The notes under the pieces: model-generated
Told to the model about the DNA's origin: nothing
Databases searched by the model: none
Seen by the model: the letters and a program-made list of their open reading frames with translations, nothing else
Position numbers and translations under genes: made by a program
Source of the DNA: an uncultured Chloroflexia bacterium
GTDB taxonomy: Bacteria; Chloroflexota; Limnocylindria; Limnocylindrales; CSP1-4
Reading direction: 5' to 3'
Length of the DNA: 64,000 nucleotides
NCBI GenBank assembly: GCA_963775225.1
Contig: CAVZHW010000005.1
Location: forward strand, 21,612-85,611
In this document: piece by piece, positions 1 to 64,000 of the stretch
Position numbering within the stretch: position 1 is the stretch's first letter
Layout: each line of letters begins with the position of its first letter

Positions 1-866
1 AGTGCGTCCACCGTGCCACCGATAGTGAAGGCCGTAAGCCCGCTGATCTCCGGCGACGCGCTGTAGACGGGCTGGCCCTCCTGCGCGTCCGTGACGCGTG
101 CGCGCAACCAGCCGGCGCGCACCTTGTCGATCGTGAAAGCGACGTGCCCGCGGGGTACGTGGACGATCACGTCGCCATCACGGTTCAGCCCGCCGGTAGT
201 ATCCCGGTCCAGTTCACAGGCGTCCCATTTCGAACCCGTCCAGGCCTCCCAGATGAGCGGCGGGTTTTCGGGGTCAACGCCGACGCCTTCGATCCGGCAC
301 TTGAAACGCAGATTGACCGCACACGAGGGGACCTCGCGATCGAGGCCGATCAACAGGACGTCGCCCGGCTTGGGCGTGGCGTCAAAGCAGAAGAAGCCGG
401 TGCGCAGCGCCAGCGCGTCGTTGTGATCGCGCACTTCCTTGGGTCCGATCATCGATGCCACGTTCTGCAACGAGCAGGTGACGACGGGCAGGCCGTCGAC
501 GGTCGAGAAAACGATCGCGGGTTCGGTGCCGGTGCGCACCGTGGCGACCTCGGTGCCCGCCGGAATGGTGACCGTGTCGGGCTGCGGGGCGGAAAGCCAG
601 AACGTGACCGGAGCACGCGCGGCGGTCGGCGCGAAGAGGCGCACACCGATCAGCTCGAGGAACTTGATGTAGTTCCGCTCGGGCACGCGGTTGAGCCGAT
701 ATAGGAGCAGGTCCGTCATCCACGCAAAGGTCTCGATCAGGGTGACTCCCGGATCGGACACGTTGTGGTCGGTCCATTCGGGACAACGTTGCTGGATCAA
801 CCTCTTGGCGTCGTCGACGAGATCCTGGAAGCGACGATCGTCGAGATTCGGGACAGGCAGGCTCAT
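1..866 (-). CDS. Baseplate-J/gp6-like baseplate assembly protein (Cis11/Afp11-like), N-terminal part; gene continues beyond the left window edge
   Basis: Absent from the ORF track because it has no stop in the window. My translation of the minus strand from the ATG at 866 is open to position 1: MSLPVPNLDDRRFQDLVDDAKRLIQQRCPEWTDHNVSDPGVTLIETFAWMTDLLLYRLNRVPERNYIKFLELIGV... The ATGA overlaps the gp25-like stop. The N-terminus is typical of CIS/phage baseplate-J family proteins. Confidence 0.8.
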   Translation of the reverse strand, partial: MSLPVPNLDDRRFQDLVDDAKRLIQQRCPEWTDHNVSDPGVTLIETFAWMTDLLLYRLNRVPERNYIKFLELIGVRLFAPTAARAPVTFWLSAPQPDTVTIPAGTEVATVRTGTEPAIVFSTVDGLPVVTCSLQNVASMIGPKEVRDHNDALALRTGFFCFDATPKPGDVLLIGLDREVPSCAVNLRFKCRIEGVGVDPENPPLIWEAWTGSKWDACELDRDTTGGLNRDGDVIVHVPRGHVAFTIDKVRAGWLRARVTDAQEGQPVYSASPEISGLTAFTIGGTVDA

Positions 867-1279
867 GGTCGCGCTCCCAGCTCAACTTCCTCGGGTATCA
901 CGTAGAAGGGGAAGACGAGATTGCGTGGATCGTTGGCGGACGCTCGCGTATAGCGGATGTCGATGTACATCACGCCGTCGTTGGCCGGATCGGGCGTGAC
1001 GTCAACGCCGAGAACCTCGATACGCGGCTCCCAGCGAACCAGCGATCCGCGGACCTCGTACGCGACTCGCGCTGCCGTCTCGCTGTCCACGGTGGCGAAG
1101 ACGAGGTCGTGGATGCCGCAGCCGAACTCCGGTCGCATCGGCCGCTCACCGTACGCTGTGCCCAGGATCAGGCGGATCGCCTCCTGCAGCTCCTGGTCCT
1201 CGGATACCAGGGCGACATGGCCCGAGGCATTCATGCGCAGCGGGAACGCCCAGCCCACGCCGATGAAAGTGCCGCTCAT
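863..1279 (-). CDS. gp25/GPW-like baseplate wedge protein (Cis9/Afp9-like)
   Basis: 138 aa with LQEAIRLILGTAYGERPMRPEFGCGIHDLVF, the hallmark of the GPW/gp25 family. GGAGG lies 6 nt upstream of the ATG. Sits between the PAAR-like and baseplate-J-like genes. Confidence 0.9.
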   Translation of the reverse strand: MSGTFIGVGWAFPLRMNASGHVALVSEDQELQEAIRLILGTAYGERPMRPEFGCGIHDLVFATVDSETAARVAYEVRGSLVRWEPRIEVLGVDVTPDPANDGVMYIDIRYTRASANDPRNLVFPFYVIPEEVELGARP

Positions 1280-1301
1280 TGCCCGACCTCCATTGCCACG
1301 G

Positions 1302-1691
1302 TCATCCGACGAGCACCGTGGCCGCAGTCGCCACGAGAGTGCCGGGCGTGACGCAGCAGGTCACACTCGACTGAGCGCTGGCGATCGGCTTGCCGCCGGC
1401 CATCACGGTCGGGCTGCCGGACAGGACATGTCCCATCTGCGCGGTCGGCACCATGAACGGATCGGTGGCATGCAGGCCGACGTGTGGCGGGGTGTTGTAG
1501 CCCGATGCGCCCAGCACCGCCACCGGCTTGCCGCCGATCTGGACCGTGGGCTCCAGACCCTGCAGGAGAGGCGCCGAAAAGGGCATCGGCGGCCCTGGAG
1601 TTGGGGCGCCCAGTGCGGCCGGATTGGGGATCTGGTGAATGGCGCAGACACCAGTGATCTGGTCGCTCATTACCGCCGCCGGCGCAGCCAT
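1302..1691 (-). CDS. PAAR-like spike-tip protein
   Basis: 129 aa, Gly/Pro-rich small beta protein directly downstream of the VgrG-like gene, the usual position of PAAR-like tips. An alternative start (MSDQITG) lies at 1670. Confidence 0.65.
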   Translation of the reverse strand: MAAPAAVMSDQITGVCAIHQIPNPAALGAPTPGPPMPFSAPLLQGLEPTVQIGGKPVAVLGASGYNTPPHVGLHATDPFMVPTAQMGHVLSGSPTVMAGGKPIASAQSSVTCCVTPGTLVATAATVLVG

Positions 1692-1702
1692 TTCCGCAGC
1701 CC

Positions 1703-3442
1703 CTAGTTCAGCTGGATCAGCGAACCGTCGATGTCGACGATGCCGCTGCTCTGGATCTTGACCCCGCCCTCGCCCTTGAGCGTCAGCTGCGCGCTTGACT
1801 CGAGCGACAGGTTCTGCTGCGACTTGATCTGGATGCCCTTTGTCGACTCGATGACGATTTGTCCATCCGCGTATACGTGGATCTCTGAGCCCGTTTCCTT
1901 GAGGGCGATGCGGAGCTTGTCGTCGCTGGTTATCAGCGCGATGCCGGACTTGCCGCTGTCGTCGAAGAGGACGATCCGATGGCCGCGGCGGGAAACGAAG
2001 CCGCGGCGCGTGACCTTGCCGTTATCGAAGAGTCCGTCGCCCAACCGCGGTTTGTCCACGCCGTTGTAGAGGCCGCTCAGCACGTAGGGCCTGCGCATGT
2101 CGCCGAACTCGAAGCAGACGAGCACCTCGTCGTGGACCTCGGGCAGGAAGACGGCGCCGCTGTCCGGCCCGGCGCCCAATTGGGCGACCCGCGCCCAGTC
2201 CGACTCGTACTCGTCCGACAGCCACGGAAACGAAAGCTTCACGCGGCCCAACTGCTCTGGGTCGTTGTTGTCGGTAACGATGCCGATGACAACGCCGTTG
2301 ATCGGCTGCGCGCCACCTCCCAGGCGAGTGCCTGAGCCGCCGACAGCGCCGACCGCCAGGCCGAGCAGCGATCGCTCCTGTCGGCCGCTGACGGTGAACT
2401 CTGTCCGGTAGCCGTCGTGATCGAAGACCTGGCGCACCGACGTCGGCGTGTACTTGCCCGAGAAGTCGTCGGCCACGACCGACACCGAAAACGGCACGCC
2501 CGGGCGCACATACGGGTTACCGCGTGCTACACCGACGGCCTCGGCAAACGCGCTGCCAATCTGTTCGGCGACCGCCTTGGCGGTCGCCTCGACGGCCGAT
2601 TGGTCCGACAGCGGACGGTCGACCGACACGAAGTCCGGGGCGTCGAACGTCGCCGCCAGCTGGCCCGGCTTGGCCGGCAGGTCCGCGCTGGCGGCAGTCG
2701 CCGGGGCTTGCGCCACGACCGTCTGCTTTTTCGCCGGGTCCCATCCGCGGACCTCGACGTTGCTGACCTGCTCGGATGAGGTGACGCGCGGACGAAATTC
2801 GATGAGCTCTTGGCCCATCACCAGCTGCAGCGGGTTGCTGGTCGAGAAGTCCCCTTCGCCCGGGCCGGCCTCGGCGTCGCGCGGCTTCGTGAACATGAAC
2901 TTGCCATCCTTGAACCCGACCTCATAGCCGATCTCCAGCGCGCGACCCTTCAGGAAGTCCCAATCCGACACGTTGGATTGGGACACGTGCTCGAACGTCG
3001 TCTGGGTTGCGTCGATCTGGCCGATCTCGACGCCAGCCCGCTGCGCCACCGTCCGCGCCAGGTCCGAATCGGTGACGTTGCGGTACGTGTGGGTACGCCG
3101 CCCGCGATGGAAGCGATGCGATGGGTCGTAGCCGCGCACGATGGCGTGTGAGCCAAGCTGGTCGTATTCGGCCTCGATCGTGGTTACCTCGGCGGTCAGG
3201 ATGGCCTGCGGCGATGTCTCGTCAGCCGCCGCCGCCTCGATGACGACCTTCGAGCCGATCTTGATGCGAGCGTCCTGCACAATCTGGCGGTCCTGATCGC
3301 GGAACGTGAGCGTGAACATGTCGGGCAGGTGCAGGTGCTGGTCGATGACCACCTGTTCCAGTACGCCATGGACCTCGTCACTGAGGGGCATTCCGTCGAC
3401 CTTGACCTGGGCCTGGACGCTGAAGCCGTTCTCGCCGCTCAC
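1703..3442 (-). CDS. VgrG / phage late-control-D plus gp5-like spike protein (Cis8/Afp8-like)
   Basis: 579 aa. N-terminal gpD-like region, OB-fold block VLVCFEFGDMRRPYVLSGLYNG, and a C-terminal beta-helix-like repeat region. 4-nt overlap with the upstream LysM gene. Confidence 0.9.
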   Translation of the reverse strand: MSGENGFSVQAQVKVDGMPLSDEVHGVLEQVVIDQHLHLPDMFTLTFRDQDRQIVQDARIKIGSKVVIEAAAADETSPQAILTAEVTTIEAEYDQLGSHAIVRGYDPSHRFHRGRRTHTYRNVTDSDLARTVAQRAGVEIGQIDATQTTFEHVSQSNVSDWDFLKGRALEIGYEVGFKDGKFMFTKPRDAEAGPGEGDFSTSNPLQLVMGQELIEFRPRVTSSEQVSNVEVRGWDPAKKQTVVAQAPATAASADLPAKPGQLAATFDAPDFVSVDRPLSDQSAVEATAKAVAEQIGSAFAEAVGVARGNPYVRPGVPFSVSVVADDFSGKYTPTSVRQVFDHDGYRTEFTVSGRQERSLLGLAVGAVGGSGTRLGGGAQPINGVVIGIVTDNNDPEQLGRVKLSFPWLSDEYESDWARVAQLGAGPDSGAVFLPEVHDEVLVCFEFGDMRRPYVLSGLYNGVDKPRLGDGLFDNGKVTRRGFVSRRGHRIVLFDDSGKSGIALITSDDKLRIALKETGSEIHVYADGQIVIESTKGIQIKSQQNLSLESSAQLTLKGEGGVKIQSSGIVDIDGSLIQLN

Positions 3443-4152
3443 GCCGCCTCCGCGAGGCGCCGTGCCTCACCGATCTCAGGCACCAGCAAAGTAGTGCCGG
3501 CCGGGATGCGCAGCGGATCGTCGATCTCGTTGTAAACGGCCAGCCCGCGCCAGAGAGTCGGATCGCCGTACTCGCCGTATGCGATGCTCGCCAGCGAGTC
3601 ACCCTCGACGAGCACGTGGCTGCGATAGCCCACGCGACTGCCCGAGGTCGGGTTCTGCTTCTTCGTCTGCTTGGGCACCTCTTCGAGGGTGATGTTGGCC
3701 GTGGCGCGAATGGGCATGCCGTTGTCGTCGAAGAGCGTGTACTTGGCCGTGACGGTCTTGAGGTAGCCCTGGAAATTGGCCAGCGCCGGATTGCTGCCCC
3801 AGTCGAATGCCAGGAGCGGCGGTCGGGGCTTCGGCTTGGCGAACGAGCTGGACGTCGGCGTGGTCCAATCGAGCAGCGTCGCGATGTCGTCGGCGATCGT
3901 GCCCTTGCCGGCCTCCCAATCGTCGAAGAAGATCTCGAGCTGGACCGTTTGCGGGTTCGTGCTCAGGTACTCGGGCGGAGGGGCGCTCTTCGCGTTCCTT
4001 GAGCCCTTCGACTTGCCGGGTTGCCACTGCGAGCCCTTGGTAATCGTGTATTCGCTCGGGTTGTAATAGAACTTCAGGCTGGTCCGCGTGGGCTGTCCGT
4101 CTGTCACCCGCAGGGTCGCCTGCGCCAGAGCACTGCTGCCACTACCTGCCAC
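3439..4152 (-). CDS. LysM-domain CIS protein (tube-initiator / gpX-like, Cis7/Afp7-like)
   Basis: 237 aa. The C-terminal GDSLASIAYGEYGDPTLWRGLAVYNEIDDPLRIPAGTTLLVPE is a LysM domain. The N-terminal half resembles the tube fold region of Afp7-type proteins. Confidence 0.85.
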   Translation of the reverse strand: MAGSGSSALAQATLRVTDGQPTRTSLKFYYNPSEYTITKGSQWQPGKSKGSRNAKSAPPPEYLSTNPQTVQLEIFFDDWEAGKGTIADDIATLLDWTTPTSSSFAKPKPRPPLLAFDWGSNPALANFQGYLKTVTAKYTLFDDNGMPIRATANITLEEVPKQTKKQNPTSGSRVGYRSHVLVEGDSLASIAYGEYGDPTLWRGLAVYNEIDDPLRIPAGTTLLVPEIGEARRLAEAA

Positions 4153-4161
4153 GTCGCCCCC

Positions 4162-4584
4162 CTACGAGAGAAAGCCGTTGTGAACGAGCTCGAGTGACTC
4201 GAACGCGGTGTCTTTGCCGTTCACGTCGAAGTTGGGCCCCGTCCACTTCGAGATCATCACGCCGTCCAGCGACCAGCTGCTGACCGTCAGCCCCTCCGCG
4301 TCGAGCGCAGTGATCTGCGCCGTATGACGTGTGCCGGGCTTTGCGACGGCGGACACCAGCGCCGCGAGCTTGCCCGAGTCCTGGTCGAGCGGCCGCGTCA
4401 GCTTTACCGTCTGGTACTTGCGCCGGCCGGGCAGCCGGTGGATGAAGCCGTTCTGGCCGCCCTCCTTGTATTCCTGGATTTCGTACTCGACGACCAGGCC
4501 CTCGACCTTGGTCCACTTGCCCAGCGTCGTATCGCCGTCGAGCGTGACCTGGAAGCGGAGTGTCAGCGCGTTCTCGGGCGACAT
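4162..4584 (-). CDS. Second tube-like protein (T4 gp19 / phage tail tube family, Cis5/Afp5-like)
   Basis: 140 aa. MSPENALTLRFQVTLDG...WTKVEGLVVEYEIQEYKEGG...KYQTVKLTRP matches the 'conserved phage tail region protein' family. Paralogous in style to the tube gene at 7179..7634. Confidence 0.85.
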   Translation of the reverse strand: MSPENALTLRFQVTLDGDTTLGKWTKVEGLVVEYEIQEYKEGGQNGFIHRLPGRRKYQTVKLTRPLDQDSGKLAALVSAVAKPGTRHTAQITALDAEGLTVSSWSLDGVMISKWTGPNFDVNGKDTAFESLELVHNGFLS

Positions 4585-4592
4585 CGCACGTC

Positions 4593-6569
4593 CTAATGCA
4601 GGTCAGTCAACAGGCCGGAACGCTCTCGCGCGACGAGCAGCTCATGTGCCAGCCTTGTGCGCAGCTTGGGGTAGAGGCGGTGCAGGAGCTCCTCGACCTC
4701 GCGGTCATCCAGGCGACCGCCCGTAGCGGTCGTGCCGGCTGGAGTCGTCGCGCTGGACGTGGCTGCGGGCGCCGAATCGGGCACGGCCTCGGCACGCTGA
4801 ACGGCCCGCCCGTCAGGCATGGCACGGCGAGAACTCGGCGCGGTGGCGCCTACCGGATTTCCGTGTGCCGGCTTCGTTGACTCGTCAGCTGCACTGCGCT
4901 GGAGATTTGGGCCCTCGGCCGCGCCGGCCGCAGCGGCTGCAGAGTCAGCTGGGCTGCCTGACGTTTCCCGTTGACTCGCGGTGGAGGTGGTTCGGCGCGA
5001 CAGGTAGGCTCGCTGAGCAGACTGCGTGGGCCGAGCGTCGGCACGCTCGGGCGACCTGGACGTGACGACGGCCTGGGCGAGTGGCGACAGCGGATCCGCC
5101 GCGGGAGCCGGCGATGAGGGTGCTTGCTCGTGCACGTGTGCTGCCTGGACTGTCGGTATCACCGGCAGGTCTGACTGAGCGACGCCCGTCATCTGGGACG
5201 CAGCCATGGATGAACTCGCGGCTCTCAGGCGTCCCTCGGCCCCGTTCCCGGCCACGGCCCCCGCCCCGGCCCAGTTGCGCAACAGCGGCCGATCGGAGAC
5301 GAGCGGCAAAGGCGGCACGGCGCGTGCGTCGGAAGCAGGCTTGGCCATGTGAGGTGCGATCGGGCGCTGCGGACTCGTGCGGGCCGCGCTGTCGCGTTGC
5401 AGGTGCGCCTCGCCTGCGCCCTGACTGGTTGCCACCTCGGCCGGCGCTGCCGGCTCCGCCTCACCCGTGCTCGACGCTCGGCCCGCGCCGCGGACGGCCG
5501 GTGGCGACGCTGCGTCGGTCATATCGGCCGCCTGGTCGTGTCCCATCGTCCGTGAGGGGTCCGGCGACGCTGAATGCGGAGTCACAGATGCCGGACTGTC
5601 GAGATGGCGCTGGACGCCGCGAGTCGCAGGCCCTGCTGGAACATCGGATGCCGGCGAGCGGCCGGATGGGCGGCTGGCGCCAGCGGGCCGCACCGGCTCC
5701 GTGCCGAGCCCGGGCGGCGGTGTATGCCGCCCCGGTCCATCGGCAATGGGCTCGCCCAGGCGTACTCGGCGAACGACGCCCGTTGTTCGCTGTGCGCTCA
5801 GCAAAGATGTGCTGGCTCGCGTCGAAGGCGTGCCCGGCGGCAGCGGGGTCGTCCGCTCCACCGCGCCGCGGCCCGGCCGTTGGTCACCGGCTGCAGGCGG
5901 GGCACTCGGCTGGTCGAACGGCGTCCGCTGCAGCGGCGCCAGCTGCTGGACGCGCGTCAGCGCTCCAGCCATGGGCTTAGGACGTACCAGCGGCAGCGCG
6001 GCTTTCGCTGAAGCTGTGGGATTGGATTCTGGCGTCGGCTGGATGGCCGGCCCAGCGGAGCTCGCGGCGGCGTGGCTGTGCGGCGAGGCCGAGGACGGCG
6101 ATGTCGTGGGCGGCCGAACGGGCGGCGGTGGCGTCTGCGGCGCCGGTTGGTCGAGGGGAGCTTGGTCGGGGTCCGGCGTCTGGTCGGTGTGAGAAGCAGC
6201 GCGCTGCAGCCAGCCATGCAGCCCGCCTGCTGCCCGCTTCTGCCGGTACTCGCCGATGGGTCCTGCCTGCGCCGGCGCGGGCTGGACCGTCGCCAGCCCG
6301 CTGACGAGGCCGTGCGGCGCCGTGGCCGAGCGCTCGTGGCCCAGGCGTTGGAGCATGGGGGCAGGTCGGTTGGCGCCGGCCAGATCGGCCTTGAACTCGC
6401 GCGGCGGTGCGAGCAGTGGCGAGTTGCTCATCGTCGGCTCGAGCGGCGGCAGTTGCCGCCACTCGGCGTGGCCGGGGGTGGCTCGCAGCGCGCCCCGGTC
6501 CGCCGCCGTCACGTCACCCGCGAGGCGTTGGACCGGCGTTTCGCGATGGAATGGCCACGCAAGGCGCAC
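4593..6569 (-). CDS. Pro/Ala/Ser-rich protein in the tape-measure position (putative tail length determinator)
   Basis: 658 aa with a GTG start. Mostly low-complexity P/A/S/T sequence with a structured C-terminus, DDREVEELLHRLYPKLRTRLAHELLVARERSGLLTDLH. Lies between the assembly ORFs and the second tube gene, as P2 gpT does. Contains eight [LV]QR triplets. Confidence 0.7.
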   Translation of the reverse strand: MRLAWPFHRETPVQRLAGDVTAADRGALRATPGHAEWRQLPPLEPTMSNSPLLAPPREFKADLAGANRPAPMLQRLGHERSATAPHGLVSGLATVQPAPAQAGPIGEYRQKRAAGGLHGWLQRAASHTDQTPDPDQAPLDQPAPQTPPPPVRPPTTSPSSASPHSHAAASSAGPAIQPTPESNPTASAKAALPLVRPKPMAGALTRVQQLAPLQRTPFDQPSAPPAAGDQRPGRGAVERTTPLPPGTPSTRASTSLLSAQRTTGVVRRVRLGEPIADGPGRHTPPPGLGTEPVRPAGASRPSGRSPASDVPAGPATRGVQRHLDSPASVTPHSASPDPSRTMGHDQAADMTDAASPPAVRGAGRASSTGEAEPAAPAEVATSQGAGEAHLQRDSAARTSPQRPIAPHMAKPASDARAVPPLPLVSDRPLLRNWAGAGAVAGNGAEGRLRAASSSMAASQMTGVAQSDLPVIPTVQAAHVHEQAPSSPAPAADPLSPLAQAVVTSRSPERADARPTQSAQRAYLSRRTTSTASQRETSGSPADSAAAAAGAAEGPNLQRSAADESTKPAHGNPVGATAPSSRRAMPDGRAVQRAEAVPDSAPAATSSATTPAGTTATGGRLDDREVEELLHRLYPKLRTRLAHELLVARERSGLLTDLH

Positions 6570-6575
6570 CCTGGC

Positions 6576-6734
6576 TTACTCCTCTTCATTCAGGCGTTGG
6601 TTGATGGCCGATATCTCGCGGACGAAGCGCTGCCGGTCGGCGTGCTCGAGGTTGAGGATCTCTTCCATCGGCCAGTGCAGGTGATAGGCGACGTACGCGA
6701 CCTCTTCGAAGAGCTGGTCAGTCGCGTACGTCAC
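6576..6734 (-). CDS. 52-aa conserved-looking small CIS protein (E'/T-like ORF; may be expressed alone or as a -1 frameshift extension)
   Basis: Not in the ORF track because it is under 60 aa. My translation: VTYATDQLFEEVAYVAYHLHWPMEEILNLEHADRQRFVREISAINQRLNEEE*. The GTG start overlaps the TGA stop of the 143-aa ORF (GTGA). The frame is -1 relative to the upstream ORF. Confidence 0.6.
   Translation of the reverse strand: MTYATDQLFEEVAYVAYHLHWPMEEILNLEHADRQRFVREISAINQRLNEEE
6690..6732 (-). promoter_or_regulatory. Perfect 12-bp stem-loop immediately downstream of the slippery heptamer
   Basis: gacgtacgcgac (6721..6732 on the minus strand) pairs perfectly with gtcgcgtacgtc (6690..6701). The 19-nt loop itself contains the palindrome ctcttcgaagag. 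The stem starts 4 nt after the heptamer and overlaps the GTG of the 52-aa ORF. Confidence 0.6.
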
Positions 6735-7162
6735 GATCCCCCCAGGCGATCACCTGCCAGATCAATCGCGAACTCGTGCTTGCAGCTCGGACAGGCGACC
6801 GTCGTTGAGGTTGTGCCCTCCTGGTTGATGCGCCGGTACAGGTCCTGCAGAAAGGCGAGATCGGAGGCGAACATGTTCTCGATCACCCCGGCGTGTACAT
6901 CGGTCAACGTGCCCAGGCGGGTGATGACGCGCGAGAGCAACAGTACGGTGAGGTAGGCCTCGTTCTCGCGGACACGCGGGTCACGCTGGGGAACGATCTC
7001 GTCCTTGGCCGTGGCCAGGCGCATCACGCCGTCGCGATGTACCCGTCCGGCGCCATCCACGTAGCCACGCGGCAGGACGAAGGCGAACTCTGTTCGGAGG
7101 CCCGTCTCGGCGCTGTCCGCGATGGACGGCGCCGGGTTCGGCAGGGCGGCCAGGGCAGTCAT
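6731..7162 (-). CDS. Tail assembly chaperone-like protein (P2 gpE / lambda gpG position)
   Basis: 143 aa between the tube gene and the tape-measure-position gene. No enzymatic motif; ends ...VACPSCKHEFAIDLAGDRLGGS. The function call rests on position only. Confidence 0.65.
   Translation of the reverse strand: MTALAALPNPAPSIADSAETGLRTEFAFVLPRGYVDGAGRVHRDGVMRLATAKDEIVPQRDPRVRENEAYLTVLLLSRVITRLGTLTDVHAGVIENMFASDLAFLQDLYRRINQEGTTSTTVACPSCKHEFAIDLAGDRLGGS
6737..6743 (-). promoter_or_regulatory. Candidate -1 slippery heptamer G_GGG_GGA
   Basis: Minus-strand reading is cgc ctG GGG GGA tcg tga. It fits X_XXY_YYZ in the zero frame of the 143-aa ORF, one sense codon (tcg) before its TGA stop. The downstream ORF is in the -1 frame. 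Confidence 0.45.
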
Positions 7163-7178
7163 GCTTCAGGCCGCCGTA

Positions 7179-7634
7179 CTAGACGCGCTCGATGCTCTCG
7201 CAGACGAGCGAGGCCTCTTCCATCAGCACTTCGTTGGCGCCTGCCTTGAGAGTGCCCGTCGAGATCTTCGAAATCCAGGCGTTGGTGAAGTTGTAGCGCG
7301 CGACCTCGGTTCCGTCGTAGCTCTTGAGGATGACCGAGCCGTGCTTGCGCGCGGTGTCGACCTTGCCCTGGAGCATTGCCTCGTGCCAGTCCCAGAGGGC
7401 CTTGGAGGAGTTCTTGGCGCGCTTGAGGGTCAGCGTCGGCGGCTTGTGTGCCCCCGGCGCCTTGTGGATGATCAGCTTTCCGTCGGAGGTGTTTTCCTTC
7501 AGCTCGATGACGTCGAGCTCGGAGGTAAGACCGCTGACCTCCGCGAACTGGGCGATCTCGACCGAGTCCACCTCGATCGCGAAGAGGTATGACGCGAGCG
7601 CGTCGGTCGGCAGATTGGGCAGGCCACCAGCCAT
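7179..7634 (-). CDS. CIS inner tube protein (T4 gp19 family, Cis1/Afp1-like)
   Basis: 151 aa. ...YLFAIEVDSVEIAQFAEVSGLTSELDVIELKENTSDGK...TLTLKRA... is typical of the phage tail tube protein family. Lies directly downstream of the sheath gene. Confidence 0.9.
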   Translation of the reverse strand: MAGGLPNLPTDALASYLFAIEVDSVEIAQFAEVSGLTSELDVIELKENTSDGKLIIHKAPGAHKPPTLTLKRAKNSSKALWDWHEAMLQGKVDTARKHGSVILKSYDGTEVARYNFTNAWISKISTGTLKAGANEVLMEEASLVCESIERV

Positions 7635-7660
7635 TTGTCAGGTCCTCCTTCTGTTCGGGT

Positions 7661-16574: not shown

Positions 16575-17375
16575 ATGCACACTCACGACGAACCGGACGC
16601 GCTGACCGCCAGCGCACGGCGGTCGGCCCAGGCAAAGTCGAGCCAACCCCTCGATGTGGCGCGAACCGTGAGCGACCCGGGTGCTGCATCAGAGAGTTCG
16701 CTGCTCGAGCTGCAGCGCTTAGCGGGCAACGCCAGTGTGAGCCGGATGTTCACCGGCGAGGAACAGGACGCGCCCGCGTCGCCGGTGCTCGACGTCGTCG
16801 GCAAAGGCGGCGGGTCACCGCTCGAGGGCGGCCTGCGTGGCGAGATGGAGTCCCGTCTGGACGCAGACTTTTCGGACGTGCGCGTGCATACCGATGGGAA
16901 GGCTTCGGAATCGGCCAGATCGGTACAGGCGAAGGCATACACGGTCGGCAGCGACGTCGTCTTTCAATCGGATCACTGGTCGCCCGGCAGCGACCAAGGC
17001 AAGCAGACCCTCGCACACGAACTGACCCACGTCGTCCAGCAGCGCAACGGACCCGTGGCCGGCACGGATGCCGGTGGTGGCATCAAGTTGTCCAGCCCCG
17101 GCGATGAATTCGAGCGGGCGGCAGACGCGACAGCCCACGCGGCGCTTGCCGCGCCGGCGTCGGTGCCTGCGGGCGGCGCTGCTCCCGGTGCGCAGCGGCA
17201 GACCGAGGACGAAACCGATCAGGAGGAAACGGCCCAGGGCTCATTCGTCCAGCGCGAGGCGGCAAAGGGTGATGAAGAGGTGCCCGATGAGGAAGAGGTC
17301 CAGACAACCCTCGCTCAACGCCAGACGGAAGAGGAGATGCTGGGCGAGGACGAAGAGAAGAGCAAGCCGACGTAG
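16575..17375 (+). CDS. DUF4157 ('eCIS core domain') zincin-like protein with an acidic C-terminal tail
   Basis: ATG at 16575, 6 nt after GGAGG. FSDVRVHTDGKASESARSVQAKAYTVGSDVVFQSDHWSPGSDQGKQTLAHELTHVVQQ is the canonical DUF4157 block (HELTH at 17016..17030). LQRLAGNASV at 16710..16739. Confidence 0.85.
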   Translation: MHTHDEPDALTASARRSAQAKSSQPLDVARTVSDPGAASESSLLELQRLAGNASVSRMFTGEEQDAPASPVLDVVGKGGGSPLEGGLRGEMESRLDADFSDVRVHTDGKASESARSVQAKAYTVGSDVVFQSDHWSPGSDQGKQTLAHELTHVVQQRNGPVAGTDAGGGIKLSSPGDEFERAADATAHAALAAPASVPAGGAAPGAQRQTEDETDQEETAQGSFVQREAAKGDEEVPDEEEVQTTLAQRQTEEEMLGEDEEKSKPT

Positions 17376-17399
17376 GTCGAGCTAATCAGTGGCGTCTCG

Positions 17400-19607
17400 A
17401 TGAGCGGCCCGACCCATGGCGATGCGGCGCGCTCGGCACCCGCGGCTGAGCGCGGCACGGGTCCGCGCGTGCCGGGTGGTCAGGCTCGGTCAGCGCTGCC
17501 GTCGACCGCCGCGCCCGTGCATCTCCTGGGCCATCAGCAGCTGACCAACCTGCAATCCCGTGCGGGCAACGCCGCCGTGGTCCAACTCGTCCACGGCGCC
17601 CGCGTCGAGCGCGGCGACGGCGCATCGTCGCCGCTGCCGCCGGTGGTGCAACGAGTGGCAATTCCGGTCAACTTCAGCGAGATCCTGCAGACCGATCCGA
17701 AGTCAAGTTCCAATCGACTGCCCAGTTTCAAGCCGGGCTCGTTCAGCCAGTCCAGCCGCTACCAGCTGACGCGCACCAACGAGGGCCTTCTTGATATCGA
17801 GGACGAGCACGGGGAACTCCTCGCGCTGCGTGGCCATGTCACGGCCTCGGTCCGGATCAGGTTCCGAGATCCTTCCGGGAGCGCCATTCCAGAGGGAGAC
17901 GCGCGACGAGAGTTCGGCAACCGCATGTGCACTTCGCTGGTCGACCACTGGAACGGCCGATTCATGCTCGTCGCACCGATCGAGCGGGCGGCCGCTGCGC
18001 CGCGCGCCGGTTCAGGCTCGACCACGCCGACCACGCCGACCACGCCGACCACGCCGCCCACGCCGACAGCAGCCCGAGCACCCGCGCCGACGCCTGCGCC
18101 GGCCGCAACTGCGACGCCCGCCAGCCCTCCGCCGCCCGAACCAACCGAGACCCGGCTGAGCCTGAATTTCGTCGCCACGCCCGTCTATGCGCTCGACGCG
18201 GAAGCGGATGCCGACGTCAACCTGCACAGCGAGCCGGCCGATCCAGATGCCCACAAACCGATTGATTCGGGCAACTGGTACAGCAACATCGGCAGCGCCT
18301 ACGGCGACACCTCGCCGGAAGTGATCTACGCACATGAGTACGGCCACCTGCTCGGCATTCCAGACGAGTACTCACAGGGCCACGCGGATATCAACCTCAG
18401 ACTGCATGCCATTTCGGGGCGCGGTGGCGAGATGGGCGCCCAGGTGGACAGCGCCGGTCGACGCCAGATCGTCCTGGAGGCCCTCGAGCCCCAGATGCGT
18501 CGTCAGATCGCTCATATCAGCAACGCCGGCGCCGCCGCTTTCCGCACCCAGCGCTCGCGCATCAGGAGCCAGCTGTCCGACACGGTGCGCACTACCTGGC
18601 AGAGTCCGACGACAACTGCGGCGCTGTCATTGCCCGTCATGGCCCATCTCCTGGGCCGCCCTCGCCTGGCGGGCGCGGTGCCGGGGCTGATCGAGGCGGC
18701 CGCTCGCGGGGTGAGCTTTGGCTCGATCGCTGCCGCGGCGGTGAATGCCCACCTGTCCAACGGCGGGGTTGCGACGCTGCTCCGGTCGGTTTACGAGGAG
18801 ACGATCGACAGCGCGATCGCCGGCGGCAGTACCGTCACCGTGCCCATACCCGAGGGTGGAAATGTCGACATCAGCATCGATACGACCGGCGTTGCCGGCG
18901 CGGACCGCGCGCTCGACCGCGCCGCCCGCCGGGCTGCCGCGACGGCAATCGGCAGCCCTCGTGCGACCCGGGCCGGGACGCGCAGCCGGCCGGCGGTCTA
19001 TCCGTCGCAGACGTTCATCGGTCAGCTGGCTTCGATGGCGAGCGATTGGCAGACGGCCGGCGACCTGTTCAGCGCCGAGATGGCCGAGCTGCCGTCGAAG
19101 ATCTTCTCGTCGGCCGTTGGGCGGCTCGAGGCGCGACCACTGACCGCGACAAACATGCGCACCCTCAGGAGCGAGATTCGCGCCCTGATGACGAGCATGA
19201 CCAGCGGCTCCGCGCGCTGGAGCCTCGATAAGTTCCTGAGCGACCAGATCCGGCCGTTGCTCGGCGCGCAGGTCCGGCGCATCCTGGAACTCGCCGGGAC
19301 CGAGCCGGCCGCACACACCAGCGTACCGTCGGGCGGCGGTACCGACGCCGCGCCAGCGCCCCCCGACCCGGCGCTCAAGGCTGCCGTCGATGCCATGTCC
19401 GCCCGGGCTGCGGCGGTGCAGACGCGGCCGTCCGGAGTGGGTGACAAGAATGTCAAGATCCGCTACACGATCAACTCGATGATGGGTGACGACAATGTCG
19501 GCGCGGACATCCGGCCAGACAACGTGCAGGGCATCGTCGACCAGGTGAACTCCAACCTGCGTCAGGCGCGGGAGGGCAGCTTCAACCACCGGCGAGCGCG
19601 TTCATGA
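17400..19607 (+). CDS. 735-aa putative CIS cargo/effector with a zincin metallopeptidase motif HEYGHLLGIPDEY
   Basis: LQSRAGNAAV at 17550..17579. A Thr/Pro/Ala linker follows. AHEYGHLLGIPDEY at 18333..18371 is an HExxHxxGxxDEY-type signature, as seen in toxin-type metallopeptidases. Confidence 0.75.
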   Translation: MSGPTHGDAARSAPAAERGTGPRVPGGQARSALPSTAAPVHLLGHQQLTNLQSRAGNAAVVQLVHGARVERGDGASSPLPPVVQRVAIPVNFSEILQTDPKSSSNRLPSFKPGSFSQSSRYQLTRTNEGLLDIEDEHGELLALRGHVTASVRIRFRDPSGSAIPEGDARREFGNRMCTSLVDHWNGRFMLVAPIERAAAAPRAGSGSTTPTTPTTPTTPPTPTAARAPAPTPAPAATATPASPPPPEPTETRLSLNFVATPVYALDAEADADVNLHSEPADPDAHKPIDSGNWYSNIGSAYGDTSPEVIYAHEYGHLLGIPDEYSQGHADINLRLHAISGRGGEMGAQVDSAGRRQIVLEALEPQMRRQIAHISNAGAAAFRTQRSRIRSQLSDTVRTTWQSPTTTAALSLPVMAHLLGRPRLAGAVPGLIEAAARGVSFGSIAAAAVNAHLSNGGVATLLRSVYEETIDSAIAGGSTVTVPIPEGGNVDISIDTTGVAGADRALDRAARRAAATAIGSPRATRAGTRSRPAVYPSQTFIGQLASMASDWQTAGDLFSAEMAELPSKIFSSAVGRLEARPLTATNMRTLRSEIRALMTSMTSGSARWSLDKFLSDQIRPLLGAQVRRILELAGTEPAAHTSVPSGGGTDAAPAPPDPALKAAVDAMSARAAAVQTRPSGVGDKNVKIRYTINSMMGDDNVGADIRPDNVQGIVDQVNSNLRQAREGSFNHRRARS
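18021..18065 (+). repeat. Coding 9-bp tandem repeat (ACCACGCCG x5, last copy degenerate) encoding TTPTTPTTPTTPPTP
   Basis: Direct reading of accacgccg accacgccg accacgccg accacgccg cccacgccg inside the 735-aa ORF linker. Confidence 0.9.
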
Positions 19608-20380
19608 AGGCTCGGCCGATCCTCCGTTACAACCGCCGCCTGGACTTCTTCGGCGCGCGCGTCGACGACCGTCTGGAGGTTTCGCCCAACGGCGATGTGT
19701 GGCGCTGGTCGCTGTACCCGGCCCGCGCCGACCGGAAGGATGAAGCAGGGACCTTCCGAATCACGCTCGCTGCGGCCGAACTCCAGGAGCTCGCCGCGTT
19801 GGCCGAACGCGTCGCGCCGGAAGCACCCGGCAAGCCGTCGCCGGAGGGCCACATCGAGGCCACGCTGGAGGTGGGCGACAGGACAATCGAGCTCCCGGAC
19901 GACGGTCCGGACGACCAGTTGCAGCTGACTCGACGACGGCTGGACGCCCTGGCCGACCGAACGCTCACCAAACCTCTCGCCGTCGTCCGGCTGGCTGCAC
20001 GGCGGAGTGTCACACAGGGCCAGCCTGCGCCGGTCTTCGTGCTCGAGAACGTAGGCAGTAGGAGAGTCAGCGTGCTCACGCCGGCGGCCAACTTCTCAGT
20101 CTTGGCCGTGCGCCCTCAGGGCAATCGGCTCATCTTCCGCGGCGAAGCGTCGGCGACAGCAGGCTACTTCGACGCTGACGGCGAAATGATCGATGGGCTG
20201 CTGCGGCCGGCGGTGCTCGAGCCCAACGGTTCGGCCACGCTAGTGTTCAGCCAGCCCGTGGACACGGCCGGCGCTGCGCAACTACTGGCGACAGTCGAAG
20301 GCAAGATCAGCCTGACCGGCCCGATCGCCCGAGACGAATTCCCCGACGCCGCGTTCAAGATGTCGACATACATGTCGTGA
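19604..20380 (+). CDS. 258-aa hypothetical protein translationally coupled to the 735-aa metallopeptidase gene (immunity/inhibitor candidate)
   Basis: ATGA overlap with the upstream stop. No signal peptide and no recognisable domain. Confidence 0.6.
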   Translation: MKARPILRYNRRLDFFGARVDDRLEVSPNGDVWRWSLYPARADRKDEAGTFRITLAAAELQELAALAERVAPEAPGKPSPEGHIEATLEVGDRTIELPDDGPDDQLQLTRRRLDALADRTLTKPLAVVRLAARRSVTQGQPAPVFVLENVGSRRVSVLTPAANFSVLAVRPQGNRLIFRGEASATAGYFDADGEMIDGLLRPAVLEPNGSATLVFSQPVDTAGAAQLLATVEGKISLTGPIARDEFPDAAFKMSTYMS

Positions 20381-20400
20381 TCTCGCCGCAATAGGCGTGC

Positions 20401-20781
20401 TCAAGCCTCGTGCCGCGGTTCGGTCCGGATGGTGAGGCTCTCCACGTGGTGCCTGTCGGCCGGGTCAAGGTCGATCAGAACTGCCGCCCACGCCGGCAAG
20501 GCTGGATCGTCGAATATGCCCTGAACAGTCCGGCTCGGCCCGTGCAGGCTTGGGACCCGATGCAGTGGCCCAACAAGAGACTCCAAAGCCATCACGTCCC
20601 ACTCTGAGGAACTCGCCAGCGACACTGCGACCACGCCGAAGTGCTCTTGTGTCCAGGGCTTGAAGCTAGCTACCTGGATCGGCCCATAGTCGGCCGGAGG
20701 CGGCACGCTGTCCGCGCACAGGGCACGCAACAGCTGGGCCAATGCGCCCGTTGGACCCATGGACCTCGTCTCGTCGATCAC
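20401..20781 (-). CDS. 126-aa hypothetical protein translationally coupled to the 993-aa gene (immunity candidate)
   Basis: GTGA overlap with the stop of the 993-aa ORF. No recognisable domain. Confidence 0.55.
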   Translation of the reverse strand: MIDETRSMGPTGALAQLLRALCADSVPPPADYGPIQVASFKPWTQEHFGVVAVSLASSSEWDVMALESLVGPLHRVPSLHGPSRTVQGIFDDPALPAWAAVLIDLDPADRHHVESLTIRTEPRHEA

Positions 20782-23759
20782 GGCTTACCCGGGGCTTGAC
20801 CGAGACCCATCAGGTGCTCGAGCTTTTTTACGTGTGCGGCGGCCTCGTGCCACTCCGTATACGCCTTGTCCAGCGCACGTTGCTCACCGACCGCCAGCGT
20901 CTGGCCCGGCGTTTCATGGACCGCCTTTGCCTGCTCTGCGAGTGGCAGCAGTCGGGCAAAGGCCTCGTCTTCCGCCAGCCGCGAGCGCTCGAGACGCGCA
21001 TGCTGGCGCTGCATCGCGGCCGTCAATTCACCGCCTGCCTTATAAGCAGCAACTTCCTCTGGGAACTGGTGGTAAGCGTCCTCGATGGGGGCATTGGCCG
21101 TTATCGCGTCAGCCAGTTCTTGCTCCGCTGCCTGATACAGCGGCGAGCCAGGCGTTGAGTTCTGCCTGGCGCTGGCCAGGTTCGCCCGTGCCTGGTCGAT
21201 CCGGTTCCAACTTGCGTCGAGCTCTCCAAGGATCTGGTTACGCTGCTGCGCATGGGCACCGTAGACGTTTTCGTACTTGGCGGCCGTCTCGGTCGCCACG
21301 GCGCTGCCGGGCGACATGTCTTCTGCCGCTCGCTGGCCTTGGTTCGCAGCAATTGCGGCTTCGGCGATTTCTTGCGGGATGAACAATCTCCTTGCCAGTT
21401 GGGTGGCGTTTTCGCCCGTCGCCGCCGCTTGTTGGCGAGCCATGCGAAACCAGTCGAGGCCGTGCTCGAGTTCGTGGCGTAGCAGTCCGCAGACCTCAGC
21501 GAACTCGTCCGGCGAGATCGTTTCTTTTTCCAGCACCTTGAGTTCAATGCGGACGGACCACATCTCGCCATTGAAACGAGCGCCGATGATGTCGCGCACT
21601 TCGACGCCGGTTGGCTCGGGCATACCGGTGTGGGCCAGCGCCGGGTAGATCTCGTCCACGAGTCGACTCGCCCGCACCAGTGGATCGCCAAGCGCTTGCC
21701 ATTGCTCACGAATCGGATGGAGTTGTGCGGCCAGCTGGGCGGCCTCTGCGCTCACCGGGCCGAGTGCCGCGCCGCCGGTGCCGGGCGCGGCCGCCGGACC
21801 CTTCGCCGCTGGTACTGCGCCTACAGGTTCGCCGCCGGCAAGCGCTCTTTCGATCTTCTGTTCAGCTGACGGTTCAGCCTTCACCGTTTCCGGCTCGGCC
21901 GCGGCCTTAGTCCCGCTGGCCTCGCCAGCGGCTGGCTCCGGCGTACCTTCGGTCGGCTTGGCCGCTTCGTCTGGAATGTGGCCGGTGGCAGCCACGATCG
22001 AGCCAGCGATGTCCATCGCCCCCGAGGTGACGGCCTCTTTGACGACCATGTCACACACATCCGAGAGACTCTCGGGCATTGCCTTGCCGTCGATGATCCG
22101 GTCGAGCACTATCTTGGCCGGAACGTTGTAGAAGCTCGCGGTTGTCGCGCCGCCGACGCTCAGGACCTTTTCAGCGGTCGTTGCGCTCAGTTGCCAGTCC
22201 TTGATCAGCGTGCCGGCAAAGCGTGCCTTGAGAGCATCCGTGAACGCACCCTGGGTGAGGCCGCCGAAGAGCGAAGCCAGGCCGTCGATCGCCGCCATTC
22301 GCGCCACCTTGCCATAGTCGGCCTTGTGTTCCGGATCGACGAAGCTGACGGAGGCCTCTTCGAGGCCTTCCTGGGTGGCCGTGTACCCGGCACTGAACGC
22401 CGCGGCGCGGAGTACGCCGGTGACGCCGGTGAAGGCTGACGCGATCTTGCCCGCGGTCTTGACCCGCTCGAGCCACTTGACGGCGATCCCAGCGCCACCC
22501 ATGACCCGCGCTTCGTAGCCGGCGAAGCGCGTCGTGGCCACGGCGACACTCTGCTCGGCTTCCTGCAGGGCACCCGCAGCGAGCTCGATCTGGCCGTCTT
22601 GGAAGAAGCGCTGGGCCGCATCGAGCTGCTGCTCGCCCTTCGCCCAGATGCTGTTCGGCCCGAGCAATTTGGGGTAGCTGCCTGAGCGCGCCTCCAGCCA
22701 AGCCAGCTCGGCCTGAGCGTCAGTGTCATCAGGGTGCGTCTGCGCACGCACGTGCGCGACGGCCATCTCCATGGCGCTTGGCGCCCCAAGCGCCTCGCTG
22801 GCATGGCGCACTCCGCCGCGGACTTTCTTCTTGACCCAGCCGGTCCAGCCGCCACCGTATTCGGCCCCGCGGTTCTTATCGCTCAGTTCGCGGTGACGGG
22901 CGATCATCTGGTTCAGGTGGCTTTGGAGCTTGTCGATCCCATCGCGTAGCGCCCGGACCTCCGGCCCGTTCGTTACCTGGTCACTGTACGCATCGCCGAA
23001 CTCGGGAATCTTCAACAGGTCTGCAAAGACCACCGCGCCACCGGTGGTCTCAATCTGCCGCCCACCCCACAGCACATTGATGTGCGGATGGCGGGTCATG
23101 ACGCTCGGGTCCTGTTGCGCCTGAAGCGCCGAATAGATCTCAGCCTGGTCCGTTAGCTGGGCGACAACCGGTTTGCTCGCGAAATGCTCCTGAGCCCAGG
23201 CTCGAAAGCGCGTTTCAGGCACAGCGTTCCACGCCGGTACCCGTGAGACGTCGGGAGCGAGCACTTTGGGCGGGTCGAGCGTGGCGCGCGGTGCCTCTTT
23301 GTCGATCGGCCGGAAGCCCCTCTCGATCCGCGCCTGCTCTGCGCGGAAGTCCGAGCTTGCAATATACAATTCGGTGTAGTGCTCGCGGGTCCGGTACGCT
23401 TTCTCGTGTCGCGCGAGAGCGGCATCTACGTCCACGTTGTGCGCGTAAGCGTCGAGCCATTGGCGCCATCCCTCGAGTGCCTCGAACGACATCGCCGAGG
23501 CGAGGGCGGGGAACTTGGCGAGCAGGGCATCGAGCATGGCGGAGGCTCGATGGTTGCTGTCTGCGCGGCCCGAGGAACCGCGGTCCTTCTGGGCTTGGAC
23601 CGCCGCAGCCACAGCCTGATTACCGGCAGCATGCTGCAGTCCAATGATTGTGGCCGCCGGCTCGTTGCCCGCCCGACTGGATTGGCTCGCGCGCCTCGGC
23701 GCATTGGCCTGCTTTCCGGGCGCGCGGGGCTGTCGTGCTGTTCGCTCGAAAGTCGACAC
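20778..23759 (-). CDS. 993-aa putative CIS cargo/effector: N-terminal LQHAAGNQAV motif, Gly/Ala-rich amphipathic segments, C-terminal HExxH (RHELEHGLDW)
   Basis: GTG start. Motif at 23610..23639. GGAGIAVKWLERVKTAGKIASAFTGVTGVLRAAAFSAGY-type segments mid-protein. HELEH at 21462..21476. The modular plan resembles the 1171-aa protein. Confidence 0.75.
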   Translation of the reverse strand: MSTFERTARQPRAPGKQANAPRRASQSSRAGNEPAATIIGLQHAAGNQAVAAAVQAQKDRGSSGRADSNHRASAMLDALLAKFPALASAMSFEALEGWRQWLDAYAHNVDVDAALARHEKAYRTREHYTELYIASSDFRAEQARIERGFRPIDKEAPRATLDPPKVLAPDVSRVPAWNAVPETRFRAWAQEHFASKPVVAQLTDQAEIYSALQAQQDPSVMTRHPHINVLWGGRQIETTGGAVVFADLLKIPEFGDAYSDQVTNGPEVRALRDGIDKLQSHLNQMIARHRELSDKNRGAEYGGGWTGWVKKKVRGGVRHASEALGAPSAMEMAVAHVRAQTHPDDTDAQAELAWLEARSGSYPKLLGPNSIWAKGEQQLDAAQRFFQDGQIELAAGALQEAEQSVAVATTRFAGYEARVMGGAGIAVKWLERVKTAGKIASAFTGVTGVLRAAAFSAGYTATQEGLEEASVSFVDPEHKADYGKVARMAAIDGLASLFGGLTQGAFTDALKARFAGTLIKDWQLSATTAEKVLSVGGATTASFYNVPAKIVLDRIIDGKAMPESLSDVCDMVVKEAVTSGAMDIAGSIVAATGHIPDEAAKPTEGTPEPAAGEASGTKAAAEPETVKAEPSAEQKIERALAGGEPVGAVPAAKGPAAAPGTGGAALGPVSAEAAQLAAQLHPIREQWQALGDPLVRASRLVDEIYPALAHTGMPEPTGVEVRDIIGARFNGEMWSVRIELKVLEKETISPDEFAEVCGLLRHELEHGLDWFRMARQQAAATGENATQLARRLFIPQEIAEAAIAANQGQRAAEDMSPGSAVATETAAKYENVYGAHAQQRNQILGELDASWNRIDQARANLASARQNSTPGSPLYQAAEQELADAITANAPIEDAYHQFPEEVAAYKAGGELTAAMQRQHARLERSRLAEDEAFARLLPLAEQAKAVHETPGQTLAVGEQRALDKAYTEWHEAAAHVKKLEHLMGLGQAPGKP

Positions 23760-23852
23760 TTGCGCGCGAGGCTAGCCGTCCGCCGTTCGGGGAGGAACGG
23801 TTGCAGGGGTGGCCGAGAGGGCGCCAGCGCTGCCCCTTTGGGCAGAGTCGGG

Positions 23853-24500
23853 CTAGATCAGGCCCTGCTTGATGGCGTAGGCCACGGCATGCGTCCGGTT
23901 GCGCAGCTCGAGCCGGCTGGTGACGTCGTGGATGATGTTCTTGACGGTGCGCTCGGAGTAGAACAGCCGGCCGCTCACCTCAGTCGTGTCGAGGCCTTCG
24001 GCAAGCAGCCGCAGCACGTCCAGCTCCCGCTCGGTCAGGCCCGAGAAGGTCAGCCCGCGCGGCGCCAGGACCTGGCGCTGCAGGTTGCCCACTTGGTCGA
24101 GCAGCCGCGCGAGCATGTCCGGCGGCAACGTCCCCTCGCCGGCGGCCACGGCGCGGATGGTCGAGAGCAGGTTGTGCACGGTCGCCTGGCTGCGACGCAG
24201 GATGCCGCCGACGCCTGCCTCAACCGCAGCCAGCAACGATCGGTCGTCGAGGCGCGTGACCAGCAGCGCCACGCCGCGTGCCCCGTGACGACGCAGGCTG
24301 CGGATCGTGCGCAGGGCCTCCGCATCGACCTCGTCGGCGACCACCAGCGCAACGCCCCCCTCACCGGGCGGCACCTCGTCGACCACACGGACCGAACCGT
24401 GGCCACGCAACTGCGCGACCGTGCCGGCACGCGAGAGCGGGTCGGATGCCCAGACGGAAACATCGATGCGAGCCTGCCCGTCGTCAGCCAGCGCGTACAT
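23853..24500 (-). CDS. LuxR/NarL-family response-regulator-like transcription factor
   Basis: C-terminal HTH: LTERELDVLRLLAEGLDTTEVSGRLFYSERTVKNIIHDVTSRLELRNRTHAVAYAI. N-terminal receiver-like domain. I prefer the ATG at 24500 (MYALADDG) over the track start at 24551. Confidence 0.85.
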   Translation of the reverse strand: MYALADDGQARIDVSVWASDPLSRAGTVAQLRGHGSVRVVDEVPPGEGGVALVVADEVDAEALRTIRSLRRHGARGVALLVTRLDDRSLLAAVEAGVGGILRRSQATVHNLLSTIRAVAAGEGTLPPDMLARLLDQVGNLQRQVLAPRGLTFSGLTERELDVLRLLAEGLDTTEVSGRLFYSERTVKNIIHDVTSRLELRNRTHAVAYAIKQGLI

Positions 24501-24615
24501 GCCGGTTCCCCTGTGCGATGTGGGTGTTCGTGGGTGCCAGCAACGGTGCACCGCGCGACTTATCGCCGACTAAACGCTGACTTAACGGGCGGCCGGCAGC
24601 CGGTGGAAAAAGAGG

Positions 24616-25683
24616 CTATTGGGCGAGCTGAGAGACCGTGTACGTGTAAACGCCGTAGCACGTCAGCCGTCCAATGCAGGGCACCAGAAATGAGCCGTCG
24701 CTCTGGACGATGAAAACGTGGATGGTGATGTTGCTCGGCGTCGCGCTGGTTGTCTCGAATAGGGAATCGCCGCAGCCGGTGTGCAGCGAGTTATCGCCAC
24801 CCACGATCCGCCACTGGAGCGTGCCCCGGCCCGAGCACTGCGTCATCTCGACCCGGTACTGCGCGTTGGGGCCTGGCACGAAATACAGATCGTCAGTCGT
24901 GTCACCGTTGGGAGCCGACACCTGCTCGGTGATCGAGCCGTTCGCCAGCACGCCCCTGGGGCACAGCCGACCCTGGCACGACGCCAGCGTGATGAGGTGC
25001 GGCTCGCTGGCCGAGTCATCGGGAGCCGTGCCATCCGCTGCCGGTGTGAGCCCGGGTGTCGGGGTCGGCGCCGCAGTCGGAGTCGGTGTGGCCGTGGGTG
25101 TCGGCGTTGGTGTTGGGGCCGTCGTGGCCGTCGGACTGGGGGTCAGCGTTGGCGTGGGAGTTGGCCTGTGTGTCTTGGCCGGCGTGGGCGTCGGAGTCGA
25201 TCCGGGAGTGGGCTCCACGATGCTCGCCGCAGGACTGCCCGGAGCGCCGCTCGGCGGCGCCGAGCCGCCGACAGTCACGTTAACGAGGGCGGGCTCGCTG
25301 GCCGTCCCACCCGACGAATACGCGATCACCTGCAGGGCGTGCGCGCCGGCCGGCGCAGCGAGCCAGTTGATGCTGAACTGCAGGACCGCCGCCGACTGGC
25401 CGGCTGGCGATGTCCCAAAGCTGACGCCGTCGACGAACAGCTCGACGTGGTCCACGCCCGTGGTATTCGTGGCGGTGCCGGCCACGATCACGTCCTGTCC
25501 CAGCGGCAACGCAGTGCCGTCGGCGGGTGACTGGATGGTGACTGCCGGCTTGTCGCCCGCGGCGACTGGACTGCCACTCGGACCAGCCGGCGCGCTGCTG
25601 CAGGCCACAAGGCTCAACGCCATCAGCAGGCCCACCAGCTGGCCGAGACCCCAGGGACGTCGATAGGACGCCATCCCGCGCAT
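24616..25683 (-). CDS. Secreted lipoprotein: Ig-like domain, Pro/Thr linker, 6-Cys PPC-like C-terminal domain (paralog 1)
   Basis: Lipobox LSLVAC after MRGMASYRRPWGLGQLVGLLMA. VTIQSPADGTALPLGQDVIVAGTATNTTGVDHVELFVDGVS is Ig-like. PTPTPTP linker. The C-terminal domain has 6 Cys. The upstream part of the track ORF looks non-coding. Confidence 0.75.
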   Translation of the reverse strand: MRGMASYRRPWGLGQLVGLLMALSLVACSSAPAGPSGSPVAAGDKPAVTIQSPADGTALPLGQDVIVAGTATNTTGVDHVELFVDGVSFGTSPAGQSAAVLQFSINWLAAPAGAHALQVIAYSSGGTASEPALVNVTVGGSAPPSGAPGSPAASIVEPTPGSTPTPTPAKTHRPTPTPTLTPSPTATTAPTPTPTPTATPTPTAAPTPTPGLTPAADGTAPDDSASEPHLITLASCQGRLCPRGVLANGSITEQVSAPNGDTTDDLYFVPGPNAQYRVEMTQCSGRGTLQWRIVGGDNSLHTGCGDSLFETTSATPSNITIHVFIVQSDGSFLVPCIGRLTCYGVYTYTVSQLAQ

Positions 25684-25724
25684 GTGCTCCTCAATCACCA
25701 CGCCGGGAACCGGATTCGACGCGG

Positions 25725-26723
25725 TTAGTGGGTTTTGCAGTTGGCGAACTGACACTGGTAGACGGTGAACTGGTACAGGTTGTACGTCTGTACGCCAACG
25801 GGCCCGAAAAAGACCGAGATCGGTAGCGATCCGGGGTTGCCGCCGCTTGAAGTCCTGTCCATCGAGTCCATGCAGCCGGTCGTGCTCAACGGATCGGGGT
25901 CGGAAAGAGACCACAGGGTCGTGTCCGACGCGTCGCTGCAGAAGGTTAGGCGCAGGTGGTACGTGGTGTTCGGGGCCTGCGTGAACTCGAGGTCGTCAGT
26001 CATGTCGCCGGCCGGTGCCGAGATCTGCTCCCAGATGCATCCCACGGCAGTGACCGGCGCGCCGGTCTCGATCGGCGGGCACGCCGCCTTGTTATTCGCG
26101 TTCAGCACGATCTCGTAGGGCTCGTTATCGATGTCGTCGGGTGCGTTGCCGCCCGGATCAGGCGTGACCGTGGGCGGCGTCACCGTGGGCGTGGGCGTCG
26201 GCGCACGGGTGGGGCGCGGCGTCCTGGTGGGCTTCGGCGTTGGAGTCGGCGTTGGCGCGCCTGTGGGTGATGGAGTCGGCACCCCGGCGGTCGAAGTGGC
26301 CGGCGGGCCCGAGGGCACCGCGCTGGCGGGCGTGCCCACGTTCACGCTGACGCTTGCCGGGTCACTGGCCGTGCCGTCCTGGCGATAGGCCACGGCCTGG
26401 AGATTATGTGGCCCTGCCGGAGCGGCCAGCCAACCCACGTTGAAGGGCAGCAGCGCCGCGGCCAGGCCAGGCGGTGTGCTGGCGACGCTCACGCCGTCGA
26501 CGAACAGCTCGACGTGATCGACCCCCACGCTGTCGCTGGCGGCGCCCGAGACAGCGACGTCTTGTCCGAGTGGGAGCTGGGCTCCGTCGGCAGGCGACTG
26601 GATCACGACCATGGGCTTGTCTGCACTGGCGACGCTCGTCGCGCTCGGCGTGGGCGCGGCACCGCAGCCGACGATCATGCTCGCAAGAGCCATCATGGCA
26701 ACGGGCCGTCGCCAAGCCGGCAT
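25725..26723 (-). CDS. Secreted lipoprotein: Ig-like domain, Pro/Thr linker, 6-Cys PPC-like C-terminal domain (paralog 2)
   Basis: MPAWRRPVAMMALASMIVGC lipobox. VVIQSPADGAQLPLGQDVAVSGAASDSVGVDHVELFVDGVS aligns block-for-block with paralog 1. Same linker and same 6-Cys C-terminal pattern. Confidence 0.75.
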   Translation of the reverse strand: MPAWRRPVAMMALASMIVGCGAAPTPSATSVASADKPMVVIQSPADGAQLPLGQDVAVSGAASDSVGVDHVELFVDGVSVASTPPGLAAALLPFNVGWLAAPAGPHNLQAVAYRQDGTASDPASVSVNVGTPASAVPSGPPATSTAGVPTPSPTGAPTPTPTPKPTRTPRPTRAPTPTPTVTPPTVTPDPGGNAPDDIDNEPYEIVLNANNKAACPPIETGAPVTAVGCIWEQISAPAGDMTDDLEFTQAPNTTYHLRLTFCSDASDTTLWSLSDPDPLSTTGCMDSMDRTSSGGNPGSLPISVFFGPVGVQTYNLYQFTVYQCQFANCKTH

Positions 26724-26944
26724 TCGGGGGTGGGACGGGATCCCGTGCACGACGCTCCTCCGCAGCAGAAACACGACTGGGTCTGCCGGATCGTGGGCGT
26801 CGCACCGTCGCCTGTCAAGATAGTTCCGGTCCACGACAACTCTGCGGCCTCAACGTCCCGCCGGGAATTGCCCGAATGGACGCCTGTCGATGCGCGCAAA
26901 GCGGCTGTCCGCATGAACGGTCGGCGTTCTATGCTGCGCCGAGC

Positions 26945-28165
26945 ATGGGTGCCCTAGCGCATCTCGAGACGCGTCTCGTGCCCGTCACGCCCGGCAGCCA
27001 GGCGACGGCTCAATTGCGCGTGCGCAACACGGGCTCGGTCGTCGACCAGTTCAGCTTCCAGGTGCTCGGCGACGCCCAGGCATGGTCGGCAGTCACGCCG
27101 CCCAGCCTGTCGCTCTTCCCCGCTGCCGAGGAAGCGGTCACGATCACTTTCAGTCCGCCCCGCGCGCCGACCGTGGTGGCCGGGCAGCTGCCCTTCGGTA
27201 TCCATGTCCTGTCCAAGGAGGATCCCCAGGGTTCGGTCGTCGAGGAGGGCGTGCTCGACGTAGCGCCGTTCAGCGAAGTGCATGCCGAACTTGCTCCGCG
27301 GACCTCGCGTGGCAGCCGCGGGGCCAGCCACGACCTGGCGATCGACAACCGCGGCAATGCGCCCATCAACGCGACACTCAGCGCGGTCGACCCCGACCGG
27401 CTGTTGAACTTCGACCTGCGGCCGCCCGGCGTCGTGGCCGACCCGGGCAGCGCCTCGTTCGCCAAGGTTGGCGTCCATCCGCGCCACACGTTCTGGCGCG
27501 GCCCGGCCCAGACGCGGCCGTTCCAGGTGCTCGTCGAGGGCGCCGGCCCCACCCCGGTGACCGTCGACGGCACGCTCCTCCAGGAAGCCGTCCTGCCGCC
27601 CTGGTTCATGCGCGCGCTGCTGGCGGTGCTGGGCCTGCTCCTGCTCGCCGTACTGTTCTGGGTCTTCATCCTGCAACCGTCGATCGAGGCCACTGCCGAG
27701 CAGCGCGCCGCCGACATCCTGGCCCAGGTGGGCATCACGCCACCGCCGGGCGGCTTCACCCACAACACTCCTCCGCCCGCGTCGCAGGGCAATGGCGGGA
27801 GTGGTGGCTCCCCGGCGCCGAGCAGCTCGACCAGCGTCGCTTCGGCGCCGCCGTTGCCGGGCGGCGGCAGCGCGACCGACGGTCGGCTGGTCTTCGGCCA
27901 GCCAGCGCTCACGGTGCAGCCCGACCAGACGCTCTTCGTCACCGACCTGGTGTTCTCCAACCCATCGAGCACCGCCGTCGGTGATCTGCGCCTCGAGCGC
28001 TCCGGACAACCATTGCTGGTCCTGCGTCTCGAGAACTTCCGCGACCTCGACTACCACTTCGTGACGCCCATCGTCATCGCCGCCGGGCAGAACCTGGGCC
28101 TGGCCTGCGACGACCCGACCGCCTGTTCGGGCACGTCCGTCTACTACTCGGGCTTCGTCCGCTGA
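26945..28165 (+). CDS. Bitopic membrane protein: N-terminal beta-sandwich (CARDB/NEW3-like) domains without signal peptide, one TM helix, extracytoplasmic Gly/Pro/Ser linker and beta-rich C-terminal domain
   Basis: In-frame ATG at 26945 (MGALAHLETRLVPVTPGSQATAQLRVRNTGSVVDQFSFQVLG...). The track ORF from 26474 is antisense overlap with the lipoprotein gene. TM helix MRALLAVLGLLLLAVLFWVFIL at about 27608..27672. Confidence 0.7.
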   Translation: MGALAHLETRLVPVTPGSQATAQLRVRNTGSVVDQFSFQVLGDAQAWSAVTPPSLSLFPAAEEAVTITFSPPRAPTVVAGQLPFGIHVLSKEDPQGSVVEEGVLDVAPFSEVHAELAPRTSRGSRGASHDLAIDNRGNAPINATLSAVDPDRLLNFDLRPPGVVADPGSASFAKVGVHPRHTFWRGPAQTRPFQVLVEGAGPTPVTVDGTLLQEAVLPPWFMRALLAVLGLLLLAVLFWVFILQPSIEATAEQRAADILAQVGITPPPGGFTHNTPPPASQGNGGSGGSPAPSSSTSVASAPPLPGGGSATDGRLVFGQPALTVQPDQTLFVTDLVFSNPSSTAVGDLRLERSGQPLLVLRLENFRDLDYHFVTPIVIAAGQNLGLACDDPTACSGTSVYYSGFVR

Positions 28166-28203
28166 TCGCATTTCGGGCATCCGCTGCCCGCCGTGCGCGG
28201 CCG

Positions 28204-30195
28204 GTGGCAGTCGCGCTGGTGACTCTCCTTGTCCTGACCACACTGAGCGTCACCCGCCCTGCCACGGTGCGCGCCGACACGCTGCCCGAATCGCCCCTGC
28301 TGACGGTCGATCCCTCGTGCGAGCCAGCGCCGAGCAACCCCGACGGCGACGTCATCACGGTCACCGTCCGCGGCTACAGCTTCGAGTACGGCCGCAGCGT
28401 GACGATCTACTGGAACGGCAATCCGGCGCCCGCACCGCCGGTCACCGTTGGTGCCGCGGGCGCGTTCGAGGCCACCTTCACGGTGACCGAGATCGGCTCG
28501 ACTGCCTACTACCCCATGTACGCGTACTACAGCGACCAGATTGCTCAGGGCAGCGAGGTGGCCTGGGCAAGCCTGTACGTGCCGTGCGGTGGGCCGCAGG
28601 CGCAGATAAGCATTACGCCCGACTGCGCGACCGCCGGGACGCCCATCAGTGTGCACGTGAGCGGCACCAATTTCCTGCCCGACCTGCCGATTACGGTTGC
28701 CGTCACCGACCTCTTCAGCACCGACACGATCTACGCCCAGGCCAGCCCGGTCACCCCGGCGGATCCCAACGCGATCAGCATCGACATACCGCAGTTCAGC
28801 GTGCCCGCGAACGGCGCCTACCGCGTGCTCGCCGTTCAGCAGTCGGGGACCAATTTCAAGATCTATGTGCCGCCGCCGCGCACCGCCGCTGCGTACCTTG
28901 TCGCACCATGCTCGCAGCTGACCATGACGCCCACCTGCGGGTCCGCGGCGGGCAGCGATCCCAGCCGGTACACGATCCAACTGAGCGGTGCCGGCTTCCA
29001 GCCCGGCCTGAATGTCGAGATCACCTTCGATGCCGGCGACGTGCCGCACCTGCCCGAATACTTCTACAGCGACTTCTCGGTCAACGACGACGGCAGCTGG
29101 GGCCCGGTCGACATCGCCCCCTATGCCCGTGGACCGGGCAGTTACGACATCACGGTAAGCCAGTCGGACGACACGCCGCCGCTCCACTTCACGCATGCCA
29201 CCTTCACCGTCGAGTGCCCCGCTGGGACGGTCACGCTCGATCCGTCATGCGCTGCCCCGCAGTTCGCGGGAGACCAGCCGCGCACCTTCGACCTGAACGT
29301 GAGCGGGGTTGGCTTCCAACCCGGCTATCCGGTCAGCGTCACGTTCGACCCGGAGCGCCTGGGTGGGCTGGAACCCGAAACGACACAGACGAAGGCACTT
29401 GACGACGGCTCGTTCACGGCACGGCTGACGGTGGCGGCGCGCCCGGCAAACACATATGGCGTCAGCGTCCAGCAGCAGGTGGGCGATACCGTCATCAACG
29501 GCGCGGTGCCGCCCTTCAGTGTGCCCTGCGTGCCGCCATCGCCGACCCTGCAGCCCGATCCGACCTGCGCCGACGCGCTGCCCGGCCAGCCACAGGCGTA
29601 CTCCATCCAGCTGCGCGGGCGGGGCTTCATCCCGGGCTTCGTCCAGATCATCTTCGATCCCGACGGCACGCCGGAGACTTTCAGCGCGTTTGCCAGTGGC
29701 CCGAACGGCAAGCTCGCCACGACCATCACGCCGATCGGTCGCGCGGCGGGCACCTACCGCATCGAGGCGCGCCAGGACGACGCCAACGGCCCGCTTGACG
29801 ACGTCTCGTTCGACACCTTCCTGGTGCCCTGCACTGCGCCCGTGACGCCCATGCTGGTCATTGATCCAGGCTCAGCGTCACCGGGTTTCGTGGTCGAGGT
29901 CCAGGGCATGGACTTTCCACCGGGCAGCACGGTCGAGCTCCAGTGGAGCTACGGCATCGGCGCGGCCCGACCGATCGAGGTGGTGGCCGGCGATGACGGG
30001 TCTTTCGACCAGCAGGTGCTGATCTTCGCGCACGACTTCACGGGCCTGCGCGAGATGACTGCGGGCACGGCCGATGATCCTGCCGCTTACCCAAGCGCGC
30101 AGGCCAGCCTGCTGGTCGCGCCGGGCACGGGTTCTCCGCCCGCCTACGACGTGTTCGGCGGCGGCGAAACGGCGCCGATCGTCAGCCGCCGCTGA
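28204..30195 (+). CDS. Secreted protein with six tandem ~100-aa Ig/IPT-like repeats, five of them bracketed by conserved Cys residues
   Basis: GTG start. Signal-like N-terminus MAVALVTLLVLTTLSVTRPATVRA. Repeats begin ...DPSC / ITPDC / MTPTC / LDPSC / PDPTC and end ...YVPC / VAPC / TVEC / SVPC / LVPC. Confidence 0.75.
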   Translation: MAVALVTLLVLTTLSVTRPATVRADTLPESPLLTVDPSCEPAPSNPDGDVITVTVRGYSFEYGRSVTIYWNGNPAPAPPVTVGAAGAFEATFTVTEIGSTAYYPMYAYYSDQIAQGSEVAWASLYVPCGGPQAQISITPDCATAGTPISVHVSGTNFLPDLPITVAVTDLFSTDTIYAQASPVTPADPNAISIDIPQFSVPANGAYRVLAVQQSGTNFKIYVPPPRTAAAYLVAPCSQLTMTPTCGSAAGSDPSRYTIQLSGAGFQPGLNVEITFDAGDVPHLPEYFYSDFSVNDDGSWGPVDIAPYARGPGSYDITVSQSDDTPPLHFTHATFTVECPAGTVTLDPSCAAPQFAGDQPRTFDLNVSGVGFQPGYPVSVTFDPERLGGLEPETTQTKALDDGSFTARLTVAARPANTYGVSVQQQVGDTVINGAVPPFSVPCVPPSPTLQPDPTCADALPGQPQAYSIQLRGRGFIPGFVQIIFDPDGTPETFSAFASGPNGKLATTITPIGRAAGTYRIEARQDDANGPLDDVSFDTFLVPCTAPVTPMLVIDPGSASPGFVVEVQGMDFPPGSTVELQWSYGIGAARPIEVVAGDDGSFDQQVLIFAHDFTGLREMTAGTADDPAAYPSAQASLLVAPGTGSPPAYDVFGGGETAPIVSRR

Positions 30196-30212
30196 CGATC
30201 GCCCCGGCCCGC

Positions 30213-31331
30213 CTAGTGCGGCAGGGCTGAGATGGGCGTGTAGCCGATGTGCACGCTCCCGCCGCATATCCCTGGGTCGCAGGCCGGTATGTCAAGTTTG
30301 ATCACGGTCGAGGCGTACAGCGATCCCAGCATGTAGCCCTTCGGGTACTTGACCTTGGGGCTGTACGTGTCCGAGCCGTTGAAGTCGGACGCAATGTTCG
30401 CCTCGAGCCAGCCGTAGTAGAAGTCCGACGGAAAGTCATAGAAAGCCGTCGGGTTGTTCAGAAAGAGCTGCAGCGTGCCCGCCGCGCCCACGCCGCTCAA
30501 GTTGGTGAAGGTCACCGTCCGGATGCACCAGTCCTTCGAGGTCGGGATGGTGCGCTCGTCACTCGGATTGAGGTCAAACCACTTAGTCGCGGGGCCCGCA
30601 TTGGCGCACGTGACTGGCGTTGGGCTGGGCGTCACCGTCGGTGGCGGAGTCGGTGTCGGCCGCTTGGTGGGCTTGGGCGTGTGGCTGGGAGTGGGGCTCG
30701 GAGTGGGCGTCGCGAGCACGCCGTCGCTCGGGGAGGGGCCGGCGCCGTTGTCGGTGGGTAGTGCCGACGCGAACGTATCCGACGGTGTCGGCAGCCCTCC
30801 GCTGGCAGTGGCATCGGTCGACGGCGACGGCGACTCGACCACCGCCGCGATCGGGCCCTGGGCCGGCCGATTGAGAAGGGCCGCTGCCGCCACGGCACCA
30901 ACGAGCAAGAGCACGATCAGCGCTGCGCCGATGGCCAGTGTTCGGCCGCGGCCACCGAAGCGATTTTGACCGCTGGCGCCGCCGCGCACGCCGATGCTGG
31001 CGCCGCCCACGGCACTGGCCGACGATCCCGCGCCTGCCGCCGTGCCCGCCTCGAGCTTCTCGCCGCACTGGATGCAGAACGAGCGGCCGGGCGGGTTGCG
31101 CCGGCCGCACTTCCAGCAGATGACGTCCGGGGCGTAGCCCGCCGGGGCCGGTCCGCCCTGGCCGGAGGGAGCCCATTGTCCCTGGCTTGTCGGAGCGGCC
31201 GGTTGGTTGATCGGAGCCTGCTGCTGGCCGGCCGCTCCGGCGGCCGCTGGCGCAGCCTGCAGCGAATTACCGCACGAGCCGCAGAACTGGTCGCCGGGCG
31301 CGTTCTGGGACCCGCAGTTCGGACAGATCAT
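30213..31331 (-). CDS. Double zinc-ribbon, single-TM protein with an extracytoplasmic Pro/Thr linker and Cys-containing C-terminal domain
   Basis: MICPNCGSQNAPGDQFCGSCG and VICWKCGRRNPPGRSFCIQCG. TM helix TLAIGAALIVLLLVGAVAAAALL. PTPSPTPSHTPKPTKRPTPTPPPT linker. Confidence 0.75.
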   Translation of the reverse strand: MICPNCGSQNAPGDQFCGSCGNSLQAAPAAAGAAGQQQAPINQPAAPTSQGQWAPSGQGGPAPAGYAPDVICWKCGRRNPPGRSFCIQCGEKLEAGTAAGAGSSASAVGGASIGVRGGASGQNRFGGRGRTLAIGAALIVLLLVGAVAAAALLNRPAQGPIAAVVESPSPSTDATASGGLPTPSDTFASALPTDNGAGPSPSDGVLATPTPSPTPSHTPKPTKRPTPTPPPTVTPSPTPVTCANAGPATKWFDLNPSDERTIPTSKDWCIRTVTFTNLSGVGAAGTLQLFLNNPTAFYDFPSDFYYGWLEANIASDFNGSDTYSPKVKYPKGYMLGSLYASTVIKLDIPACDPGICGGSVHIGYTPISALPH

Positions 31332-31344
31332 CTGATCCTCTCAG

Positions 31345-32445
31345 TCACTTGTGGATCTCGACCACGAGCTCCGTGGACGACCGACTCCCTGATGTCCAGC
31401 CATCCGACGATAGGTTGTAGCAGCCACCGCCGGTCACGCCAATCACCACGTCGACGAGTTTCTGGTCGCCCTTCGCGACCTTGAACGCATCGAGGACTTG
31501 ATAGCCCACCTGGCTCTTGAACGGGCCGCCGAAGCCTACGGCATGACTGAAGGTCAGGACGAGCGCAATCTCACCACTTGCCGGTGGCGAGACACCGAAG
31601 CGCGACGCAACCTGTCCGAGCGGGACGAGGGTTGCGGCGACGGAAGCAGTTGCGCCGGCATCGGCGCCCGGAGCGAGCGCGATGGCCAGGAAGTCAGCCG
31701 TACCCCGATGGCCCCAGCGCGCCGACTTGACGATCCAGCGGCCGGGCGCGGTGGCGGCAAGCTGCTGGTCGGCGCAGCTGAAGCCGGCTACCGGTGGACT
31801 GCCGGCGTCCCCGCTGGGTGCCGATGAGGCCGGCTGGCTGGCCTCATCGCTGGCGGGCGCCTGGCTGTGCGCGTCATTCGATGCGAGCGGCGAGTTGATC
31901 GCGACACTGGACGTCCCCGGCCCGGTCGACGGCGGCTGGGAAGGATGCGCGGAGGATTGCGCGTTGCCGCCGAGCAGGACGAAGCCGGCACCGAGCAGCA
32001 CGATCACGACGACCACCGCTGCGCCGGCGACGAGGAAGGGCAGTACGCGCGAACGGGAACTCGGAGCCTGCGCGCCTGGGCCCAGCCGCGATCCACACTT
32101 GAGGCAGAAGGCCCGCGTCGGCTCGTTCGCGGTGCCACACACGGCGCACCTGATCAGCCGCGGCCGCGTGCCCAGCGCCGGCCCGCCGGCGAACGTGCCC
32201 GGTCCCGCGCTGGTCGTGGGGGTGGGCGTTACGACGGGCCGCTGGTCGCTGACGGGTTGCTCGGTCGAGGCTGCCCAGTTGGGCGGGACGGTGCCCGGGG
32301 TGATGGCAGGCGCTGGCTGCTCGGTGGCCTGGGGCTGCTGGTCGACTGGGGTCGGCTGCTCGCCCGTCCACGCCAGGAATTGGCCGCACGAGCCGCAGAA
32401 CTCGTCGCCTGGCGCGTTCTGGAAACCGCAGTTGCTGCAGATCAC
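31345..32445 (-). CDS. Double zinc-ribbon, single-TM protein (same N-terminal architecture as the neighbouring gene, different C-terminal domain)
   Basis: MICSNCGFQNAPGDEFCGSCG and LIRCAVCGTANEPTRAFCLKCG. TM helix VLPFLVAGAAVVVVIVLLGAGFVLLGG. Confidence 0.75.
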   Translation of the reverse strand: MICSNCGFQNAPGDEFCGSCGQFLAWTGEQPTPVDQQPQATEQPAPAITPGTVPPNWAASTEQPVSDQRPVVTPTPTTSAGPGTFAGGPALGTRPRLIRCAVCGTANEPTRAFCLKCGSRLGPGAQAPSSRSRVLPFLVAGAAVVVVIVLLGAGFVLLGGNAQSSAHPSQPPSTGPGTSSVAINSPLASNDAHSQAPASDEASQPASSAPSGDAGSPPVAGFSCADQQLAATAPGRWIVKSARWGHRGTADFLAIALAPGADAGATASVAATLVPLGQVASRFGVSPPASGEIALVLTFSHAVGFGGPFKSQVGYQVLDAFKVAKGDQKLVDVVIGVTGGGCYNLSSDGWTSGSRSSTELVVEIHK

Positions 32446-32456
32446 CGGCCGACCGC

Positions 32457-33443
32457 CTATGCCCGCGGAATGATCTCGCGCGCGTACACCTCGAGCGTCT
32501 TTTCCTCGTCGCCGTTCATCAAGTAGATGTTGAACTGGTCGACGCCGGCATCGGCCAGCTCGCGCAGCTTGCGCAGGTGGTCGTCGACCGAGCCGATGAC
32601 GCAGAAACGGTCGACCACGTCGTCGTCCACGAAGTCGCCGTTGTCGGAACCCACCTCGGCGTGGTGCTGGTAGTCATACCCGCCCCGATCGCGGACGTAG
32701 CCGGTCAGCGCCGGCGGCAGCTCAGCGGGGTCGTAGCGATTGACCAGGTCGACCACGTGGTTGCTGACCAGGGCAGGGAACCAGCGGACGCGCTCGCGGC
32801 ACTCTCCGATCTCGCCCACGTGCGCGGGAGCGGCGGCCATCACCTTCACCGCCTGCGGGTCGCGGCCCGCCTTGACCGCGAAGTCGCGGAGCTGACCCAC
32901 GAACCAGCGGATCAATCCGGGGTCGGCCAGCTGCAGGATGACCCCGTCGGCGATGCGCGCGGTGAGCTCGAGAGCCTTTGGGCCGTAGCCGGCGATCCAT
33001 ACCGGCAGCCGATCGCCGCGTGTCCAGGGCAGCCGGATCGCGGTGCCGTCCTGCGCGGCGCTGCGGCCCTCGACCAGGTCGCGGATCAGGTTGGTCGCCT
33101 CCTCGAGGCGCGCCAGCGTCGTCGGCGGTTTGCCCATCACGCGGCGGGCCGAATCGCCCCGGCCGATGCCCAGGTCCATCCGCCCGCCGCTGATCTCGTC
33201 GAGGGCCGCAAGGGCGCTGGCCGTGACGGTTGGTTCGCGCGTGGCCGGGTTCGTGACGCAGGTGCCCAGGCGCATCGACGAGGTGTTGAGCGCCATGAGC
33301 GTCAGGATCGGATAGGGGTCCGCCCAGAGGATGTGCGAGTCGAACAGCCAGCCATAGCCGAAGCCGCCGTCCTCAGCCTGACGCGTCAGGTTGATCGTGC
33401 GTTCGACGCCGTGTTCGGGCTTGAGCGTGAATCCGAAGTCCAT
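32457..33443 (-). CDS. Luciferase-like monooxygenase (LLM) class, probably F420-dependent oxidoreductase
   Basis: 328 aa. MDFGFTLKPEH...FGYGWLFDSHILWADPYPILTLMA...RLGTCVTNPATREPTVTASALAALDEISGGRMDLGIGRGDSA is typical of the LLM/Mer-like family. Confidence 0.8.
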   Translation of the reverse strand: MDFGFTLKPEHGVERTINLTRQAEDGGFGYGWLFDSHILWADPYPILTLMALNTSSMRLGTCVTNPATREPTVTASALAALDEISGGRMDLGIGRGDSARRVMGKPPTTLARLEEATNLIRDLVEGRSAAQDGTAIRLPWTRGDRLPVWIAGYGPKALELTARIADGVILQLADPGLIRWFVGQLRDFAVKAGRDPQAVKVMAAAPAHVGEIGECRERVRWFPALVSNHVVDLVNRYDPAELPPALTGYVRDRGGYDYQHHAEVGSDNGDFVDDDVVDRFCVIGSVDDHLRKLRELADAGVDQFNIYLMNGDEEKTLEVYAREIIPRA

Positions 33444-33777
33444 GTCGCTCCCGAGGGCTGCTACCGAGCGGCAAAGGATACGCCCCGCCCCTCAGCCGGG
33501 CGATTGGGGCCGGTGGTCCTGCACGCAGGCCGGCGTTGCGGCGCTTCCGCATTGCCGCTGCGAAGCTTCCGCTGCCCCGTACCGCCTGCATCGTTGGCGC
33601 AGCAGGCAAGGACCCGATTACGTTCGACCTGGCGACCGACCCCACGCTCCGCAGGACGCCTTATCGACCAAATCACCGTCCGCCACCGATGGGGACGGTA
33701 CGCGGACCGACTAGCGCGCTTGGCGCAGTCCGCCGGTAGGGGTTGTCGGTCGGATGCCCGCTTGGGTACCGATGCGG

Positions 33778-33870
33778 GCGGTACGCGGTCGATCAGCGGG
33801 CGAGCGGCTGGCAGGCAGGCGGTACGCGGTCGGTCACCGGCCGGCCGGCTGGCAGGCAGGCGGAAGGCGG
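33778..33870. repeat. Intergenic 41-bp imperfect tandem repeat (2 full copies plus a partial third)
   Basis: Copy 1: gcggtacgcggtcgatcagcgggcgagcggctggcaggcag (33778..33818). Copy 2: gcggtacgcggtcggtcaccggccggccggctggcaggcag (33819..33859). They are 36/41 identical. A related cggtacgcgg seed is also present near 33698. Confidence 0.85.
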
Positions 33871-33907
33871 CGGGCGCCCGGCCGGTGGGCAGTCGGAAGG
33901 TGGTGGA

Positions 33908-34537
33908 CTAGGGCGGCCAGCCGGTGTCGGCCGCCCAACGCTCGGCACGATCGAGCGTGCCCTCGATGAACGGGCCCTTGGCTTCCGTGTATGCGATGCC
34001 GTCGTCGCCGTAGCGGTCGCGCGCCGCACGCTTGACCGCCTCGTACTCGCGCACGCGCGCCGGGTGGCTGCGCAGGTAGTCGCGGAACAGCAGGTGGCGG
34101 CGCTCCCATTCGGCGCCGGCCTGACAAACGTGGACGTGGGTCGTGCGCGGCACGCCGGCCGGCTCGCGGAAGTAGCGGTGGCCGGCAGCCGGCTCGCGCG
34201 CGCGCATCGGCCAGCCGAGCGACTCGATGGGCGCGCGGTAGGCGTCCTCGTCGTCGATGTCGGCAACGCTGATCTGGATATCGATGATCGGCTTGGCCAC
34301 GGCGCCCGGGACGGACGTCGAGCCGACATGCTCGATGCGCAGAGCGACCGCCCCGAGCGCCTGCGCGAGGCGGTCGCGCCTCTCGGCGAACATGGCCGGC
34401 CACTCCGGCGACGGCTCGACCAGCTCCGGTAGGATGCGCCCCAATTCGCCGACCCACTCGTTCTCGCCGCTCTTGAAGGCGTCCCAGACGAGCGCGACCC
34501 GCCGCGCGACCTCTGCTTCGTCCGGCAGGTCAGTCAC
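33908..34537 (-). CDS. GrpB family protein (UPF0157)
   Basis: IEHVGSTSVPGAVAKPIIDIQISV...THVHVCQAGAEWERRHLLFRDYLRSHP is the GrpB signature. Confidence 0.85.
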   Translation of the reverse strand: MTDLPDEAEVARRVALVWDAFKSGENEWVGELGRILPELVEPSPEWPAMFAERRDRLAQALGAVALRIEHVGSTSVPGAVAKPIIDIQISVADIDDEDAYRAPIESLGWPMRAREPAAGHRYFREPAGVPRTTHVHVCQAGAEWERRHLLFRDYLRSHPARVREYEAVKRAARDRYGDDGIAYTEAKGPFIEGTLDRAERWAADTGWPP

Positions 34538-34974
34538 GACGCCGACTCCTGGTTGCCCTCCTCATGCATCCACGGCGTGAAGCTGATGCCGACCAGCAGG
34601 CCCTCCGGGCTGAGCAGGCGTGCCGTCGTCTGGTGCCACGGCTCCTCGCGCGCTTCGCGCAGCAGCCGATGACCGGCCGCCTGCATCTCCGCCGCGGCCG
34701 ACGCCACAGCCTCTGCCAATTCGACGTCGAGCTCGATCCACGCCTGCGGGACGGGGATGTCGGCCGGCCAATCGGGCGTGCCGAAGGTGCTCTCCGCGGC
34801 CTGGCTGAGCGGCCAGAGGGCGAACGCCCGCACGCCGACATCGTCCACGCCGTAGTAGTCGGGCGCGATCTCCGCCAGCTCCAGGCCGAAGCCGCCCTCT
34901 CCCCAGAATTTCCGGCTCACCCCGGGGTCGCGGACGATGATGGGTCCGAAGCCGGCGATGAAGGAGGCTTTCAT
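34534..34974 (-). CDS. VOC/glyoxalase-bleomycin-resistance family protein
   Basis: 146 aa with glyoxalase-fold-like N- and C-terminal halves. 4-nt overlaps with both neighbours. Confidence 0.6.
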   Translation of the reverse strand: MKASFIAGFGPIIVRDPGVSRKFWGEGGFGLELAEIAPDYYGVDDVGVRAFALWPLSQAAESTFGTPDWPADIPVPQAWIELDVELAEAVASAAAEMQAAGHRLLREAREEPWHQTTARLLSPEGLLVGISFTPWMHEEGNQESAS

Positions 34975-36149
34975 CGCGCTTCCTCGAGTGCGGCGGCGAA
35001 GCGGCCGATGCCGTCATCGACCATCCGATCTGACGCGGTCAGGCTGACACGGAACCAGCCCGGCGTCTCGACGACGGTACCCGGCAGGACGAGCACCTTG
35101 AGCGAGTTCAGGATGCGCGTGAAGGCGAGATCGTCGGGCATTGGCGAACGGACCATCACGTAGAAGGTGCCGGCCGGCCAGGTCGCCTGGTAGCCCTGCC
35201 CGCGCAGTGCGCCTACCAACCGTCCGCGCCTGCGCTCGAGCGCGGCGATGTCGATGCACAGCGGCTCGAGGTCGGGCAGGGAGTGCTGCAGCAGAGCGTT
35301 CGGGAACATGTAGCCGATCGCCAGCTGGCTGACGAAGGCGTCGTTGCGCAGCCGATCGCGCTCGGGCATGGTCGGCGGCCAGGTCAGGTAGCCGATGCGC
35401 ATGCCCGGCGCCAGCAGCTGCTTGCCGTACGAATAGGCGACAAGGGTGTGCCGGTAGACCTCGCTCGGCGAGTGGAAGGTGCGGCCGTCGAAGACGATGC
35501 GCCGGTAGGGCTCGTCGCTGAGCAGGTAGATGGGGCGCCCGATCCGTGCGCCGGCGCGGGTGAGCAGATCGGCAATCGCCGACAGCTCGTCGAGATCGAG
35601 CACGCGACCGCTCGGGTTGTGCGGCGAGTTAATGATGACGAGGCGCGTTCGTGGCGTGATCGCCGCTTCTATCGCCGACAGGTCGATCGGGCAGTCCGGC
35701 ATGTCCAGCCGGACGCGCACCGGTACGCCGTCCGCCGCCAGGATCAGTTGCTCGTAGAAGAACCACGGTGGCGAGAGGAAGATCGCCTCATCACCCGGAT
35801 CCAGGACGGTCCGCAGCCCGAGCGCGAGCGCACCGAAGCCACCGGTCGTCATCTGCACGTCGTCGGCATCCCAGTCGAGCCCGGTGACCGAGCTCATCGT
35901 CGCGGCGACCGTCTTCTGGGCGACCGGTTCGCTCATCTTGTACGCGTACCAGTCCTTGTCGCGCGGCTCGAGGTGGGCGCGCAGCGCGTCGACGTAGGCC
36001 GGCATGGCCTTCTCGTGCGGGTTGCCGACGGCGAAATTGGCCGTGTCGGGGTCCTTCTCGAGGACCGAGTACGGCCCGCTGAAGAAGTCGAGGAAGGGCT
36101 GGACGGCTGCTTGCAGCCGTCCGACGCGGCGAAGGGTGGTCACGGCCAT
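34971..36149 (-). CDS. PLP-dependent aminotransferase, class I/II
   Basis: 392 aa. ...IINSPHNPSGRV... and ...YSYGKQLLAPGMRIGYL (PLP-lysine region). Confidence 0.85.
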   Translation of the reverse strand: MAVTTLRRVGRLQAAVQPFLDFFSGPYSVLEKDPDTANFAVGNPHEKAMPAYVDALRAHLEPRDKDWYAYKMSEPVAQKTVAATMSSVTGLDWDADDVQMTTGGFGALALGLRTVLDPGDEAIFLSPPWFFYEQLILAADGVPVRVRLDMPDCPIDLSAIEAAITPRTRLVIINSPHNPSGRVLDLDELSAIADLLTRAGARIGRPIYLLSDEPYRRIVFDGRTFHSPSEVYRHTLVAYSYGKQLLAPGMRIGYLTWPPTMPERDRLRNDAFVSQLAIGYMFPNALLQHSLPDLEPLCIDIAALERRRGRLVGALRGQGYQATWPAGTFYVMVRSPMPDDLAFTRILNSLKVLVLPGTVVETPGWFRVSLTASDRMVDDGIGRFAAALEEAR

Positions 36150-36338
36150 CGCCGGATATTAGCCGTCGCCTACTCGATGCCGATCAGCTCGTCGAACAGG
36201 TGCTGCTGATCGGTCGTGGCGTGGCCCGGGAAATGCCAGACGACCGGCGCTCTTTTGCTCGACGCGGCCCGTCCCATGATTGCCGACGCAGCGCATCCGG
36301 TAGGATCAGGTCGGAGAACGCGCCATGCACGGATAGCT

Positions 36339-36926
36339 ATGAGAGGTAGGGATGTGAACCGGCGACGGCATCTCTCGATTACGGTGGTCATCGGTTTCGG
36401 GCTGGTTGCGATCTCTGCTTGTTCGGGCGCCCCGGCGAGCCTGCCCGCCCCCACGGGTTCGGGGTCAACCGTGGCCGCAGCACCAGTCAGCACTGCCGCT
36501 GCGGTCGCCACCTCAACTCAGACCGTCGCCGCCTCGCCAGTCGCTACTACTGCGCCGTCCCTCGCCCTCACTGCCTCGCCGACAAAGGCGCTCCCCGCCG
36601 TTGATCTCGTGCTTTCGGGCGATTTCGCCGTCGTCGCCAAGGGAACTGCCGGGCAGTGCACTCTCGGGACGGATAGCGCCGGTAACGCCGTCAATTTCGG
36701 CTTTGGGGCCGTAGAGGCCGATTACCCCGGGCTCGGGCAGGGCCTCTATGTCTCGGAAGGCAACGACGGGTACGTGACTATCAAGTGGCTCGTGGACGCG
36801 AACACCGCTTTCCTCAACATGCGCGACATCAAGGGCGTTTCGACCGACCACCACTCGATCACGATCGACACGGATCTCGGCGGAGGGGGCAACGAGCACC
36901 TCAAGGGAACCATCACCTGTCCGTGA
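36339..36926 (+). CDS. Small secreted lipoprotein, unknown function
   Basis: MRGRDVNRRRHLSITVVIGFGLVAISAC lipobox followed by an Ala/Thr/Pro-rich linker. A GTG at 36354 is an alternative start. The track ORF start at 36216 is probably too early. Confidence 0.6.
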   Translation: MRGRDVNRRRHLSITVVIGFGLVAISACSGAPASLPAPTGSGSTVAAAPVSTAAAVATSTQTVAASPVATTAPSLALTASPTKALPAVDLVLSGDFAVVAKGTAGQCTLGTDSAGNAVNFGFGAVEADYPGLGQGLYVSEGNDGYVTIKWLVDANTAFLNMRDIKGVSTDHHSITIDTDLGGGGNEHLKGTITCP

Positions 36927-36932
36927 CGCCGT

Positions 36933-37358
36933 CTACGAACGCAATGGGTTAAGCCTCTGACGTAGCCAACGCCCTCGTCGCAGCGCAGAGCTTGGGGAGA
37001 TCACCGCGAGATCATCGGTGGCACTTACGAGACAGTCGTTTTGGCGCCCGGCGAGGTAATCAAGCTGCGTGTCCGGGTCAGGGTGCTGACCTCGGCTTTG
37101 CCGGCATCTTCGATCACGCGACTCCTGACGGTCGCGTCGGTAGCCGATCCCTCGAAGCTTGATAGCGCGATGTTCACGGTAATCCGGCGCCTTCACCGCG
37201 GCCAAGATCGCTGCGGCCCATAGCGGGATCATGATCAGCACGAACGGTCGCAGCGTGTCGCTCGCCGAGTGCGACGACGAGTCGATCACCAGGAAGAGGT
37301 CGGCGCTGATGACGAGCAGCGCTGCGCACCCGACGGCAAGCGTGGTCCGAACGCTCAT
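36933..37358 (-). CDS. Hypothetical small membrane protein (two N-terminal TM helices)
   Basis: The ATG directly abuts the CN-hydrolase stop codon (TAG-ATG). Local GC is lower, and the C-terminal half is Arg-rich and unconvincing. Confidence 0.35.
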   Translation of the reverse strand: MSVRTTLAVGCAALLVISADLFLVIDSSSHSASDTLRPFVLIMIPLWAAAILAAVKAPDYREHRAIKLRGIGYRRDRQESRDRRCRQSRGQHPDPDTQLDYLAGRQNDCLVSATDDLAVISPSSALRRGRWLRQRLNPLRS

Positions 37359-38210
37359 CTAGGGCCTGATCAGGTCGTCGTACATCTCCGGCCGGCGGTC
37401 GCGGAAGAACTGCCACGTCTGGCGCACCTTCTCGATCAGGTCGAGGTCCAGGTCGCGCACCAGCAGCTCCTCGTCGTGCGGCGAGCCGATCTCGCCGATG
37501 AACTGGCCGCGTGGGTCGCAGAAGTACGACTGCCCGTAGAAATCGTCCTCGCCGATGTCCTTCTCGATACCTACTCGGTTGATGGTCCCGACGAAGTACC
37601 CGTTCGCCAGCGAGTGCGACACCTGCTCCACGCGCCAGAGGTATTCCGAGAGCCCGCGCGAGGTCGCCGATGGGATGAGCACGATCTCGGCCCCGTTCAA
37701 GCCGAGCGCGCGCGCCCCTTCCGGGAAGTGGCGGTCGTAACAGATGTAGACGCCGATCTTGCCGACGGCCGTCTCGAACACCGGGTAGCCCAGGTTGCCG
37801 GGCCGAAAGTAGAACTTCTCCCAGAAGCCCTTGACGTGCGGGATGTGCGTCTTGCGGTACTTGCCCAGGTACGAGCCGTCGGAGTCGATGACCGCGGCGG
37901 TGTTGTAGTAGACGCCGGTGGTCTGCGAGTCCTCCTCGTACATCGGTACCACCAGGACCATCCCCAGCTCGCGCGCCAGCGACTGCATGCGTTTGGTCGT
38001 CGGGCCGTCGGGGATGTGCTCCGTATACGAGTAGTACTTGGCATCCTGGACCTGACAGAAGTACGGCCCGTAGAACAGCTCCTGGAAGAGCATGAAGCGC
38101 GCGCCCTGCTGGGCAGCCTGGTGGGCGTATTTCTCGTGCTTCTGGATCATCGACTCCTTGTCGCCGGTCCAGGTCGCCTGGAGCAGGGCGCCGCGTACCT
38201 TGCTTGACAT
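37359..38210 (-). CDS. Carbon-nitrogen hydrolase (beta-ureidopropionase / N-carbamoyl-amine amidase-like)
   Basis: 283 aa. Glu-Lys-Cys triad context: FQELF, YRKTHIP, VYICYDRHFPE. Confidence 0.85.
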   Translation of the reverse strand: MSSKVRGALLQATWTGDKESMIQKHEKYAHQAAQQGARFMLFQELFYGPYFCQVQDAKYYSYTEHIPDGPTTKRMQSLARELGMVLVVPMYEEDSQTTGVYYNTAAVIDSDGSYLGKYRKTHIPHVKGFWEKFYFRPGNLGYPVFETAVGKIGVYICYDRHFPEGARALGLNGAEIVLIPSATSRGLSEYLWRVEQVSHSLANGYFVGTINRVGIEKDIGEDDFYGQSYFCDPRGQFIGEIGSPHDEELLVRDLDLDLIEKVRQTWQFFRDRRPEMYDDLIRP

Positions 38211-38333
38211 CGCCTACCCCTTTTCGAGCACGCCCTTCAGCCGATCAAGCGCCATCGTCTCGCCCGTCCATCGTCTGATCGGGCCGCGGGCGCGGTCCGG
38301 GACGGCGATCTTACGCCGACCGATTGGCCCCGG

Positions 38334-39017
38334 TCAGTCGCGGATCTGCAGCCGCGGACCGTAGTAGATCTGCAGGATGCTGAGCCAGTCATGGCCGCCC
38401 CGCGCGCAGCGCGTGGCGCTGCGCGCGAAGAGCTTGTAACCGGTCGCGTCACGGCCGCAGCGTCGCTTGTCGCCGCGCCGGTAGCCGGTCATCAAGAAGC
38501 GCCCCTTCTTGATCAGCGTTGCGTTCCATGTTGCAGTGACCGCCCCGCGCTGGATCGGGCGCACGCGTGCCTTGTGCGGCTTGTAGAGCTGGTCGCGCGT
38601 GCTGTCGACCACGTCGTAGCAGTCGCCACGCCGGCTCACTCTCTGGTGGCCAGCCAGCGCGTGGTACCAGCCGTACTGCTTGACCGCCACGGCACCTGCC
38701 TCGAGGACCTGGAACGGTAGGTACGACGGCCACTCCTTGCCCATCACGGTCACCACGTAGCGCTGGAAGCTGACCGTCACCACCCGGCCTGTGCGATGCT
38801 TCAGAACACGGATCGCCTGTGGCGGGTGTGCGGTGCTCGCCCAACCGGTGCAGCTGAGTCCCGCTTTGGCGATGGCGGACTGCGGCATCAGCGCGGCCGT
38901 CGGCAGACCAAGCGACAGGCCGACCATGATGCCGAATGCAAGCAGCGCGGGCCTGCCCGCGCGGGACTTTGTATTTCCGATCGACTGCCGGACAGCAGCC
39001 GAGACGGCAGTTGGCAC
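38334..39017 (-). CDS. Secreted SpoIID/LytB-like domain protein (cell-wall related)
   Basis: I prefer the GTG at 39017, preceded by GAGGAGG (gaggaggcagacGTG) and followed by a signal-like RAGRPALLAFGIMVGLSLGLPTAALM. LEAGAVAVKQYGWYHA and CYDVVDSTRDQLY resemble SpoIID-family blocks. Confidence 0.5.
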   Translation of the reverse strand: MPTAVSAAVRQSIGNTKSRAGRPALLAFGIMVGLSLGLPTAALMPQSAIAKAGLSCTGWASTAHPPQAIRVLKHRTGRVVTVSFQRYVVTVMGKEWPSYLPFQVLEAGAVAVKQYGWYHALAGHQRVSRRGDCYDVVDSTRDQLYKPHKARVRPIQRGAVTATWNATLIKKGRFLMTGYRRGDKRRCGRDATGYKLFARSATRCARGGHDWLSILQIYYGPRLQIRD

Positions 39018-39299
39018 GTCTGCCTCCTCGGGCTCCGACGCGGCACCATCACTGTGAGCGGGGCGCGCCGGATCACCTCTTGGGCCAACCCAGCAACGGA
39101 AGTGAGCAGCCGACTGCGGCGTCGAGGAGGAAATCCTTAGCGAGGCTCTCGCTGGGGCGCGCCTCGCGTTGATGCCGGCCAGGGGTTTCTGGGTGGAACC
39201 CTGGGCTGGCTGCCCGTGCCGCTGGGGGCGGCGGTTTTCGATTCTCCTACTTGTGCGCTGAACCGCGCATTTGTGTGGTGCGGTGCGCTCAGGAAGTAT

Positions 39300-39322
39300 G
39301 CACGGTTCGTCAAGAACCGTGC
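39300..39322. promoter_or_regulatory. Perfect 9-bp inverted repeat with 5-bp spacer (GCACGGTTC-N5-GAACCGTGC), candidate operator
   Basis: Read directly. Lies in the 363-bp divergent intergenic region, 58 nt upstream of the cyclase GTG start. No T-run follows, so it is not a terminator. Confidence 0.4.
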
Positions 39323-39380
39323 AGTTCACGGGCCCTGCGTGTCTGCGGTCAGCGCAGGCGCCATGGTTTAGGCTCATCAC

Positions 39381-42929
<3,549 letters not shown>

Positions 42930-44401
42930 ACACCGCGCCGCCACCGGGCGCGTCGCCGATGTGCAGCGTTGCGTCCTGGCGCGCGGCCAGCAGGCGGGCA
43001 ATCGCCAGGCCCAGGCCGCTGCCGCCACCGGAGCGCCGCTGGCCGGTGAGCCGGGCAAAAGGTTCGAATACGTGCTCGCGTTCCCAGGCTGGCACACCCG
43101 GTCCCTGATCGACGACGTCCACTGACACTCTCGGCCGTCCCCCGTCGGCGAGTGGCTGCACGATCAGGCGGACGACGCCGCCCGACGGCGAATGGTCGAT
43201 CGCGTTGTCGACGAAAATGAGCAGCAGCTGGGTCATCCGGTCGGCATCCGCGCTGACCAGGAGCTGCCGGTCGGCGGGCGGCTCGGCGCCTGCCTGGACG
43301 ACTTCCAGGCGCACCCCGCGCGCCGTGGCCATGGTCTCCGCCCGACGTGCAAGCTCGGCCACGAACCCGCGCATCTCGATCTGCTGGCGCCTGATCGAGA
43401 TCTGCCCCGCTTCGGCCGACGCGAGGGCGAGCAGGTCGCCTACCAGCCTGCCCAAGCGGTCGGCCTCGCTGACTATGTCGTCGAGCATCTGGCGCCCCTC
43501 CGGCCTGACCAGCTCCTCGCGCTGCATGATCTCCGCCGACGCGCGAACGACGGCTACCGGCGTGCGCAGCTCATGCGATGCTGCCGCGACGAAGCGCCGC
43601 TCGGCCGCGAACGCCGACCGGATGGGCGCCAGCACGCGTCGGGTGACGAGCAGCGTGACCAGGGCCGCGCCCAGCAGTCCGATGAGGCTGATGAAGCCGA
43701 CTGTCAACGTCAGCTGGCGGGCCAGGTCATCCGTGAACCGAAGAACGAAGCCTGACTGCAGCACTCCCAGCGGCTGCCCTCCGGCGTCTTTGATCGGCTG
43801 AGTCAGCAGGCGCACCCGCACTCCGCCGCTGTTGATGGTGCGCCAATCGCTGCCGTTGGCCAGGGCCGCGTCAGCCGCTACAGGGTCAGGCAGTCCGAGG
43901 AGAGCCACGCGCTGCGGATTGGCGCTGATACGCCCGGCCAGATCGAGCACCAGGAAGAAGGTGTCCGATGAACCGGGCGGGCTGTCTTCTTCAGCGGTCG
44001 GCACTCCGGTGGCGGCCACAGTCGGCACGGCAGTCGGCAGCGCCGTCGATCGGGCCGCCGGCAGGTTGTTCGCCGCGCCGCCGTCGCCGGGTTCACCGCC
44101 TTCGTTGTCGTTCGTGGGCTCGGCCGACGCCTCGGGTTCGTTGGTTGCCTGGGGTTCAGGCGTTGGCGTTGGTTCGAGCAACTGCAGCATGTTGCCGGCC
44201 GACGCGGCCAGATTGCGATCGACCAGCTGGTCGGTCGCCTGGAAGGCCGCTGCGGCCGTGACTGCACCCACTACCGCAAGCAGCCCGGCGATGAGGGCCA
44301 TGGTCGTCAGCGCGACGCCGATGGTGGTGCGGCGGAGAAGGCGCTCCGCCGGCGAGGGCGGCGACGGTGGAGCGCCCAGACTGCCCGACCCCCCGTGCCG
44401 G

Positions 44402-45073
44402 CTACGTCCGAAGGGCATATCCGACTCCACGAACTGTGCGCAGCGCGTTCCGTCGTCCGAGCGTCTCGAGTTTGCGCCGCAGGTAGTGTATGTACAGATC
44501 GACCACGTTGGAGTAGACGTCGGGCTCGGCGCCCCAGACCGAGTCCAGGATCTGCTGGCGGGTGACGACCTGGCCGGCGTGGCGGATGAGGAAGCCCATC
44601 AGCGCGTACTCGCGGGCGGACAGTAGCTCGCTGTTGGCGCCGACCGTGAGCTGGTGGCGCACGGGATCGAGCTCGATGTCGCCGGCGCGCACGCGCTCCG
44701 ACTGCAGTTCAGGTGAGCGGCGTGTCAGGGCGCGCAACCGAGCGAGCAACTCGGAGAAGGCGAACGGCTTGGCCAGGTAGTCGTCGGCGCCCGAATCGAG
44801 ACCCTCCACTCGGTGCTCGAGCGCCGACAGCGCGGTGAGCATGAGTACCGGGGTGTTGATCCGCCGCGCGCGCATCGTGCGCAATATTTCGATGCCCGAC
44901 ATGTCGGGCAGCATGCGGTCGAGCACGACTACCTCGTACTCGTGCTGACGCAAGAAGCCGAGGGCGTCGGTCCCATCGCGTGCGAGGTCGACGGCATAGC
45001 GCTCGGCCATGAGCACCCGGCGGATGGCGTCGGCCATGCGCGGCTCGTCCTCGACCAGTAGCAGTCGTGTCAT
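44402..45073 (-). CDS. OmpR/PhoB-family response regulator
   Basis: MTRLLLVEDEPRMADAI...VVVLDRMLPDMSG...LMLTA...DDYLAKPF, plus a winged-helix C-terminus. Confidence 0.9.
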   Translation of the reverse strand: MTRLLLVEDEPRMADAIRRVLMAERYAVDLARDGTDALGFLRQHEYEVVVLDRMLPDMSGIEILRTMRARRINTPVLMLTALSALEHRVEGLDSGADDYLAKPFAFSELLARLRALTRRSPELQSERVRAGDIELDPVRHQLTVGANSELLSAREYALMGFLIRHAGQVVTRQQILDSVWGAEPDVYSNVVDLYIHYLRRKLETLGRRNALRTVRGVGYALRT

Positions 45074-45245
45074 GTGGCCGATCTACACGTCCTCGCGCCG
45101 GCTGGCAAGCGCTGAAGGACCTTTCTTTGAGAACGCTCATCTGCCGGAGCCAGCGTGAGAGTTCTCTCATGTGCCGCTTATGAACGGCTAATGGACCAGC
45201 CGAAGACTGGGGACCAGCAACCCCGACCAAGAGAGCGAGGTATCG

Positions 45246-45644
45246 GTGATGGTTCAACGACTGGCAATTCTCATCGGTGGCCTGGGGGCCACCGCCATCT
45301 TCGCCGTGGCGCTGGGCGCCGCCGGACTGATCCCGACGGCGCCCGCGCCGCCAGTCCAGGCGGTCGACGCGAATAGCGTCAGCGCGCCGGCTGACACCAC
45401 GACAGCGCAGGCCGCCCCGGCCGCGCCCAAGGTCAAGACAGTGACCGACAAAGTCTATGTCGCGCCGCGCCCGTCCGCGCCAGTAGTGCACGTCAACAGG
45501 CCGTCGGCCCGGGCGACCAATCCGAAAGCGCAGCCAACGACTGCCCCGGCGCCGCGCGGCGAGCCCGGCGACGGCGGATCATCTCGCGAACGCGACGGCG
45601 GTTCGGGTGGCGGGAGCAGCCGCGGCGGCGGTGGAGACGACTGA
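45246..45644 (+). CDS. Small membrane-anchored Pro/Ala-rich protein
   Basis: 132 aa. N-terminal TM helix LAILIGGLGATAIFAVALGAAGL and a Gly-rich C-terminus. Divergent from the two-component genes. Confidence 0.55.
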   Translation: MMVQRLAILIGGLGATAIFAVALGAAGLIPTAPAPPVQAVDANSVSAPADTTTAQAAPAAPKVKTVTDKVYVAPRPSAPVVHVNRPSARATNPKAQPTTAPAPRGEPGDGGSSRERDGGSGGGSSRGGGGDD

Positions 45645-46213
45645 TGGCCGCCGATCGACCGAGTGCTCGACCACTCCCACCGAGGCAATCCAGCCTGCCG
45701 CCCGCCGAACAGCCGGCACAGGCCCAGCCGAGCAGCGGCATGGCCGCCGAGCGAGCCGCCGGGCAACCGGCTCGGGTGCTGCCGGAACGGCCCCGAACGG
45801 CCCGTCCAGGGACCCCCGATCCACGTCCGATGCGCGTGGTCTACGGTGCCAGCGCCGTGGCCGCGGCCGGAGTCATCGCCGTCGGCCTCTTCCAGCCGAG
45901 CACGACCCCGGCTGCCTCGGACCCGACCCAACAGCTGACAGCGCAGGCCGCCGGCGCGCCGGGAGTAGGCGCCAGCGACGCCAGCAGCGGCAATGTGACA
46001 GTGCGTCACGTCATCCGCTACGTGCACCTCAAGCCGGGTCAGTCCGCGCCGCCCGGGGCCACCGTGATCACGCCCAACGCGCGTGCTCCGCGCGTGGTCG
46101 TGACGCACAACAGCGCGCCCGCGGCGAACCCGCCCGCGCGCCAGCCGGCCGTTCGCCCGCCGGCACCTCCGCCTCCGCCGCCTGTGCGTACACGAACCTC
46201 GGGCCACCCATGA
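45644..46213 (+). CDS. Membrane-anchored Pro-rich protein
   Basis: 189 aa. The TGATG junction shares 1 nt with the upstream gene. TM helix VVYGASAVAAAGVIAVGLF. ATGA overlap with the apbE-like gene. Confidence 0.5.
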   Translation: MAADRPSARPLPPRQSSLPPAEQPAQAQPSSGMAAERAAGQPARVLPERPRTARPGTPDPRPMRVVYGASAVAAAGVIAVGLFQPSTTPAASDPTQQLTAQAAGAPGVGASDASSGNVTVRHVIRYVHLKPGQSAPPGATVITPNARAPRVVVTHNSAPAANPPARQPAVRPPAPPPPPPVRTRTSGHP

Positions 46214-47157
46214 GCGCCGTCGCTACGCCTGCCCATCGCCTGGTCGGCTGGTCCGCGCCGGCCATGGGGGGCACCCTCAACGTATCGGTCTTCGCCGGTG
46301 AGGACCAGCTCCCGGCGGCCGACCGCAGTGTCCGCCTGGCGGGACAACGGGTGCGTGCCTGGGCGAACCGGCTGACGCGCTTTGACGCGGCCTCCGACCT
46401 GTCGCGCCTGAACGCACAGGCCGCTGGCATTGGCGCCCGCGCGACCGAAATTCGTCCAACGCTCGCGGCCGTGCTCGGCTGGGCAGCGCTGGCCGCCGAG
46501 CGCTCGAGTCACGTGGTCGACGTGACCATGCTCGACGCCCGACTGGCCGCCGAGACCGACAGCTGGAGCGCGCCGGTCGCGTATGGCGCCTGGTCACTCG
46601 AACCGACTGGGCGTCGCACCCTCGTCGGCCGTCAGTCGGGCGTGCGTTTCGACCTCGACGGTGTGGCCAAGGGCTGGTTGGCAGATCGCGCGGCCGATCT
46701 GCTGGATGGTTTCCCAGGCGTCGCGGTCGACGCCGACGGCGACGTCAGCTTGCGCGCGGGGCCGGGCATCACCTGGCAGATCGAGGTGGTCGATCCGCGC
46801 AGCGCGGAGCGACCGCCCCTGGCGACCATGCAGTTCGTCGGTGGCGAAACATGGTCGCGCGCGATCGGCGTCGCGACCTCGGCCACAACCGTCCACCGCT
46901 GGCCGGCAGCCAACGGCGCGTTCAATCACCACCTGATCGACCCGCGCACGCGCCGCTCGGCGGACACGGACGTGGTCCAGGCCACGGTGGTGGCGCCCAC
47001 TGCGCGCGAGGCCGAGATGCTCGCCAAGACCGCGCTCATCCTGGGCTCGGTGGCAGCGCTGCCGATACTCGCCGCCTCGCCCGCCCATGCCGCCATCCTG
47101 TTGCTGGACACGGACGAACTTCTCGCCCTGCCGGGGACCGAAGCATGGCTCGCGTGA
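46210..47157 (+). CDS. apbE: FAD:protein FMN transferase (ApbE family), no obvious signal peptide
   Basis: The in-frame ATG at 46210 gives MSAVATPAHRLVGWSAPAMGGTLNV... FDLDGVAKGWLADRAADLL and HHLIDPRT are ApbE blocks. The upstream part of the track ORF (from 45607) is Arg-rich noise. Confidence 0.8.
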   Translation: MSAVATPAHRLVGWSAPAMGGTLNVSVFAGEDQLPAADRSVRLAGQRVRAWANRLTRFDAASDLSRLNAQAAGIGARATEIRPTLAAVLGWAALAAERSSHVVDVTMLDARLAAETDSWSAPVAYGAWSLEPTGRRTLVGRQSGVRFDLDGVAKGWLADRAADLLDGFPGVAVDADGDVSLRAGPGITWQIEVVDPRSAERPPLATMQFVGGETWSRAIGVATSATTVHRWPAANGAFNHHLIDPRTRRSADTDVVQATVVAPTAREAEMLAKTALILGSVAALPILAASPAHAAILLLDTDELLALPGTEAWLA

Positions 47158-47861
47158 AGTACCGCGGGCTCAGCCCGCGGACGCAGCCGTTGCGCTGGGT
47201 TCTGTTCACGCTCGCCGCGGCAGGCGTCATCGTGGCCACGGTTCCCGGCAGCGTGGCCGTCGCGTCCGACTGGGTCGTCGCCCACTCGGAAAGCCTGGCC
47301 TGGTACGGCAGCCGGATGCTCGGCTTCATGGCCTACGGCGCATTGACCTTGTCGGTCGTCTATGGCCTGCTGCTCTCGAGCGGCATCCTCGATGAGATCG
47401 CACACCGCGCGGTGTCGCTGACGTTGCACCAGGAACTGAGCGCCGTGGCGATCGGGCTGACTGCACTCCACGGTGCCCTGCTGGCGCTCGACACGTTCGT
47501 GCCCCAGACCGTGCGCCAGTTGGTCGTGCCCTTCACTGGGCCTTACCGCCCTGAGTGGGTGGGCGTCGGCCAGCTCGCGTTCTACGTGATGCTCGTCGTA
47601 TACGGCAGCTTCTACGTCCGTCGCCGTCTGGGCCAGCGCGGCTGGCGGCTGCTGCACTACACCACCCTGCTGGCCTTCGCCGGGGCCACCGGTCACGGCC
47701 TTATGACCGGTACCGACACGGCGGCTCCGTGGGCGACCTGGACCTACGTCGGCGCGACGGCGGCCGTCGCCTTCCTGCTCCTGTATCGGATCGTGCTGAG
47801 CTTGTTCACACCGGGCGCGCGGCAACGCGTCCCGGCCTTCGAAAGGATTGAGCTGGAATGA
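47145..47861 (+). CDS. Ferric-reductase-like transmembrane (heme-b, MsrQ/FRD-type) protein
   Basis: The ATG at 47145 gives MARVKYRGLSPRTQPLRWVLFTLAAAGVIV... About 6 predicted TM helices with conserved His (ALHGALL, ATGHGL). Confidence 0.65.
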   Translation: MARVKYRGLSPRTQPLRWVLFTLAAAGVIVATVPGSVAVASDWVVAHSESLAWYGSRMLGFMAYGALTLSVVYGLLLSSGILDEIAHRAVSLTLHQELSAVAIGLTALHGALLALDTFVPQTVRQLVVPFTGPYRPEWVGVGQLAFYVMLVVYGSFYVRRRLGQRGWRLLHYTTLLAFAGATGHGLMTGTDTAAPWATWTYVGATAAVAFLLLYRIVLSLFTPGARQRVPAFERIELE

Positions 47862-48154
47862 CTTACGTAATCGCCGAACCGTGCGTCGACAACATGGACC
47901 AATCTTGCGTCTCGGTGTGCCCGGTCGACTGCATCAGCGCAGAGCAGGGCGTCGACCGTAAGTTCCACATCGATCCTGATGGCTGCATCGAGTGCGGCAG
48001 CTGCCTGTCGGCCTGCCCCAATAGCGCCATCTACACCGAGGCCGATCTGCCCGATGCCTACGTCGACTATGCCTGGATCGACGCGGCCTGGTTCCGCGAC
48101 CCGGGCGTGGCCAGGTCGGCGCTGGCCGAGGTGCTCGGCGGGCGAGCGGCATGA
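47858..48154 (+). CDS. 7Fe-type ferredoxin (3Fe-4S plus 4Fe-4S)
   Basis: MTYVIAEPCVDNMDQSCVSVCPVDCI ... CIECGSCLSACP. Confidence 0.9.
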   Translation: MTYVIAEPCVDNMDQSCVSVCPVDCISAEQGVDRKFHIDPDGCIECGSCLSACPNSAIYTEADLPDAYVDYAWIDAAWFRDPGVARSALAEVLGGRAA

Positions 48155-48975
48155 GCCTCTCGCCGATCACTACAAGCCGACCGCTGCCGGCCGCTCGCAC
48201 GCGTGAGCTGCCGCCGCGACCGGCGCGCGCTGCCGCCGCTGCCAACTCAACGCTCATCGCGCGCATCGATTTCACCGACTCACTCGCTGGTTTCCACTTC
48301 CTGCTCGACACGCCGCTGGCGCCCTTCCTCCCCGGGCAGTACGTGTCGATCGGGGTGGCCGACGGCGCGGGCCTCGCCCAGCGCCCGTATTCGGTCGTCT
48401 CGCTCGACGCCAGCCGGCGGCGTGTCGAGCTGTTCATCCGACGCATCCCGGGCGGCAGCCTGAGCGGCAGGCTCTGGGCCTTGCCGGTTGGCGCCCGGGT
48501 GCGCGTCGGCCCTGCGCGCGGCCTCTTCACTCTGGATCCCCGCGATGAGCGCCGCCTGTTCGTCGCCACGGGCACCGGGCTGGCACCTTTCCTGGCCATG
48601 CTCCAGGCGTCGCTGGCGACGGCCGATGGAATTCGCACGACGCTCATCCACGGCGCCTCGCACGCCGACGAGCTGACGCATGCCGACCGAATTGGTGGCT
48701 GGTTCGCCGCCGGCCTGGCGCTTGACTACCGGCCGACCATCTCGCGCCCGGCCGAGCCGCGCAACGCGGATTGGGCGGGCCTGACCGGGCGCGCCGAAAC
48801 GCAGCTCGAATCCCTGCTCGCTGCCGGTGAGCTTGCGATCGGCGCCACGCGTGCCTACCTGTGCGGCAACCCTTTGATGATTGCTGCGTGTTCTCGGCTG
48901 CTCACCGAGGCGGGCTGGGAAGCGTCCAACATCCGGGTCGAGCAGTTCCACGGCCCCGGCGGAGGGACTGCCTAG
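48151..48975 (+). CDS. Ferredoxin-NAD(P)+ reductase-like FAD/NAD(P)-binding oxidoreductase
   Basis: RPYSVVS (RxYS FAD motif), [20 protein letters not shown]. 4-nt overlap with the ferredoxin gene. Confidence 0.8.
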
Positions 48976-49024
48976 CCGCCGTGACACGCAAGGTGACACG
49001 CCCGCGGGCTAGGCTTGGCGGGAG

Positions 49025-52000
49025 ATGGCGGTAGCGAATCCAGTTTCGGTCGCGGCGTCCCAGGGCATCACCCTCACGCCGGAGCAGCGCACGGCCGTCG
49101 AATGGGGTGACGGGCCGCTGATGGTGCTGGCCGGCGCCGGCACCGGCAAGACGACGGTCGTGGTGGAACGCGTTCGCTACCTGCTGGCGACGCAGCCGGA
49201 TCTTGAGCCGGAGAACATCCTCGTGCTGACGTACAACGTGCGTGCCGCGGCGGAGCTGGCGGACCGGCTCGAGGCAGCGCTGGGGTTGGAGAGGGCAAGC
49301 CGGCTGTGGGTGCACAACTTCCATTCGTTCGGCCACCGCATCCTGTCGGACCATCGCGCTGAGCTGGGCCTGGCGCTCAACGCAGACGTGCTCGACGGCG
49401 TCGCCCAGCGGCTGCTGTTGCGCGAGCTGCGGCCGCGCTTTGCCCACTTCCTGTATCACGCCATGGCGCGCGACCAGAACGCCGCGGCCCGTTTCGCGGA
49501 CGTCATCAGCCGTGCCAAGGACGAGCTGGTGACGCCAGATGAGTACCTCGCCTTCGCCCATACGCGGCGCCAGGCGTTCGAGCTACGCCACGGCGACGGT
49601 GAGTTCGAGAGGGCGATCGAGGAGCTGCGCCGCCGTGAGCTCGAAGGTTCGGCGTGGCAGGTCAAGCTGGTCCGTCGCGACCTGGTCAACAACGGTCCTG
49701 AGGCCGGCCGCAAGACGGCGGACCGCGAGGCGCGTCGCGAAGTCGGCGGCACCGGTGAGGCTGTCTACTGGCGTGAGCTGTCGCAGGAGCAACAGCGCCT
49801 GGTGCGCGGCCTGACGCCAACCTATCTGCGCGACGCGGAAGCGTACGACGTGCAGCGCCTGATCGAGGAAGCGGAGGCCTACTCCACTTATCAGGACGCG
49901 TTGCGCGAGCGCGGCCAGCTGGATTTTGGCGAACAGCAACTGCGGGCCATCCAGCTGCTGGTTGACCGCCCCAACACTCTGCGTGGCTACCAGGAGCAAT
50001 TCCGCCACGTGCTGGTGGACGAGTTCCAGGACGCCAACATGGCCCAGATCCTCCTGCTCGAGCTGGTCGGTCGCGGCCCGGACAAGCCGGACAACGTGGT
50101 CGTCGTGGGCGATGACGACCAGTCCATCTACCGCTTCCGGGGCGCCAGCTATGCCGCCTTTGAGCAATTCCGCCAGCGCTTCGAGCAGCCGCCCAGCTGG
50201 GCACCGGACCGCGCGCCGGGCAAGGTCGCCAGCCAGCCGCTGCTCGACAACCGGCGCTCGACCGGCGACATCCTGTCGGCCGCCAGCCGGCTCATCGGGC
50301 GTAACCAGAAGCGTCTCAAGCACGAACCGCTGCAGGCCATAAGACCGCCTGGCGAGCCGGTCCGGCTGGTCTACTCGGCCGACGAGCAGGACGAGGCGGA
50401 CGTCGTCGTCGATTGGATCCGCGACGTCCACGAACTGCTGCCCGAGCCACGGCGCTGGAGCGACATAGCGGTGCTATATCGCAAGCACCGTCACCGCGAC
50501 CTGATCGTCGAGCGGCTGCGCAAGCAGGACATTCCGTACGTGGTCGTCGGCGGCGCCGGCCTGTTCAGCGTGCCAGAGGTCCGCGACGTCGAGGCGGCGC
50601 TGCGCGTGGCGACCCAGCCGCAGGACTCGTCGGCCTTCGTGCGCTTGATGTCCGCTGGGCCGTGGCGCCTCGATGCGGCCGAGATCCTGCGTGTCACCAA
50701 CGCGGCCGACTGGGACGGGCGACCCATCTACAACGCCGCGCTGGACATCCTGCGCGAAGGGCAGATCTCCGTCGCCGACCCACCCGCGCGCGTGCACTCG
50801 TCGGCGGTCCCCGTGGCGCCCACGCTGTGGACCGAATCGGATTTCGACGAGACCGAACCCGAGAACGTAAAGCAACGCAAGAGCCGCGAGCAGCGCGCCC
50901 AGTGGCGGCGCGAGGAACTCGACGTGCGCCTGCGCCTTAAGCTCGAACGGCTGCTCGAACTGCTCAACCAGTTGGTGCCGCGCGGCCAGCGCGACGGTCC
51001 ATTCGGCGTCCTCGAGGAGTTCCTCGTGCGCACCAACCTGCTGCACGATTTGATCGCGATCGAGACGCCCGAGGCCCAGCGGACGGTGCTCGCGCTGGCC
51101 CGCTTCATGCGCTTCGTCGCCGACTGGCAGCACGCTCACCCGCGCGACAGTCTGGCCCAGTTCATCGGTTATCTGGACGTGTACGAGAACGTGGGCGGCG
51201 ACCTCGACGCCGACCAACTCGGCCGGCTGGACATCGAAGGCGTGCAGCTGATGACTGTCTACCAGGCCAAGGGCCTCGAATACGAGGCTGTCGCAGTCCC
51301 GCGGCTGGTCGAGGGCCAGTTCCCCGACACCCGTGACGAGACGAGGTTGATCCCGGTCGAGCTACTCAAGCAGCCGCCGCCGGCCGATTTTGCGATGGAC
51401 GAGGAGCGGCGGCTGCTGTACGTGGCGATGACCCGCGCGCGCAGTCAGCTGCTGCTCAGCGCGCCGCAGAATGCCGGCGCGCGCAGCGGCCCGAGCAGGT
51501 TCGTCGGTGAGATTTCGCGCGAGGTAGGCGAACTCGCGCCCGTATCGTCGGAAGACTTCGAACCCACCGCGCCCGACGACCTGACCGTCGAACGGCATGC
51601 CGCGGGGCCGCAGGCGGACGTCGACTCGCTGGCGCGGGGCGCGGCGGAGGGCGCTCACGAAACCACCGCGCAGTTGCTCAAACTGATGCCGGTGCCGCTC
51701 GCGCACGAGCGACGCTTCGCCCTCCGCCGCCGCGCGGTCGAGCTGATCGGCATGCTCGAGGCGCTCGACGCGGACGACCACGCCGGCCGCGCGGCGCTGG
51801 CCGCCGACCTGGTCGCCGTGGCTGAACAGGCGGCTGCCACCGCCGACGAGGCGCGCCAAAGCGGTCGCGACCCGGTCACGCTCGACGTCCTTTCACGCCA
51901 CGCCCCGGCCGGCAAGACGCTGCTCGAACTGGCCGCTCTGCCGCAGACCTTCTCGCACTCTCAGCTGCGCCTGTACAGCGAGTGCCCGCTCCAGTACGCG

Positions 52001-52738
52001 TTCCAGCGGGTGTACCGCATCCCCGTCGCGGAGACGCCTGGATATTTCGAGTTCGGTCACGTCATCCACCGCGCGTTCGAGGTGTACGCGCGGGCACGCC
52101 GCGATGCGGTCGCCGCGGGCCAGCCGGTACCCGGCTACGAGGTGCTCAAGGACGCCTTCGACGAGATCTGGCGACCGCGCGCGTTCGCGGATGCGCAGGC
52201 TGCGCAGCATTACGCGGGCCGTGCCGAGCCCGCCCTGCGCCGCTTCTACGATCGCGAGGTGGCGCGGCTCGCGGAGGCGGTGGACTTCGAAGCCGGCTTC
52301 ACATTGCAGCTCGAGGGCGAGCCGGGCGAGCCGCCGGTGCGCATGTACGGCGTCATCGACCGCATCGATCGTCATCCCGACGGGACGATCGAGATCACCG
52401 ACTACAAGACCGGCCGGTCCAAGAAACAGGCCGACGTCGACGCGGACGAGCAGCTGTCGGCCTACGCGCTGGCTACCGCCATGGGCGCGGTGCTCGACCC
52501 GGCGAACAGGCAGCCGCTGCCGGCGGCCTCGAAGCTGACGCTCTACTTCACCGAGAGCGACCAGGCGATGAGCACTACGCGCACACCCGAACAGCTCGAC
52601 GTGTTTCGCGGGACGGTGCTCGAGAAGGCGCGCCGCATCCGCTCGGGCGACTTCACCGCCGCGCCGGATCAGTGGCGCTGCGGCCGCTGCGACTACCGTT
52701 TGATCTGTCCCAGCCGCTTCGGGTCCGCGACTGCCTGA
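49025..52738 (+). CDS. UvrD/PcrA-type SF1 helicase fused to a C-terminal PD-(D/E)XK, Cas4/AddB-like 4-Cys nuclease
   Basis: 1237 aa. Walker A LAGAGTGKTT. VDEFQDAN. VGDDDQSIYRFRGA. TVYQAKGLEYEAV. C-terminal CPLQYAF ... ITDYKTG ... QLSAYALA ... CGRCDYRLICP. Confidence 0.85.
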   Translation: MAVANPVSVAASQGITLTPEQRTAVEWGDGPLMVLAGAGTGKTTVVVERVRYLLATQPDLEPENILVLTYNVRAAAELADRLEAALGLERASRLWVHNFHSFGHRILSDHRAELGLALNADVLDGVAQRLLLRELRPRFAHFLYHAMARDQNAAARFADVISRAKDELVTPDEYLAFAHTRRQAFELRHGDGEFERAIEELRRRELEGSAWQVKLVRRDLVNNGPEAGRKTADREARREVGGTGEAVYWRELSQEQQRLVRGLTPTYLRDAEAYDVQRLIEEAEAYSTYQDALRERGQLDFGEQQLRAIQLLVDRPNTLRGYQEQFRHVLVDEFQDANMAQILLLELVGRGPDKPDNVVVVGDDDQSIYRFRGASYAAFEQFRQRFEQPPSWAPDRAPGKVASQPLLDNRRSTGDILSAASRLIGRNQKRLKHEPLQAIRPPGEPVRLVYSADEQDEADVVVDWIRDVHELLPEPRRWSDIAVLYRKHRHRDLIVERLRKQDIPYVVVGGAGLFSVPEVRDVEAALRVATQPQDSSAFVRLMSAGPWRLDAAEILRVTNAADWDGRPIYNAALDILREGQISVADPPARVHSSAVPVAPTLWTESDFDETEPENVKQRKSREQRAQWRREELDVRLRLKLERLLELLNQLVPRGQRDGPFGVLEEFLVRTNLLHDLIAIETPEAQRTVLALARFMRFVADWQHAHPRDSLAQFIGYLDVYENVGGDLDADQLGRLDIEGVQLMTVYQAKGLEYEAVAVPRLVEGQFPDTRDETRLIPVELLKQPPPADFAMDEERRLLYVAMTRARSQLLLSAPQNAGARSGPSRFVGEISREVGELAPVSSEDFEPTAPDDLTVERHAAGPQADVDSLARGAAEGAHETTAQLLKLMPVPLAHERRFALRRRAVELIGMLEALDADDHAGRAALAADLVAVAEQAAATADEARQSGRDPVTLDVLSRHAPAGKTLLELAALPQTFSHSQLRLYSECPLQYAFQRVYRIPVAETPGYFEFGHVIHRAFEVYARARRDAVAAGQPVPGYEVLKDAFDEIWRPRAFADAQAAQHYAGRAEPALRRFYDREVARLAEAVDFEAGFTLQLEGEPGEPPVRMYGVIDRIDRHPDGTIEITDYKTGRSKKQADVDADEQLSAYALATAMGAVLDPANRQPLPAASKLTLYFTESDQAMSTTRTPEQLDVFRGTVLEKARRIRSGDFTAAPDQWRCGRCDYRLICPSRFGSATA

Positions 52739-52851
52739 GGGGCGGCCGCCGGCACGGTCCATTGCGGGAAGGAGGAAGAACAGCGACTACCCATGACGAC
52801 CAGCCGCAAGCGTGGCGGCAGAGGGCGCTCGACCTGATCCTGGGCGATTTC

Positions 52852-53754
52852 GTGCGCGACATCTTCAGGCGATCGATGGAGGATGACGTGCTCGGCCTGG
52901 CCGCTGAGCTTGCCTACCGGTTCTTTCTGGCCATCTTCCCGTTCGCCATCTTCGTGACGGCGCTCGGTGGTTTCATCGCCGCCAGCCTGAACATCGATAA
53001 CCCGGCCCACCAGATCGTCCAGTCACTCGGCAGCGTGCTCCCGCAGGGCGCCGCTACGATCGTCCAGTCGCAACTGAAGCAGATCATTGACCACGGCGAT
53101 GCGAGTCTCGTGTCGCTGAGCGCCCTGGTCGCGCTGTTCTTTGCCACCGGCGGGATGAACGCCACCATCAAGGCGATGAACCGGGTCTACGACGTGCCCG
53201 AGGGCAGGCCGCTCTGGCGTCGCTACGTGGTCGCTCTGCTGCTGACCATCATCGGCGGTGCGGGCATGATCAGTGCCTTCGTGCTCTATGGCCCGGTGCG
53301 GTACCTGGCTCCGCAGGTGGTTGAGCTCCTCGGCCTGGGCGCCCAAACCGCCCTGGTCGTAACCATCATCTCGATCATCGGCGGACTCGCGCTGGTTGTC
53401 GTAGCCGCGACGCTTGTCTACCGTTTGGCACCAAACCTCAGGCTGTCGGTCGTCACGTTACTGCCGGGTGCGTCGTTATTCGCCGTCGTCTGGCTGGTTG
53501 CTACGCTGGGGCTCAACGTGTACGTCACGAATTTCGCGAGCTACGCGAACACCTACGGCGCCCTCGCCGGCGTCGCCATCGCGCTGCTCTTCTTCTACGT
53601 CTCGGCGCTCCTCTTCCTTCTCGCAGGCGAATTCAACGCCGCGGTCCATGCCCTGACCGCGCCGCGCGATCTGCACCAACGGCAGCAGGAGTCGCACGAT
53701 CAGGCCGAGTTGGGCCGCCAGCAGTCGGCTGGCGGCGGCGATCACGACTCCTGA
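52852..53754 (+). CDS. YihY/BrkB family membrane protein
   Basis: LGLAAELAYRFFLAIFPFAIFV... plus multiple TM helices. The start is uncertain: GTG at 52852 or ATG at 52876. The long track ORF from 51982 overlaps the helicase gene out of frame. Confidence 0.7.
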   Translation: MRDIFRRSMEDDVLGLAAELAYRFFLAIFPFAIFVTALGGFIAASLNIDNPAHQIVQSLGSVLPQGAATIVQSQLKQIIDHGDASLVSLSALVALFFATGGMNATIKAMNRVYDVPEGRPLWRRYVVALLLTIIGGAGMISAFVLYGPVRYLAPQVVELLGLGAQTALVVTIISIIGGLALVVVAATLVYRLAPNLRLSVVTLLPGASLFAVVWLVATLGLNVYVTNFASYANTYGALAGVAIALLFFYVSALLFLLAGEFNAAVHALTAPRDLHQRQQESHDQAELGRQQSAGGGDHDS

Positions 53755-53761
53755 TGGGCTG

Positions 53762-54934
53762 ATGCTGCAGCAACCAGACAAACTCGATCTCCTTATTGCC
53801 GACATCTCGGGCTACACCGAATACCTCGCCGGAGTGGAGCTCGACCACGCGCAGGACATCCTGGCCGACCTCGTCGGCACAGTCGTTAGCGCCCTGCGGC
53901 CGACCTTCCGCCTGGCGAAGCTGGAGGGCGACGCGGCGTTCTGCTACGCACCGGCGGAGAAGTTCGACGGCGCGCTGCTGCTCGACACCGTCGAGCGCTG
54001 CTACTTCGGCTTCCGCCGCCGCCGACGCGACGTCCGCCAGGCGACCTCATGCGAGTGTCGAGCATGCGTGCGCATCCCCAACCTGAACCTGAAGTTCGTC
54101 GCCCATTCGGGGCTCGCCATCCGCCAGAAGGTGGCCGGCCGAGAAGAACTCCTCGGCTCGGATGTCATCGTCATTCATCGGCTGCTCAAGAACGACATCG
54201 TCGAGCGGCTGGGCATCGGCGCCTATGCCGCGCTGACGGTGCCACTCGTCGCGCAGATGGGCATCGACCCGGTCGAGCTGGGCATGGTCGAGCACAGCGA
54301 GACGTACGAGCACGTGGGCGAGATCCCGCTGTGGGTTGAGGACCTGGAACGGCGCTGGCAGGAGGAAGATGCGCGGCGCCGGGTGCGCGTCGAATCGGGC
54401 GAGGCCCTGTACGAAGTCGAGCGCGAGTTCCGCGCGCCACCGCAGGTCGTCTGGGAATACGTCACCACCCCCGGTCGGCGAGTCGCCTGGCAGGCGCCGG
54501 GGGGCATCAGCGCGGTGGAGGAGCACCCGGCACGTGGCGGCCGGCGCGGGGCCGGCACGGTCAACCACTGTGTCCACGGTCCGGGCGCGTGGATCGAAGA
54601 GATCCTCGATTGGCGCCCGTACGACTACGTCACCCACCGGACCAAGCTGCCCGGCGACGGGCCGACTTTTGTTTCGACGTATGAACTGGAGCCCACCGCC
54701 ACGGGCACCAAGCTGCACTTCCGGGCGGCGGCGCCAACCAGGCGCGACAGGGCGCTGATGGAAGCGGCGCTGCCCGACATAGATCGCGGCTTCACCATCG
54801 AACTCGATCTGCTGGGGCGCATGGCCGGCGAGGAATCACAGTCGCGGGCCGCCCAACCCTCGGAGCCTCTTCCAGTGCGACGTGCGGCGGACGGGTTCCT
54901 CGCCGGGATTGGGCCGATCGAGATGGTCGGCTGA
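53762..54934 (+). CDS. DUF2652 (cyclase-fold-like) plus SRPBCC/START-like two-domain protein
   Basis: LLIADISGYTEYL...KLEGDAAFCY...LKFVAHSG in the N-terminal half. PPQVVWEYVTTPGRRVAWQ...TKLHF in the C-terminal half. Confidence 0.6.
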   Translation: MLQQPDKLDLLIADISGYTEYLAGVELDHAQDILADLVGTVVSALRPTFRLAKLEGDAAFCYAPAEKFDGALLLDTVERCYFGFRRRRRDVRQATSCECRACVRIPNLNLKFVAHSGLAIRQKVAGREELLGSDVIVIHRLLKNDIVERLGIGAYAALTVPLVAQMGIDPVELGMVEHSETYEHVGEIPLWVEDLERRWQEEDARRRVRVESGEALYEVEREFRAPPQVVWEYVTTPGRRVAWQAPGGISAVEEHPARGGRRGAGTVNHCVHGPGAWIEEILDWRPYDYVTHRTKLPGDGPTFVSTYELEPTATGTKLHFRAAAPTRRDRALMEAALPDIDRGFTIELDLLGRMAGEESQSRAAQPSEPLPVRRAADGFLAGIGPIEMVG

Positions 54935-54940
54935 GAGGGG

Positions 54941-55894
54941 CTACGGGTCGGACGCGGGGCAGTCTGGATCGTCGGGCAGCAGCGGGTGGAAGATCAGCGC
55001 GTAGAGCTTGCCGTCTGATCGCCACAACGTCAGCTGGTTGGATGCCTGGACGTCGGGCAGCAGCGTTACCAGGTCGTCGCCGCTGATCGCGACGCAGCGG
55101 TACTCCGCGCCGAACTGCTGGAGCGGCCGGCCCATGGTCGCCAGCGTCTCGAGTGGCCAATCCTTCACCGTTACCAGGCTCTGATAAGGCGACTCATCTC
55201 GCGATCCCGGCCGCGAGATGAGTCGGAGGCGCGCGGAATCGTATGGCTGGTCGTTGCCCACGTCCCCGTCCGGCAGCGACGCGTGCGGGTCCACCAGCAG
55301 TGACTCGAAGTCGAGCAGCGCCTGGATCTCCGGGTCGGGTGAGGGCTGGCCCATCTCCGGATACAGCGTCGTCTCGTGAGTCGTGCCGTCGGCATACACG
55401 ACGGTGAAGATGGTCTGGCCGACATCGGGCATGGGCTGGCCGAGCGTCCTGTCGGGACCGCTGAGGACGGCCTGCTCGGCCGCCTGCAGGATCTCGGCGA
55501 TGCCGGCCTGGGTGAGGCGAGTCACGACGAGACCGGGCAGCGCGGGACCGGGGTAGATATCGGGCGTGGCGCCCTGCGTGATCAGTTGGCCGTCGGCGTA
55601 CAGCACGGCCACGGGGTAGTGCGTGAAGAGCCACTCCTGAGGCACGAAACCGCCGGTGTTCTCGATACGCACCAGCGCCTGATCCTGGCCGGTAACCGGC
55701 GCTGACGAGGGCGCCGGGCTCGAGGACGGCTCGGACGGTGAAGGTGCGACCGACGGTGAAGGTACGACCGACTGCGCGGGTGCCACCGAAGGCGAAGGCT
55801 GCGGCGAGCCGCCGTAAAGCGGTCCCAGCGAACAGCCACCGAGTACGGTCAGGCTCACGACCAGGGAGAGGGCACGCATCCGGTGATTGTCCAT
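54941..55894 (-). CDS. Secreted lipoprotein, unknown function
   Basis: MDNHRMRALSLVVSLTVLGGC lipobox and a Ser/Pro-rich linker. The start could also be 55912 or 55879. Confidence 0.6.
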   Translation of the reverse strand: MDNHRMRALSLVVSLTVLGGCSLGPLYGGSPQPSPSVAPAQSVVPSPSVAPSPSEPSSSPAPSSAPVTGQDQALVRIENTGGFVPQEWLFTHYPVAVLYADGQLITQGATPDIYPGPALPGLVVTRLTQAGIAEILQAAEQAVLSGPDRTLGQPMPDVGQTIFTVVYADGTTHETTLYPEMGQPSPDPEIQALLDFESLLVDPHASLPDGDVGNDQPYDSARLRLISRPGSRDESPYQSLVTVKDWPLETLATMGRPLQQFGAEYRCVAISGDDLVTLLPDVQASNQLTLWRSDGKLYALIFHPLLPDDPDCPASDP

Positions 55895-55951
55895 GGCCCA
55901 CTCGACGTGCATCCCTGCGCACGGTTCCGACGGCTGCGATCATCAACACTG

Positions 55952-56917
55952 ATGAGCGACATTCGCGGCGCTGTCGTGCAGGCCGTCACCGGTCGCGTAC
56001 CGGTCGAACAACTGGGCATTACCGACGCACACGACCACCTGTTCCTGAGCTCGCCGGCGCTGACCGGCCAGGAGCTCGACGACCCGGGCCGAGTCACCGC
56101 CGAGGTCGCGGACGCCGCCGCGACGGGCGTCCGCGCCATCGTCGAGGCGACGCCGATCGGGCTGGGCCGGCGGCCGGACCTGATGCGCCGGGTGAGCGAG
56201 GCGACCGGTGTGACCGTGATCGGCGCCACGGGATATCACCGCGATGGGCACTACCCGGCGGGCCACTGGGTCTACGACGCCAGTGAGGAAACCCTGCTCG
56301 AGCGCATGCTGGCCGACATCGAGCAGGGCATGCACCCGTCCGACTGGCTCGATCCAGCAGCCACCCTCGATCCGGCGCGCGCCGGCGTAATCAAGGTCGG
56401 CGCCTCATATCAGCGGATCACGCGCGCCGAGCGACGGCGGCTGACGGCGGCCGCCGAAGCTGCCCGGCAGACCGGGGTGCCGATCCTTGCCCACTGCGAG
56501 ATCGGCACGATGGCCGACGAGATCGTCGATCTGCTCGGCGATGCCGGCGTGGCGGCCGAGCGGATCATCCTCGCGCACATGGATCGCAACCCTGATCCCG
56601 AGCTGCACGCCGACCTGTGCGCCCGCGGCGTATTCCTCGAGTACGACACCATCGGGCGCATCAAGTATCGACCGGACAGCGAGCTGCTGCGCCTGATCGA
56701 CTACCTCGGGGCGCACGACTGCGGCACCAGTGTCCTGCTGGGCCTCGACCTGGGGCAGCACGATTACTTCCGCTCGTACGACGGCGGCCCGGGCATGCGC
56801 TACCTGATGACGCGCTTTGTGCCGCGCCTCGAGCGAGGCATCGGGCCGGTGGCCACGCAGCGCATCCTGGTCGACAACCCGGCGCGCGCGTATGCATTGC
56901 GCGGGGCTGATGCCTGA
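55952..56917 (+). CDS. Phosphotriesterase-family (PTER-like) amidohydrolase
   Basis: The ATG at 55952 gives MSDIRGAVVQAVTGRVPVEQLGITDAHDHLF (HxH metal site). Also ...IKVGAS..., ...ILAHCE..., ...LGLDLG... Confidence 0.8.
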   Translation: MSDIRGAVVQAVTGRVPVEQLGITDAHDHLFLSSPALTGQELDDPGRVTAEVADAAATGVRAIVEATPIGLGRRPDLMRRVSEATGVTVIGATGYHRDGHYPAGHWVYDASEETLLERMLADIEQGMHPSDWLDPAATLDPARAGVIKVGASYQRITRAERRRLTAAAEAARQTGVPILAHCEIGTMADEIVDLLGDAGVAAERIILAHMDRNPDPELHADLCARGVFLEYDTIGRIKYRPDSELLRLIDYLGAHDCGTSVLLGLDLGQHDYFRSYDGGPGMRYLMTRFVPRLERGIGPVATQRILVDNPARAYALRGADA

Positions 56918-58214
56918 CGATCGCTACGACGTGCTGGTCGTCGGCGCGGGCTCGGCCGGCTCGTCGGCTGCCATCAGCACGGCGCGATCGGGGGCGCGGA
57001 CGCTGCTGGTCGACCGGCTCGGCTTTCTGGGTGGTACCTCGACCGCGGTGCTCGACACGTTCTATGCCTTCTACACGCCTGGCGCGAACCCGCGCCGGGT
57101 GGTCGGCGGGCTCGGCTGGGAGGTGGTCCAGCGAATGGTCGACGCCGGGTTGTGCTTCGAGCGACCGAACACCTACGGCTCGGGCACCGGCGTGACCTAC
57201 GACCAGGAAACACTCAAGCTCGTCTGGGAGCGGCTGGCGCAGGACGCGGGCGTGGACCTGTTGCTGCACACGTGGGCGACCGGTGTTCGCGTCAGTGAAG
57301 GCCGTGTCGGCGCTGTTCGTACCTGGAACAAGGGTGGCGAGCGGTGGATCGAGGCCGGCGTGGTCGTGGACGCATCGGGCGACGCGGACGTCAGCGCGAT
57401 GGCCGGCGCGGAGTATGAAGATGCCGCCGCGCAGGGCCGGGTGCAGTCACTGTCGACCCTCTTTCGCCTCGCCAACGTCGACGTGGAAGGCGCCGCGCAG
57501 ACAAAGAAGCAGGAGCTCTGGGCGCTGATGCGCGAGGCGGCTGCCAGTGGCGATTATCACCTGCCACGGCTCGAGGGTTCTTGGCACCACACCCCGTTCG
57601 CGGGCGTGGTGATGGTGCACATGACGCGCATCCCGAACGTTGACGCGACCAACCCGGTCGCCCTGACGCATGCCGAGATCGAGGGTCGTCGCCAGGTGCG
57701 CGAGTATCACCGCTTCCTGCGCGACCGCGTGCCCGGCTTCGAGCGATCGGTGGTGATTGGCACGAGTCCGTCGATCGGAGTGCGCGAATCGCGGCGGGTC
57801 ATCGGCGATTACCAGCTGACCCGCGCGGACGTGCTGTCGGCGCGCCGCTTCGAGGACGAAATCGCGTTATGCGGCGCGCCGATCGAGGATCACGGACCGG
57901 GCGGCGACACGGAGTGGCAGTACGTCACCGGTGGCGCGGCATATGGCATCCCGTATCGAACGCTGCTGCCGCGCGGCGTCGAGGGGCTGCTCGTCGCGGG
58001 GCGCTGCTTCAGCGCAACCCATGACGCGCACGCTTCCGCGCGCTCGATGGCCACGTGCATGGCCATGGGCCAGGCGGCGGGCACCGCAGCCGCGCTGGCG
58101 GTCGAAGCGGCCTGCCAACCGCGCCAGATCGCGGTCGACGAGTTGCGCGCGCGGCTGCTCGCAGCGGGAGCACTGCTCGAGCCGCTGGAGCCGCGGTCGG
58201 AGGCGAGCTCCTAG
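56910..58214 (+). CDS. FAD-dependent oxidoreductase
   Basis: The ATG at 56910 gives MPDDRYDVLVVGAGSAGSSAAISTARSGARTLLVDR (GxGxxG dinucleotide fold). 8-nt overlap with the upstream gene. Confidence 0.8.
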   Translation: MPDDRYDVLVVGAGSAGSSAAISTARSGARTLLVDRLGFLGGTSTAVLDTFYAFYTPGANPRRVVGGLGWEVVQRMVDAGLCFERPNTYGSGTGVTYDQETLKLVWERLAQDAGVDLLLHTWATGVRVSEGRVGAVRTWNKGGERWIEAGVVVDASGDADVSAMAGAEYEDAAAQGRVQSLSTLFRLANVDVEGAAQTKKQELWALMREAAASGDYHLPRLEGSWHHTPFAGVVMVHMTRIPNVDATNPVALTHAEIEGRRQVREYHRFLRDRVPGFERSVVIGTSPSIGVRESRRVIGDYQLTRADVLSARRFEDEIALCGAPIEDHGPGGDTEWQYVTGGAAYGIPYRTLLPRGVEGLLVAGRCFSATHDAHASARSMATCMAMGQAAGTAAALAVEAACQPRQIAVDELRARLLAAGALLEPLEPRSEASS

Positions 58215-59332
58215 CGCGAAATGCGGGCGCTGCCGCCGCGGGCGACCCGTTCCACGTCGGCCAGGGTCGCCATCGAAGTGTCGCCCGGGGTGGTCATCGC
58301 CAGCGCCCCATGCGCCGCGCCGAGCTCGACTGCGCGCTGGACGCCCTGCTCGGTCAGCAGGCCGTAGATCAGGCCGGACGCGAAGCTGTCGCCCCCGCCG
58401 ATCCGGTCGTAGATCTCGAGGTCGCGGCGCAACGGAGCAAGGTAGGACTGATTGCCCCAGCGAACGAGCGCGCTCCAGTCGTTGCGCGAGGCGCTGGTCG
58501 CCCTGCGCAGAGTCACGGCCGCCAGGTGCAGCTGTGGCAGGTCGGTCATGACCTGGGCGAGCATCGCGTCGTAGGCGTCCATGTCCAGCTCGGTGAAGTC
58601 GTCGTCGAGGCCGCGGACCTGAGCGCCGAGGGCCGCGACGTAGTCCTCCTCGTTGCCCACCAGTACATCGGCCAGCCGGACGAGCTCCCGGTTGACCTCG
58701 CGCGCCTTCGCGGCGCCGCCGTTCTGCTGCCATAGTGATGCGCGGTAGTTCAGGTCGTAGGAAACGGTCGTGCCGGCGGCGCGCGCCGCCGCCATGGCCT
58801 CCCGCGCAACTTGCGGCGTAGTGCCCGACAGTGCGGCGAAGATGCCGCCGGTGTGAAACCAGCGAGCCTTTTCCGCCTCGAAGATGGCTGTCCAGTCAAC
58901 CTCGCCCGGCTTGAGCTGCGCGACGGCGGTCATGCCGCGGTCGGCGACACCCACGCCGCCGCGTACTCCGAAGCCACGCTCGGTGAAGTTGAGCCCATTG
59001 CGGACGGTCCGGCCGACACCATCGAACGGTACCCAGCGCACGTGCGCCTGATCCACGCCGCCCTGGTTGATCAGGTCCTCGGCCAGCCGCCCGACCGCGT
59101 TGTCGGCAAAAGCCGTGACGATCGTCGTCGGCAGCCCGAAGCAGCGACGCAACCCACGCGCGACGTTGTACTCGCCGCCACCCTCCCAGACTCGGAATTC
59201 GCGCGCCGTCGACACCCGCACATCGCCGGGATCGAGGCGCAACATCACCTCGCCCAGGGCGACCAGCGCCCAACGGCACTCGTCCGCCGGCCGCAGATCA
59301 AGCACTCGCGCGGGCTGCTGCGTCCCGCTCAC
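58211..59332 (-). CDS. kdgK: PfkB-family sugar kinase, 2-dehydro-3-deoxygluconokinase-like
   Basis: ALGEVMLRLDPG...GGGEYNVARGL... and the C-terminal GGGDSFASGLIYGLL. Coupled to the eda-like gene by a 4-nt overlap. Confidence 0.75.
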   Translation of the reverse strand: MSGTQQPARVLDLRPADECRWALVALGEVMLRLDPGDVRVSTAREFRVWEGGGEYNVARGLRRCFGLPTTIVTAFADNAVGRLAEDLINQGGVDQAHVRWVPFDGVGRTVRNGLNFTERGFGVRGGVGVADRGMTAVAQLKPGEVDWTAIFEAEKARWFHTGGIFAALSGTTPQVAREAMAAARAAGTTVSYDLNYRASLWQQNGGAAKAREVNRELVRLADVLVGNEEDYVAALGAQVRGLDDDFTELDMDAYDAMLAQVMTDLPQLHLAAVTLRRATSASRNDWSALVRWGNQSYLAPLRRDLEIYDRIGGGDSFASGLIYGLLTEQGVQRAVELGAAHGALAMTTPGDTSMATLADVERVARGGSARISR

Positions 59333-59988
59333 GACCGGACGCCGGCCGGCGACGGCCTGAGCCTGTGCGCTAATGCCACGGCCTCCTGCACGCGCGCTGT
59401 GATCCCGGCGAAGTCTCCCGACTTGAGCAGCGCCGTCGGCGCCATCCAGCTGCCGCCGACGGCAAGCACCTGTGGTACGGCGAAGTAGTCCGCCAGCACC
59501 TGTGCGTCGATGCCGCCGCTGGGAATGAAGCGGAACGATCTGAACGGAGCGCTGAGGGCCTTGAGGTAGGCAGCACCGCCGGCGGCCTGGGCCGGGAAGA
59601 ACTTCACGACCTCCAGGCCGGCCGATCGCGCCGTCAGCAGCTCGGTCGGCGTCATCACGCCCGGCAGAACCGGGATCTCGCGTGACTGGCAGTGCTTGAC
59701 GACCGTCACGTCAAAGCCGGGCGACACGATGAAGCGCGCCCCGGCGCCGATCGCGATGTCGGCCTGTTCGACGCTCAGCACCGTGCCCGCGCCGAGCATG
59801 AGCTGCGGTCGCTGGGCGCCGATGCGGCGCAACGAGGCGGCCGCCGCGGGCGTTCGAAAGGTGACCTCGAGACATGGCAATCCGCCCTCGATGAGCGCAT
59901 CGGCGAGTGGCAGCGCGGCGTCCTCGCTGGGGATCTCGATCACCGGCACGAGCAGCAGTTCGCCCAGTTGCCGGAAGACGGCATCCAT
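59329..59988 (-). CDS. eda: KDPG / 4-hydroxy-2-oxoglutarate aldolase
   Basis: LLVPVIEI...LPCLEVTFRTPAA...GAGTVLS...FIVSPG...VKFFPA...FIPSGGI. Confidence 0.85.
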   Translation of the reverse strand: MDAVFRQLGELLLVPVIEIPSEDAALPLADALIEGGLPCLEVTFRTPAAAASLRRIGAQRPQLMLGAGTVLSVEQADIAIGAGARFIVSPGFDVTVVKHCQSREIPVLPGVMTPTELLTARSAGLEVVKFFPAQAAGGAAYLKALSAPFRSFRFIPSGGIDAQVLADYFAVPQVLAVGGSWMAPTALLKSGDFAGITARVQEAVALAHRLRPSPAGVRS

Positions 59989-60062
59989 GTGACTAGGATG
60001 CTCCGACGGCCGGCGCGCCGTGCGACAGATCCGGCTCGCCTGCGGCGCTTAGGCTAATCGGC

Positions 60063-60872
60063 ATGAATCGTTTCGCCGGGCAGGTCTGCCTGGTCACCGG
60101 CACGACCGGCATTGCCGCCGCGGCCGCTCGAGCACTGGCCGCGGAGGGTGGGCACGTCTTCGTCGCGTCGCGCAACGGCGACCATGTCGAGGCGCTGGTG
60201 CGCGAACTGGGCGATGCAGCTGGCCTGGCGGCCGACCTTACGCACGAGGATGGCGTCCAGTCGGTCGTCGACGCCTGCGTCGCGCGCTATGGCCGGCTCG
60301 ATTGCGCGTACAACGTGGCCGGCATCAGCGCGCGTCGCTTTGGCGATGGCCCGCTGCACGAGATGACGCTCGATGGCTGGCGCGCCGCGATCGACAACAA
60401 CGCGACGAGCATCTTCCTCGTCTGCCGCGCCGTGGCCAGGCAGATGCTCACCCAGGAGCCCACGGTAGATGGGTCGCGCGGCACGATCCTGAACATGTCC
60501 AGCGCCATCGCCCAGCATCCGGAGGCGCGTCACTTCGTCACTCACGGCTACGCCGCCAGCAAGGGGGCCATCGAGGCCTTCTCGCGCTCGCTGGCGGCCT
60601 ACTACGCGCCGCACCGGATCCGCGTCAACGTCATCGCGCCCGGATTGGTCGCTACGCCGATGAGCCGCAGAGCGCAGGATGACGCCGAGATCATGGCCTA
60701 TGTCGCGCGCAAGCAGCCGCTGGCCGGCGGCGCGCTGACGCCCGAGGACATGGTCGGCACGGCCCTCTATCTACTGTCCGACGACGCACGGATGGTCACC
60801 GGCCAGGTCGTCGCCGTCGACGGCGGCTGGGCGCTGAGTGACGCCCTAACGGACTCAGGCGCGGCCGGCTGA
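60063..60872 (+). CDS. Short-chain dehydrogenase/reductase (SDR)
   Basis: CLVTGTTGIAAAAARALAAEG, NMSSA, YAASKGA (YxxxK). Confidence 0.85.
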   Translation: MNRFAGQVCLVTGTTGIAAAAARALAAEGGHVFVASRNGDHVEALVRELGDAAGLAADLTHEDGVQSVVDACVARYGRLDCAYNVAGISARRFGDGPLHEMTLDGWRAAIDNNATSIFLVCRAVARQMLTQEPTVDGSRGTILNMSSAIAQHPEARHFVTHGYAASKGAIEAFSRSLAAYYAPHRIRVNVIAPGLVATPMSRRAQDDAEIMAYVARKQPLAGGALTPEDMVGTALYLLSDDARMVTGQVVAVDGGWALSDALTDSGAAG

Positions 60873-63032
60873 CGCCTCCGCCTCGCGCGTCCGTCCGGCG
60901 AGGCGGATCAGGTCCTCGTGCAGCTCGAACCAGACACCGTGGTAGCTGTCGACACGGGGCGACGCCACGAAACGCTGGTCAGTCCTGGCCAGCTCTGCCG
61001 CGCGTGCCAGGCGGCGGCGATAGGTGCCCAAGCGGGCGACGGCCGGCAACGATGAGAGCCAGGCGCCTATCTCGCCATCAAGAGCGCCGAGCGAGTCGAG
61101 CACCTGCGCGTCGTACGCCGGATCGCTGTGGTCGTTGAGCGCCTGCTCGCCGTTCACCGAGCGCACCTGCCAGGCCGTCACGATGTCCTTCATGCTCAGG
61201 TCGAACGGATGGAAGTCCTCGAGTGCCGCGCCGGCACGCGCCGCGCCGACCGTCGCGCGGTCGGCCGCGAACAGCTCGGCCGCGGCCACCTTGCCGGCCG
61301 CCGTCGGACGCCACTGACCGGCGGCGGCCTCCACCTGGCTGTCCACCACCAGGCCGTCGAGCAGGGGCTGTACGTCGGCCGGCGCAGCGAGTAGTGAATC
61401 GGCCAGCTGCTCGGCCGTGGCGGTGCCCTTGAGCGCGAGGGTGCGCAGCACGTCCTGCGCGCTTATCGGTGCCGACGCTGCGCCATCGCCGGCAGTTGGT
61501 TGCTCGACCTCAGCCTGCGCAGCCGCCGCCGGACCGCCGACTTCTACGCCCAACTCGGACGCCCACTCGACCAGCGTCGCCGCTTCCGGCGCCACCTGCC
61601 ACGAACCCGGCACTTCCCCGGCGAACACCTCGCCGGTGCTGCCGTCGATGGTGATCCGCTCGCCGATCCGAAACGAGCGATCGCCGATGCCGACGCCGCC
61701 AGCCGTCAGCCGGACCGCCTCGGCGCCGACGACCGCGGGGATGCCCCAGCCGCGCGCGACGACTGCCGCGTGGCTGGCCAGCCCGCCGCGCGCCGTGAGC
61801 ACGCCCGCCGACCTGGCCATGCCCGGCACGTCCTCCGGTGAGGTGTCCTCGCGCACGAGGATCACCGCCTCTCCCCGCGCGGCCGACTCCTCGGCCGCCG
61901 CCGGCGAGGTCACGATTGCCCCGCCCGCGAGGCCGGGCGACGCGGGCAGGCCGGTCGCGATCGGCGGCTGTGAATCCGTGGCGCGGACGAATACGCGTGG
62001 CGGATCGATCAGCAGTGCCGCGACCCGACGCACGGCGTCGGCGCGTGACACTGGGAAGGACTGGTCCCGCCCCATGTCGATCGCGATGCGCAGCGCCGCT
62101 CGCGGGCTGCGCTTGCCCACGCGGACCTGGAGCAGCCACAGCCGCCCGGCCTCGATGGTGAACTCGATGTCACACAGGTCGGCGTAGTGGCGCTCAAGCG
62201 CGGTCGCGTATTCGTTCAGCTGCCCGCTAACGGCCGGCAGCCGCTCGGCCAGGGCGCTCAGTGGCTGCGTGGCGTGTCCGCCGGCGACCACATCCTCGCC
62301 CTGCGCGTCGAACATGATGTCGCCGTAGGGCACGTTCTCGCCGGTCGACGGGTTGCGCGTGAACATCACGCCGGTACCCGACGTCGCGCCGCGATTCCCG
62401 AACACCATCGCCTGCACGGTCACCGCCGTGCCGAGATCGTCGGCGATCCCTTCACGCGCACGGTACGCGCGCGCCCGCTGGCTGTTCCACGAGAGGAAGA
62501 CTGCCTCGACCGCGTTGCGCAGCTGCAGCCACGGATCGTCGGGCACCGCGCCCGTGCCGATAACGTCGCGATACCCCTCATTGAAGCGGCGCAGGCAGTC
62601 GCTGGCGAACGGGTTGCCGCCGCTGCTGGCCCGTGCCAGACCGGCTGCCGTTGCCTCATTCAATCCGAGGTTCAGGATCGTGTCCATCATGCCCGGCATC
62701 GACACCGGCGCGCCGGAGCGGACGCTGACGAGCAGCGGGTCGGTCGCGTCACCAAATTGACGGCCGACGCGTTCGCCCAGGCGCAGCATGTGTTCGCGTA
62801 GCTCGCGCGCAAGGCCCGCCGGCCACTCCCCGCCGAGATAGGCACGGCACGCCTCTGTCGTGACGATGAAGCCGGGCGGCACCGGCAGTCCCAGTTCCGA
62901 CGCCATCACGACGAGGTTCGCGCCCTTGCCGCCGAGCAGCGCCACGCGCTCGCCGGCAGGCAGGTCGGGCGGCGCGTCGAAGTCGTAAACCAGGCGGCGA
63001 ACGGAAGGCTCCATGCTCCAGTGGATTATCAT
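60855..63032 (-). CDS. PEP-utilising-enzyme-like protein: PPDK-type N-terminal nucleotide-binding domain plus phospho-His swivel domain, with no recognisable C-terminal PEP/pyruvate TIM-barrel
   Basis: LLGGKGANLVVMASELGLPVPPGFIVTTEACRAY. Swivel block GGLASHAAVVARGWGIPAVVG. The last ~250 aa are Ala-rich and unlike the usual PEP-utilizers_C domain. An alternative start, MEPSVRRLVYDF, lies at 63014. Confidence 0.75.
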   Translation of the reverse strand: MIIHWSMEPSVRRLVYDFDAPPDLPAGERVALLGGKGANLVVMASELGLPVPPGFIVTTEACRAYLGGEWPAGLARELREHMLRLGERVGRQFGDATDPLLVSVRSGAPVSMPGMMDTILNLGLNEATAAGLARASSGGNPFASDCLRRFNEGYRDVIGTGAVPDDPWLQLRNAVEAVFLSWNSQRARAYRAREGIADDLGTAVTVQAMVFGNRGATSGTGVMFTRNPSTGENVPYGDIMFDAQGEDVVAGGHATQPLSALAERLPAVSGQLNEYATALERHYADLCDIEFTIEAGRLWLLQVRVGKRSPRAALRIAIDMGRDQSFPVSRADAVRRVAALLIDPPRVFVRATDSQPPIATGLPASPGLAGGAIVTSPAAAEESAARGEAVILVREDTSPEDVPGMARSAGVLTARGGLASHAAVVARGWGIPAVVGAEAVRLTAGGVGIGDRSFRIGERITIDGSTGEVFAGEVPGSWQVAPEAATLVEWASELGVEVGGPAAAAQAEVEQPTAGDGAASAPISAQDVLRTLALKGTATAEQLADSLLAAPADVQPLLDGLVVDSQVEAAAGQWRPTAAGKVAAAELFAADRATVGAARAGAALEDFHPFDLSMKDIVTAWQVRSVNGEQALNDHSDPAYDAQVLDSLGALDGEIGAWLSSLPAVARLGTYRRRLARAAELARTDQRFVASPRVDSYHGVWFELHEDLIRLAGRTREAEASAGRA

Positions 63033-63083
63033 CGATCATCGATAGTCGGACCGCGGGGGAGAGTCGGACCGGAGGGCAAGGTG

Positions 63084-64000
63084 ATGGCGGTCGAAGCGCA
63101 GGTCGATACGCAGCAGGAGTCGCAGCCGGTGGCCGGCGGCGAGCCCGTCCTCGACCAGTTCCTGGGTGACGATTCGTTTCCCGTCGAGTGGCGCTCAGAG
63201 CGCGAAAAGCAGCTCTTCTGGGTCTTCGACGACCTCCACTGCCCGCACCCGCTGAGCCCCATGTTCGAGGAGATTGGCGGCTGGTGGCTTTCCTGTGACC
63301 ACATGTTCCGCCGCTTCGGCACCCCGTTCGCGGCCGACTGGATCATCAAGAACGTCAACGGCTACCTGTACACCGCCGCGGTGCCGGCCGAGCCTGACTG
63401 GAAGGTCGATGCGATGGAGTACGGCGCCCGTTACGGGGCGCGCGTCCCGCTCGATCCGGCCTATGGCGCGCGGATCGGCAAGTACCTCGACGTGACGCTG
63501 CCGGTGTATGGCGCCCACTTCGCCGATTGGTGGCGCGACCGGCTGGTGCCCGAGATGCAGCACAACTTCGATTACCTCGAAGCGCGTCTCGACCGGCAGG
63601 ACGAGATGAGCCTGGCCGACCTGGCCGTGCTGCTCGAGGACGCAATCGACATCCACGACCGGCACTGGAAGATCCACTGGATGCTCAACTTCGCGCAGCT
63701 CTCGGCGACGCTGAACCTGCGCGCCGTGATGCACAAGACGCACGGCGAGGTCGACGACGCGCTCCTCGGCCGGCTGCAGAACAGCGCCGACGACCGGAAC
63801 TGGGATTCGATCCGGTCGCTGTGGGAGATGAAGGAGGAGGCCAAGTCGGATGCCGAGTTGTCGGCCGCCTTTGCGCTCGAGACTGCGGCACAGATCATCG
63901 CTGCGCTCCAAGGCAGTGGGCGAGGCCGGCGCTTCATCGCCGAGAAGATCAAGCCGTATCAAACGGAGTTCGGCTGGCACGCGGTGTGGAGCCACGAGTT
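63084..64000 (+). CDS. Conserved hypothetical protein (partial, continues past the right edge); possible partner of the divergent PEP-utilising-like gene
   Basis: Absent from the track because it has no stop in the window. My translation from the ATG at 63084 (GGAGGG 7 nt upstream) is open to position 64000: MAVEAQVDTQQESQPVAGGEPVLDQFLGDDSFPVEWRSEREKQLFWVFDDLHCPHPLSPMFEEIGGWW... Confidence 0.6.
   Translation, partial: MAVEAQVDTQQESQPVAGGEPVLDQFLGDDSFPVEWRSEREKQLFWVFDDLHCPHPLSPMFEEIGGWWLSCDHMFRRFGTPFAADWIIKNVNGYLYTAAVPAEPDWKVDAMEYGARYGARVPLDPAYGARIGKYLDVTLPVYGAHFADWWRDRLVPEMQHNFDYLEARLDRQDEMSLADLAVLLEDAIDIHDRHWKIHWMLNFAQLSATLNLRAVMHKTHGEVDDALLGRLQNSADDRNWDSIRSLWEMKEEAKSDAELSAAFALETAAQIIAALQGSGRGRRFIAEKIKPYQTEFGWHAVWSHE

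Follow-up and report, generated by a model that had tools for sequence, protein, structure and literature searches.

Two overlapping open reading frames (ORFs) on the minus strand of the 64,000-nt stretch of DNA analyzed here (the window) raise the question of how the second and shorter one, ORF2, is expressed. The initial annotation had suggested that it is reached from ORF1 by a -1 ribosomal frameshift like that of P2 E/E+E′ and lambda G/GT. This reading is supported by a conserved signal, by covariation in a downstream stem-loop, by related loci in which the second ORF has no start codon and by homology to E′. Judged from these features, it is highly probable that a contractile injection system (CIS) uses -1 programmed ribosomal frameshifting here to express its tail-assembly-chaperone genes. 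The features of the locus are listed in Table 1.

Table 1. Features of the ORF1/ORF2 locus and its neighbors, in coordinates of the window.
Feature	Position	Strand	Basis
ORF1, 143 aa, tail-assembly-chaperone-like, short zero-frame product	6731..7162	-	phrog_508 match
Slippery heptamer G_GGG_GGA, codons ctG GGG GGA	6737..6743	-	X_XXY_YYZ in the ORF1 frame
Spacer tcgt, 4 nt, heptamer to hairpin	6733..6736	-	sequence
ORF2, 52 aa, DUF6760, GTG start	6576..6734	-	Pfam PF20546
Trans-frame segment after the slip, I-VTYATDQLFEEVAYVAYHLHWPMEEIL..., 53 aa + stop, includes ORF2	6576..6737	-	DUF6760 domain
Predicted fusion, 195 aa, ORF1 residues 1-142 + 53 trans-frame residues	6576..7162	-	inferred
Stimulatory stem-loop (predicted)	6690..6732	-	folding and pair conservation in relatives
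Tube protein gene, directly upstream of ORF1	7179..7634	-	Pfam Phage_T4_gp19, E=2e-29
Sheath protein gene	7661..9301	-	Pfam Phage_sheath_1 and Phage_sheath_1C
658-aa Ala/Pro/Ser/Arg-rich protein, directly downstream of ORF2	4593..6569	-	tape-measure position by comparison with P2

The 3′ end of ORF1 reads cgc ctG GGG GGA tcg TGA and its protein ends with ...DRLGGS∗. The TGA overlaps the GTG of ORF2 to form GTGA, and the spacer therefore contains the first base of the ORF1 stop as well as the first two bases of the ORF2 start. Relative to ORF1, ORF2 occupies the -1 frame; in the upstream direction, this frame stays open to 6749 only, where it is limited by a stop at 6752-6750. The end of the 143-aa ORF, the heptamer with its zero-frame phasing and the opening of the -1 frame before the heptamer are thus all present in the sequence as initially annotated. 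The constructed translation also agrees with the anticipated product of about 195 aa. The predicted fusion would read ...DRLGG-I-VTYATDQLFEE... across the junction and would yield the tryptic junction peptide LGGIVTYATDQLFEEVAYVAYHLHWPMEEILNLEHADR or, with GluC/AspN, the fragment RLGGIVTYATD. For the common type of the family, the corresponding junction would be ...GGRLGE-IVTYA....

The gene order sheath-tube-ORF1/ORF2-large gene equals the order FI-FII-E/E+E′-T in P2. The locus had been placed between tube and tape measure; the tube gene is identified by its Pfam match, whereas the tape measure is assigned by position only. The 658-aa protein encoded there gave no family match in the family searches and has a disordered-looking composition without hydrophobic segments, unlike a classical helical tape measure. 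CIS of the Streptomyces type have been described without a typical tape measure, and with these genes being of unknown function (PMC10066040, PMC6899500, PMC10020575).

The ORF1 protein of the window matches phrog_508, annotated as "tail assembly chaperone", with E=1.1e-5, and the same family was matched by 21 of 25 diverse ORF1 relatives (best E=3.8e-10). Further weak matches of the ORF1 family were found to Phage_TAC_7 and Gp41_Mu. The distant relatives L173, L174 and L176 exceed the Pfam threshold for PF12322 (T4_baseplate). This family was founded on T4 gp26, for which a role as hub assembly chaperone is listed (PMC3004832). ORF1 of the window has no Pfam match and lies below this threshold, and its link to PF12322 is an indirect one, running through the shared family. 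The ORF1 profile showed no detectable similarity to P2 gpE, and only chance zinc-ribbon matches were obtained with PDB sequences. An AlphaFold2 model of the fusion was too poor for a fold search (mean pLDDT 43.5, pTM 0.28).

ORF2 matches DUF6760 (PF20546) with E=1.7e-15 and 57.3 bits at a cut-off of 27, and the same Pfam match was obtained for all 19 diverse trans-frame segments, including the one of phage BCD7. In a profile alignment (hhalign), DUF6760 matched residues 86-132 of P2 E+E′ with a probability of 91.4% and E=9e-7. The alignment begins at the frameshift junction and covers the E′ part. Phage_P2_GpE of Pfam was touched by 8 of the 19 diverse DUF6760 sequences. No phage relative was found by BLAST of the window's own proteins, and tblastn with the fusion and a distant DUF6760 found nothing in 50,697 phage genomes; phage homologues were found by BLAST with distant ORF1 relatives only. 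One of them, the Bacillus myophage BCD7, carries the same module unannotated, with CTG GGG GAG TAA and a DUF6760-like sequence in the -1 frame.

Throughout the related loci, DUF6760 is located in the -1 frame of ORF1 (166 of 167 loci from several phyla). This applies to 80 of 81 sequences of a high-GC set spanning Chloroflexota, many genera of Actinomycetota, Dormibacterota and one Verrucomicrobiia bin, and to all 86 analyzable divergent loci. In the Streptomyces phage LuckySocke, the frame of the DUF6760-like sequence is +1/-2. Locus L002, a long-read MAG, was considered as an in-frame fusion of ORF1 and DUF6760 and rejected, as its tract is shorter by one base and DUF6760 is thereby put in the +1 frame.

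At the position of the heptamer, the 80 high-GC loci contain G_GGG_GAA (70), G_GGG_GGG (5), G_GGG_GGA (3) or G_GGA_AAA (1). The annotated heptamer is real and correctly phased, but the G_GGG_GGA of the window is a minority form within a family whose consensus is G_GGG_GAA. Of the high-GC loci, 79 of 80 possess a shift-prone motif, as do 81 of 84 divergent ones. The divergent clade draws on the same heptamer repertoire, and C_CCG_GGG is also among the motifs found at the slip position in relatives. Loci L023 and L127 use G_GGA_AAA without any long homopolymer, and relatives at about 33% identity have T_TTT_TTC or T_TTT_TTA instead.

The slip site is also conserved at third codon positions, with an entropy of 0.15 bits compared to 1.03 bits in the ORF1 body and 1.15 bits in the rest of ORF2. 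The stem arms reach 0.19 and 0.41 bits and the loop 0.99 bits. A 26-nt block around the slip site, spacer included, is the most conserved one (rank 1 of 324 windows). This block is under synonymous-site constraint at the RNA level. The initial annotation had called for a comparison of orthologues with respect to heptamer, frame and hairpin, including covariation. In this comparison, the slip site, the frame relation and a downstream stem-loop were retained in several phyla, in about 165 loci altogether.

Two alternatives raised at the outset concern the length of the G-run. If G6 were a sequencing artefact, a miscall would either split one 195-aa gene or join separate genes. Homopolymer indels are common, as in the shortened tract of L002, and "fused" ORF1-DUF6760 proteins exist in the database. 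Yet GGGGGAA, GGGGGGA and GGGGGGG differ from one another by substitution and all have the same length, and the layout with two ORFs is found in finished isolates of Amycolatopsis mediterranei, Kribbella and Streptomyces. The "fused" proteins stem from contigs full of indels, where tube and sheath genes are broken too. Six of them (P0008, P0013, P0027, P0029, P0033 and P0047) were tried as natural in-frame fusions and rejected as assembly artefacts; P0029 and P0027 have canonical slip-site DNA, and their change of frame is due to a 1-nt indel upstream, on contigs with frame-broken tube and sheath genes. A miscall can therefore be dismissed, its probability being negligible.

The second alternative is a slipped-strand phase variation, in which changes of the G6 length at replication would toggle the fusion within a population. 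Poly-G tracts are responsible for phase variation in some bacteria. Here, the length of the tract is constant across about 165 species-level lineages, heptamers that are not homopolymeric serve the same function, the downstream structure is conserved, and G5-6 is short for a contingency locus. This cross-lineage conservation leaves phase variation with virtually no probability.

The stem-loop downstream of the heptamer had been described as a perfect 12-bp hairpin with a 19-nt loop that starts 4 nt past the slip site, all of which is found in the sequence. It consists of a 5′ arm at 6732..6721 (gacgtacgcgac), a loop at 6720..6702 and a 3′ arm at 6701..6690 (gtcgcgtacgtc), and its predicted energy is -22.1 kcal/mol when folded alone. 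The 91-nt region reaches -42.8 kcal/mol compared to -31.5 ± 3.3 in dinucleotide shuffles (z = -3.5). As the arms code for the conserved residues T-Y-A and A-Y-V, the structure is partly due to the peptide, and synonymous recodings still average -18.6 ± 4.3 kcal/mol. The hairpin, with -26.8 kcal/mol in this comparison, is better than 96% of 3000 such recodings of the same peptide. The palindromic loop (ctcttcgaagag) that had been pointed out is present but confined to the window; it is no feature of the family, in which the loop sequence is free to vary. The 4-nt spacer is below the usual 5-9 nt and is typical of this gene family. A search of the ORF1/ORF2 junction against Rfam gave no family match.

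In the high-GC clade (75 relatives), 90% of the cells of the stem are paired, a value reached by none of 500 shuffles, and 5 of the 12 pairs show changes on both sides. The divergent clade has a stem of 15 bp with 90.3% paired cells and 8 pairs in which both sides have changed (46 cells). None of 500 shuffles was as good, and slid partners pair to only 27-53%. Its pair 28-41, for example, occurs both as G-C (43 sequences) and as C-G (17 sequences). The two clades hence have distinct stem-loops at the same position, with compensatory changes in both.

This structure also bears on transcriptional slippage, by which the RNA polymerase would add or drop a G on the G-run and thus produce a subset of mRNAs with fused ORFs. 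The mechanism would be a different one, but the protein outcome would be the same. Most loci do have a homopolymeric run of 5-7 G, and for dnaX some bacteria rely on transcriptional slippage in place of ribosomal slippage. Known cases, however, need about 8-9 A or T, and the G_GGA_AAA of L023 and L127 has no such run. A covarying stem-loop 2-4 nt downstream and a heptamer phased to the zero frame are moreover ribosomal features, and transcriptional slippage therefore seems very unlikely.

The remaining alternative is termination-reinitiation, in which ribosomes end at the TGA of ORF1 and restart at the GTG, so that DUF6760 is made as a separate protein of 52 aa. The hairpin would then serve to permit translation of ORF2 only once ORF1 has been read. 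The GTGA overlap is present in the window, the four-base overlap is the commonest bacterial gene junction, and GTG occupies the corresponding codon in 70 of the 80 high-GC relatives. Two loci, L149 (ATGA overlap, no slippery motif) and L038 (5′ stem arm lost), combine ATG starts with a weakened frameshift signal.

However, no ATG, GTG or TTG is available to start DUF6760 in 55 of 164 loci (6 of 80 high-GC and 49 of 84 divergent ones), which rules reinitiation out as the general mechanism. These loci carry GTA, CTA, ATA, CTG or GCG at that codon, and in L026 there is no possible start anywhere in the DUF6760 frame. The GTG of the window is a valine codon forced by the TGA stop; a TAA stop turns it into GTA. 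In addition, the G-run is located 3 nt from the GTG, too near for a normal Shine-Dalgarno sequence. Reinitiation also leaves unexplained why the heptamer is invariant, why distant relatives have changed to T_TTT_TTC/A, and why DUF6760 is homologous to a P2 segment whose sole form is a trans-frame extension. As the sole explanation it is considered highly improbable. The initially proposed coupling by GTGA thus fails as a general mechanism, while in the window, where ORF2 owns a usable GTG, an independent translation of the 52-aa protein is a possible extra route.

With a -1 frameshift as the preferred reading, the locus can be compared to known systems. P2 E/E+E′ has the same gene order, its slip likewise falls shortly before the short ORF ends, and its E′ extension of about 57 aa is similar in size to the 53 aa of DUF6760. 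A P2-like heptamer (T_TTT_TTC/A) is used by the distant relatives, whereas P2 itself uses T_TTT_TTG and the heptamer here is G-rich. P2 differs further in that its gpE of 91 aa has no detectable similarity to the 143-aa ORF1 body, in having a recognizable tape measure in place of a disordered Ala/Pro-rich protein, and in being a phage instead of a chromosomal injection system.

In lambda G/GT, two products with a common N-terminus are likewise encoded just upstream of the tape-measure position. Its heptamer G_GGA_AAG shares the G_GG start with the family and resembles the G_GGA_AAA of L023 and L127, but the T extension of about 140 aa is unrelated in sequence to DUF6760. To our knowledge, a strong downstream structure is not needed there.

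The family consensus is identical to GGGGGAA. This is the slippery motif at which about 1000 chaperone frameshifts have been annotated in actinophages, with the A-site tRNA re-pairing by G:U (PMC10885494), and it has been reported for corynephage phi16 as well (PMC5506516). High-GC hosts and a downstream structure are shared as well. These chaperones are not detectable as relatives by BLAST and mostly belong to siphoviruses, and the G_GGG_GGA of the window deviates from their motif. In the T4 gp26 family (PF12322), phage homologues have the tube gene on one side and a very large gene on the other, as here, and BCD7 contains the same hidden frameshift signal. The phage proteins are longer (about 210-290 aa) than ORF1 of the window.

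Based on the conserved signal and the homologies, we infer that slippage takes place with a limited efficiency. Most ribosomes would read ORF1 to its TGA and produce the 143-aa chaperone. A minority, with tRNA-Gly bound to the P-site codon GGG and to the A-site codon GGA, would be stalled by the 12-bp hairpin, would move back one base on the G-run and would continue in the -1 frame to give the 195-aa fusion, whose 53 C-terminal residues form the DUF6760 domain. By analogy to lambda G/GT and P2 E/E+E′, a role in assembly can be assumed: the shared N-terminal body would hold the lumen-filling 658-aa downstream product, the trans-frame DUF6760 would recruit tube subunits, and neither form of the chaperone would stay in the finished particle.

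The frameshift had been thought to be unreported for CIS loci, which agrees with what could be found. The literature searchable without subscription contains no paper on DUF6760 nor on a frameshift or chaperone of CIS, and no public annotation was found that mentions a frameshift at these genes. The records of BCD7 and LuckySocke carry no frameshift annotation either. The signal in CIS chaperone genes has thus apparently gone unnoticed so far. Injection systems derive from phage tails, in which the chaperone frameshift is almost universal, and its occurrence in a CIS is therefore not conceptually surprising. By its sequence features it is a further case of a well-known phage-type signal, with a predicted fusion protein.

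Under this reading, DUF6760 and the preceding protein, the latter named "hypothetical", "secreted" or "zinc-ribbon", receive both a function and a way of being expressed; in thousands of genomes, the two are annotated as separate genes. A chaperone pair of the phage type implies a chaperoned lumen protein and points to the adjacent gene. Somewhat more speculatively, and with slightly less than even confidence, the feature may also occur among "hub assembly chaperones" of the T4 gp26 type in certain large myophages (BCD7), DUF6760 may never be a free small protein but a trans-frame domain that recruits the tube, and its presence may mark the disordered Ala/Pro-rich downstream protein as the true length-determining filler of the lumen in systems described without a typical tape measure. 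Recoding, codon-optimizing or splitting these genes, be it to express them in another host or to engineer injection systems, would destroy the slip site and the stem-loop and lose the fusion, and gene callers and databases that build on indel-prone assemblies mis-describe the locus.

Finally, a second C6/G6 tract of the window (4157..4162) was considered as a slip site and rejected. Lying between two genes, it is a Shine-Dalgarno sequence (TAG GGGGGG CGAC GTG).

The genes around the 143-aa ORF (ORF1) and the 52-aa ORF that follows it (ORF2, DUF6760, PF20546) constitute a contractile injection system (CIS) on the minus strand of the window, which has a G+C content of 68%.

Features of the contractile injection system locus in the window
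Feature	Position	Strand	Assignment
Sheath	7661..9301	minus	
Tube	7179..7634	minus	
ORF1, 143 aa	6731..7162	minus	no Pfam/NCBIfam family; phrog_508 match
ORF2, 52 aa	6576..6734	minus	Pfam DUF6760, E=1.7e-15
658-aa protein	4593..6569	minus	
Second tube protein	4162..4584	minus	
CIS_tube protein	3439..4152	minus	
VgrG-like spike	1703..3442	minus	
PAAR	1302..1691	minus	

The gene order equals that of phage P2 (FI-FII-E/E+E'-T); that the ORF pair sits where P2 has E/E+E' had been recognized in the initial annotation. The tape-measure role of the 658-aa protein is suggested by its position only. This protein is extremely rich in Ala, Pro, Ser and Arg, with 120 Ala and 91 Pro. Apart from a short helical C-terminus (...VEELLHRLYPKLRTRLAHELLVARERSG...), which looks structured, it is apparently disordered; neither a family match nor hydrophobic segments were found in it. 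A typical tape measure is absent according to the openly accessible CIS papers. The 658-aa protein is a candidate for an unconventional lumen or length-determining protein. A second C6/G6 tract (4157..4162), at the junction of the second tube gene with the CIS_tube gene and reading TAG GGGGGG CGAC GTG on the minus strand, was rejected as a slip site, as it is the Shine-Dalgarno sequence of the next gene.

On the minus strand ORF1 ends with cgc ctG GGG GGA tcg TGA, in which the heptamer GGGGGGA (6743..6737) shows X_XXY_YYZ phasing in the ORF1 frame. The GTG of ORF2 overlaps the ORF1 stop codon (GTGA), and ORF2 lies in the -1 frame, which is open upstream no further than 6749. The heptamer is followed after 4 nt by a perfect 12-bp stem (6732..6721 with 6701..6690) enclosing a 19-nt loop, and the predicted slip product comprises 195 aa (...DRLGG-I-VTYATDQLFEE...). 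All elements from which a programmed -1 frameshift had been proposed are present in the sequence. The junction region folds more stably than its dinucleotide shuffles (z = -3.5), and the stem is stronger than in 96% of the synonymous recodings of the same peptide.

A Shine-Dalgarno-like GGTGATC is located at 6747..6754, a few bases before the slip site. The same element occurs as GGA GGT GAC (GGAGGTGA) in many loci, e.g., L090, L094, L099, and L104 of the divergent, lower-G+C clade, where the heptamer follows at a distance of about 9-16 nt. It codes for Gly-Gly-Asp with variable third positions and is a candidate upstream frameshift stimulator.

A scan with one genome per species yielded 80 related high-GC loci from Chloroflexota, Streptomyces, Micromonospora, Amycolatopsis, Kribbella, Nocardia, Mycolicibacterium, other Actinomycetota, Dormibacterota and one Verrucomicrobiia bin. 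Counting the window, DUF6760 lies in the -1 frame in 80 of 81 sequences; the sole exception, L002, is a long-read MAG with a tract shorter by one base. The junction DNA is almost invariant (CGC CTG GGG GAA TCG TGA CGTACGCG), the heptamer being G_GGG_GAA in 70 of the 80 loci, G_GGG_GGG in five, G_GGG_GGA in three (window, L024, L037), G_GGA_AAA in one (L023) and rearranged in one. These variants are substitutions of equal length, and a homopolymer miscall, according to which the two ORFs would be one gene, is therefore excluded. Slipped-strand phase variation of the G tract, also considered in the initial annotation, is excluded as well. The mean third-codon-position entropy falls from 1.03 bits in the ORF1 body to 0.15 in the slip-site block and 0.19 in the 5' arm, and amounts to 0.99 in the loop, 0.41 in the 3' arm and 1.15 in the rest of ORF2. 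The 26 nt around the slip site rank first in conservation among 324 windows.

Scans of viral contigs and metagenomes with a divergent-clade profile added 86 analysable loci of lower G+C, and in every one of them DUF6760 is in the -1 frame. The 84 loci that make up the main divergent clade have the heptamers GGGGGAA (39), GGGGGGG (15), CCCGGGG (14), GGGGGGA (8) and GGGAAAA (1); four of them carry G_GGG or G_GGA right before the stop and three have no heptamer. Four loci with about 33% ORF1 identity share the sheath-tube-ORF1 layout and the DUF6760-like -1 frame, with T_TTT_TTC or T_TTT_TTA as heptamer, which in L173 and L174 is followed by a 9-bp hairpin.

Since ORF1 of the divergent clade mostly stops with TAA or TAG, the codon matching the GTG of the window is GTA, CTA, ATA, etc., and 49 of 84 loci contain no ATG, GTG or TTG between the upstream stop and the second DUF6760 codon. 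A start codon is also missing in 6 of the 80 high-GC loci, in L026 from the whole frame. DUF6760 therefore cannot generally originate from initiation or reinitiation. In this window, reinitiation at the GTGA overlap, one of the alternatives named in the initial annotation, may give rise to some free 52-aa protein as well; as the conserved mechanism it is ruled out.

Departures from the pattern were seen in L149 (ATGA overlap and ATG start without slippery motif), L038 from Planotetraspora silvatica (T-Y-A codons of the 5' arm lost, ATG start, decayed 3' arm), L062, L131, L146, L156 and a phage, LuckySocke. Except for the phage, ordinary translational coupling may have taken over in these lineages.

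In the window clade (75 sequences) the stem is 90% paired, with changes on both sides in 5 of 12 pairs; none of 500 shuffles attain this, and slid partner columns give 8-51% pairing. In the divergent clade this position is occupied by another stem-loop (10 bp, a bulge and 5 bp, -18 to -25 kcal/mol), whose core was recovered independently by RNAalifold. Among 66 distinct sequences of this clade 90.3% of the cells are paired and 8 of 15 pairs show changes in both partners (46 cells), again reached by 0 of 500 shuffles, with 27-53% pairing for slid partners. At pair 28-41, 43 sequences have G-C and 17 have C-G; the swap links a synonymous change of a Leu codon with an exchange between Gln and Glu. 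Thus, the structure is kept while its sequence is replaced, which matches the prediction for a frameshift stimulator. Transcriptional slippage as source of the fusion is disfavoured by this conserved downstream structure and by the non-homopolymeric heptamer variants.

The G_GGG_GGA of the window is fully canonical; GGGGGAA, the consensus of the CIS relatives, is not a textbook X_XXY_YYZ motif. According to the PRFect paper (PMC10885494), GGGGGAA is the slip motif in about a thousand frameshifts annotated in tail assembly chaperones of actinophages, and the A-site tRNA is taken to re-pair there through G:U. The motif is also present in corynephage phi16 (PMC5506516). ORF1 matches the phage family phrog_508 'tail assembly chaperone' (E=1.1e-5), as do 21 of 25 diverse relatives (best E=3.8e-10). 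Distant ORF1 relatives exceed the Pfam threshold for PF12322 (T4_baseplate), whose founder T4 gp26 is listed as hub assembly chaperone (PMC3004832); they also have weak hits to Phage_TAC_7 and Gp41_Mu. The profile built from 19 trans-frame segments matches P2 E+E' over residues 86-132 (probability 91.4%, E=9e-7), a stretch that coincides exactly with the E' extension starting at the junction, and 8 of the 19 touch Pfam Phage_P2_GpE; the ORF1 body has no detectable similarity to P2 gpE.

The Bacillus myophage BCD7 (JN712910) carries an unannotated copy of the module at about 5700..5900. There, the 'hypothetical protein' BCD7_0090, an ORF1 relative adjoining the tube genes, ends with CTG GGG GAG TAA and is followed by a DUF6760-like -1 frame (IIAFNYHWSEDCIL...) and a very large gene, which looks like a chaperone frameshift in a genuine myophage. 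Streptomyces phage LuckySocke (OR725497) has its DUF6760-like sequence at 5650..5940, in the +1/-2 frame with respect to gene 90, an ORF1 relative; of this sequence, the annotated 51-aa gene 91 covers no more than the C-terminal part. Either another type of recoding or a mis-annotation could account for this.

Conserved frame, heptamer, stem-loop and E' homology together support the -1 frameshift of the initial annotation, which is very probably the correct explanation. Two tRNA-Gly would slip by -1 on G_GGG_GGA, stimulated by the hairpin downstream, giving a minority 195-aa fusion besides the 143-aa protein; by the precedent of lambda G/GT and P2, both would act as assembly chaperones.

In public annotation, finished genomes included, the pair appears as 'DUF6760 family protein' and 'hypothetical / secreted / zinc-ribbon protein'. 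The function of sco4251, a sheath-operon gene and putative ORF1 equivalent, is given as unknown in the open-access CIS papers. No mention of a chaperone or frameshift was found in these papers, nor of DUF6760 in the literature searched; Rfam holds no family for the junction, and the AlphaFold model was unusable. Frameshifting in tail chaperones is a classical phenomenon in phages, so the CIS case is a further instance rather than a conceptual surprise, useful for annotating, understanding and engineering injection systems.

'Naturally fused' ORF1+DUF6760 database proteins were rejected as artefacts of indel-ridden contigs. Long-read metagenome assemblies are a source of such false fusions and of frame-broken CIS genes (proteins P0008, P0013, P0027, P0029, P0033, P0047; loci L181, L182, L002), and these entries could mislead domain-architecture surveys. 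Finally, the 90%-identity cluster to which the ORF2 of Mycolicibacterium wolinskyi belongs unites a 48-aa DUF6760 protein with P0309 (704 aa) and P0312 (707 aa), which suggests gene calls running DUF6760 into the large gene downstream.

Follow-up and report, generated by a model that had tools for sequence, protein, structure and literature searches.

A putative metzincin-type protease and its dedicated acidic partner, encoded at the end of a Streptomyces-type contractile injection system operon

Results

Two coupled genes close a contractile injection system operon

The window, a 64,000-nt stretch of DNA from an uncultured Chloroflexia bacterium, encodes a Streptomyces-type (IId) contractile injection system (CIS), with VgrG, tube, sheath, Pvc16_N and AAA genes recognised by Pfam and a sheath protein whose nearest structures are those of the Streptomyces CIS sheath (8bky and 8bl4, E 5e-204). 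An operon of ~11 kb on a single strand (9337 to 20380), in which the genes overlap or lie no more than 75 nt apart, starts with the tail terminator (Pvc16_N) and an AAA+ ATPase and ends with the genes for a 735-aa and a 258-aa protein (Table 1). Both open reading frames of this terminal pair, with their 4-nt ATGA overlap, were found as described in the first-pass annotation. The gene for a stand-alone DUF4157 protein that bears the same N-terminal motif as the 735-aa protein (see below) lies 24 nt upstream. A scan for promoters and terminators yielded nothing beyond chance level.

The 735-aa protein (76.9 kDa) is basic, with a pI of 9.2, and the 258-aa protein (28 kDa) is acidic, with a pI of 5.4. 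Kyte-Doolittle analysis detected no signal peptide or transmembrane segment in either protein (maximal 19-residue means of 1.38 and 1.02, respectively) and both N-termini are hydrophilic, in agreement with the initial assessment that the larger protein lacks a signal peptide and the smaller one is cytoplasmic.

Table 1. Genes of the operon and regions of the 735-aa protein, in window coordinates
Feature	Position	Strand	Support
Pvc16_N tail terminator gene, first of the operon	9337-10173	+	Pfam, E 2.5e-46
Afp15-like AAA+ ATPase gene, same operon	10170-12284	+	Pfam, E 4.3e-23
Stand-alone eCIS_core (DUF4157) protein, 285 aa	16518-17375	+	PF13699, E 1.1e-31
735-aa protein gene, putative CIS cargo, metzincin-like zinc metallopeptidase	17400-19607	+	ORF, homologues, profile search, AF2, structural matches
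Residues 1-42, disordered hydrophilic N-terminus, candidate loading-signal region	17400-17525	+	pLDDT <50
Residues 51-60, shared N-terminal motif LQSRAGNAAV	17550-17579	+	alignment of cargo-island proteins
Q84-R85 ('VQRV' element), second half of the bipartite signature, start of the N-terminal beta region	17649-17654	+	invariant columns
Residues 144-195, N-terminal part of the predicted catalytic domain (strand, helix 168-183, strand)	17829-17984	+	pLDDT 84-97; W184 invariant
Residues 196-249, hypervariable Thr/Pro/Ala loop within the predicted catalytic domain	17985-18146	+	pLDDT ~46-54
Residues 250-330, central part of the predicted catalytic domain, zinc-binding helix and HEYGHLLGIPDEY	18147-18389	+	invariant residues; local M64/snapalysin/M6 matches
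Residues 331-690, helical insertion (~360 aa) between zinc site and putative Met-turn	18390-19469	+	secondary structure
Residues 691-735, C-terminal part of the predicted catalytic domain	19470-19604	+	invariant M695, R705, N717, E725; terminal helix 706-720
258-aa acidic partner gene, putative inhibitor/immunity-type binder	19604-20380	+	ORF list, AF2 model

The 735-aa protein is a likely zincin with a split catalytic domain

The 735-aa protein represents a small, unannotated family (57 homologous clusters). Its zinc motif, HEYGHLLGIPDEY, lies where the first-pass annotation had placed it (18333-18371, with H312 at 18333) and matches the metzincin pattern HExxHxxGxx(H/D), reading HEYGHLLGIPD. 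Across 45 aligned relatives HEYGHxxGxxDEY is unchanged, and an exhaustive HMMER search that was independent of the motif recovered 97 full-length family members, 96 of which carry it. The residues fixed in the 45 relatives are A311, H312, E313, Y314, G315, H316, G319, D322, E323 and Y324, to which W184, W550, M695, R705, N717, E725 and the Q84-R85 pair are to be added. Short hits of this search that were confined to the N-terminal 140 residues, at first taken for other architectures, proved to be frameshifted or fragmentary gene calls.

Structural comparison of the AF2 model (mean pLDDT 72.9) with VIA returned metzincin chains for ~20 of the best 50 matches, including ADAMTS5, adamalysin, ulilysin, ADAM17, snapalysin, astacin, MMPs, mirolysin and InhA2, with 116-161 residues aligned at an rmsd of 3.5-7.2 Å and Z-scores of 5.2-6.9, all below the value of 8 that marks a clear match in this tool. 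These alignments span model residues 80-148 to 711-735 (142-148 to 716-721 in most rows), and helix 706-720 is aligned with the metzincin C-terminal helix, the alignments reaching residues 713-721. A Foldseek search of the same model against the PDB gave nothing other than helical-bundle noise, so that the fold search suggested at the outset produced metzincin matches of modest score with the one tool and none with the other. The ESM Atlas contained no usable match.

At the sequence level, hhalign against a snapalysin gave 91% probability at the zinc-site region, as a local match of only 33 columns, and no peptidase family of Pfam or NCBIfam exceeded its threshold. Peptidase M6 (immune inhibitor A) scored 16.5 bits against a cut-off of 22 with PF05547 and 23.4 against 110.8 with TIGR03296, over just 18-20 residues at the zinc site, and the snapalysin (M7) model NF033628 scored 14.1 bits against a cut-off of 300. 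In genome G003, where a family member is present, PF02031 had no match. The Tox-MPTase group was not matched in the Pfam scan at E 0.1 or better, where the weak M6 hit was the sole return, and PF13699 (eCIS_core/DUF4157) is absent from the 735-aa protein. With HExxHxxGxxDEY unchanged among relatives and metzincins making up ~20 of the 50 best structural matches, the 735-aa protein, judged from sequence and model, is likely a zincin-type metallopeptidase, which would be expected to bind zinc and to act proteolytically. The initial interpretation of the motif as a polymorphic-toxin metallopeptidase signature thus retains its zincin part and loses the assignment to a polymorphic-toxin family, for which there was no Pfam or NCBIfam match above threshold.

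Metzincin alignments set in at model residues 144-148, which puts the start of the predicted catalytic domain near residue 144 and not near residue 250, as the initially proposed boundaries of ~250-735 implied. The Thr/Pro/Ala stretch, originally taken for a linker ahead of the metallopeptidase, forms a disordered loop within this domain. The suspicion that its length could vary was borne out: the loop measures 7-54 residues in the 45 relatives, the copy in the window being the longest, and the 9-bp repeat within it was recovered by Tandem Repeats Finder as a period-9 array of 5.4 copies with 95% matches (18019-18067). The helical insertion includes two helices of 55-60 residues, is kept at 347-391 aa in the family, contains the invariant W550 and attracted generic helical-bundle matches alone in structural searches. 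It is followed by M695 (codon 19482-19484), which in the model precedes helix 706-720 and is the putative Met-turn.

Among the metzincins with Asp as the third zinc ligand, snapalysin (M7; PDB 1c7k, 4hx3), thuringilysin/InhA (M6; 4yu5) and the IgA protease igalysin (M64; 9ekk) are the closest points of comparison. The 735-aa protein shares with all three the extended motif HExxHxxGxxD(EY), around which the sequences match locally. It also has an invariant Met before the C-terminal helix, the putative counterpart of their Met-turn, and its predicted five-strand/helix catalytic core can be aligned with those of M7 and M6 (Z 6.4 for 4hx3 and 5.2 for 4yu5). In contrast to these families, it is predicted to be cytoplasmic, with no signal peptide, reaches no family HMM cut-off, carries ~360 helical residues between the third ligand and the putative Met-turn and a variable loop of 7-54 aa within the N-terminal subdomain, and bears an N-terminal CIS-type signature. 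The 360-residue helical insertion, which splits the metzincin-like fold between zinc site and putative Met-turn, is an unusual feature for a metallopeptidase.

The 258-aa protein is a dedicated partner

In 61 of 67 related loci the protease gene is followed by the gene for the 258-aa protein, two more loci have divergent homologues at this place and the remaining four end at a contig edge. Since the partner is thus directly downstream in all 63 loci that have downstream DNA, and mostly translationally coupled (junctions of -4, -1 or 0 nt in most loci), we conclude that it is a dedicated partner of the protease. No orphan copy was found; the partner occurs solely in protease-bearing genomes and always adjacent to the protease gene. 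The family thereby shows the conserved neighbouring cognate gene, coupled by overlap in most loci, that is expected of a toxin-immunity (effector-inhibitor) pair. Apparent protease-partner fusions were dropped, as the long open reading frames covering both genes are alternative-frame open frames of GC-rich DNA. No longer proteins containing the partner were found, which is weak evidence.

The confident AF2 model of the partner (pLDDT 95.3) shows two domains of a binder-like type, an N-domain of a sheet and two helices (aa 3-129) and a C-domain with an Ig-like sandwich (aa 127-258). Its fold matches do not exceed Z 6.3, the best for the N-domain being Mago nashi, a protein-binding platform, at this score. 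The conserved residues of the partner are exclusively Gly, Pro and Ala, with no conserved polar or catalytic residue and no invariant metal-chelating residue, and the pI is 4.5-6.0 in all 38 members, whereas the protease family is mostly basic, a charge complementarity that lends indirect support to binding of the putative effector. Pfam gave nothing consistent for the 38 homologues, a partner profile searched against the PDB returned low-complexity noise alone and no similarity to a known chaperone family was found. Known protease-inhibitor families gave no significant match either, with BsuPI, Emfourin and Imm65 as weak leads. The C-domain superposes on Bacillus subtilis BsuPI (PDB 3isy, PF12690; Foldseek probability 1.0, TM-target 0.53; VIA Z 4.2), and BsuPI and Emfourin clusters are among the language-model neighbours of the 258-aa protein (0.83-0.86); however, this likeness is generic, many unrelated Ig-like domains scoring equally or better, and we treat it as a lead only. 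Moreover, the partner differs from BsuPI in its extra N-terminal domain and in the lack of a PF12690 match, 0 of the 38 members matching at E 1 or better.

An N-terminal signature and genome-wide co-occurrence link the family to CIS

The N-terminal motif that the first-pass annotation described as shared aligns in four proteins of the cargo island, with L51-Q52-x3-G56-N57 invariant among them. A six-frame scan of the 1.44-Mb assembly found the motif five times, four of them in the cargo island, a distribution far from chance. Within the family, a strict regular expression places it in 53 of 69 relatives at a distance of ~200-235 aa before the zinc motif, the others carrying variants. As LQRxAGNxAV it is retained at loci distant from CIS as well, and 9 of 11 DUF4157 ORFs of related loci have it. 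The second element reads VQRV or VQRVP in relatives. The signature is common to unrelated proteins and spans two phyla; a string search of the literature for the N-terminal motif returned no match. The disordered N-terminus in front of it (mean Kyte-Doolittle value of -0.69 over the first 35 residues) differs in length between relatives. The 735-aa protein has the layout expected of CIS cargo and eCIS-associated toxins: its gene stands in the 3'-terminal part of a CIS operon, its N-terminus is hydrophilic and disordered, and it lacks a Sec signal.

CIS genes occur within 10 kb at about 13 of the 67 related loci, leaving ~80% with none nearby, and beyond CIS genes no third conserved neighbour was found at these loci. 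Nevertheless, Pvc16_N was found in 10 of 10 tested genomes whose family locus has no nearby CIS genes. In the two phylum samples that give the background, it occurs in 58 of 301 genomes (19%) and in 16 of 201 (15 of 200, or 7.5%, once G003 is left out); the unpublished genomes G232, G455 and G513 entered these background tallies only. All four family-bearing genomes of the 301-genome sample are Pvc16_N-positive too. That the 735-aa protein is a CIS cargo is likely on three grounds: its gene comes after the Afp16/Afp15-like genes in the operon, it has the N-terminal motif in common with other island proteins, and its family co-occurs with CIS at the genome level.

Discussion

In our judgement, the 735-aa protein is probably an effector cargo of the adjacent IId CIS, a metzincin-type protease with a partner of the inhibitor or immunity type. 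The protein would be made in the cytoplasm, having no Sec signal. Recognition, for which the Afp15-like AAA+ ATPase encoded in the same operon is the probable agent, would rely on the disordered N-terminus and the LQxxAGNxAV...VQRV signature and lead to loading into the particle. The enzymatic part may be a metzincin-type zinc endopeptidase with His312, His316 and Asp322 as predicted ligands, Glu313 as the putative catalytic base and Met695 in the Met-turn, the catalytic fold being broken up by the hypervariable loop and a seemingly rigid helical insertion of ~360 aa. The acidic partner, made in step with the basic protease, would bind it and hold it inactive in the producer as a safety catch, and, because it does not bear the N-terminal signature, would be left behind when the cargo is loaded. 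The data establish the structure of the genes, the conservation of the motifs, the obligate pairing and coupling and the linkage to CIS, whereas we infer that the protein binds zinc and is proteolytic, that it is loaded, physically bound and inhibited by its partner, and that it is directed at a target; keeping the protease inactive in the producer cell is the most likely role of the partner. Against this reading stand the modest metzincin scores, the lack of a Foldseek match and of a peptidase HMM above its cut-off, the small share of loci near CIS genes, the lack of an invariant metal-chelating residue and of a significant inhibitor-family match in the partner, and the absence of orphan immunity genes.

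We take the pair for a new family within a type of system that is already known. Toxin-immunity pairs exist among eCIS-associated toxins (Geller et al. 2021, PMC8213781). A downstream immunity gene also accompanies an actinobacterial CIS effector, the Sle1-type effector RS14790 of Micromonospora, whose immunity protein is RS14785 (PMC13277306). Like these toxins, the 735-aa protein lacks a Sec signal and is encoded beside a DUF4157 gene in the 3'-terminal part of a CIS operon, a small cognate gene following immediately. Unlike them, it has an enzymatic domain that is neither a deaminase, a nuclease nor a NADase, is not fused to DUF4157, is unrelated to tape-measure proteins and belongs to a family most members of which are encoded away from the CIS cluster, with a partner whose protective role is putative. 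Loading by an AAA+ protein via a disordered N-terminus has a precedent (bioRxiv 10.64898/2026.05.27.728243): the loading sequences of AlgoCIS Cgo1/Cgo2 and PVC Pdp1/Pnf (the same study and PMC11297309) are, as here, hydrophilic disordered N-termini before the functional domain, and an Afp15/Alg15-like AAA+ ATPase gene likewise shares the operon. Whereas those studies found no sequence conserved across systems, the present family has a defined LQRxAGNxAV followed by VQRV as a putative loading signal.

An alternative that we regard as possible, though on the whole unlikely, leaves the protease and cargo as proposed and makes the 258-aa protein a dedicated chaperone or loading adaptor, whose task would be to keep the cargo stable or pass it on to the AAA+ ATPase or the baseplate instead of inhibiting it. 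The strict 1:1 pairing, translational coupling and lack of orphan copies are as expected for such a protein, as is a small, uniformly acidic, non-enzymatic partner resembling secretion chaperones, with an N-domain built as a flat sheet backed by two helices and similar to Mago nashi. Sle2 of S. lividans stabilises the CIS effector Sle1 (PMC13277306), and IId systems work from the cytoplasm, a place in which immunity of the classical type makes less sense (PMC10066040, PMC12998442). Indeed, IId systems are thought to fire inside the producer, so that a cytoplasmic immunity protein would meet the released effector as well, a situation that suits a pre-loading safety catch or a chaperone more than classical immunity. 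However, the partner gene always lies downstream, as immunity genes do, whereas known adaptor genes, as in T6SS loci, are usually found upstream of their effector, and the partner resembles no known chaperone family. The other two cargo proteins of the island have small partners unrelated to the 258-aa protein, a pattern typical of toxin-specific immunity that effector-specific chaperones would produce equally well.

Two further readings dispense with injection of the protease. That the 735-aa protein is a processing or maturation protease, regulated by its partner and trimming, for example, the loading signals of other cargo or CIS parts, seems improbable. A part in toxin maturation or release has been proposed for DUF4157 itself (PMC8213781), in every cargo candidate the N-terminal signature precedes a conserved VQR element, a possible cleavage site, and the gene sits in the ATPase operon; yet the 735-aa protein itself bears the signature that marks the other cargo candidates, and the genes of most relatives lie at a distance from the CIS cluster, as those of accessory effectors do. 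With family members in only 4 of the 58 CIS-positive genomes of the sample, the family is too rare to be a core maturation factor. We give even less credence to a CIS-independent two-gene module, toxin-antitoxin-like or a stress protease, that merely tends to occur in CIS-bearing genomes. The ~80% of loci remote from CIS genes and the lack of any conserved neighbour besides the pair would suit such a module, but the presence of a CIS elsewhere in all ten genomes, well above background, and the retention at these loci of the signature shared with DUF4157 proteins argue otherwise, and PADLOC and PHROGs returned no match for either the 735-aa or the 258-aa protein.

Returning to the preferred reading of an inhibited cargo protease, a bolder version of it, which we offer as speculation, is that the pair forms a self-contained 'armed cargo' unit for cytoplasmic IId systems. 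The protease would execute CIS-mediated regulated cell death, the partner would be a stoichiometric catch stripped by the AAA+ loader, and LQRxAGNxAV...VQRV would be a true sequence-defined loading signal, allowing cargo genes to be scattered anywhere in the genome. If so, CIS cargo would have its first conserved sequence signal, by which IId cargo could be predicted across whole genomes.

Streptomyces-type injection systems, which have been linked to regulated cell death and development, have few known effectors, and to our knowledge none of these effectors is a protease. The family described here provides a concrete, testable candidate for an enzymatic cargo with a dedicated partner and shows that genes for such cargo frequently lie at a distance from the machine. 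It also adds ~100 independent examples of the N-terminal signature, which could serve both the prediction of cargo and the loading of foreign proteins.

Genomic setting of the pair

Both ORFs proposed in the first-pass annotation, encoding the 735-aa putative protease and its acidic 258-aa partner, are present and overlap by ATGA, and the zinc motif HEYGHLLGIPDEY and the 9-bp tandem repeat were recovered with them (the latter by Tandem Repeats Finder as 5.4 copies with 95% matches). The claimed absence of a signal peptide also holds, neither protein having a hydrophobic segment fit for a signal peptide or membrane helix (maximal 19-residue hydropathy of 1.38 and 1.02 for the 735-aa and 258-aa proteins, respectively). 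Within its first 12 kb, the window carries the genes of a contractile injection system (CIS), and the nearest solved sheaths to that of this system are those of the Streptomyces CIS (8bky and 8bl4, E 5e-204). Diverging from the minus-strand CIS genes, a single-strand gene run with overlaps or gaps of ≤75 nt (9337-20380) leads from the tail terminator through the ATPase, a 1171-aa protein, a 217-aa ORF and a stand-alone eCIS_core/DUF4157 protein (E 1e-31) to the pair, towards which a 993-aa protein and its coupled 126-aa ORF converge on the opposite strand.

Features of the CIS genes and the adjacent putative cargo island in the window
Feature	Position	Strand	Remark
VgrG-like spike, CIS_tube protein, sheath	first 12 kb	-	CIS genes
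Pvc16_N tail terminator	9337-10173	+	diverges from minus-strand CIS genes
Afp15-like AAA+ ATPase	10170-12284	+	diverges from minus-strand CIS genes
1171-aa protein	within 12277-16442 (with the 217-aa ORF)	+
735-aa ORF	17400-19607	+	ORF call
Bipartite signature	17550-17654	+	LQRxAGNxAV, 10-30-residue spacer, VQRV(P)(I/V)
9-bp tandem repeat	18019-18067
Zinc motif	18333-18371
258-aa ORF	19604-20380	+	ORF call; ATGA overlap with 735-aa ORF
993-aa protein	within 20401-23759 (with the coupled 126-aa ORF)	-

HExxH motifs also occur in the 1171-aa and 993-aa proteins of the island, together with the N-terminal signature, and each of these proteins is followed by a small overlapping ORF, of 217 and 126 aa, respectively. 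The three small partners (258, 217 and 126 aa) are mutually unrelated, and the N-terminal motif is the sole thing that the three large proteins have in common. One strongly hydrophobic segment each was noted in the 217-aa ORF (near aa 161) and the 1171-aa protein (near aa 815).

A putative new family of metzincins

In curated libraries, the 735-aa protein produced only sub-threshold matches, to M6 and snapalysin, confined to the zinc site. Its relatives constitute a coherent, unannotated family, represented by 57 clusters in a word-indexed search and by 413 matches at E ≤1e-3 (121 at ≤1e-30) when 1.84 billion representatives were scanned exhaustively with HMMER. All full-length members span 620-845 aa and share a single architecture; 96 of the 97 full-length matches have the zinc motif, the lone exception being N-terminally truncated. 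Among 45 aligned members, the invariant residues comprise A311, H312, E313, Y314, G315, H316, G319, D322, E323 and Y324 in the zinc region, along with W184, W550, M695, R705, N717, E725 and the Q84-R85 dipeptide. The same HExxHxxGxxDEY variant is found in snapalysin, InhA (M6) and IgA protease (M64), which are metzincins with Asp as the third ligand. Since it falls below the cut-off of every family model, the 735-aa protein would represent a new family within the metzincin clan, outside M6, M7 and M64.

Short HMMER matches were considered as other architectures and ruled out, being fragments or frameshifted gene calls. Likewise, several metagenome gene calls (P0148, P0185, P0196 and P0202), with Arg-rich nonsense mid-protein and in frame again at the end, are frameshifted assemblies rather than new architectures. 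In a subgroup comprising two Nocardioides loci (L013 and L059) and locus L034, the zinc motif is followed by a 'DEYFRS' variant; L013 and L059 have an open frame of ~580-606 residues ahead of the zinc motif in which the LQ..GN signature was not found, and may possess a different N-terminal module. A Nanoarchaeota MAG (L068) encodes the exact HEYGHLLGIADEY motif within an otherwise unrelated ORF (tblastn E 5e-4 over ~100 residues; partner absent), probably another Asp-type metzincin.

The AlphaFold2 model of the 735-aa protein (mean pLDDT 72.9, core >90) bears out the zincin assignment in part: Foldseek yielded no useful match, but in the exhaustive VIA-align search about 20 of the 50 best matches were metzincins (ADAMTS-1, ADAMTS-5, adamalysin, ADAM8/10/17/22, ulilysin, snapalysin, astacin, MMP-2/9/12/20, PAPP-A, mirolysin and InhA2). 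The scores are modest (Z 5.2-6.9 over 116-161 aligned residues); their weight comes from the predominance of a single clan among the non-helical matches and from the agreement of this result with the motif. The alignments extend from model residues 80-148 to 711-735, mostly from 142-148 to 716-721, and imply a predicted catalytic domain built from residues 144-195, 250-330 and 691-735, instead of the domain at ~250-735 proposed earlier. The Thr/Pro/Ala stretch (196-249) is real but forms a disordered loop within the catalytic domain, not a linker ahead of the zinc domain; it varies from 7 to 54 residues among relatives, the window copy being the longest, and repeat-driven length change is thus tolerated and plausible. 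A helical insertion of conserved length (347-391 aa) occupies residues 331-690 and includes two helices of 55-60 residues; it separates the third zinc ligand, D322, from the invariant M695, which we read as the putative Met-turn.

The partner and its association with the protease

The 68 related loci that we collected come from Chloroflexota, Actinomycetota and a few further phyla; the cultured carriers include Pseudonocardia charpentierae DSM 45834, Nocardioides albidus and Agromyces species. With an iterated profile, 61 of 67 loci showed the partner immediately downstream of the protease gene; four of the six remaining loci stop at a contig edge, and the other two (L018 and L034) have a same-sized downstream ORF that hhalign matched to the partner profile with 55% and 90% probability. 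At most loci the two genes overlap by 4 nt or 1 nt, or abut. Within the 301 genomes sampled from the window's phylum, the partner is confined to the three with a clear protease family member, always adjacent to it, and no orphan copy was found. No third neighbour is conserved besides the pair across the related loci, and no fused protease-partner protein was found, the search being weak evidence. One genome from the taxonomic family of the window's genome (G266) has two complete pairs, on contigs C48 and C117.

Searches of Pfam, NCBIfam, PADLOC and PHROGs yielded no match for the 258-aa protein. Its very confident structure model (pLDDT 95.3) comprises an N-domain (3-129), a sheet backed by two helices that best matches Mago nashi (Z 6.3), and an Ig-like sandwich (127-258) matching DgpB, ApaG, FlaG, macroglobulin MG domains and the B. 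subtilis intracellular proteinase inhibitor 3isy (Z 4.2-5.5); as modelled, both appear to be generic binding folds. Conservation in the family is limited to Gly, Pro and Ala positions, and the partner is therefore not an enzyme. It is acidic in all 38 members (pI 4.5-6.0), and the protease family is mostly basic (median pI 9.1). Language-model neighbours (BsuPI, Emfourin and Imm65 clusters, 0.79-0.86) provide leads only.

Evidence for a link to the injection system

CIS genes lie within 10 kb of only about 13 of the 67 loci. The CIS marker Pvc16_N was detected elsewhere in the genome in all ten tested genomes without CIS genes near the locus, and, where positions are comparable, the two seem to lie between tens of kilobases and about 0.9 Mb apart. 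The background frequency of Pvc16_N is 58/301 genomes in the window's phylum and 16/201 (15/200 without G003) in the phylum of the Pseudonocardia genome G003. In the 301-genome sample, all four genomes matching the protease family profile (A1) encode Pvc16_N. Three unpublished genomes (G232, G455 and G513) were counted in these two background tallies only. Given that the genomes are kin to one another, no formal probability is attached to the co-occurrence.

The N-terminal motif provides evidence for the CIS link that is independent of genome co-occurrence. LQxxAGNxx[VF] aligns across four otherwise unrelated island proteins, and four of its five occurrences in six-frame ORFs of the 1.44-Mb assembly fall in the island. 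Under a strict pattern, 53 of 69 relatives have it ~200-235 residues ahead of the zinc motif, the rest having variants or truncated gene calls; it also precedes the DUF4157 domain in 9 of the 11 DUF4157 ORFs of related loci and stands at the head of other large ORFs next to CIS genes. The second element of the bipartite signature, VQRV, contains the invariant Q84-R85, and the signature, followed across loci L001-L067, is retained even by family members hundreds of kilobases from the CIS cluster. In other eCISs, the AAA+ ATPase reportedly loads cargo via a disordered N-terminal region (bioRxiv 10.64898/2026.05.27.728243), and no conserved sequence had been detected in those loading signals (PMC11297309); our search of a literature library did not find the motif strings. 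The same N-terminal signature was observed in ~1270-aa ORFs adjoining the sheath gene in Agromyces (L022, 5119-8907; L046, 5185-9006), which probably correspond to the window's large cargo or to Sle1-type proteins.

Interpretation

The best-supported reading is a CIS-loaded metzincin-like protease with an acidic holding partner. The protease would be made in the cytoplasm and then loaded into the CIS, and the partner, co-translated stoichiometrically, would bind it and keep it harmless until loading; within this model, the proteolytic activity, the zinc binding, the complex between the two proteins, the loading step and the target are all inferred. Toxin-immunity pairs described for eCISs (PMC8213781) are a precedent, as is an actinobacterial CIS effector whose immunity gene lies downstream (PMC13277306). 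Since the IId systems of Streptomyces and Chloroflexota seem to operate from within the cell (PMC10066040, PMC10020575, PMC12998442), a safety catch before loading fits better than classical immunity against incoming attack. A serious rival, which we consider less likely, is that the 258-aa protein acts as a chaperone or adaptor.

CIS effectors with cognate partners are already a known kind. What this pair adds is the putative protease family, its split architecture and the partner family, together with the finding that most members are encoded apart from the machine yet keep a sequence-defined N-terminal signature.
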